Assembly (NCBI RefSeq): GCF_036903355.1
Contig: NZ_JBAKHK010000016.1
Location: 43,812 to 75,811, forward strand
Origin: Enterobacter sp. UNJFSC 003
Lineage (GTDB): Bacteria > Pseudomonadota > Gammaproteobacteria > Enterobacterales > Enterobacteriaceae
Direction of reading: 5' to 3'
DNA: 32,000 nt
Positions within the stretch are counted from its first letter, which is position 1, and every line of letters begins with the position of its first letter. Under the pieces are notes generated by a model, which ran no database searches, was not told the origin of the DNA, and saw only the letters and a program-made list of their open reading frames with translations. The position numbers and the translations under genes were made by a program. Below, in pieces: positions 1-32,000 of the stretch.

Positions 1-462
1 CTCCGGCGGCAGGTCAGCCATCTCATGGGTGATGGCAAAGTCGTTTGCCATGCGGCACGCTTCTTCCACTGGCCCATCAATAAAGGCTTGTTCTTCAGCG
101 GTCAGGCGCGGCTGCGGATAGTTATGCAGTTTTTTCCAGTCCGGATTGCCCTGGAACAGGTCACCTTCCCACCAGGTGGTGCCCGCATCAATCGCTTCTT
201 TCTCGGTACGCGACATCGGCGGCATCACTTTACGGAAGCCCTTGAACACCGGCGCGGAGATCATCGATTTACGCATCGGGGTAAGGTTAAGCGGCAGAAG
301 GATGAGGGCCAGCGGCACTAAAAGCCAGATATTCCAAAGACCGGCGACGCCAAGCGCAGCGGTCCAGGCCAACAGAATCAGGCTGCTTAGGAATAAACTT
401 ACGCGGTGATAAAACAACACACCGAGCAGAACAACGGTTGCGAGAATACTCAAAATCATCAT
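1..462 (-). CDS. fadE: Acyl-CoA dehydrogenase FadE, N-terminal part (gene runs off the window start)
   Basis: The reverse frame is open from 462 to the window edge. It translates [34 protein letters not shown]... and continues in frame to position 1, which I recognise as the enterobacterial FadE N-terminus. There is a GGGAGC SD-like element upstream, and the gene sits in the conserved divergent position next to gmhA. It is absent from the ORF track because it has no stop inside the window. Confidence 0.9.
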
Positions 463-701
463 AAAGAAAAGCTCCCTTGCTTGTAGGAGGTCTGACCACT
501 TGTGATGATATGGTTGTAGTGGATGTTATTTCTTTTAGCAATGTGTTCACAAAATAATTACAACCTGGTTCACATTGTTCATGTTTTCTACGGCACGAAA
601 AATCAAAACGCCGGACGATTCGCATGGCTTTAGCTTCTCGCTTTTCGCGCTATCCGGTACACTCCACTGTGTTATTTCATCAATACTGAAGGATTATCCT
701 C

Positions 702-1280
702 ATGTACCAGGATCTTATTCGTAACGAACTGAACGAAGCGGCGGAAACGCTGGCTAACTTTCTGAAAGATGATGCCAATATTCACGCTATTCAGCGCGCG
801 GCGGTCCTGCTGGCCGACAGCTTCAAAGCCGGTGGCAAAGTGCTCTCCTGCGGCAACGGTGGCTCCCATTGCGACGCCATGCACTTCGCAGAAGAGCTGA
901 CCGGGCGTTATCGCGAAAATCGTCCGGGCTACCCGGCGATTGCGATTTCCGACGTGAGCCACATCTCCTGCGTGGGCAACGACTTCGGTTACGACTACAT
1001 CTTCTCTCGTTATGTGGAAGCGGTGGGTCGTGAAGGCGACGTTCTGCTGGGTATTTCGACGTCCGGCAACTCCGCGAACGTGATCAAAGCCATTGCTGCG
1101 GCACGTGAAAAGGGGATGAAAGTGATCACCCTGACCGGTAAAGACGGCGGTAAGATGGACGGTACGGCGGATATCGAAATTCGCGTTCCGCATTTTGGCT
1201 ATGCTGACCGCATTCAGGAGATTCACATCAAAGTGATCCATATCCTGATCCAGCTGATCGAAAAAGAGATGGTTAAGTAA
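702..1280 (+). CDS. gmhA: Phosphoheptose isomerase (sedoheptulose-7-phosphate isomerase)
   Basis: The 192-aa ORF begins [21 protein letters not shown] and contains [18 protein letters not shown] and the SIS-domain motif GISTSGNS. Its length and neighbours match GmhA/LpcA. Confidence 0.95.
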
Positions 1281-1332
1281 GACTTCGCTGGGGGGCCTGG
1301 TGCCCCCCGCAGTTGTGGAGTGGAGGTAATCT

Positions 1333-2100
1333 ATGTGCGAACTGCTCGGGATGAGCGCCAATGTGCCAACCGATATCTGCTTTAGTTTCACCGGGCTGGT
1401 TCAGCGCGGTGGGAGGACAGGGCCGCATAAAGACGGCTGGGGCATAACCTTCTACGAAGGCAAAGGGTGTCGCACGTTCAAAGATCCACAACCCAGTTTT
1501 AACTCACCGATAGCGAAGCTGGTGCAGGACTATCCGATAAAGTCCCGCTCGGTGATCGCGCATATCCGCCAGGCAAACCGCGGGGAAGTGGCGCTGGAAA
1601 ATACACACCCGTTTACCCGTGAACTCTGGGGCCGTAACTGGACCTATGCGCACAACGGACAGCTCACGGGCTATAAGTCTCTTGAGACGGGCAATTTCCG
1701 CCCGGTCGGCGAAACCGACAGTGAAAAAGCCTTTTGCTGGATGCTGCACAAATTAACCGAGCGTTATCCACGTACTCCCAGCAATATGGCAGCCGTGTTT
1801 AAGTACATCGCGTCGCTGGCGACAGAGCTGAGGGAGAAAGGCGTGTTTAACATGCTGTTGTCAGACGGGCGCTACGTAATGGCGTTCTGCTCGACAAATT
1901 TGTTCTGGATAACCCGCCGTGCGCCGTTTGGCGTGGCAAAGCTGCTGGATCAGGATGTGGAAATCGATTTTCAGAAAGAGACCACGCCAAATGATGTGGT
2001 CTCTGTTATCGCTACGCAGCCGCTGACGGGCAACGAAACCTGGCAAAAGATTATGCCAGGCGAGTGGGTACTATTTTGTCTCGGGGACCGCGTAGTTTGA
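1333..2100 (+). CDS. yafJ: Class II (Ntn) glutamine amidotransferase YafJ
   Basis: The 255-aa ORF starts MCELLGMS, giving the catalytic Cys2 typical of Ntn amidotransferases. Its position after gmhA matches E. coli yafJ. Confidence 0.9.
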
Positions 2101-2811
2101 CGCCAGCTGCGGATGGACGACTTCGTGGCTCAGCGGTTTGCTGACCACGTAACGGCCATCGACGATAGAGACCACTGGCGGCTTGTGGGTCTGCTCAAAG
2201 TAGTCATAACCTGGCTTCAGCTGTTTCCAGAAATCGGAATAGTAAGAGTACTTATGGCGCGCCATGTTGGCATCGGTCATGCGGAACGGATAAATACTTA
2301 CCTGAACGTTAGGTTGACCAAAGACCAGCGCACCCGTTACAAACTGGAAGATCTCATCAATGCCGGAGTCGGTCATCGCATAGCAGCCGATAGACACGCA
2401 GGCACCGTGAATCATCAGGTATTTACCTTCATAGCCGTGGGCACGGTCATACGCATTCGGGAAGCCGATATTAATCGCTTTATAGAAGCGGCTGTCAGGT
2501 TTTAACTGGCTACGCTGAACGTTGTAAAACCCTTCCGGACTTTTGAAATCTCCCTGACGCTGTTTAGGCCCCAGACCACCGGAATAGTTACAAATTTTGT
2601 AGCTGTCGAGCAGCTGATATGTCTCACCCATTTTCACAAATAGGTCGAGTGTGCGTTCTTCCTTGAAGATTTGAATATAAACCGGCGATCCCATTAACTG
2701 CTGTTTATATTCTTTGCTGATCGGCGTGGTTGAACTGTTACTGCTGAGCAGTCCCGCAAACGACACGCACGGAATCAGAAGCATCGCAATGAACAATGCG
2801 ATTTTACGCAT
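2071..2811 (-). CDS. yafK: L,D-transpeptidase-family periplasmic protein YafK
   Basis: The 246-aa ORF has a signal peptide ([19 protein letters not shown]) and the YkuD-type active-site stretch [15 protein letters not shown]. It converges on yafJ and overlaps it by 30 nt. Confidence 0.9.
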
Positions 2812-3112
2812 ACTACTAGTTCCTTGATAAAACTAAGACCAACTTGCCAGGGCGGCAAAAGAGACCCGAAATCAGATTAATCTGGATTAGGAGCGCTCAC
2901 ATTAGCATCGCTATAGATTTTCGCAAGAGCGGAGCTGTTAGTTTACAAATTAGTTTTACTTTATATCTTATTCAAATAGCGCTGACTCCAGGAACTTTGC
3001 GTAATAGCTCGCAATTTGGCGCGTGCAATGGCGGATTACCTGCCTTCCGGGCGGGCGGAAATGGTACACTCGGCCCCCTCTGGATTGTTGGTCATGGAAA
3101 CTTGCTAACCAC

Positions 3113-4456
3113 ATGTTTAAAATCAGAAAAGGACTTGATCTGCCGATTGCAGGCGTGCCTGAACAGCACGTTTCGACTGGCGCAAGCGTTCGCCATGTCG
3201 CCATTGTGGGTGACGATTATGTGGGGATGCGTCCCTCCATGCGGGTGCAGGAGGGCGATCGCGTCATTAAAGGGCAGGCGCTCTTCGAAGATAAAAAAAA
3301 TCCTGGCGTGATGTTTACCGCGCCAGCGTGCGGCACCGTTGTGGCCATCAATCGCGGCGAACGCCGGGTTCTCCAGTCGGTTGTTATCCGCATCGAAGGA
3401 GACGAACAGCGCGAATTTGCCCCTGTCGACGCGGCAGATCTCGCCTCGCTTGGCCGTGAGGCCGTTCAGGCTCAGCTGTTGGACTCCGGCCTGTGGACGG
3501 CCTTTCGCACGCGCCCGTACAGCAAGTCCCCCGTGCCTGGCACAGCGCCGGCCGCTATCTTCGTGACGGCAATCGACACCAACCCGCTCAGCGCAGATCC
3601 GCAGCCCATTATTCTGGCGCAGCGCAAAGCCTTTGATGCCGGGCTGACCCTTTTATCGCGCCTGACGCCTGGCAAAGTCCATGTGTGTCAGGCCAGCGGC
3701 GGCAAGCTCGGCGGGCATCCGCAGGGCCAGGTCACGTTTAATGAATTCGCAGGGCCACATCCCGCTGGCCTGGCCGGCACCCATATTCACTTCCTTGAGC
3801 CCGTAAGCCTGACAAAGCAGGTCTGGCATGTGAATTACCAGGACGTCATTGCTATCGGAAAGCTCTTTACGACCGGAGAATTCAGCGCTGAACGTGTGGT
3901 CGCGATAGGGGGACCGCAGGCGGTCAACCCGCGGCTGGTGCGTACGCTGCTGGGCGCAGATATCAATGAACTGCTCGAGGGGGAAGTGAAAGAGGGCGAA
4001 AATCGCCTGATTTCGGGTTCGGTGCTCAATGGCCGCCAGGCTGTCGGTCACCACGCCTATCTGGGGCGCTTTCACCTGCAGATAAGCGTTGTCGAGGAAG
4101 GGCGCAACAAAGAGTTATTCGGCTGGGTTCTGCCAGGGGCAGAGAAATACTCAGTAACCCGCACCACGCTGGGCCACTTCCTGCGTCGCAAACTCTTTAA
4201 CTTCTCTACCAGTACCCACGGCGGTGAACGCGCGATGGTGCCAATCGGCAGCTACGAGCGCGTCATGCCGCTCGATATTTTGCCGACCCTGCTGCTGCGC
4301 GATCTGCTTGCCGGTGATTCCGATAGCGCGCAGGCGCTCGGCTGCCTTGAGCTGGACGAAGAGGACCTGGCGCTCTGTACCTACGTGTGTCCCGGTAAAT
4401 ACGAATATGGACCCGTATTGCGCGAGGTGTTAACCCGCATTGAGCAGGAAGGATAA
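3113..4456 (+). CDS. nqrA: Na+-translocating NADH:quinone oxidoreductase subunit A
   Basis: I chose the internal ATG at 3113, giving [18 protein letters not shown] and 447 aa, the canonical NqrA N-terminus and length. The ORF-track start at 3023 adds 30 non-conserved residues. It is the first gene of a six-gene nqr cluster. Confidence 0.93.
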
Positions 4457-4459
4457 CCG

Positions 4460-5695
4460 ATGGGCTTAAAACACCTCTTTGAAAAAATTGAGCCGCACTT
4501 TACGCTAGGTAAGCTTAAAAAGTATTACCCGCTGTATGAAGCGACGGCGACCATTTTCTACACGCCGGGGCTGGTGACGAAAGGCGCGTCGCACGTACGC
4601 GATGCCATCGACCTGAAGCGGATGATGATTCTGGTTTGGTTTGCCGTTTTCCCGGCAATGTTCTGGGGCATGTACAACGTGGGCTTGCAGACGATCCCTG
4701 CGCTGCACCATCTGTACGATGCCCCGCAGCTGGCACAGGTGATCCAGTCAGACTGGCACTACCGCCTGGCGCAGTCCTTGGGTGTGAGCTTTGCGGCGGA
4801 TGCGGGCTGGATGAGCATGATGACGCTGGGGGCGGTCTTCTTCCTGCCAATTTACTTCACAGTGTTCATCGTGGGCGGCTTCTGGGAAGTGCTGTTTGCC
4901 ATTATTCGCAAGCATGAGATCAACGAAGGTTTCTTTGTTACCTCCATCCTCTTTGCGCTGATTGTACCGCCCACGCTGCCGCTCTGGCAGGCTGCTCTCG
5001 GTATCAGCTTCGGCGTGGTGATCGCAAAAGAGATCTTCGGCGGGACCGGGCGTAACTTCCTCAACCCGGCGCTGGCGGGGCGAGCATTTCTGTTCTTTGC
5101 CTACCCGGCTCAAATCTCGGGCGACCTGGTATGGACGGCGGCGGACGGATTTTCCGGCGCGACGCCGCTTTCTCAGTGGGCCGCGCACGGGGGCGAAACG
5201 CTGGTTAATAACGCGACGGGACAGCCCGTGACCTGGTTCGATGCCTTTATTGGCACTATTCCAGGCTCGATTGGGGAAGTCTCTACGCTGATGATTTTGA
5301 TTGGCGGTGCGATCATTCTTTTTGGTCGCGTGGCCTCCTGGCGGATTGTAGCCGGCGTGACGATCGGCATGGTGCTCACCGCCACGCTGTTTAACGTCAT
5401 CGGTTCAGCCACCAACCCCATGTTCTCAATGCCCTGGTACTGGCATCTGGTGTCAGGGGGTTTTGCGTTCGGCATGATGTTCATGGCCACCGACCCCGTC
5501 TCGGCTTCGTTTACTGACAAAGGTAAGTGGAGTTATGGCGTGCTCATTGGCGTGATGTGTGTCCTGATTCGCGTGGTCAATCCGGCCTATCCGGAGGGGA
5601 TGATGCTGGCCATTCTGTTTGCCAATCTGTTCGCGCCGCTTTTCGATTATCTGGTTGTGCGCGCCAACATTAAGCGGAGGAAGGCGCGTGGCTGA
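4460..5695 (+). CDS. nqrB: Na+-NQR subunit B
   Basis: A 411-aa polytopic membrane protein beginning [14 protein letters not shown]. It starts 3 nt after the nqrA stop. Confidence 0.93.
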
Positions 5696-6482
5696 TATTA
5701 AAAATAATGACAGCATCAGCAAAACGCTGCTGGTGGTGCTGGTGCTTTGCCTGGTCTGTTCCATTGTGGTTGCCGGCTCTGCCGTTGGGCTAAAGGCGCT
5801 GCAGCAGGAACAGCGCGCGCTGGATAAGCAGCGCAATATCCTTGCCGTTGCCGGACTGATGCAGGAAGGGATGAGCGCAGAGGATGTCTCTTCCGTTTTC
5901 GCTGAGCGCATATCCGCACGTCTGGTGGATTTAAAAACCGGCCAGCTTCTGGATAAAGATCCGGCGAAATATAACCAGGCCCAGGCGCTGAAAGATCCCC
6001 AGATGAGCCTGACGCTTGAGGCATCTCAGGATCCGGCGGGCATTAAGCGTCGCAGCAATCTGGCGGAGATCTATCTGGTACGCGACGAGCAAAAGCGCGT
6101 ACAGGAGCTGGTGCTGCCCATTTACGGCAACGGCCTCTGGTCGATGATGTATGCCTTTGTGGCGCTTGATACGGACGGTCGCACTGTTAAAGGTATTACC
6201 TATTATGACCAGGGGGAAACGCCGGGGTTGGGTGGGGAAATTGAGAACCCTAACTGGCGCGCGCAGTTTGTCGGTAAAAAAGTGCTCGACGACAACGGTC
6301 AACCAGCCCTGAGAGTGATGAAAGGGGCTGCACGCCCTGGTGACGCGTACGCCATTGACGGGCTTTCCGGTGCAACGCTCACCTCTAACGGGGTGCAGCA
6401 CAGCTTTGATTTCTGGATGGGGGCGCTGGGTTTTGGTCCCTTCCTGAAAAACGTACGTGAAGGAGCGCTGAACAATGGCTGA
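5688..6482 (+). CDS. nqrC: Na+-NQR subunit C
   Basis: The GTG at 5688 is preceded by a GGAGGA SD and overlaps the nqrB stop by 8 nt. The product is (M)[29 protein letters not shown], a single N-terminal TM helix, with the FMN-attachment-type SGATLTS motif, at 264 aa. The ORF-track start at 5619 lies inside nqrB. Confidence 0.88.
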
Positions 6483-7113
6483 TACGGGTGAACTGAAAGA
6501 AGTTAAAAAGGTGCTGACTGGCCCGCTGTTAGCCAATAACCCAATCACCCTGCAGGTGCTGGGCGTCTGCTCGGCGCTGGCGGTAACGACGAAACTGGAA
6601 ACGGCGCTGGTGATGACCGTCGCGGTGACGCTGGTCACCGCATTCTCCAGCATGTTTATCTCCATGATCCGCCACCACATCCCAAACAGCGTGAGGATCA
6701 TCGTGCAGATGGCGATCATCGCCTCGCTGGTGATCGTGGTCGATCAGCTGCTGCGCGCCTTCGCCTATGAAACGTCAAAACAGCTCTCGGTGTTTGTCGG
6801 TCTGATTATCACCAACTGTATCGTAATGGGGCGTGCGGAAGCCTACGCCATGAAAATGCCGCCGCTGGCGAGCTTGATGGACGGTATCGGCAACGGCCTG
6901 GGGTACGGCGTGATCCTGCTGACAGTAGGGTTCCTGCGCGAGTTGATCGGTAGCGGCAAGCTGTTTGGCATCACGGTGCTGGACACGGTACAGAACGGCG
7001 GCTGGTATCTGCCTAACGGACTGTTTCTGCTGGCCCCAAGCGCATTTTTCATTATCGGTTTGCTGATCTGGCTGATTCGTACGCTGAAGCCAGAGCAGCA
7101 GGAAAAGGAGTAA
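6475..7113 (+). CDS. nqrD: Na+-NQR subunit D
   Basis: A 212-aa membrane protein containing [18 protein letters not shown] (RnfE/NqrD family). It overlaps the nqrC stop. Confidence 0.93.
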
Positions 7114-7119
7114 CCGGGG

Positions 7120-7716
7120 ATGGCTCATTACCTGAGTTTGTTTGTGCGCGCGGTGTTTGTTGAAAACATGGCGCTCGCGTTTTTCCTGGGCATGTGTACT
7201 TTCCTGGCGGTGTCCAAAAAAGTGTCGACGGCGTTTGGGTTGGGGGTGGCAGTCACCGTGGTGCTGGGGCTCTCGGTTCCCATTAACAATTTGGTGTTTA
7301 ACTATGTGCTGCGCGATGGCGCGCTGATGGAAGGCGTTGACCTGAGCTTTCTGAATTTCATTACGTTTATTGGTGTGATTGCCGCGCTGGTGCAAATCCT
7401 CGAGATGATCCTCGATAAATATTTCCCGTCGCTCTACAACGCACTGGGCATCTTTCTGCCGCTGATCGCGGTGAATTGCGCCATCTTCGGCGGCGTGTCG
7501 TTTATGGTTCAGCGTGACTACAACTTCAGCGAATCCATTGTGTATGGTTTTGGTTCCGGTATCGGCTGGATGCTGGCGATCGTCACCATGGCGGGGATCC
7601 GCGAAAAAATGAAATATGCCAACGTGCCTGCGGGCCTGCGCGGCTTAGGGATCACCTTTATCACCACCGGGCTGATGGCGCTGGGCTTTATGTCCTTCTC
7701 CGGTGTGCAGCTATAA
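7120..7716 (+). CDS. nqrE: Na+-NQR subunit E
   Basis: A 198-aa membrane protein containing [21 protein letters not shown] (RnfA/NqrE family). Confidence 0.93.
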
Positions 7717-7726
7717 GGGAAAGCAG

Positions 7727-8950
7727 ATGGAAATTATTCTTGGCGTGGTGATGTTCACGCTGATTGTACTGGTACTGTCGGGGCTAATTCTGGCCGCGCG
7801 CGCAAAGCTGGTGAACGCCGGTGACGTTGTCATTGATATCAACGATGAACCGCAAAATCAGATCCGTACCTCGGCGGGGGATAAGCTGCTGAACACGCTC
7901 TCCGGCAATGGGATTTTTGTCTCGTCAGCCTGCGGCGGCGGGGGATCTTGCGGGCAGTGCCGCGTCACGGTCAAAGAGGGCGGCGGTGATATCCTACCCA
8001 CTGAGCTGGCGCATATCTCGAAACGCGAGGCGAAAGAGGGCTGCCGTCTGGCCTGCCAGGTCGCGGTACGTCAGAACATGAAGATTGAACTGCCGGAAGA
8101 GATTTTCGGCGTCAAAAAATGGGCGTGTGAGGTTATCTCGAACGATAACAAAGCGACCTTCATTAAAGAACTCAGGCTACGCGTGCCGGAAGGGGAAAGC
8201 GTACCGTTCCGCGCGGGCGGCTATATTCAGATTGAGTGCCCGGCGCACACCGTAGCGTACAGAGACTTTGACGTGCCGGAGGCGTATCGCGCCGATTGGG
8301 ATAAATTCAACCTCTTCCGTTTTGTTTCCGAGGTTAAAGAGCCAACGCTGCGTGCCTACTCTATGGCCAACTACCCGGAAGAGAAGGGCATCATCATGCT
8401 CAACGTGCGTATTGCCACGCCGCCACCGAACGTGCCGGACGCGCCGCCGGGGATTATGTCTTCTTACATCTGGTCGCTAAAACCGGGCGATAAAGTGACG
8501 ATCTCCGGCCCGTTTGGGGAGTTCTTTGCCAAAGAGACCGACGCGGAAATGGTCTTTATTGGTGGGGGGGCGGGTATGGCTCCGATGCGCTCGCATATTT
8601 TTGACCAGCTTAAGCGGCTTGGCAGCAAGCGTAAAATCAGCTTCTGGTACGGGGCGCGTTCGCGGCGAGAAATGTTCTACGACGATGAATTTGAACAGCT
8701 GGCGCGCGAGAACCCGAATTTTACGTTCCATGTGGCGCTCTCCGATCCGCAGCCGGAAGATAACTGGACTGGTTACACGGGGTTCATCCATAACGTGCTG
8801 TATGAAAACTACCTCAAACAGCATGCTGCACCGGAAGACTGCGAGTTCTACATGTGTGGTCCACCCATGATGAACGCCGCCGTGATTAAGATGCTTAACG
8901 ATCTCGGCGTGGAAGATGAGAACATCATGCTCGATGATTTTGGAGGCTGA
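7727..8950 (+). CDS. nqrF: Na+-NQR subunit F (2Fe-2S ferredoxin / FAD-NADH reductase)
   Basis: The ATG at 7727 gives [17 protein letters not shown] (a TM anchor) and 407 aa. It has the 2Fe-2S motif [10 protein letters not shown] and an FNR-like RAYSMAN FAD-binding motif. Confidence 0.93.
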
Positions 8951-9153
8951 TGATGGTGACCTTTCTGGCAACTTTTGCCGTCTTTTTACTGGTGATGTTC
9001 GGCATGTCATTAGGCTGGATCGTTAAACGCAAAAGCATCCAGGGGAGCTGCGGCGGTATCTCTTCCATTGGAATGGAAAAAGTCTGCGATTGTCCGGAAC
9101 CGTGCGACGCCCGGAAAAAGCGGATGGCGCGGGATCGGCAGCGAATTATTTAA
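8950..9153 (+). CDS. nqrM: (Na+)-NQR maturation factor NqrM (DUF539-like)
   Basis: A 67-aa protein with one TM helix followed by GSCGG...CDCPEPC, the Cys pattern I associate with NqrM. It overlaps the nqrF stop (TGATGATG). The true start may be the second ATG at 8953. Confidence 0.7.
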   Translation: MMVTFLATFAVFLLVMFGMSLGWIVKRKSIQGSCGGISSIGMEKVCDCPEPCDARKKRMARDRQRII

Positions 9154-9221
9154 TCATTCAGCCCGGGTAAGGCAAGCCGACACCCGGCGTTATCACATCT
9201 GCTTCTCAATCCTTATTTATT

Positions 9222-9241
9222 TACTGTATACTTATCCAGTA
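9222..9241 (+). promoter_or_regulatory. LexA (SOS) box of the dinB promoter
   Basis: TACTGTATACTTATCCAGTA fits the CTG-N10-CAG consensus and lies 18 nt upstream of the dinB ATG. E. coli dinB has a closely similar box. Confidence 0.85.
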
Positions 9242-9258
9242 ATGAGTGAGGGCTTACT

Positions 9259-10317
9259 ATGCGCAAAATAATCCATGTCGATATGGACTGCTTTTTTGCC
9301 GCAGTGGAGATGCGTGACAATCCGGCGCTGCGGGACATTCCCATTGCAATTGGCGGCAGCCGCGTTCAGCGGGGTGTGATCAGCACCGCTAACTATCCTG
9401 CACGTAAATTTGGCGTGCGCAGCGCCATGCCGACCGCGATGGCTCTGAAACTCTGCCCTCATCTCACGCTTCTGCCCGGGCGGTTTGAGGCGTACAAAGA
9501 GGCCTCGCTGCATATCCGGGAGATCTTCTCCCGGTACACCTCGCTCATTGAACCGCTGTCGTTGGACGAAGCCTATCTGGACGTTACCGACAGCATGCAC
9601 TGCCACGGGTCAGCCACATTAATGGCCCAGGAGATCCGCCAAACTATTTTCAAGGAGCTAAATCTCACCGCATCGGCGGGCGTCGCGCCGGTGAAGTTCC
9701 TCGCCAAAATTGCCTCTGATTTAAACAAGCCTGATGGTCAGTACGTCATCACCCCTGAGGACGTTCCGGCCTTTTTAAAAACGCTGTCACTCAGCAAAAT
9801 ACCCGGCGTGGGGAAAGTCTCTGCGGCAAAGCTGGAAAGCATGGGCCTACGGACGTGTGAAGACGTTCAGCAGAGCGACCTGGCCATGCTGCTTAAGCGC
9901 TTTGGCAAGTTTGGTCGCGTGCTGTGGGAGCGCAGCCAGGGAATTGACGACCGTGACGTCAACAACGAACGTCTGCGTAAATCCGTTGGCGTGGAGCGCA
10001 CGCTAATTGAAGATATTCATGACTGGTCGGAGTGCGAAACCATTATTACCGAACAGCTCTATCCTGAGCTGGAGCGCCGCCTGGCAAAAGTAAAACCGGA
10101 CCTGCTTATCGCGCGTCAGGGCATCAAGCTCAAGTTTAATGACTTTCAGCAGACCACGCAGGAGCACGTCTGGCCACGCCTGAATAAAGAGGATCTTATT
10201 GCTACCGCGAAAAAAGCGTGGGAAGAGCGGCGGGGTGGGCGAGGGGTAAGGCTGGTGGGATTGCACGTCACATTACTTGACCCGCAGCTGGAACGGCAGC
10301 TGGTATTAGGGTTGTAA
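9259..10317 (+). CDS. dinB: DNA polymerase IV (Y-family translesion polymerase)
   Basis: The 352-aa ORF begins [33 protein letters not shown] and contains SLDEAYLDV, which are signature Pol IV motifs. Confidence 0.96.
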
Positions 10318-10321
10318 AAAA

Positions 10322-10345
10322 GCCCGGTAAGCGAAGCTACCGGGC
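10322..10345. terminator. Hairpin between convergent dinB and pepD (putative bidirectional terminator)
   Basis: GCCCGGTA-agcgaagc-TACCGGGC is a perfect 8-bp stem. An A-run on the + side supplies a U-tract for the pepD (-) transcript, but no clear U-tract follows for dinB. Confidence 0.5.
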
Positions 10346-10358
10346 ATCAGACGGCGAA

Positions 10359-11816
10359 TTACTTAGCAGGAATCGCTTTCAGCAGTTCAGTCAGCAGCGT
10401 CCAGTAATGACCCACGCTTTCAATATGAACCTGCTCATCCGGAGAGTGTGGCCCGGTGATGGTTGGCCCAATAGACACCATATCCATATCCGGATACGGC
10501 TTCTTGAACAGACCACATTCCAGACCCGCGTGGATCACCTGAATGTTCGGGGTGCTGTTGAACAGACGCTGATAAGTTTCACGCACCAGCGCCATCACCG
10601 GAGAACTTGCGTCCGGCTGCCAGCCAGGGTAGCTGCCTTTAGCGGAGGTTTTCGCGCCCGCCAGGGTACCCAGAGATTCCAGCATGCTCACCACGTACTC
10701 TTTGCCGGTGTCGATCAGGGAACGGATCAGGCAGATGATTTCTGCGCTGTCGTCGCCCATGGTGACGACACCCACGTTCAGTGACGTTTCAACCACGCCT
10801 TTTGCGACGTCAGAGTTGCGGATCACGCCGTTTGGCGTGGCATTCAGCAGTTGAATGAAGCTGTCACGAGACTGCGCGGTCAGCGCGCCTTTATCCGTCG
10901 TCACGGATTCCAGCACCACGGTCAGGTTCTTCTCTTTCTCAGAGAGTTCGTTTTTCAGGATATCCAGATAAACGCTGGAGCGTTTTTTCAGCTCGTCCGC
11001 GTTTGCCGCCGGTACGGCGACGGTCGCGAAAGCTTCACGCGGGATAGCATTGCGCAGCGTACCGCCGTTGAAATCGACCAGACGCAGATCCAGCTCGGCC
11101 GAGTGTCCTGCCAGGAAGCGTGCCAGCAGTTTATTGGCATTGCCCAGGCCCAGGTGAATATCACCGCCGGAGTGGCCGCCTTTCAGACCTTTTAGCGTCA
11201 TCTTGAAGGTCTGGAAGCCTGCAGGAATGGCTTCACGGGACAGCGGCAGCGTGGTGATGAAATCAATCCCACCCGCGCAGCCCATGTAGATTTCACCCTC
11301 TTCTTCAGAGTCGGTGTTGATCAGAATATCCGCCTGCAGCCAGTTCGCCTGCAGACCGAATGCACCGTCCATGCCCGCTTCTTCGGTCATGGTCAGCAGC
11401 ACTTCCAGGGGACCGTGCTCAACGCTGTCGTCAGCCAGCACTGCTAAAGCAGACGCCATGCCAATACCGTTGTCCGCGCCAAGCGTGGTACCGCGTGCTT
11501 TCACCCACTCACCGTCGATGTACGGCTGGATAGGATCTTTAGTGAAGTCGTGAACGGTGTCGTTGTTTTTCTGTGGAACCATGTCCAGGTGCGCCTGCAG
11601 GACAACCGGTTTACGGTTTTCCATACCTGCGGTCGCCGGTTTGCGAATCAAAATGTTGCCAACCTGGTCACGCTCGGCGTGCAGGCCTTTTTCCTTCGCC
11701 CAGACCATAATATGTTCGGCAAGCTGTTCTTCATGATAGGACGGGTGCGGAATGGAACAGATTTTGGCAAAAATATCCCACAGCGGCTGTGGTGATAATT
11801 GAGACAGTTCAGACAC
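10359..11816 (-). CDS. pepD: Cytosol nonspecific dipeptidase / aminoacyl-histidine dipeptidase PepD
   Basis: The GTG start at 11816 is preceded by an AAGGAG SD and gives (M)SELSQLSPQPLWDIFAKICSIPHPSYHEEQLAEHI, 485 aa. That is near-identical to the E. coli PepD N-terminus and matches its length. The ORF-track ATG at 11861 adds 15 unsupported residues. Confidence 0.95.
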   Translation of the reverse strand: MSELSQLSPQPLWDIFAKICSIPHPSYHEEQLAEHIMVWAKEKGLHAERDQVGNILIRKPATAGMENRKPVVLQAHLDMVPQKNNDTVHDFTKDPIQPYIDGEWVKARGTTLGADNGIGMASALAVLADDSVEHGPLEVLLTMTEEAGMDGAFGLQANWLQADILINTDSEEEGEIYMGCAGGIDFITTLPLSREAIPAGFQTFKMTLKGLKGGHSGGDIHLGLGNANKLLARFLAGHSAELDLRLVDFNGGTLRNAIPREAFATVAVPAANADELKKRSSVYLDILKNELSEKEKNLTVVLESVTTDKGALTAQSRDSFIQLLNATPNGVIRNSDVAKGVVETSLNVGVVTMGDDSAEIICLIRSLIDTGKEYVVSMLESLGTLAGAKTSAKGSYPGWQPDASSPVMALVRETYQRLFNSTPNIQVIHAGLECGLFKKPYPDMDMVSIGPTITGPHSPDEQVHIESVGHYWTLLTELLKAIPAK

Positions 11817-12076
11817 GATAAGTCTCCTTGTCGATGCACTGCAAACGGGGTTGCAGGTCACAGGGTTAGCAGGTTAATAGTTACCACAAGTCAGGCTTGC
11901 GAGATGCAACTGAGAATACCACTTTCTCCAGTGGCTGGTAGCATAAAGCATGTAAAAACTCAGGCCCGGGGCCCTAAACACTGGTTTTTAGTGCGTCAGA
12001 TCTCTATAATCTCGCGCAACCTATTTCCCCCTCGAACACTTTTTAAGCCGTATACAAACAGGCTGGGACACTTCAC

Positions 12077-12535
12077 ATGAGCGAAAAATACGTCGTCACC
12101 TGGGACATGTTGCAGATTCATGCACGCAAACTGGCTGCGCGTCTGATGCCTTCCGAACAGTGGAAAGGCATTATTGCCGTTAGCCGCGGCGGTCTGGTAC
12201 CGGGAGCGCTGCTGGCACGTGAGCTGGGTATTCGTCATGTCGATACCGTTTGCATCTCCAGCTATGACCATGACAACCAGCGCGAGCTGACTGTGCTGAA
12301 ACGCGCAGAAGGCGACGGTGAAGGTTTCATCGTTATCGATGACTTGGTCGATACCGGCGGTACCGCGGTTGCGATCCGTGAAATGTATCCAAAAGCGCAT
12401 TTCGTTACTATCTTCGCCAAACCTGCGGGTCGCCCACTGGTTGACGATTACGTGATTGATATCCCACAGGATACCTGGATTGAACAGCCATGGGATATGG
12501 GCGTGGTCTTCGTACCGCCTATTTCAGGCCGTTAA
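12077..12535 (+). CDS. gpt: Xanthine-guanine phosphoribosyltransferase
   Basis: The 152-aa ORF begins [20 protein letters not shown] and contains the PRPP-binding motif [13 protein letters not shown]. Confidence 0.96.
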
Positions 12536-12554
12536 TACCAGTACGTAACTTTAC

Positions 12555-12585
12555 ACGCCCGGCTATGCCGGGCGTTGTTCTTTTT
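12555..12585 (+). terminator. Rho-independent terminator after gpt
   Basis: ACGCCCGGC-tat-GCCGGGCGT is a 9-bp stem followed by the T-rich tract TGTTCTTTTT. Confidence 0.7.
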
Positions 12586-12639
12586 AGTCTGCAGCGCGTT
12601 ACAATAGTCTCTATATGACGTATCCATGGAGGCAACGCA

Positions 12640-13884
12640 ATGACGCAGGCGAATCTCACCGAGACTCTCTTCAAACCCCGTTTTAAGCACCCTGAAACGT
12701 CGACGCTGGTGCGTCGTTTTAATCCGGGTACCATGCCTGCCGTCCAGTCTGCCTTAGACGGTAAAAATGTGCCCCACTGGTATCGCATGATTAACCGTCT
12801 GATGTGGATTTGGCGCGGCATTGATCCCCGTGAAATCCTCGACGTGCAGGCGCGTATCGTCATGAGTGAAGCCGAACGTACCGACAGCGAACTCTATGAT
12901 ACGGTTGTCGGCTATCGCGGCGGCAACTGGATCTATGAATGGTCCAAACAGGCGATGCTTTGGCAGCAGAAAGCCAGCCAGGAGGAGGACGCCGCGCTCA
13001 GCGGAAAACAGTGGCTGCATGCGGCCAACCTCTACGCCATCGCCGCGTATCCGCATTTAAAAGGTGATGAACTGGCTGAACAGGCTCAGGCGCTGGCGAA
13101 TCGTGCCTATGAAGAGGCGGCCCAGCGTCTGCCGGGTCAAATGCGCGAGCTTGAGTTCACGATCCCCGACGGTGCGCCCGTCACCGGATTCCTGCATATG
13201 CCCGAAGGCGACGGCCCATTCCCGACCGTGCTCATGTGCGGCGGTCTGGATTCTCTGCAAATCGACTACTACAGCCTGTTTGAGCGTTACTTCGCACCAA
13301 AAGGGATCGCGATGCTGACGCTTGATATGCCATCAATTGGTTTCTCATCAAAGTGGAAGCTGACTCAGGATTCGAGCCTGTTGCACCAGCATGCGTTAAA
13401 AGCGCTGGAAAATATTCCCTGGGTTGACCATACGCGCGTGGCGGCATTTGGCTTCCGTTTTGGCGCTAACGTCGCGGTACGTCTGGCGTATCTTGAATCG
13501 TCGCGCCTGAAGGCCGTAGCCTGCCTTGGCCCGGTGGTCCACGCCTTGCTTAGCGACCCGGCGCGTCAGGGCAGCGTGCCAGAGATGTATCTCGACGTGC
13601 TGGCCAGCCGTCTTGGCATGCATGATGCATCAGATGAAGCGCTGCGCGTTGAGCTCAATCGCTATTCGTTAAAAACGCAGGGTTTACTGGGACGCCGATG
13701 CCCAACGCCGATGCTGTCAGGTTACTGGAAAAACGATCCTTTCAGCCCGGAAGAAGAGTCGAGGTTAATCACTTCGTCATCTGCGGATGGCAAGCTGCTT
13801 GAGGTTCCGTTCAGCCCGGTGTATCAGAATTTTGACAAAGCGTTAAAAGAGATTACCTGCTGGATCGCGCAGAGATTGTGTTAA
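12640..13884 (+). CDS. frsA: Fermentation/respiration switch protein FrsA (alpha/beta hydrolase esterase)
   Basis: The 414-aa ORF begins [27 protein letters not shown] and has a GGAGG SD. It sits in the conserved gpt-frsA-crl order. Confidence 0.93.
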
Positions 13885-13941
13885 GAGATTGCTAAATTTT
13901 GATGGTTTGGTAAAACAGTGGCTTCACAAAAGGAGATCGCA

Positions 13942-14343
13942 ATGACGTTACCGAGTGGACACCCGAAAAGTAGACTGATTAAGAAGTTCATGGCTCTTGG
14001 CCCGTATATTCGAGAAGAGCAGTGTGAAGAGAATCGCTTTTTTTTCGACTGCCTGGCTGTTTGCGTCAACGTGAAGCCTGCACCCGAAAAACGTGAGTTT
14101 TGGGGCTGGTGGATGGAAATGGAAGCACAGGAAAAACGCTTCACTTATAGCTATCAGTTTGGCCTGTTTAATAAAGACGGGTACTGGCAAGCCGCACCAA
14201 TCAAAGATCAGGAAGTTATCGATCGCCTGGAACATACGTTGAAAGAGTATTTGGGCAAGGCCACTGCGCTGCTGGCGACTCTGGACCTGAAGCTGGAACC
14301 GGCGGATGACTTTTCCAGCGAAGCGGTCAAGCTGACGGCGTAA
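13942..14343 (+). CDS. crl: Sigma-S-binding transcription factor Crl
   Basis: The ATG at 13942 follows an AAGGAG SD and gives [16 protein letters not shown]...[17 protein letters not shown]...EFWGWWME, 133 aa. This matches E. coli Crl in sequence and length. Confidence 0.93.
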
Positions 14344-14364
14344 TGACGAACTCGTCCCACAGGA

Positions 14365-14395
14365 CAAAAAAACCGGCTCAATGCCGGTTTTTTTA
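14365..14395. terminator. Bidirectional rho-independent terminator between crl and phoE
   Basis: The stem AACCGGC-tcaat-GCCGGTT is flanked by an A-run upstream and a T-run downstream, so it can serve both convergent genes. Confidence 0.8.
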
Positions 14396-14406
14396 TTATC
14401 CAGGAA

Positions 14407-15459
14407 TCAGAACTGGTAGGTCATACCCAGGGCAACGATGTCATCGCTGCTCACAGCCAGTTTATTATTGTCATCGATCTGATTGATTTTATAATCAACA
14501 AACGCGGACATATTTTTGTTGAAATAATAGGTCGCGCCCACGTCGATATATTTCACGAGATCCTCGTCACCGATACCTTCGATATCTTTGCCCTTAGATT
14601 GTACGTAGCCCAGGGATGGACGCAGACCGAAATCAAATTGATATTGCGCGACAACTTCGAAGTTCTGCGCTTTATTCGCAAAACCACCCGAAATTGGCGT
14701 CATATTGCGGGTTTCAGAATACATCGCCGCCAGATAGATATCGTTCGCGTCATATTTCAGACCGGTCGCCCATGCTTCCGCTTTTTTGCCTTCGCCGCGC
14801 GTCAGCAGGTTCTGAGCGTTGGTACGGTCAGAGTTCGTGTACGCGCCGCTGACGGCGAAGTCGCTGCCGCCGATGTCATAAGTCAGAGAGGTGCCAAAAC
14901 CGTCGCCGTTCTGTTTCTTGACGTCACGGTTTTCGTTTTTACCCTGGTACTGAAGGGTCATATCCAGGCCGTCAACCGCGCCGAAGAAGTCGGTGTTACG
15001 GTAGGTAGCCAGGCCGCTCGCGCGTTTGGTCATGAAGTTATCGGTCTGTGCAGAAGAGTCACCGCCAAATTCAGGGAACATATCGGTCCAGGCTTCCACG
15101 TCATACAGCGCGCCCAGGTTACGACCGTAATCCAGAGAACCAAAATCTTTGAGCTTCAGGCCCGCAAAGGCGAGACGCGTTTTCTGTGAAGAATCGCTCT
15201 CTGCTTTGTTGCCTGTAAATTCCGCTTCCCAACGGCCGTAGCCGGTCAGCTGATCGTTAATTTGTGTTTCACCTTTAAAGCCAAAACGAACGTAGGTCTG
15301 GTCACCGTCTTTAGAATCATCATCACTGATGTAGTGCATTGCCTTTACTTTTCCGTATACGTCCAGTTTATTACCGTTTTTATTATAAACTTCGGCCGCG
15401 TGAACAGATGCGGAAGCCACAACGCTCATTACCACTAATGCCAGAGTGCTCTTTTTCAT
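14407..15459 (-). CDS. phoE: Phosphate-starvation-inducible outer-membrane phosphoporin PhoE
   Basis: The 350-aa ORF begins [43 protein letters not shown] and ends in the C-terminal beta-signal GMTYQF. It is near-identical in pattern to E. coli PhoE. Confidence 0.95.
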
Positions 15460-15554
15460 TTTCGATCCTGTCTTATAAACGCGCTAAAAAATTCGCTGGA
15501 CGATAAGCTCATGCTTCAGTCCCGTGAAAAAACAGAAAGGGTTGTAACGTTCTG

Positions 15555-15574
15555 GAATTAAAGTTTTATGACAA
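15555..15574 (-). promoter_or_regulatory. Putative Pho box (PhoB site) of the phoE promoter
   Basis: The minus strand reads TTGTCATAAAACTTTAATTC, which resembles the CTGTCATA-A/T-rich-CTGTCAT consensus, about 100 nt upstream of the phoE ATG. Only the first half-site matches well. Confidence 0.45.
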
Positions 15575-15763
15575 ACTAAGAATAATTTTAAAAAACTGTC
15601 ATTTATTATTTCGGTAATGAAAACGTCAAAATCTGCCGCTACGCTTCCTGATCCCGCGCAACAATGTGTTTCGCGATGTGCGAAGGCAGTTGGCAACGAG
15701 CCTGACACCTGTTAAAACGTCTGATTGACATCACTTTCCCTTATTGTTGAACGGCAGAGAATC

Positions 15764-16867
15764 ATGAGTGACAGCCAGACGCTGGTGGTAAAACTCGGTA
15801 CCAGTGTGTTAACAGGCGGATCGCGCCGCCTAAATCGCGCCCACATTGTTGAGCTTGTACGTCAGTGCGCTCAGTTACATGCCGCAGGGCATCGTATTGT
15901 GATTGTGACCTCCGGGGCGATTGCCGCCGGACGTGAACACCTGGGTTACCCCGAACTCCCCGCGACGATCGCTTCTAAACAGCTGCTGGCCGCCGTGGGG
16001 CAAAGCCGACTCATTCAACTTTGGGAGCAACTGTTCTCCATCTACGGCATTCACGTTGGGCAAATGCTGCTGACGCGTGCGGACATGGAAGACAGAGAAC
16101 GTTTCCTGAACGCGCGCGATACGCTGCGCGCGCTGCTCGACAACAACATCGTTCCGGTCATTAACGAGAACGATGCCGTTGCCACCGCTGAAATCAAAGT
16201 GGGTGATAACGACAACCTCTCTGCGCTGGCCGCGATCCTGGCCGGTGCCGATAAACTCCTGCTCCTGACCGACCAGCAGGGTCTGTTCACCGCAGACCCG
16301 CGCTCCAACCCGGAAGCCGAACTGATCAAAGACGTTCACGGCATCGACGATGCGCTGCGCGCCATCGCGGGCGATAGCGTGTCTGGCCTCGGTACGGGCG
16401 GCATGGGCACCAAGCTGCAGGCCGCAGACGTAGCGTGCCGCGCCGGTATCGACACCATCATTGCTGCGGGCAGCCGCCCTGGCGTGATTGGTGATGTCAT
16501 GGAAGGCATCTCCGTGGGCACCCGCTTCCACGCGCAGGCATCTCCCTTAGAAAACCGCAAACGCTGGATCTTCGGCGCGCCGCCAGCGGGCGAACTGACC
16601 GTTGATGAAGGGGCCACCGCCGCGATTCTGGAAAGAGGGAGTTCATTACTTCCTAAAGGAATTAAAAGCGTGACAGGCAACTTCTCGCGTGGTGAAGTGA
16701 TCCGGATCCGTAACCTCGAAGGCCGCGACATCGCGCACGGCGTAAGCCGCTATAACAGCGACGCGCTGCGCCGTATTGCGGGTCATCACTCGCAGCAGAT
16801 TGATGCCATTCTGGGCTATGAGTATGGCCCGGTTGCCGTTCATCGCGATGACATGATTATTCGTTAA
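15764..16867 (+). CDS. proB: Glutamate 5-kinase
   Basis: The ATG at 15764 gives [32 protein letters not shown], 367 aa, matching E. coli ProB in N-terminus and length. The ORF-track start at 15725 is 13 codons too early. Confidence 0.95.
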
Positions 16868-16877
16868 GGAGCAGAAC

Positions 16878-18131
16878 ATGCTGGAACAAATGGGCGCAGC
16901 CGCGAAGGCCGCCTCTTACAAACTGGCGCTCCTTTCCAGCCGCGAGAAAAACCGTGTGCTGGAAAAAATCGCTGACTACCTTGAATCGCAATCCGCTGAG
17001 ATTTTGCGTGCCAATGAACAAGATTTAGCGGAAGCGCGTGAAAATGGCCTGAGCGACGCAATGCTCGACCGCCTGGCGCTCAACCCGGCTCGCCTGAAGA
17101 GTATCGCCGACGATGTTCGTCAGGTCTGTAATCTGGCCGATCCGGTTGGGCAGGTGATCGACGGTGGCCTGCTCGACAGCGGTTTGCGTCTGGAGCGTCG
17201 CCGCGTGCCGCTCGGCGTCATCGGCGTGATTTATGAAGCCCGTCCAAACGTGACGGTTGATGTGGCGTCCCTGTGCCTTAAAACCGGTAACGCCGCCATT
17301 TTGCGCGGCGGTAAAGAGACCTGGCGCACCAACGCCGCAACGGTAAACGTTATCCAGCAGGCGCTGGAAGAGTGTGGCTTACCGGCAGGCGCCGTGCAGG
17401 CGATCGAAAGTCCGGACCGCGCGCTGGTGAACGAGATGCTGCGCATGGACAAATACATCGACATGCTGATCCCACGCGGCGGCGCGGGCCTGCACAAGCT
17501 GTGCCGCGAGCAGTCGACGATTCCGGTGATCACCGGCGGTATTGGCGTGTGCCATATTGTGGTTGATGACAGCGCCGAGATTGAACCGGCGTTGAAGATT
17601 ATCGTGAATGCCAAAACCCAGCGTCCAAGCACCTGCAACACGGTGGAAACGCTGCTGGTGCATCAGGGCATCGCGAGCACCTTCCTGCCAGCCCTAAGCG
17701 CGCAGATGGCGGAGAGCGGCGTTACCCTGCACGCCGACGCTAACGCTCTGGCGCTGCTGAAAGACGGCCCGGCGACCGTGGTTCCGGTAAATGCGGAGCA
17801 GTACGACGACGAGTTTCTGTCACTGGATTTGAACGTGAAGGTGGTTGCGGATCTCGACGACGCTATTGCGCACATCCGTGAACATGGCACCCAGCACTCA
17901 GATGCGATCCTGACGCGCACCCTGCGTAACGCCAATCGCTTCGTGAACGAAGTCGATTCATCTGCCGTGTACGTGAATGCGTCAACCCGCTTTACCGACG
18001 GGGGACAGTTCGGCTTGGGCGCAGAAGTGGCTGTCAGCACGCAGAAACTGCATGCGCGCGGTCCGATGGGGCTGGAAGCACTGACCACCTACAAGTGGAT
18101 CGGCTTCGGCGACGATACGATTCGTGCCTAA
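16878..18131 (+). CDS. proA: Gamma-glutamyl phosphate reductase
   Basis: The 417-aa ORF begins [36 protein letters not shown] and starts 10 nt after proB. Confidence 0.95.
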
Positions 18132-18176
18132 ATAAGCGTGGGTGATGCAAAAATAGCCGTTTGATTTAAAAGGGCA

Positions 18177-18205
18177 TTGACGCATCACCCCGTTAGATCT
18201 ACTCT
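18177..18205 (+). promoter_or_regulatory. Candidate sigma70 promoter for tRNA-Thr
   Basis: TTGACG (18177-18182), a 17-nt spacer and TACTCT (18200-18205) sit about 40 nt upstream of the tRNA 5' end. The -10 element is weak. Confidence 0.35.
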
Positions 18206-18242
18206 TTTGCCCCGTGGTTACGCTCGTAACCGGCCTCTCAGG

Positions 18243-18318
18243 GCCGATATAGCTCAGTTGGTAGAGCAGCGCATTCGTAATGCGAAGGTCGTAGGTTCGA
18301 CTCCTATTATCGGCACCA
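18243..18318 (+). tRNA. thrW: tRNA-Thr (anticodon CGU)
   Basis: The 76-nt sequence GCCGATATAGCTCAGTTGGTAGAGCAGCGCATTCGTAATGCGAAGGTCGTAGGTTCGACTCCTATTATCGGCACCA folds as a cloverleaf. It has a 7-bp acceptor stem (GCCGATA/TATCGGC), the anticodon loop TTCGTAA, a GGTTCGA T-loop and an encoded CCA. Its position after proA matches E. coli thrW, a known island integration site. Confidence 0.95.
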
Positions 18319-18320
18319 CC
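18302..18320 (+). repeat. attL core (3' end of tRNA-Thr)
   Basis: TCCTATTATCGGCACCACC recurs at 30769-30786 with a single-base deletion. Confidence 0.85.
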
Positions 18321-18430
18321 CCAACTTCCTCAAACGTCCGTAACCATCCATAACCTCTCTGATTTATAACGTTTTTACTGCATCTTCAATCCGTGTTAGT
18401 CCATAACCATCCAGTAGAATCCGGTACTGA

Positions 18431-19663
18431 ATGTGTATAGGATTGTGTATATGTTCCTGTTCGGTCTTGGATTCCTATACACAGCCTTTAAACGATATGC
18501 AGATTCGTCGCGCTAAGCCTGAAGATAAACCCTATACGCTTGGGGATGGGCAAGGCTTGTCATTGCTCATAGAACCTAATGGAAGCAAGAGCTGGCGGTT
18601 CCGCTATCGCTATGCTGGTAAACCCAAAATGATCTCGCTTGGGGTTTACCCAACGATCACCCTTGCTGATGCTCGTTCCCGTCGCGATGAAGCTCGAAAA
18701 CTTGTGGCAGAAGGAAAGAACCCTAGTGAGGTTCGAAAAGAGCAAAAGTTGGCTCTGCAAACAGAGTCAGAGAACGCCTTCGAAAATATAGCGAGAGAGT
18801 GGCATCACCTTAAATCTGCTAAATGGTCGGTGGGATATGCATCAGACATCATGGAAGCGTTTAATAACGACATTTTTCCTTATGTCGGAACAAGGCCAGT
18901 GGGAGAGATTAAACCGTTAGAGCTGCTGAACGTTCTGCGTAAAATTGAGAAACGTGGTGCGTTGGAGAAAATGCGAAAAGTTAGGCAGCGTTGCTCAGAG
19001 GTGTTTCGCTACGCAATTGCGACAGGTAGGGCGGAGTACAATCCTGCGGCGGATCTCTCCAGCGCTCTCGAAGTACACCAATCCAATCATTTCCCATTCC
19101 TAAAAGCTGATGAGATACCTGATTTTCTGCGTGCCTTAGAGGGTTATACCGGGAGTAAGCTTGTCCAGATAGCCACGAAATTACTGATGATTACAGGCGT
19201 GAGAACCATCGAATTACGTGCGGCATTATGGCAAGAATTTGATCTGGATAACGGTATTTGGGAAATTCCTGCTGAAAGGATGAAAATGCGTAGGCCACAT
19301 CTTGTGCCACTATCGACTCAAGCGTTAAATTTACTCCATGAACTCAAAATCATGACAGGGAACTATCGTTATGTTTTTCCGGGGCGGAATGATCCGAACA
19401 AACCTATGAGTGAAGCGAGTATAAATCAAGTCATTAAACGGATTGGATATAGCGGGAAAGTCACTGGTCATGGATTCAGGCATATGATGTCAACCATTCT
19501 TCATGAAAATAATTATGACTCTAAATGGATAGAGCTTCAACTAGCGCATGTTGATAAAAATTCTATTAGAGGGACATATAATCATGCTCAGTATATTTCT
19601 CAGCGTCGTACAATGTTAGATTTTTACTCATCATTTATTTTAAGGAATGATCATGCATATTGA
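18431..19663 (+). CDS. int: P4-type tyrosine integrase (DUF4102 N-terminal arm-binding domain plus phage_integrase catalytic domain)
   Basis: The product contains LNDMQIRRAKPEDKPYTLGDGQGLSLLIEPNGSKSWRFRYRYAGK, which aligns with the P4 Int N-terminus as I recall it (MKLNARQVETAKPKDKTY). Catalytic residues are present: TGVRTIELR, HGFRHM and RGTYNHAQY. The start is uncertain: ATG 18431, TTG 18467 or ATG 18497, with the first two overlapping the repeat motifs. Confidence 0.92.
   Translation: MCIGLCICSCSVLDSYTQPLNDMQIRRAKPEDKPYTLGDGQGLSLLIEPNGSKSWRFRYRYAGKPKMISLGVYPTITLADARSRRDEARKLVAEGKNPSEVRKEQKLALQTESENAFENIAREWHHLKSAKWSVGYASDIMEAFNNDIFPYVGTRPVGEIKPLELLNVLRKIEKRGALEKMRKVRQRCSEVFRYAIATGRAEYNPAADLSSALEVHQSNHFPFLKADEIPDFLRALEGYTGSKLVQIATKLLMITGVRTIELRAALWQEFDLDNGIWEIPAERMKMRRPHLVPLSTQALNLLHELKIMTGNYRYVFPGRNDPNKPMSEASINQVIKRIGYSGKVTGHGFRHMMSTILHENNYDSKWIELQLAHVDKNSIRGTYNHAQYISQRRTMLDFYSSFILRNDHAY
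18432..18483. repeat. Candidate integrase arm-type sites (TGTGTATAGG family), attL side
   Basis: The copies are TGTGTATAGG (18432-18441), TGTGTATATG (18444-18453) and the inverted CCTATACACA (18474-18483). The same 10-mer occurs twice next to attR. Confidence 0.6.
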
Positions 19664-21353
19664 GACGGTTACTCTTAAAGGATTCAGGAATTACTCTAAT
19701 GCTACTATAAATTTTGAACCTTCTACATTAATTATAGGTGCAAATGATGTTGGAAAAACAAATCTAGTCTACGCAATAAGAATGTTGCTTGACAAAAGTA
19801 TTTCTGAATTAGATTTAGAGCCAAAAGCTAATGACTTCCATGTAAACATCAATGGTGATACTGTTGATGAATTACAAGTAATAATAAAATTCAAAAATGT
19901 CGATAAAGATGCTGTCGTATCAAAACTAAATGGATATGTTAGCGATGAAAAAAACACCTATATAAAATATGTAGCTTATCGAAATGATTTATCATATAAA
20001 ATATTTATTGGCCATAATGAAGATAGTTATGATGAAATAACTTCAAGGTTCTATTTGAAATATCTTAGTATGAGATATATTAAATCGCAAAGAGATTTGG
20101 ATAAATATATCAGCATAGAAAAGAGGCATCTTCTAAGGCTTGCTCAAGAAAATAGAGAACAACCGCAAGTTGATAGCGATCAACAATCTCTTAGAGATTT
20201 AAATGAACTATTAGAAAATGTTAACTCTAAAGTTAAAGAAATAAGCTATGTCAAACAGGCAACAGCTGAACTTAATTCAGAGTTAAGAAAGCTTTCATAC
20301 AACTATGAACGCTTAAATATTGAATTGGATTCAGGCGCAATAGGTGTTGATCAGTTCATAGAAAAGTTAGAATTAAGTTCAAACTCAAATGGACATAAAC
20401 TCCTTCTTGGCGGTGATGGATTAAATAATCAGATATTATTAGCTCTCTGGAAGTCAAAAAGTGTCAGGGAACATGACGAAAATAGTGAGGTTGTAATATA
20501 TTGTATTGAGGAACCGGAGGCGCACTTATACCCTCATCAACAACGTAAATTATCTGAGTATCTTACAAGTAAATTACCTGGGCAATCAATTGTAACAACA
20601 CATTCACCTCAAATAGCTGTAAATTATCAGCCAGATTCAATTATAAAAATATACTCTCATAATGGAGCATCTTTTGCAGCAAGTAATGGATGTTCAAAAT
20701 GTGTAAGCCAGGCTTGGGATAAGATGGGCTATCGCATAAGCATCATTCCTGCAGAAGCATTCTTTGCCGATGTGGTTTTTTTAGTTGAAGGCCCCTCTGA
20801 GTTGATTTTCTATAACGAATTAGCAAAAGCTATAGGATATAATTTAGATTTCTATAATATAAGTATTTTGTCAGTTGATGGAGTACAATTTGAGGTTTAT
20901 ACAAATATATTAAAAGCTTTTAATATAAAATATGTTGTTAGGACTGATAATGATGCTGGAAAGGTCCCTCATAAAGATGAATATCAATATTCAGGAATCA
21001 ATAGAAGTCGCCATTTATGTGGGCTTCCACCGTTAAAAAATGAATTGGCAAAAATAGAACAATCTCAATTAAATAAGCAGTGGATTGTGCAGTCACCAAT
21101 TTTAAATGCATGTGCTGTTTTTCTATCATTTACAGATCTTGAGGGCGATTTATGTCAGGAGTTTTCAGCACATGTCCTTGAATATAGCGGTAAGAGTAAT
21201 ATAAATGAAGCTGCTAATTATTTGAGAGATAAAAAGGCAACGCGTATGCGTGAATTGATAGCTCTTAAGAGGGTAAATCTACCTGAACTTGCAACTGGAG
21301 ATCTCGTTCGGCCATTGCTTAAGGCTATCTCTTTAGCTAAAGGTGAAATATAA
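19653..21353 (+). CDS. gajA: GajA-like OLD-family ATPase / TOPRIM endonuclease (Gabija component A)
   Basis: The N-terminus MHIETVTLKGFRNYSNATINFEPSTLIIGANDVGKTNLVYAIRMLLDK carries an ABC/AAA_15 Walker A and closely resembles the GajA N-terminus as I remember it. It also has the Walker B/D-loop VIYCIEEPEAHLYPHQQR, the TOPRIM Glu motif VVFLVEGPSE and VRTDND (DxD). I prefer the ATG at 19653 (AAGGA SD 6-7 nt upstream) over 19647. The product is about 566 aa. Confidence 0.85.
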   Translation: MHIETVTLKGFRNYSNATINFEPSTLIIGANDVGKTNLVYAIRMLLDKSISELDLEPKANDFHVNINGDTVDELQVIIKFKNVDKDAVVSKLNGYVSDEKNTYIKYVAYRNDLSYKIFIGHNEDSYDEITSRFYLKYLSMRYIKSQRDLDKYISIEKRHLLRLAQENREQPQVDSDQQSLRDLNELLENVNSKVKEISYVKQATAELNSELRKLSYNYERLNIELDSGAIGVDQFIEKLELSSNSNGHKLLLGGDGLNNQILLALWKSKSVREHDENSEVVIYCIEEPEAHLYPHQQRKLSEYLTSKLPGQSIVTTHSPQIAVNYQPDSIIKIYSHNGASFAASNGCSKCVSQAWDKMGYRISIIPAEAFFADVVFLVEGPSELIFYNELAKAIGYNLDFYNISILSVDGVQFEVYTNILKAFNIKYVVRTDNDAGKVPHKDEYQYSGINRSRHLCGLPPLKNELAKIEQSQLNKQWIVQSPILNACAVFLSFTDLEGDLCQEFSAHVLEYSGKSNINEAANYLRDKKATRMRELIALKRVNLPELATGDLVRPLLKAISLAKGEI

Positions 21354-22975
21354 TGATCCAATTCACTCAGGAACAGCAAAATGCCATAGATTTTCCTGGC
21401 AATATGGTTTTAACCGCGTGCCCAGGCAGTGGAAAAACTACTGTGGTAATAGAAAAAATAGCAATGGATTTGAGAGGTATGAAAAACTTTCAAGGCGTCA
21501 TTGCAATATCTCATACCAATAAAGCTAGCGACGAATTACTAAAAAGATCAAAAAAATTTATAGTAGATGTGAAATCTAGTTTCTTTGGAACGATTGATAA
21601 ATTCTTTTTACGTGAAATCATTTTCAATTTCATGAATCATTTTGCATCTAGACCCAGTTCCTTAAAAATCATAAAATTTAATGATTTATTGCCTGAGCAA
21701 CAAGCTAAAATGTTATTTTTATTAGCTGATGGGTTTGTTATTTTAAAAGAGGATGTTAATGCGCTAAATGAAATCTACACCCTTTATTCTCAAGGGGTGT
21801 TTGTACTTGAAATGGCTCCACTTATGTCTCTTTTTATTCTTACGTATTCACACGCTTGTCAAAGGTATATCAAAGCGAAATATAAATCTATATACATTGA
21901 CGAATATCAAGACTCAGGTTTTATACAACATGAGATTTTTAAATTAATTTCAATGTTTGGTATTAAAGCAGTTGCAGTGGGAGATGCTGATCAGTCTATA
22001 CACGAATATGCCAAGAAATATTCAAAGTATTTGATTGAACTAAAAAATGGCGATAATGGATTTGAACCGTTTGAATTAACACTAAACCACCGCTGTCATT
22101 ATTCCATTGTTAATTATGCTTCAAGGTTAATAAGGCCTGAATGTACTTTAATTGCAGGTGGTAATATACAAGTCTATCGGGTCTGTATCCCGGGGTATTT
22201 TGAAGAAATTGCCTCATGGATCGATAGTGGATTAGAGTCAATAAAAAAGTCTTTTGGAATAAAACATAACAATCAAATTGCTATCCTTGCGGTAAGTAAT
22301 AAAAGTGTTTCATATATATCCTCCTGTCTCAAAGTGCAAAATAGAGCTTACGTGGATGATAAATTTTCCAAGCTAGGTACTGATGTTTCTAGGTTAATTA
22401 TGGATTTGTTACACTATAGATATAATAATAACCACACAGCACAAGATATTATAGATAATTATTCTGAAAGTGGAGTTACAAGACGGCAGGTTAAATTATT
22501 GAGGCGTGAAATTAATCTAGTCAGAAAGATTGATGATTGTAACCTCATCGCTTCTGTGCGTGGAGTCTTAACTCTCTTAGGGGATTATAATCTTGAGTCA
22601 ATACACATAGACGGCATTAGTGAGGTGCTTCAGGTTGATGCAGTAAGGAATAATTACTTACCTATTAATCAAAACGAAGTTCAGATTATGAATATTCATA
22701 AGTCTAAAGGGTTAGAGTTTGATTGTGTATATCATTTAGACCTTTATGATCATGTTTTACCTAAAAGAGAATATCCAGTCGGGAGTAGGGATGTTATTTA
22801 TAAAAATGAAAAGCAGTGTTTGAATCTACATTATGTTGCATTAACTAGAGCCAAAAAATTTGTTGTATTAGTTACATCCACGGAGCGCATTGGTTCTAAG
22901 GGCTACAGAATCCCTGCATTACCATCTCAGTTTTTTGATCGTGCAGGTTTGGAGGGTTTGTTTAAAAAATTATAA
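21353..22975 (+). CDS. gajB: GajB-like UvrD/PcrA-family SF1 helicase (Gabija component B)
   Basis: The helicase motifs are present: I ACPGSGKTT, II YIDEYQD, III GDADQSI, IV LNHRC, V IHKSKGLEFD and VI YVALTRAKK. Its start overlaps the gajA stop (TAATG), which suggests translational coupling. The product is 540 aa. Confidence 0.85.
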   Translation: MIQFTQEQQNAIDFPGNMVLTACPGSGKTTVVIEKIAMDLRGMKNFQGVIAISHTNKASDELLKRSKKFIVDVKSSFFGTIDKFFLREIIFNFMNHFASRPSSLKIIKFNDLLPEQQAKMLFLLADGFVILKEDVNALNEIYTLYSQGVFVLEMAPLMSLFILTYSHACQRYIKAKYKSIYIDEYQDSGFIQHEIFKLISMFGIKAVAVGDADQSIHEYAKKYSKYLIELKNGDNGFEPFELTLNHRCHYSIVNYASRLIRPECTLIAGGNIQVYRVCIPGYFEEIASWIDSGLESIKKSFGIKHNNQIAILAVSNKSVSYISSCLKVQNRAYVDDKFSKLGTDVSRLIMDLLHYRYNNNHTAQDIIDNYSESGVTRRQVKLLRREINLVRKIDDCNLIASVRGVLTLLGDYNLESIHIDGISEVLQVDAVRNNYLPINQNEVQIMNIHKSKGLEFDCVYHLDLYDHVLPKREYPVGSRDVIYKNEKQCLNLHYVALTRAKKFVVLVTSTERIGSKGYRIPALPSQFFDRAGLEGLFKKL

Positions 22976-22995
22976 TGCACTGTACTTCGCGCGTA

Positions 22996-23014
22996 ATGCT
23001 GTCCCCGCCACGCC
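22996..23014 (-). other. P2/P4-type cos site (cohesive-end sequence)
   Basis: The minus strand reads GGCGTGGCGGGGACAGCAT, matching 16 of 19 positions of the P2/P4 cohesive end GGCGAGGCGGGGAAAGCAC as I recall it. The next bases (TACGCGCG) also resemble the P2 flank (TGCGCGC). It lies in the expected position between the int-side cargo and psu. Confidence 0.65.
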
Positions 23015-23345
23015 GTCAGAGCGCCTCAGCGCCTCGCTCTGCCTGCCAGCGACGTGACACATCGACACATCATGACGAAGCGCAGCGTCTCATCACGGCG
23101 CGGGCACGCACGACAGGCCCTAAAAAAATGATCATGCCTGCTCAAAATTGAGGTGCTAATACCACGATTAAACCTAAAACCGCGCGCTCGTAGCCCCGCC
23201 ACGCCTGCCCGCTTTATGGAGTGGTTTTCATGCAGTTGCATGATAGGCTCTTAACCGCGCCTTAGCTGGCCTGGGAAGTAAAAATGCAAGTGCATAAAGT
23301 CATGCGATTTCATGCAGTATAGACATGCACTCAGGCTACAGACAT

Positions 23346-23370
23346 CAAAAAACCCGGCACTGGCCGGGCT
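23346..23370 (-). terminator. Rho-independent terminator of the delta/psu-like operon
   Basis: The minus strand reads CCCGGC-cagt-GCCGGG followed by TTTTTT, starting 18 nt after the stop of the 270-aa gene. Confidence 0.8.
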
Positions 23371-23387
23371 TAAGTGAGCTGTTCAGG

Positions 23388-24200
23388 TCAGAACAGCTTT
23401 CTTTTTTTTCTGTCTTCATGTGATCCTGATACCGGTGCTGAACCGGTCAGACTCATCACGTCGTCCCGGAATCTCAACGGCAATATTTCATTCGTCCACT
23501 TCAGCATTAGATTCAGGATAAATTCACGATACAACGTATCTGCATCATTTGTCCCTTCAATAATACCCGGTATATGCACTGAGCTATTCCGCTCGAATTG
23601 CCTGTACTTCATCCTGAGTAGGCTGCTCAATTCAGCACCGTGGAAAATAAAAAAGTCTCGTAAAAGCTCATCGATACGCTCCTCAGTGATGCCATGATGG
23701 AAGTTTATATAGACGTTTGCCTTACGCGCGGTCGCTTGAGCCAGTACCGGCAGCTGCTCTTCTTTTTCAGTAATCAGCCCGGCCAGTTCTGTGGCTGTTT
23801 CCTGTTGTTCCAGATACTCAGCCCGAAGAGCTTTCATCTTCGGCGTTACGATGCCGCCGCTCTGGTTAAGCAATTCCCTGAACTGCGCCCGATTGTCTTT
23901 GCTGGTCTGCTCAGTTTCGGTCTGATGCTGGCGTAGAGCCCGAAGGTTCTCAATGGCTGCTTCTTCGGCCTGTCTGGCCTCCACCCAGGCCTGCATTTTT
24001 TGGTAAAGGTCGATAATTCGGGACTGCCAGTCGGAGGAAAGGCTTTTTGTCAGTTTTTCCGTCTCGCGGGCTATTTCATTTGCAGGCAAACTCATGAGCC
24101 AATCCGCATCCTGAAGCGGTTTTTTTGCCCTCGCGAGGAGTGTTACTACGTGTCCGGTTGCGGCCTGAATCTGGTTTTCAGTCAAGTGTTGTTCTGCCAT
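23388..24200 (-). CDS. Psu/Sid-family-like coiled-coil protein (occupies the psu position of P4)
   Basis: I chose the ATG at 24200 (MAEQHLTENQ), which has an AGGAGG SD 8 nt upstream, giving 270 aa. The protein has long Glu/Gln/Ala-rich helices. The C-terminal stretch ERIDELLRDFFIFHGAELSSLL...LYREFILNLMLKW loosely parallels P4 Psu (IRDRLNDFMQQHGTALAAAL...ALREALLSWLAKG) as I recall it. It lies immediately downstream of the delta-like gene, as psu does in P4. Confidence 0.45.
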   Translation of the reverse strand: MAEQHLTENQIQAATGHVVTLLARAKKPLQDADWLMSLPANEIARETEKLTKSLSSDWQSRIIDLYQKMQAWVEARQAEEAAIENLRALRQHQTETEQTSKDNRAQFRELLNQSGGIVTPKMKALRAEYLEQQETATELAGLITEKEEQLPVLAQATARKANVYINFHHGITEERIDELLRDFFIFHGAELSSLLRMKYRQFERNSSVHIPGIIEGTNDADTLYREFILNLMLKWTNEILPLRFRDDVMSLTGSAPVSGSHEDRKKRKLF

Positions 24201-24219
24201 ATCATTGTTCCTCCTCATT

Positions 24220-24492
24220 TTATTGTGCATGACGGTCTTTAAGAGTACAGGCTGAACCGTAGCGGCCTATGGTCTGTGGCTGACGCTCGAGGGAATCGCT
24301 CCTCGATTCAGGCTCCGGCGGCGCTGGTTTATGGGGTTTCATAATTATCGTGTCGACACTTTCAAGGGCAGTAAATGTGCACGAACATTCAAGATTCTGG
24401 CACTGATACCATGAGCGCTTAACCGATGGAGCTTCATAGGCGCTGGTTCTGGCATGAGCGACCGTGCCACATTCAGGACATTTCAGGGCCAT
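24220..24492 (-). CDS. Ogr/Delta-family zinc-finger late transcription activator (single-domain)
   Basis: The ATG at 24492 has an AAGGAGGG SD and gives MALKCPECGTVAHARTSAYEAPSVKRSWYQCQNLECSCTFTALESVDTIIMKP. This reproduces the P2 Ogr pattern CP.C...AHARTS.Y.....R.Y.QCQN..CS.TF...ESV, at 90 aa. The ORF-track start at 24594 adds 34 unsupported residues. Confidence 0.88.
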   Translation of the reverse strand: MALKCPECGTVAHARTSAYEAPSVKRSWYQCQNLECSCTFTALESVDTIIMKPHKPAPPEPESRSDSLERQPQTIGRYGSACTLKDRHAQ

Positions 24493-24624
24493 ATCAGTAC
24501 CCTCCTTTTGCATTAAGTCTGTTGAGGCGAGCCAGGAAAACTTTATGTTTTGCCGGGGTGAAACTGGCTGATGCATTAGCACGCATTGATGCATCCACCA
24601 TTAGTGTTTTGTTGTCGTGTCAAT

Positions 24625-24680
24625 TGTGCCGGTACTCATACAAGGGCACTACCGAGGGGGATTGTGCCAGTGACAGAACA
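24625..24680. promoter_or_regulatory. Two TGT-N12-ACA dyads (Ogr/Delta activator-site consensus)
   Basis: The dyads are ATTGTGCCGGTACTCATACA (TGT 24625-27, ACA 24640-42) and ATTGTGCCAGTGACAGAACA (TGT 24663-65, ACA 24678-80), with centres 38 bp apart. They lie upstream of the delta-like gene. Confidence 0.6.
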
Positions 24681-24722
24681 ATGACCTTGTTCTGGCTAGC
24701 CAGAGAAAGGCGTCATGTCTGA

Positions 24723-24850
24723 TATTCACCCTTCCTTTAATACAAACTATTCACTACTGTTCACTTTAGTAAAAAAGATAGTAAATACATGGGGTTGATG
24801 GGTGTAGTGTTTGAGTAGTAGTGGTCATCTACTGTTCATGACTGTTCACA
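24723..24850 (+). repeat. Iteron cluster T(G/A)TTCAC(C/T), candidate satellite replication origin (ori-like)
   Basis: There are five same-orientation copies: TATTCACC 24723, TATTCACT 24748, TGTTCACT 24758, TGTTCATG 24833 and TGTTCACA 24843. The P4 alpha protein binds the octamer TGTTCACC in ori and crr, as I recall it. Confidence 0.55.
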
Positions 24851-25492
24851 GAAATAAAATTACACTTATATTTTTTTCTCATATAAGCCGCGATATTTAT
24901 TTCAGTTTATTACTGGATTTTTTTTCCTCACCACTTTTCACAAGTATTCAGCACTATTCGACGTATAGAATAAAAGGTGTCTTATTTCTGTTTAATAATT
25001 CAACATTCAACCTCCCGTCACCCTGTTGCATTTCGGGGGAATACTCATAAAAATGAATCTATCTGATGCTCATTAAACACGTGCGGATACATGCGGAAGG
25101 ATAAGAGTAATTTAATTTCTTTAGTCAGTAATTTAATTAATACATATGATGAACTGTTTTGTCCTGGTCGTTTTTAGCTCTTTTATTATTCCGATGTCTT
25201 CGTCCTTATGATGTAAAGCCCGGAATGGCATGGCCTGTTTCAGGTTTGAACTGTGATCCTGCCTGGTGTAATAGATTTTTTTATTCTTGATGCTCCTTAT
25301 TATATTTCATAAAGGAATGGTTTGTTTTTGTCCGTTTCATACGGTATTTAGCTGTTTTATTTTTTGAGAAATCAACATTTCACTCCAAATAAATAAAGCA
25401 TGCGCGAGCCGCTTATATAAACATAATAAGGAGCTACCTGAATCCGGATGGAATTGCCCGGACTGTTGTAAACATATTAGAGAGGTAGCCAG

Positions 25493-25753
25493 ATGAATAG
25501 TATTTCCGTTTCCACCCCGGCACCAGCTGCTCCGGTGCTCCCGGTTCCGGCTCAGCAGGAGCGCTTCATACGATTACCTGAAGTGATGCACCTTTGCGGG
25601 CTATCCCGTTCAACCATCTACGACCTTATCAGCCGCGATGCCTTCCCGCAGCAGATATCCCTGGGTGGAAAAAATGTGGCTTGGGTACAGTCGGAGGTCA
25701 GTGCATGGATGGCGGCGCGAATTGCTGCCCGCGAGCAAGGAGGCCATGCGTGA
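25493..25753 (+). CDS. alpA: AlpA/Vis-family helix-turn-helix regulator (excisionase-like)
   Basis: The 86-aa ORF contains [50 protein letters not shown], the typical Phage_AlpA HTH signature. A GAGAGG SD lies 7 nt upstream. Confidence 0.88.
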
Positions 25754-25929
25754 AACTGGCTTTGCAGTCTCATCTCCTTTTTTCTGGCTTGCGTCCTGAT
25801 ATCTTTTCCAGGTATAGTTTTCCCGCTGCCGCAAAATCGGCTGCCGGGCGTAGGAACCCGAGTTACTTATTGGCGACACCAGACGCGCCTTGCGTCTTTT
25901 TTTACGTCGTTGCTCAGGCACACCCATTT

Positions 25930-26090
25930 TTCGGGCTGCGGTGCTTATACCTTAGCCCCTTTCAGATAATGGTGGTCCGGGCGGGGCAGCCTTCGGGCTG
26001 GCCGGTTTCCAATAAGGCCGGTATTCCTACCCCCGTTCGGGTCACCACCCATGAGCGTAGGAACTCCGGTGGTGGCATTTACCGCTACTT
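25930..26090 (+). ncRNA. Candidate C4/CI-like antisense immunity RNA region (boundaries approximate)
   Basis: This GC-rich non-coding stretch contains several hairpins, for example CAGCC-TTCG-GGCTG at 25987-26000 and CCTAC...GTAGG at 26026-26060, the latter exposing CACCACC. Complementary GGTGGT(G) boxes lie upstream (25971) and downstream (26069). It sits immediately upstream of an icd-like ORF, as in the P1 c4-icd arrangement and the P4 seqA-cI(seqB)-seqC arrangement. Confidence 0.35.
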
Positions 26091-26106
26091 ATTGGAGGTT
26101 GCCCTT

Positions 26107-26298
26107 ATGGCTACGATCCTCGCCCCATCACATCCTCAATTTATATTTGTTTTTGCCGCCGTTCGTCGTGCAGAACGTAAACCACGTATTAGTATGCTGC
26201 GTATCGTCGCCAGCAATGAGCATCATGCACGTCTTTCACTGGTCCATGAGTATGTGCTTTGCCTTGCTGCTCGCCTGCCAGTCCGGGAGGTGATCTAA
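26107..26298 (+). CDS. Small protein, possibly Icd-like (host cell division inhibitor family)
   Basis: The ATG at 26107 has a GGAGG SD 9 nt upstream and gives 63 aa: [63 protein letters not shown]. The C-terminal AARLPV motif and the position before the alpha operon resemble Icd-like proteins of P4-type islands, recalled from memory. It is the last part of a 234-aa ORF-track entry that I otherwise reject. Confidence 0.5.
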
Positions 26299-26522
26299 TG
26301 AATCACGCCGCAATCTCTTATGACGATATTGTCCGCCTGAAGCATCTTCGTAACGTGGGGGAGTTTGTCACCGGAATGGCTGTTCTTCAGGATTGCTACG
26401 AAAAACCTGCCGGTGCTCAATGTGAGCAACTGGTTTCCCTGATTTATCTGATGACAGAGCAGCTTGATGGCGTGGTACAGCGTTGCCAGGATGACCTGAT
26501 GAACATGGAGGTGGTGCAATGA
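26298..26522 (+). CDS. Hypothetical protein (satellite early operon)
   Basis: The ATG at 26298 overlaps the upstream stop (TAATG) and has a GGGAGG SD. The product is 74 aa, [23 protein letters not shown]... I recognise no motif. Confidence 0.6.
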
Positions 26523-26842
26523 AATCACGCACTCTTTCCCTTTCACTTCGGGTAGCGTTGTATCGCCGCGCGGTAGCTTGCGCATGGCTGAGTGCCTGCC
26601 ATCAGCAAAACAGCCACCTGCAGCTCACTCTGGATGAAATTGAAACCGCTATTGCCCGTGAGCTTGAAGGATTTTATCTGCGACAGCACGGGCAAACAAA
26701 AGGCATGGAAATCGCCTGCGCCCTGCTTTCAGACCTGATGGAATCCGGCCCTCTAATGTCCTGTCCCGCACTCTCCCAGCTCGGAATAGCCGTAATGGAT
26801 GAGTTATGCGTCCGTCACATCAAAAAGCCGGTTTTACACTGA
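26519..26842 (+). CDS. Hypothetical protein (satellite early operon)
   Basis: A 107-aa ORF with an ATGA overlap with the upstream gene and a GGAGG SD. I recognise no motif. Confidence 0.6.
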
Positions 26843-26856
26843 GGGAGAACTGCATC

Positions 26857-29190
26857 ATGTCAGGAATGAAAGTCAGTCAGGCCGTGAAGGCTGCCCGCGG
26901 TCACTGGGCTCAGATTCTGCCAGCGCTGGGCGTGAATATATTGAAAAATCGCCATCAGCCTTGTCCGGTCTGCGGCGGTAAAGATCGTTTTCGCTTCGAC
27001 GATCAGGAAGGACGCGGAACATGGTTCTGCAATCAGTGCGGAGCCGGGGATGGTTTAGCGCTTGTCACCAGGGCACTGAATGTGGATATCAGTGAAGCAG
27101 CTGACAGGATACATGGACTGACACATGGTCTGTCTATAGCTAATTCCGAAGTCAGGACGTTAACCGCCGATGCCGATAGGGGGAAAGATGCAGCGGCAGC
27201 ACTTGCCGCGCGACTGCTGCAAGCCTCGCGTGAATCTGCCGGAAACACTTATCTTACACATAAAGGTTTCCCGGAGCATATTTGCCATGAGCTGACTTCA
27301 GCTCATAAAACCGGTGGGGTGATGTTCCGCCCCGGTGATTTGATCGTCCCGCTCTATAACGCTGACGGGGTGCTGGTGAATATTCAGCTTATCAGTGGCA
27401 ATGGTAGCAAGTGTTTTCTTAAAGGAGGTCAGGTTAAGCAGGCCTATCATCTGATAGAAGGGAGCGGGAGTTCAGTAAGAAGGATGTGGATTGCGGAAGG
27501 CTACGCCACGGCGCTTGCCATTCATCATCTGACAGGAGAAGCCGTCATGGTGGCATTTTCGGCGGTCAACTTTCTTTCTCTGGCCAGCGTTGCCCATAAC
27601 AAGTATCCAGGATATCAGTTAATTATTGCAGCGGACCGCGATCTGAATGGTTCAGGCCAGAACAGGGCGGAAGCTGCTGCAAAAGCGTGTCAATGTGACA
27701 TTGTGCTGCCACCGGTTTTTGGTGACTGGAATGATGCGCTTGCCCATTACGGAGAGGAATCCACCCGGAAGGCAATTCTTGAGGCTTTGAAGCCACATAA
27801 CGCCAGTCCTTTCGACACGATGAGTGAAGCAGAATTCACAGCGATGAGTGTCAGCGAAAAAGCTCAGAGGGTTCGGGAGCATTACAGGGATGCACTGGCG
27901 GTTGATCCGAACGGTCAGCTTTTATCCCGCTATGAGTCTGGAGCGTGGAAAGTGATTTCTCAGTCTGATTTTGCCCGAGATGTCGCAGCCCTTTTCCAGC
28001 GCCTCGGTGCACCGTTTTCCTCAGGAAAAATTGCCTCACTGGTGGAAACATTAAAGTTAATTGTTCCGCAGCAGCAAAATCCGGCACGTCATCTGATCGG
28101 TTTTCGTAATGGCGTCCTCGATACGCGAACAGGGCTGTTTAGTCCGCACTGTAAAGAGAACTGGCTACGTACCCTGTGTGAAGTCGATTTCACGCCACCG
28201 GTAAATGGGGAAACGCTTGAAACTCATGCCCCGGCATTCTGGCGATGGCTGGACAGGGCCGCCGGGCACGAGCCAGCAAAACGCGACATTATTCTCGCAG
28301 CGCTGTTTATGGTGCTGGCGAACCGCTATGACTGGCAGCTCTTTCTGGAAGTGACTGGCCCTGGCGGAAGTGGCAAAAGTATCCTTGCTGAAATTGCAAC
28401 GATGCTTGCAGGAGAGGATAACGCCACGTCAGCGACAATTGAAACTCTGGAGTCCCCGCGAGAACGTGCGGCTCTGATCGGTTTTTCTCTTATTCGCCTG
28501 CCTGATCAGGAGAAATGGAGCGGCGATGGCGCCGGGCTTAAGGCTATAACCGGTGGTGATGCAGTATCTGTGGACCCCAAATATCAGAATGCTTATTCAA
28601 CACATATTCCGGCGGTTATCCTGGCCGTAAATAATAATCCTATGCGCTTCACTGATCGCAGTGGTGGTGTGTCCCGCCGTAGAGTTATTCTGCATTTTCC
28701 TGAGCAGATAGCACCGGAAGAACGCGATCCGCAGCTAAAGGATAAAATTGCTCGAGAACTTGCTGTGATTGTTCGCCAACTCATGCAACGTTTCAGCGAT
28801 CCGATGAGCGCCAGAACATTGCTTCAGTCGCAGCAGAATTCTGATGAGGCTCTCACCATCAAGCGTGATGCCGATCCAGCATTTGATTTTTGTGGCTATC
28901 TTGAGGCATTACCCGACACCAACGGCATGTTTATGGGAAACGCCAATATTGTCCCGCGCCAGCCACGTACATACCTTTACCATGCCTATCTGGTCTACAT
29001 GGAAGCCAACGGCTATAAAAATACGCTCAGTCTGACCATGTTTGGCAAGGGGCTGCCGTTAATGCTGAAAGAGTATGGGCTGCAGTACGAGAAGCGGCGG
29101 ACCAATCAGGGAATGCAGACCAATCTGGCACTTAGAGAAGAATGCAATGCTGACTGGCTACCGAAGTGCAGTCTCGAAATCACAAAATAG
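26857..29190 (+). CDS. P4 alpha-type primase-helicase (zinc-ribbon, TOPRIM primase, D5/SF3-like helicase, C-terminal DNA-binding domain)
   Basis: The ATG at 26857 gives MSGMKVSQAVKAARGHWAQILPALGV and 777 aa, the length I recall for P4 gp-alpha. It has the zinc ribbon CPVCGGKDRFRFDD...WFCNQCGAGDG, the TOPRIM motifs WIAEGYATALAI and IIAADRDLNGSG, and the Walker A VTGPGGSGKS. Confidence 0.92.
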   Translation: MSGMKVSQAVKAARGHWAQILPALGVNILKNRHQPCPVCGGKDRFRFDDQEGRGTWFCNQCGAGDGLALVTRALNVDISEAADRIHGLTHGLSIANSEVRTLTADADRGKDAAAALAARLLQASRESAGNTYLTHKGFPEHICHELTSAHKTGGVMFRPGDLIVPLYNADGVLVNIQLISGNGSKCFLKGGQVKQAYHLIEGSGSSVRRMWIAEGYATALAIHHLTGEAVMVAFSAVNFLSLASVAHNKYPGYQLIIAADRDLNGSGQNRAEAAAKACQCDIVLPPVFGDWNDALAHYGEESTRKAILEALKPHNASPFDTMSEAEFTAMSVSEKAQRVREHYRDALAVDPNGQLLSRYESGAWKVISQSDFARDVAALFQRLGAPFSSGKIASLVETLKLIVPQQQNPARHLIGFRNGVLDTRTGLFSPHCKENWLRTLCEVDFTPPVNGETLETHAPAFWRWLDRAAGHEPAKRDIILAALFMVLANRYDWQLFLEVTGPGGSGKSILAEIATMLAGEDNATSATIETLESPRERAALIGFSLIRLPDQEKWSGDGAGLKAITGGDAVSVDPKYQNAYSTHIPAVILAVNNNPMRFTDRSGGVSRRRVILHFPEQIAPEERDPQLKDKIARELAVIVRQLMQRFSDPMSARTLLQSQQNSDEALTIKRDADPAFDFCGYLEALPDTNGMFMGNANIVPRQPRTYLYHAYLVYMEANGYKNTLSLTMFGKGLPLMLKEYGLQYEKRRTNQGMQTNLALREECNADWLPKCSLEITK

Positions 29191-29197
29191 GTATTTA

Positions 29198-29219
29198 AAC
29201 CGGTGGAAGCCGGTTTTTT
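29198..29219 (+). terminator. Rho-independent terminator after alpha
   Basis: AACCGG-tggaag-CCGGTT is followed by TTTT, beginning 8 nt after the alpha stop. Confidence 0.8.
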
Positions 29220-29220
29220 C

Positions 29221-29249
29221 TTGACATATGAATAAGCTAATCTTCAAAT
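29221..29249 (+). promoter_or_regulatory. Candidate sigma70 promoter of the SIR2-like gene
   Basis: A perfect -35 TTGACA (29221-29226), a 17-nt spacer and TCAAAT (29244-29249) sit directly after the alpha terminator. A perfect TATAAT at 29264-29269 also exists, but it lies too close to the SD to leave a leader. Confidence 0.5.
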
Positions 29250-29283
29250 ATCTGACCGCAGAATATAATTTAAGAGGTTGTGG

Positions 29284-30381
29284 ATGAAAACTGTATTTGT
29301 GCTTGGTGCTGGATTTTCAAAAGAAGCTGGCGCGCCTATGCAGGCGGAAATAATGGGTGAGATATTTAAAATACACCAAGAGGATTCAAACTATTTTAAT
29401 GGTTCAGATTTTCAGCTTTTTGAAAACTTACTTACTGAACAATTATATTATAAACGTGAGCAATTTAAAGATGTTCAGATTGAAGATATGTTCACTCCTT
29501 TAGACCGGTGCTTGGCGGATAATATCCAGTTTAGAGGTCTGTCTATTGAGCAAATGACAAAGACAAGGGATGCTGTTTTTAATATCATTGGTTTGGCCAT
29601 TAGGAGGATCTTGGAAAGAAAAGGGAATAGTAAGGAATATATTGACCACTTTGCTGAGTATTTAGTGAGGAAATGTAGCGAGAGGCTGGGTGGTAATTAT
29701 AGACAGCATGATCCTGTAAGCGTTATTAGTACCAACTGGGATATTCTACTAGATAATTCATTGTATGATTACATCCAAAGGAACTACCACGGACGTGCAG
29801 TTGTTGATTATTGCTGTTATATAAGCTCCTTAGAAGAAAGGGACGAAACGGTAAAGCCGGGTCTAGAAATGTTAGGAGCAGGTGGTTTTAATGTGAAACT
29901 GCTGAAGATTCATGGTTCACTTAACTGGCTACAATGTTCGCGATGCATGCGCCTTTATGTCGGGTTTAATAAAAAAATAGGGGTTGCGAGAGGGGCAACA
30001 TGTAGGCATTGTGATAAAAATCATGACGCAGTAAATAAAGAGAATAGACTGATATCAAATCTTATTATGCCTACCTTTCTAAAGGATCTATCAAATCCTC
30101 AATACAAAATAATTTGGCAGAACGCTGGTATTGAATTATCTGAAGCTGACAAAATAATCTTCATAGGTTATTCGTTGCCGAATGCCGATTTTGAAATGAG
30201 ACAACTTTTATCTCGAATGATTAAACGAAGTGTTAAAATTGAAGTCGTAACATATGAAAGAGATAAAGAAAAAGAAAAGGATATAAAAAAATATTGGCAG
30301 GCGTTTTTTGGTGAGCGTGAGGTTAAAGTTCATTTATGTGGTGCCAGTCAGTTCATTGAGCAATCCTTATATCTTGAATAA
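29284..30381 (+). CDS. Standalone SIR2_2-type sirtuin-like protein (predicted NAD+-consuming enzyme; candidate defence effector)
   Basis: The ATG at 29284 has an AAGAGG SD 6 nt upstream and gives 365 aa. The motifs parallel the ThsA/DSR SIR2 domains: VLGAGFSKEAGAP (GAGxS), VISTNWDILLD (TNxD, catalytic Asn), LKIHGSLNW (catalytic His) and IFIGYSLPNADFEM (GxSxxD). A CxxC...CxxC zinc ribbon (CSRC, CRHC) follows the HG motif, as in true sirtuins. No second domain is recognisable. Confidence 0.8.
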   Translation: MKTVFVLGAGFSKEAGAPMQAEIMGEIFKIHQEDSNYFNGSDFQLFENLLTEQLYYKREQFKDVQIEDMFTPLDRCLADNIQFRGLSIEQMTKTRDAVFNIIGLAIRRILERKGNSKEYIDHFAEYLVRKCSERLGGNYRQHDPVSVISTNWDILLDNSLYDYIQRNYHGRAVVDYCCYISSLEERDETVKPGLEMLGAGGFNVKLLKIHGSLNWLQCSRCMRLYVGFNKKIGVARGATCRHCDKNHDAVNKENRLISNLIMPTFLKDLSNPQYKIIWQNAGIELSEADKIIFIGYSLPNADFEMRQLLSRMIKRSVKIEVVTYERDKEKEKDIKKYWQAFFGEREVKVHLCGASQFIEQSLYLE

Positions 30382-30493
30382 CTTTAATAAGTTAAGGATG
30401 GGGCTAACTTCACAGCCCTATTCTTTTGGAATAGGTTAAAATTTAGGAAAAGATAATTTTGACCTATCATAAATTTATTGCGAGTGGACCACC

Positions 30494-30517
30494 AACCCGG
30501 CGAATGCTGGGTTTTAT
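30494..30517 (+). terminator. Rho-independent terminator downstream of the SIR2-like gene
   Basis: AACCCGGC-gaat-GCTGGGTT is an 8-bp stem with one G-U pair, followed by TTATTAT. A weaker hairpin, GGGCT...AGCCC followed by TATTCTTTT, lies at 30401-30427. Confidence 0.55.
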
Positions 30518-30546
30518 TATGGTCTAAGATCAAATGTAGGGTTTGC

Positions 30547-30615
30547 TGTTCACTCTTCACTTAATGGTTAACTTCTATCATATTGATATTTCATATAAAA
30601 ATATGATGGTGAATA
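30547..30615. repeat. Second iteron cluster (crr-like)
   Basis: The copies are TGTTCACT (30547-30554), TCTTCACT (30554-30561) and the inverted GGTGAATA (TATTCACC, 30608-30615). They belong to the same motif family as the cluster at 24723-24850. Confidence 0.45.
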
Positions 30616-30688
30616 GTATGTACGCTTTTCTTAAGAAAAAGTATTTTGTTGTGCGATGAGGTGGACGAGTTTTGAACGCTCCCGCCAA

Positions 30689-30710
30689 TGTGTATAGCCA
30701 TGTGTATAGG
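30689..30710 (+). repeat. Candidate integrase arm-type sites, attR side
   Basis: TGTGTATAGC (30689-30698) and TGTGTATAGG (30701-30710). The 14-mer ATGTGTATAGGATT is shared with 18431-18444. Confidence 0.6.
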
Positions 30711-30768
30711 ATTATTTGTCGATAAGAATAAATTCTTGCAAAACAACGAATTAAGTTGATTTGTTTGT

Positions 30769-30786
30769 TCCTATTATCGCACCACC
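30769..30786 (+). repeat. attR core (partial copy of the tRNA-Thr 3' end)
   Basis: TCCTATTATCGCACCACC matches 18302-18320 apart from one missing G. Confidence 0.85.
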
Positions 30787-31098
30787 TAATAAAATCAATC
30801 AATTAGCGTAAAATATCTAACGGATTGTATCTTCAATTATCATCCTTGATAACATTTGGTAAGCGCTTTTGCGTTGTATCGGCTCAAGTATTGCACAACG
30901 TACTGGCGGGTAGTTACCAGGCTCAAGCCCAAACAGCATTAGAAATTATGCTATCCCTTGAAGCTGAAAGAGTTGCCGCAAGCGGTTAACAACATGTTTT
31001 AAACTACTGATCACTCCGCTAAATGGCTAATGTTCGCGTATAGACTATTTCGACTTATGATTTTACGATGTAGATAAATCATACAAGGAGGATAGTTT

Positions 31099-31641
31099 AT
31101 GAGCGCACAGGAAGAGGAAGGAACATTACGCCGGATGACCTTAGGCGAGATTGCAATGGCTCGCAGAGTGTTCGGTGATTCGATAGTGTATAGCCGTGTC
31201 TGGATTCATTGCGACAGCTATTTACCGTTCGGCCTACAGAAACAGAACTACGCGATGACTCCCAATGGGGAGTTGTGGTACAGAAAATCGATGTACAGAG
31301 AAGACTTTTCCGCAAACTCGGTTTTCGTTGAAGATAAATACGTTTTCATCCATGAATTGGGGCATGTGTGGCAACACCAACACGGACAATGGGTGAGAAT
31401 GCGGGGGGCGTTTAGCTGGGCTGCTGAATATACCTACAGGCTGGATAAAGAAAAGCTCACTGATTACTCTCTTGAGCAGCAAGCCTCTATTTTAGCTGAT
31501 TACTGGTTACTGCTGGTTTATGGAATTAGTAAGTGGTCTTACTATCAGAGGCCTGAGCGCATGGGGATGTACAGAGGCGTAGATATGTTGCAGGATGTCC
31601 CTTCGCTTTACCAAAAAATCGTAACAGGGAAGGGGCGTTAA
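31099..31641 (+). CDS. Small HExxH zinc-metallopeptidase-motif protein (DUF4157-like; candidate toxin/effector)
   Basis: A 180-aa ORF with a strong AGGAGG SD. It contains FIHELGHVWQHQHG, the HEL.HV.Q pattern I associate with the DUF4157 metallopeptidase-like domain of polymorphic toxins and eCIS/T6SS cargo. It has no signal peptide. Confidence 0.6.
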   Translation: MSAQEEEGTLRRMTLGEIAMARRVFGDSIVYSRVWIHCDSYLPFGLQKQNYAMTPNGELWYRKSMYREDFSANSVFVEDKYVFIHELGHVWQHQHGQWVRMRGAFSWAAEYTYRLDKEKLTDYSLEQQASILADYWLLLVYGISKWSYYQRPERMGMYRGVDMLQDVPSLYQKIVTGKGR

Positions 31642-31643
31642 AC

Positions 31644-32000
31644 ATGAAGAACAAAATGTTGCTGGGTGTTGTATTCCTCTTAACAGGATGCCCCGGGCCT
31701 GGTGATCGAATGGTAGATCGTGAATCTACAACGGCATTTATCAAAGGTAATCAAGTTTGTGTGGTGTCGCCACTGGAGCCACAGGAACGGATCACTGCTA
31801 TCCAAATCAACAGCGATAGTAGCGACACCCTTCACAAGATTTTTGATGACAAGCCTGTGTATGTTCAAAAGGGTGACTGTCTTCCTGTATTCGGATTTAA
31901 GTTTACACCTGGAGAGCGGTATAACTTCGCGTATGACGTCCAATCTGGTAAATCAGAATCGCATTTAGTCACCGCTGAATTTTCTTATCCCAAAAAATAA
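31644..32000 (+). CDS. Lipoprotein, candidate cognate immunity protein
   Basis: A 118-aa ORF starting 3 nt after the upstream stop. MKNKMLLGVVFLLTGC carries a lipobox (L-T-G-C) at residues 13-16. The stop TAA falls at 31998-32000, exactly at the window end. Confidence 0.65.
   Translation: MKNKMLLGVVFLLTGCPGPGDRMVDRESTTAFIKGNQVCVVSPLEPQERITAIQINSDSSDTLHKIFDDKPVYVQKGDCLPVFGFKFTPGERYNFAYDVQSGKSESHLVTAEFSYPKK

Follow-up and report, generated by a model that had tools for sequence, protein, structure and literature searches.

Protein-deacylase sirtuins typically carry a zinc ribbon, and their Asn motif is QNxD. Immune SIR2 proteins have been described in several other architectures. The SIR2 subunit of SIR2-HerA (Nezha) measures ~350–400 aa, is SIR2 throughout, and works only with HerA. 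Other immune SIR2 proteins (PF13289) come with further modules: a SLOG or Macro ligand domain and the ThsB TIR partner in Thoeris, a long (~600-aa or more) C-terminal sensor region in DSR1 and DSR2, and pAgo or APAZ partners in SIR2-APAZ. FAM118s and ThsA were reported to be devoid of a zinc module (PMC12700824). The recently described sole-Sir2 is a protein of ~440 aa that joins a DSR2-like C-terminal Sir2 to a distinct N-terminal part and is encoded in type I-C cas operons; it has NADase activity in vitro, and one of its homologues defends E. coli against T2 and T4 (bioRxiv 10.1101/2024.12.27.630466). As for genomic location, the primase-att interval of P4-like satellites is a minor hotspot that accounts for 7% of P4 defence systems, and the majority of untested P4 cargo gave protection when assayed (PMC13586616, NAR 2026).

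We analysed a 32,000-nucleotide stretch of Enterobacter DNA (the window) that encodes a 365-aa SIR2-like protein. On balance, we favour reading it as a partner-less SIR2-family NAD+-using enzyme, carried by a P4-like satellite in its minor primase-att slot as a self-contained defence cassette. The protein resembles the SIR2 subunit of SIR2-HerA, its best structural and profile match, in size and shares its all-SIR2 architecture and the GAGxS, TNxD, HGS and GYS motifs; both are found in defence islands. However, it has no HerA partner, the identity is only 14–18%, and it differs in its helical insert and in having a Cys4 zinc ribbon after the catalytic His. Immune-type Asn and His motifs (TNxD and HGS) are common to the window protein and ThsA, DSR1, DSR2 and SIR2-APAZ, and a role as NAD+-consuming effector is likely shared as well. 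Unlike these proteins, it lacks a SLOG or Macro domain, a long C-terminal sensor, and a TIR (ThsB), pAgo or APAZ partner, and the zinc ribbon sets it further apart from ThsA. The topological position and spacing of this ribbon are those of canonical sirtuins (CobB, Sir2Tm, Sir2Af2 and SIRT5; PF02146), from which the window protein departs by TNWD in place of QNxD, a much larger helical insert, a sub-threshold PF02146 score, and a patchy, mobile-element-borne gene.

Recent precedents exist both for the stand-alone SIR2 idea and for the insertion site. Sole-Sir2, likewise a small single-gene Sir2-like protein, is a functional precedent for the mechanism proposed below, but it has an N-terminal part of its own and resides in cas operons; this comparison is by description only. 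The primase-att hotspot matches in position and in the variability of its cargo. Hence, the second cargo slot proposed in the earlier note is real but had already been published. Similarly, the suggestion of an undescribed single-gene SIR2 system holds for the absence of a partner and for the family, and gives way to sole-Sir2 as regards a minimal stand-alone design. Literature searches with the E. coli protein WP_062891749 and with standalone or solo SIR2 returned no paper describing the 365-aa family, and the text of PMC13586616 does not mention it. The pFR88 'SIR2_2' of Rousset et al., located in the canonical P4 hotspot, is not the same gene: its N-terminus and its family differ.

The satellite and its cargo cassette

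The island is a P4-like satellite integrated at tRNA-Thr in an Enterobacter-type chromosome (Table 1). Homology to islands of E. coli, Enterobacter, Scandinavium and Klebsiella stops at 30,784–30,798 (blastn). The alpha protein is 95% identical in amino acids to that of a SIR2-less E. coli P4-like element, the crr-type iterons keep their position in two E. coli P4-like elements, and G+C of the Gabija region is 0.29–0.38. In a blastn comparison with the SIR2-less element of 95% alpha identity, homology ends at 29,169 and resumes at 30,488, the latter point being evident from the alignment as well. These limits define a ~1.3-kb cassette of 36% G+C, with the alpha stop codon on one side and the ancestral terminator of alpha plus crr on the other. 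The ancestral hairpin aligns with the terminator found directly 3' of alpha in SIR2-less elements. The terminator that now closes alpha travels with the cassette and is kept, with stem and loop changes, in the Scandinavium, Pantoea, Klebsiella and E. hormaechei copies. The locus illustrates, at the level of base pairs, how cargo is loaded into the minor primase-att hotspot in P4-like satellites.

Table 1. Features of the satellite and of the SIR2-like cassette (window coordinates)
Feature	Position	Strand	Basis or detail
tRNA-Thr (CGU), integration target; 3' end is the attL core	18243..18318	+	ARAGORN; 3' end TCCTATTATCGGCACCA recurs at attR
P4-type tyrosine integrase	18431..19663	+	Pfam Arm-DNA-bind_3, Phage_int_M, Phage_integrase
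Gabija in the canonical int-proximal hotspot (GajA 19647-21353, GajB 21353-22975)	19647..22975	+	PADLOC E=4.7e-239 and E=2.3e-192
P4 alpha primase-helicase	26806..29190	+	Pfam Zn_Ribbon_Prim, Toprim_3, D5_N, DUF5906, Pox_D5
Inserted cargo cassette	29170..30487	+	Loss and resumption of homology to SIR2-less P4-like element
Intrinsic terminator closing alpha, 8-bp stem and T-run	29197..29222	+	Hairpin 29197-29216; travels with the cassette
Candidate promoter elements	29221..29269	+	TTGACA 29221-29226, TCAAAT 29244-29249, TATAAT 29264-29269; read from sequence
Stand-alone SIR2-like ORF, 365 aa, N151/D153/H210 and Cys4 zinc ribbon	29284..30381	+	ATG at 29284, stop at 30381
Candidate cassette terminator, 12-bp hairpin right after the stop codon	30394..30425	+	RNA fold -16.9 kcal/mol, z=-2.9
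Ancestral alpha terminator, AACCCGGC...GCTGGGTT plus TTTTATTAT	30494..30522	+	Hairpin 30494-30513
crr-type iterons	30547..30615		TGTTCACTCTTCAC at 30547-30560; inverted TATTCACC at 30608-30615
Tandem ATGTGTATAG repeats, probably integrase arm-type sites	30688..30709	+	Another copy at 18430-18444
attR core, TCCTATTATCG-CACCAC	30769..30785	+	tRNA-Thr 3'-end copy minus one G

Several proposals of the earlier note concern this layout. The SIR2-like gene indeed lies inside the island, between alpha and crr/attR, and the island is bracketed by attL at tRNA-Thr and by attR. Its G+C is indeed lower than that of alpha (0.32–0.41 across 29,200–30,600 versus 0.49–0.55). The notion that the gene forms its own transcription unit stands in part: the alpha terminator, the two downstream hairpins and the TTGACA are real, while a promoter is plausible, since a consensus scan called no full promoter at this TTGACA, TCAAAT is the best –10 that lies at a 17-nt spacing, and a TATAAT without mismatch follows 37 nt downstream. 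TTGACA is also present upstream of a 66%-identical homologue. Its distance from the TATAAT is not conserved there; for this reason, and for the 37 nt that separate the two elements, we rejected their reading as a single promoter.

Motifs and fold of the SIR2-like protein

The ORF is preceded by a ribosome-binding site (AAGAGG, 29,272–29,277), and RefSeq has the same 365-aa CDS in E. coli. All the signatures listed in the earlier note were found, namely GAGFS (aa 8–12), STNWD (aa 149–153), KIHGS (aa 208–212), GYSLPNAD (aa 295–302) and a CxxC/CxxC ribbon, CSRC...CRHC (aa 218–221 and 240–243). The key residues are invariant in an alignment of 71 homologues: G8, A9, G10 and S12, N151, D153 and H210, and the four cysteines C218, C221, C240 and C243. 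The cysteines align with the zinc module of Sir2Af2 (spacing of 8 from His to CxxC and of 19 between the two CxxC) and are predicted to bind metal. Two patches outside the NAD motifs, VVDYCCYISS and PGLExLGxGGFNVK, are invariant as well. The gene is under purifying selection (dN/dS ~0.13 at dS ~0.23).

In the AF2 model (pLDDT 88, pTM 0.89), the entire 365-aa chain is predicted to be one SIR2 domain. In this model, a Rossmann core bears the GAGFS NAD loop, a TNWD Asn/Asp motif of the immune type and the HGS catalytic His; a helical insert of ~115 aa (residues 20–134) is added, and the Cys4 zinc ribbon sits where canonical sirtuins have theirs. It has no unassigned C-terminal domain, in line with the proposed lack of a sensor. 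A Foldseek search of the PDB gave 77 matches at E ≤ 0.001, and every one of the 50 listed is a SIR2 protein or a sirtuin. The structural comparison suggested in the earlier note therefore returned a SIR2 fold, with the SIR2 subunit of E. coli SIR2-HerA as the closest solved structure (8sub/8uae, E = 1.7e–11, TM ~0.56), followed by Sir2Tm and SIRT5 (E about 1e–6). HHalign related the protein to the HerA-linked SIR2 (probability 96.8%, E = 2e–10) with GAG, TNxD, HGS and GYS aligned; N151/D153 and H210 fall on its TNYD and HGS, and the zinc-ribbon segment on a Cys-free stretch. Sequence searches of the PDB, with the single protein or with a profile, gave nothing significant, and only the fold comparison was informative.

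Profile databases were less responsive. The SIR2_2 model (PF13289), to which the protein had been assigned in the earlier note, gave no match at E ≤ 1. What remains of that assignment is the SIR2 fold with its catalytic triad intact, plus a zinc ribbon of the sirtuin type, outside Pfam SIR2_2. PF02146 matched residues 201–298 only (E = 0.005, 17.2 bits), below its gathering threshold of 24 bits. No curated Pfam, NCBIfam or PADLOC defence model reached threshold; the best PADLOC SIR2 match had E = 4e–9, versus ~1e–107 for genuine HerA-linked SIR2 proteins with the same model.

NADase activity is suggested by the fold, the motifs and relatives of known activity. Counting against the favoured reading are the zinc ribbon, with its Cys-free counterpart in the HerA-linked SIR2 and its reported absence from FAM118s and ThsA, and the lack of an above-threshold match to any curated model. 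The same data bear on a different, rather unlikely reading, in which the protein is a target-specific ADP-ribosyltransferase or deacylase that modifies one particular macromolecule, be it a protein or a nucleic acid, of phage or host instead of depleting bulk NAD+, so that protection or regulation would come from the modification. The zinc ribbon and the small helical domain occupy exactly the site at which peptide substrates are bound in canonical sirtuins, the HMM alignment to Sir2Af2 (1ma3) spans this very segment, and Sir2Tm and SIRT5 are significant structural matches. Moreover, the invariant patches extend beyond the NAD motifs, and strong conservation across phyla would fit a conserved substrate. 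Against this, TNWD is close to the TNYD of HerA-linked SIR2 and not to the QNxD of deacylases, the closest matches in structure and profile comparisons are immune SIR2s of the NADase type, and the neighbourhood analysis showed no linkage of the family to a macrodomain or other ADP-ribose-handling gene.

Distribution and genomic neighbours

The SIR2-like gene is variable cargo and not a P4 core gene, as the earlier note had anticipated. It is present in 13 of 5426 E. coli genomes (0.24%), compared with 667 for alpha of the same type. Twelve of the 13 copies, labelled 'hypothetical protein', are near-identical (at least 99%), and the 13th is 92.6% identical. An alpha of 95% identity is found without the gene, and an alpha of 82% identity with a 94.5%-identical gene. 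The primase-att slot of other satellites is empty or occupied by a different gene, and the cargo of the main hotspot that co-resides with the SIR2-like gene also varies (Gabija, DRT3 or a ResIII helicase).

The family comprises 220 clusters at 50% identity (E ≤ 1e–30) from Proteobacteria, Bacteroidota, Acidobacteriota, Verrucomicrobiota and Bdellovibrionota; among the matches listed, members are mostly about 330–460 aa long. They occur in satellites, in a prophage-like IMG/VR viral contig, in defence islands and, in Pseudomonas, Pectobacterium and Klebsiella, at the end of integrase islands that lies next to att. A search of 50,697 phage genomes gave no match, and a plasmid search found only ~25%-identical relatives. 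Identity across phyla is about 55%. Conservation this high is unusual for a phage sensor and counts against a defence reading.

We looked for recurrent neighbours in 66 homologue loci from many phyla and found no neighbour cluster in more than 8 of them, which agrees with the proposed absence of an adjacent partner gene. TIR is absent from the 25 most frequent Pfam families of the scanned neighbours, and no TIR gene is adjacent in the window. Neighbours include type I RM, GmrSD, DUF4917, PDC-S21 and AbiTii genes and an adjoining prophage CI repressor; DUF4917 was considered as a relative of the SIR2-like protein, and HHalign shows no relation. A recognised defence gene lies within two genes in only about a quarter of the loci. 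The many loci with no recognisable defence neighbour, together with a conservation level like that of housekeeping enzymes, would suit an accessory gene outside immunity, e.g. a regulatory sirtuin for host metabolism or for the satellite-helper relationship that hitch-hikes on mobile elements. We regard this as improbable given the patchy distribution that follows mobile elements, the att-proximal position in integrase islands of three genera, the low-G+C cassette in a slot where defence cargo accumulates, and the recurrence beside SIR2-HerA, RM and Abi genes.

It could also be asked whether the protein is one half of a split system whose partner is unlinked, be it a HerA-like ATPase, the co-resident Gabija pair, or proteins homologous to the three partners found in a sister clade of ~450 aa. 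The nearest structural relative depends on HerA, and HerA does occur within a few genes in 8 of the 66 loci. In each of them, however, HerA comes with its own SIR2, i.e. a complete SIR2-HerA system adjoins the homologue, and gene order and orientation vary. There is no HerA in the satellite of the window, relatives likewise lack one nearby, and the changing hotspot cargo speaks against Gabija as a fixed partner. The sister clade, which alone has (weak) PF13289 matches, sits in a tight, conserved four-gene operon in the two members examined, but homologues of its three partners are absent from the window and from the 91 fetched loci. A split system is accordingly the least probable of the readings considered here, and a very doubtful one. 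As a separate matter, equating the sister clade (~445 aa) with the published sole-Sir2 is not supported, because the two members examined lie in this operon and not in cas operons.

Proposed mode of action and significance

Returning to the partner-less defence enzyme, we propose that the protein would be held at low activity in uninfected cells and activated when a phage that is not the helper infects, probably via a change of oligomeric state as in its nearest relatives. Once active, it would hydrolyse NAD+ (or transfer ADP-ribose) and thereby halt phage production by the infected cell. Candidate surfaces for sensing are limited to the helical insert and the zinc ribbon. Since both are strongly conserved (about 55% identity across phyla), the comparison of sequences suggests a conserved molecule or state as the cue and not a fast-evolving phage protein. 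How the protein might restrain itself is speculative.

A broader and distinctly tentative reading, one that we think unlikely to hold in full, is that of a very widespread, unnamed family of sensor-less immune sirtuins. By combining an ancestral zinc ribbon with an immune-type TNxD site, its members would form an evolutionary bridge between deacylase sirtuins and immune NADases. They would act alone on a conserved infection cue, such as a metabolite, a nucleic-acid form or self-assembly, and not through a dedicated sensor domain that binds a phage protein, and may ADP-ribosylate a conserved target rather than drain NAD+.

Models of Pfam, NCBIfam and PADLOC (2023) miss the family, and annotations under-count it. 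Its zinc ribbon ties immune SIR2 proteins to canonical sirtuins and is relevant to how the immune sirtuin clade arose. Should this one gene prove protective, its product would be among the smallest SIR2 immune effectors and would provide a clean model for the off/on control of an NAD+-destroying enzyme that has neither a sensor domain nor a partner.

A cassette between alpha and attR

The chromosome runs through nqr, dinB, frsA, a porin gene, proBA and tRNA-Thr into a P4-like satellite, in which Ogr/Delta, AlpA and DUF5375 genes lie between Gabija and alpha, the P4 primase-helicase. Since both the attR copy and the end of homology with the corresponding E. coli, Enterobacter, Scandinavium and Klebsiella islands (30784–30798) fall beyond the gene for the 365-aa SIR2-like protein, this gene belongs to the element and occupies the alpha-attR interval, where the earlier note had placed it. 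We compared the window with an E. coli P4-like satellite whose alpha is 95% identical in protein and which lacks the SIR2 gene. Homology stops at 29169 and restarts at 30488. In SIR2-less satellites, a block made up of alpha terminator, crr-type iterons (TGTTCACTCTTCAC) and integrase arm region follows the alpha stop codon directly in the alignment; in the window, it comes after the SIR2 gene instead. The break and the shifted block therefore define the cassette, which agrees well with the interval first proposed (29198–30517). It brings its own terminator copy for alpha, and crr and the ancestral terminator lie downstream of the cassette. The canonical hotspot next to int is filled by a complete Gabija system (GajA 568 aa, GajB 540 aa, G+C about 0.30–0.38), so that this satellite carries two separate low-G+C cargo cassettes.

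Features of the window and of comparison loci (L numbers, loci with homologues or comparison satellites; local coordinates)
Feature	Position	Strand	Remarks
Integrase	18431–19663		P4-like satellite
Gabija, GajA/GajB	19647–22975		PADLOC E = 4.7e–239 and 2.3e–192
280-aa ORF	23388–24230	–	downstream of delta
Alpha primase-helicase	26806–29190		
SIR2 cassette	about 29170–30487		
Alpha-closing terminator	29197–29216		hairpin and T-run
TTGACA	29221–29226		
TATAAT	29264–29269		
SIR2 ORF	29284–30381	+	ATG to stop, 365 aa, sole ORF of the region
Hairpins 3' of SIR2 gene	30394–30425; 30494–30513		
ATGTGTATAG, single copy	18430–18444		near attL, overlaps int start codon
ATGTGTATAG, two tandem copies	30688–30709		near attR
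attR	30769–30785		tRNA 3' end copy, one G missing
HExxH and DUF7480 ORFs	31099–32000		just outside attR; DUF7480 stop 31998–32000, window's last base
K. variicola islet	L006, 3825–11098		
318-aa gene	L013, 5105–6061	–	E. coli O157:H7 F8492
521-aa SIR2_2 protein	L086, 11488–13053	–	E. hormaechei
P. aeruginosa locus	L008/L009, 5779–11095		homologue and two preceding genes
Sister-clade operon	L092, 5581–9357; L096, 5576–9356		~472 aa, SIR2, ~200 aa, ~130 aa; same order in metagenome contigs

The SIR2 gene is poorer in G+C than the adjacent alpha (0.32–0.41 versus 0.49–0.55), and the terminator after alpha and both downstream hairpins are present, all as anticipated. A ribosome-binding site, AAGAGG, ends 6 nt before the ATG. 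The proposal of an own promoter holds in part: TTGACA is real and is retained 5' of a homologue of only 66% identity, but a consensus scan called no promoter there, only a weak TCAAAT stands where a –10 would fall at 17-nt spacing, and the perfect TATAAT, 37 nt further on, would make for a transcript with almost no leader. A promoter at this site is plausible, if unproven.

The integrase probably binds the ATGTGTATAG repeats as arm-type sites. The 280-aa ORF occupies the expected psu/sid place and matches nothing in Pfam or PADLOC; a recognisable Psu was not found anywhere in the window's satellite. Outside attR, an ORF for a 180-aa protein, which bears the HExxH motif FIHELGHVWQH and is likewise unmatched in Pfam and PADLOC, precedes a DUF7480 lipoprotein-like ORF by 2 bp. 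The two could be a toxin/immunity-type pair.

A SIR2 fold with a sirtuin zinc ribbon

The 365-aa protein scores 17.2 bits against PF02146, below the Pfam gathering threshold of 24, and does not match PF13289 (SIR2_2), the family to which it had been assigned in error. Among PADLOC SIR2 models the best E value is 4e–9, versus 1e–107 on the same model for genuine HerA-linked SIR2 neighbours; NCBIfam models returned nothing usable and PDB sequence searches were empty. RefSeq labels the corresponding 365-aa product of 13 complete E. coli genomes 'hypothetical protein'. The AlphaFold model (pLDDT 88, pTM 0.89) is a single domain (residues 3–362) with a Rossmann core, a helical insert (about 20–134) and a small beta ribbon (215–258). 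Residues 270–365 complete the Rossmann fold with its final three strand-helix units and hold no extra domain, in line with the claim that a recognisable sensor is missing. The best 25 Foldseek PDB matches are all SIR2-HerA entries (E = 1.7e–11, TM about 0.56), followed by the canonical sirtuins SIRT5 and Sir2Tm (E about 1e–6). With this modelled structure, we consider the assignment to SIR2 settled.

The active site is intact. Every motif quoted from the first reading was found: GAGFS (8–12), STNWD (149–153), KIHGS (208–212), CSRC (218–221), CRHC (240–243) and GYSLPNAD (295–302). In an alignment of 71 homologues (54–93% identity), G8, A9, G10, S12, N151, W152, D153, H210, G211, S212, all four cysteines and G295–L298 are invariant. 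Profile-profile comparison with HerA-linked SIR2 (96.8% probability) aligns GAG, TNWD/TNYD, HGS and GYS, but the HerA-linked proteins have a cysteine-free stretch in place of the zinc-ribbon segment. Canonical sirtuins carry their ribbon in the same position, and the Sir2Af2 HMM alignment takes in the segment. The first CxxC begins 8 residues past the catalytic His, with a gap of 19 residues before the second, spacings that bear out a sirtuin-type ribbon. From these alignments, the protein is predicted to join an immune-type active-site motif to the ancestral sirtuin zinc module. The ribbon and the helical cleft would also favour a target-specific ADP-ribosyltransferase or deacylase, a reading we hold to be rather unlikely.

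Variable cargo without a fixed partner

The SIR2 gene is cargo and not part of the P4 core, as had been suspected: among 5426 E. coli genomes, 667 carry this alpha type and only 13 the SIR2 gene. Alpha similarity does not predict its presence, as a 95%-identical alpha lacks it and an 82%-identical one (Scandinavium) accompanies a 94.5%-identical copy. Elsewhere the alpha-attR slot is empty or, in a P4-like satellite of O157:H7, holds a different gene for a 318-aa hypothetical protein with no PADLOC match, a candidate for another cargo of this site. Homologues of 66% and 60% identity occupy the same slot in more distant P4-like satellites (E. hormaechei, Acerihabitans). Directly past the former, on the opposite strand, lies a gene for a 521-aa PF13289 protein, then HicB- and SymE-like genes. 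At the same proBA-tRNA-Thr site of Klebsiella variicola (L002–L007), the P4 core from delta to alpha is lost, in some copies with an IS3-family transposase in the interval. What remains is Gabija, the SIR2 gene, the final 45 bp of alpha and an often fragmented integrase gene. Decay appears to have left a defence islet of two systems in place of the satellite. Purifying selection acts on the SIR2 gene (dN/dS 0.13, dS about 0.23).

The family comprises 1033 clusters at 90% identity (E ≤ 1e–3) and 220 representatives at 50% identity (E ≤ 1e–30); nearly all members among the matches listed are 340–460 aa long. We surveyed neighbours in 66 loci of Proteobacteria, Bacteroidota, Acidobacteriota, Verrucomicrobiota and Bdellovibrionota. 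No neighbour gene family occurs in more than 8 of them, and the 150 nearest neighbours span 139 Pfam families, which upholds the claim of no adjacent partner. Satellites with the SIR2 gene differ in their main-hotspot cargo (Gabija, DRT3 or ResIII helicase); there is no fixed partner within the element either. A split system with an unlinked partner is a reading to which we give very little credence. Family members live on mobile elements and in defence islands, and recurrent neighbours are defence systems: SIR2-HerA, type I RM, GmrSD, DUF4917 and PDC-S21. A non-immune accessory sirtuin, the reading that would place the protein outside defence, seems improbable to us. Pectobacterium homologues sit in integrase islands with AbiTii or with MTase and AAA_15, a Pseudomonas homologue in such an island at its far end, and one IMG/VR homologue beside a CI-type repressor in a prophage-like region. 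In P. aeruginosa, a 56%-identical homologue directly follows two co-oriented genes (537–573 aa and 566 aa) with no Pfam match.

In 8 of the 66 loci (L029, L032, L033, L035, L039, L048, L057, L076), a complete SIR2-HerA pair, variable in order and orientation, lies no more than about 4 kb from the homologue, often near DUF4917 or a ~70-aa protein of KTSC-like appearance (cluster c10). Such proximity may reflect a functional link or simply clustering within defence islands.

A ~450-aa sister clade shares the motifs and zinc ribbon, has a larger helical insert and, in both members examined, lies in a tight four-gene operon. Its relatives carry the names Oscillospiraceae, Bacillota and Porphyromonadaceae, and the operon adjoins AIPR/Dcm-Vsr or DarT-NADAR. 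The partners match nothing in PADLOC except a weak PDC-M19A, and no homologues of the three were found in the window or any examined locus of the 365-aa family. The operon may be an undescribed multi-gene SIR2 system.

Precedents and proposed function

The earlier note's observation is confirmed as a whole and its reading largely right in anatomy, with the novelty of site and concept overstated. The 'second cargo slot' is correct yet not new, because the primase-att interval is a published minor hotspot holding 7% of the defence systems of P4-like satellites (PMC13586616). When assayed, 8 of 11 P4 cargo loci that looked incomplete and 6 of 8 without annotation protected, and a single ThsA gene is listed among the candidates (PMC13586616). 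A minimal SIR2 acting alone has a precedent in sole-Sir2, a single-gene NADase (~440 aa) from cas operons of type I-C, a homologue of which protects against T2 and T4 (bioRxiv 10.1101/2024.12.27.630466); we liken the two small single-gene SIR2s by description only, not by sequence. The SIR2 from the canonical P4 hotspot cloned by Rousset et al. is a different SIR2_2 protein and was rejected as the same gene. Our literature search found no mention of the E. coli accession WP_062891749 and no description of the 365-aa family, an unnamed, widespread and partner-less SIR2 family with a predicted zinc ribbon.

Most likely, the cassette serves defence and the 365-aa protein is a putative SIR2 effector that would consume NAD+ and act alone. 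We infer that infection would activate it and that the active protein would consume NAD+, leading to abortive infection. The switch would, on the model of SIR2-HerA, ThsA, Avs5 and FAM118, be a change of oligomeric state. Because conservation of the family is unusually high, the cue would be a conserved molecule or state. The family would gain in interest if a single gene suffices for immunity or if the protein turns out to be a transferase.
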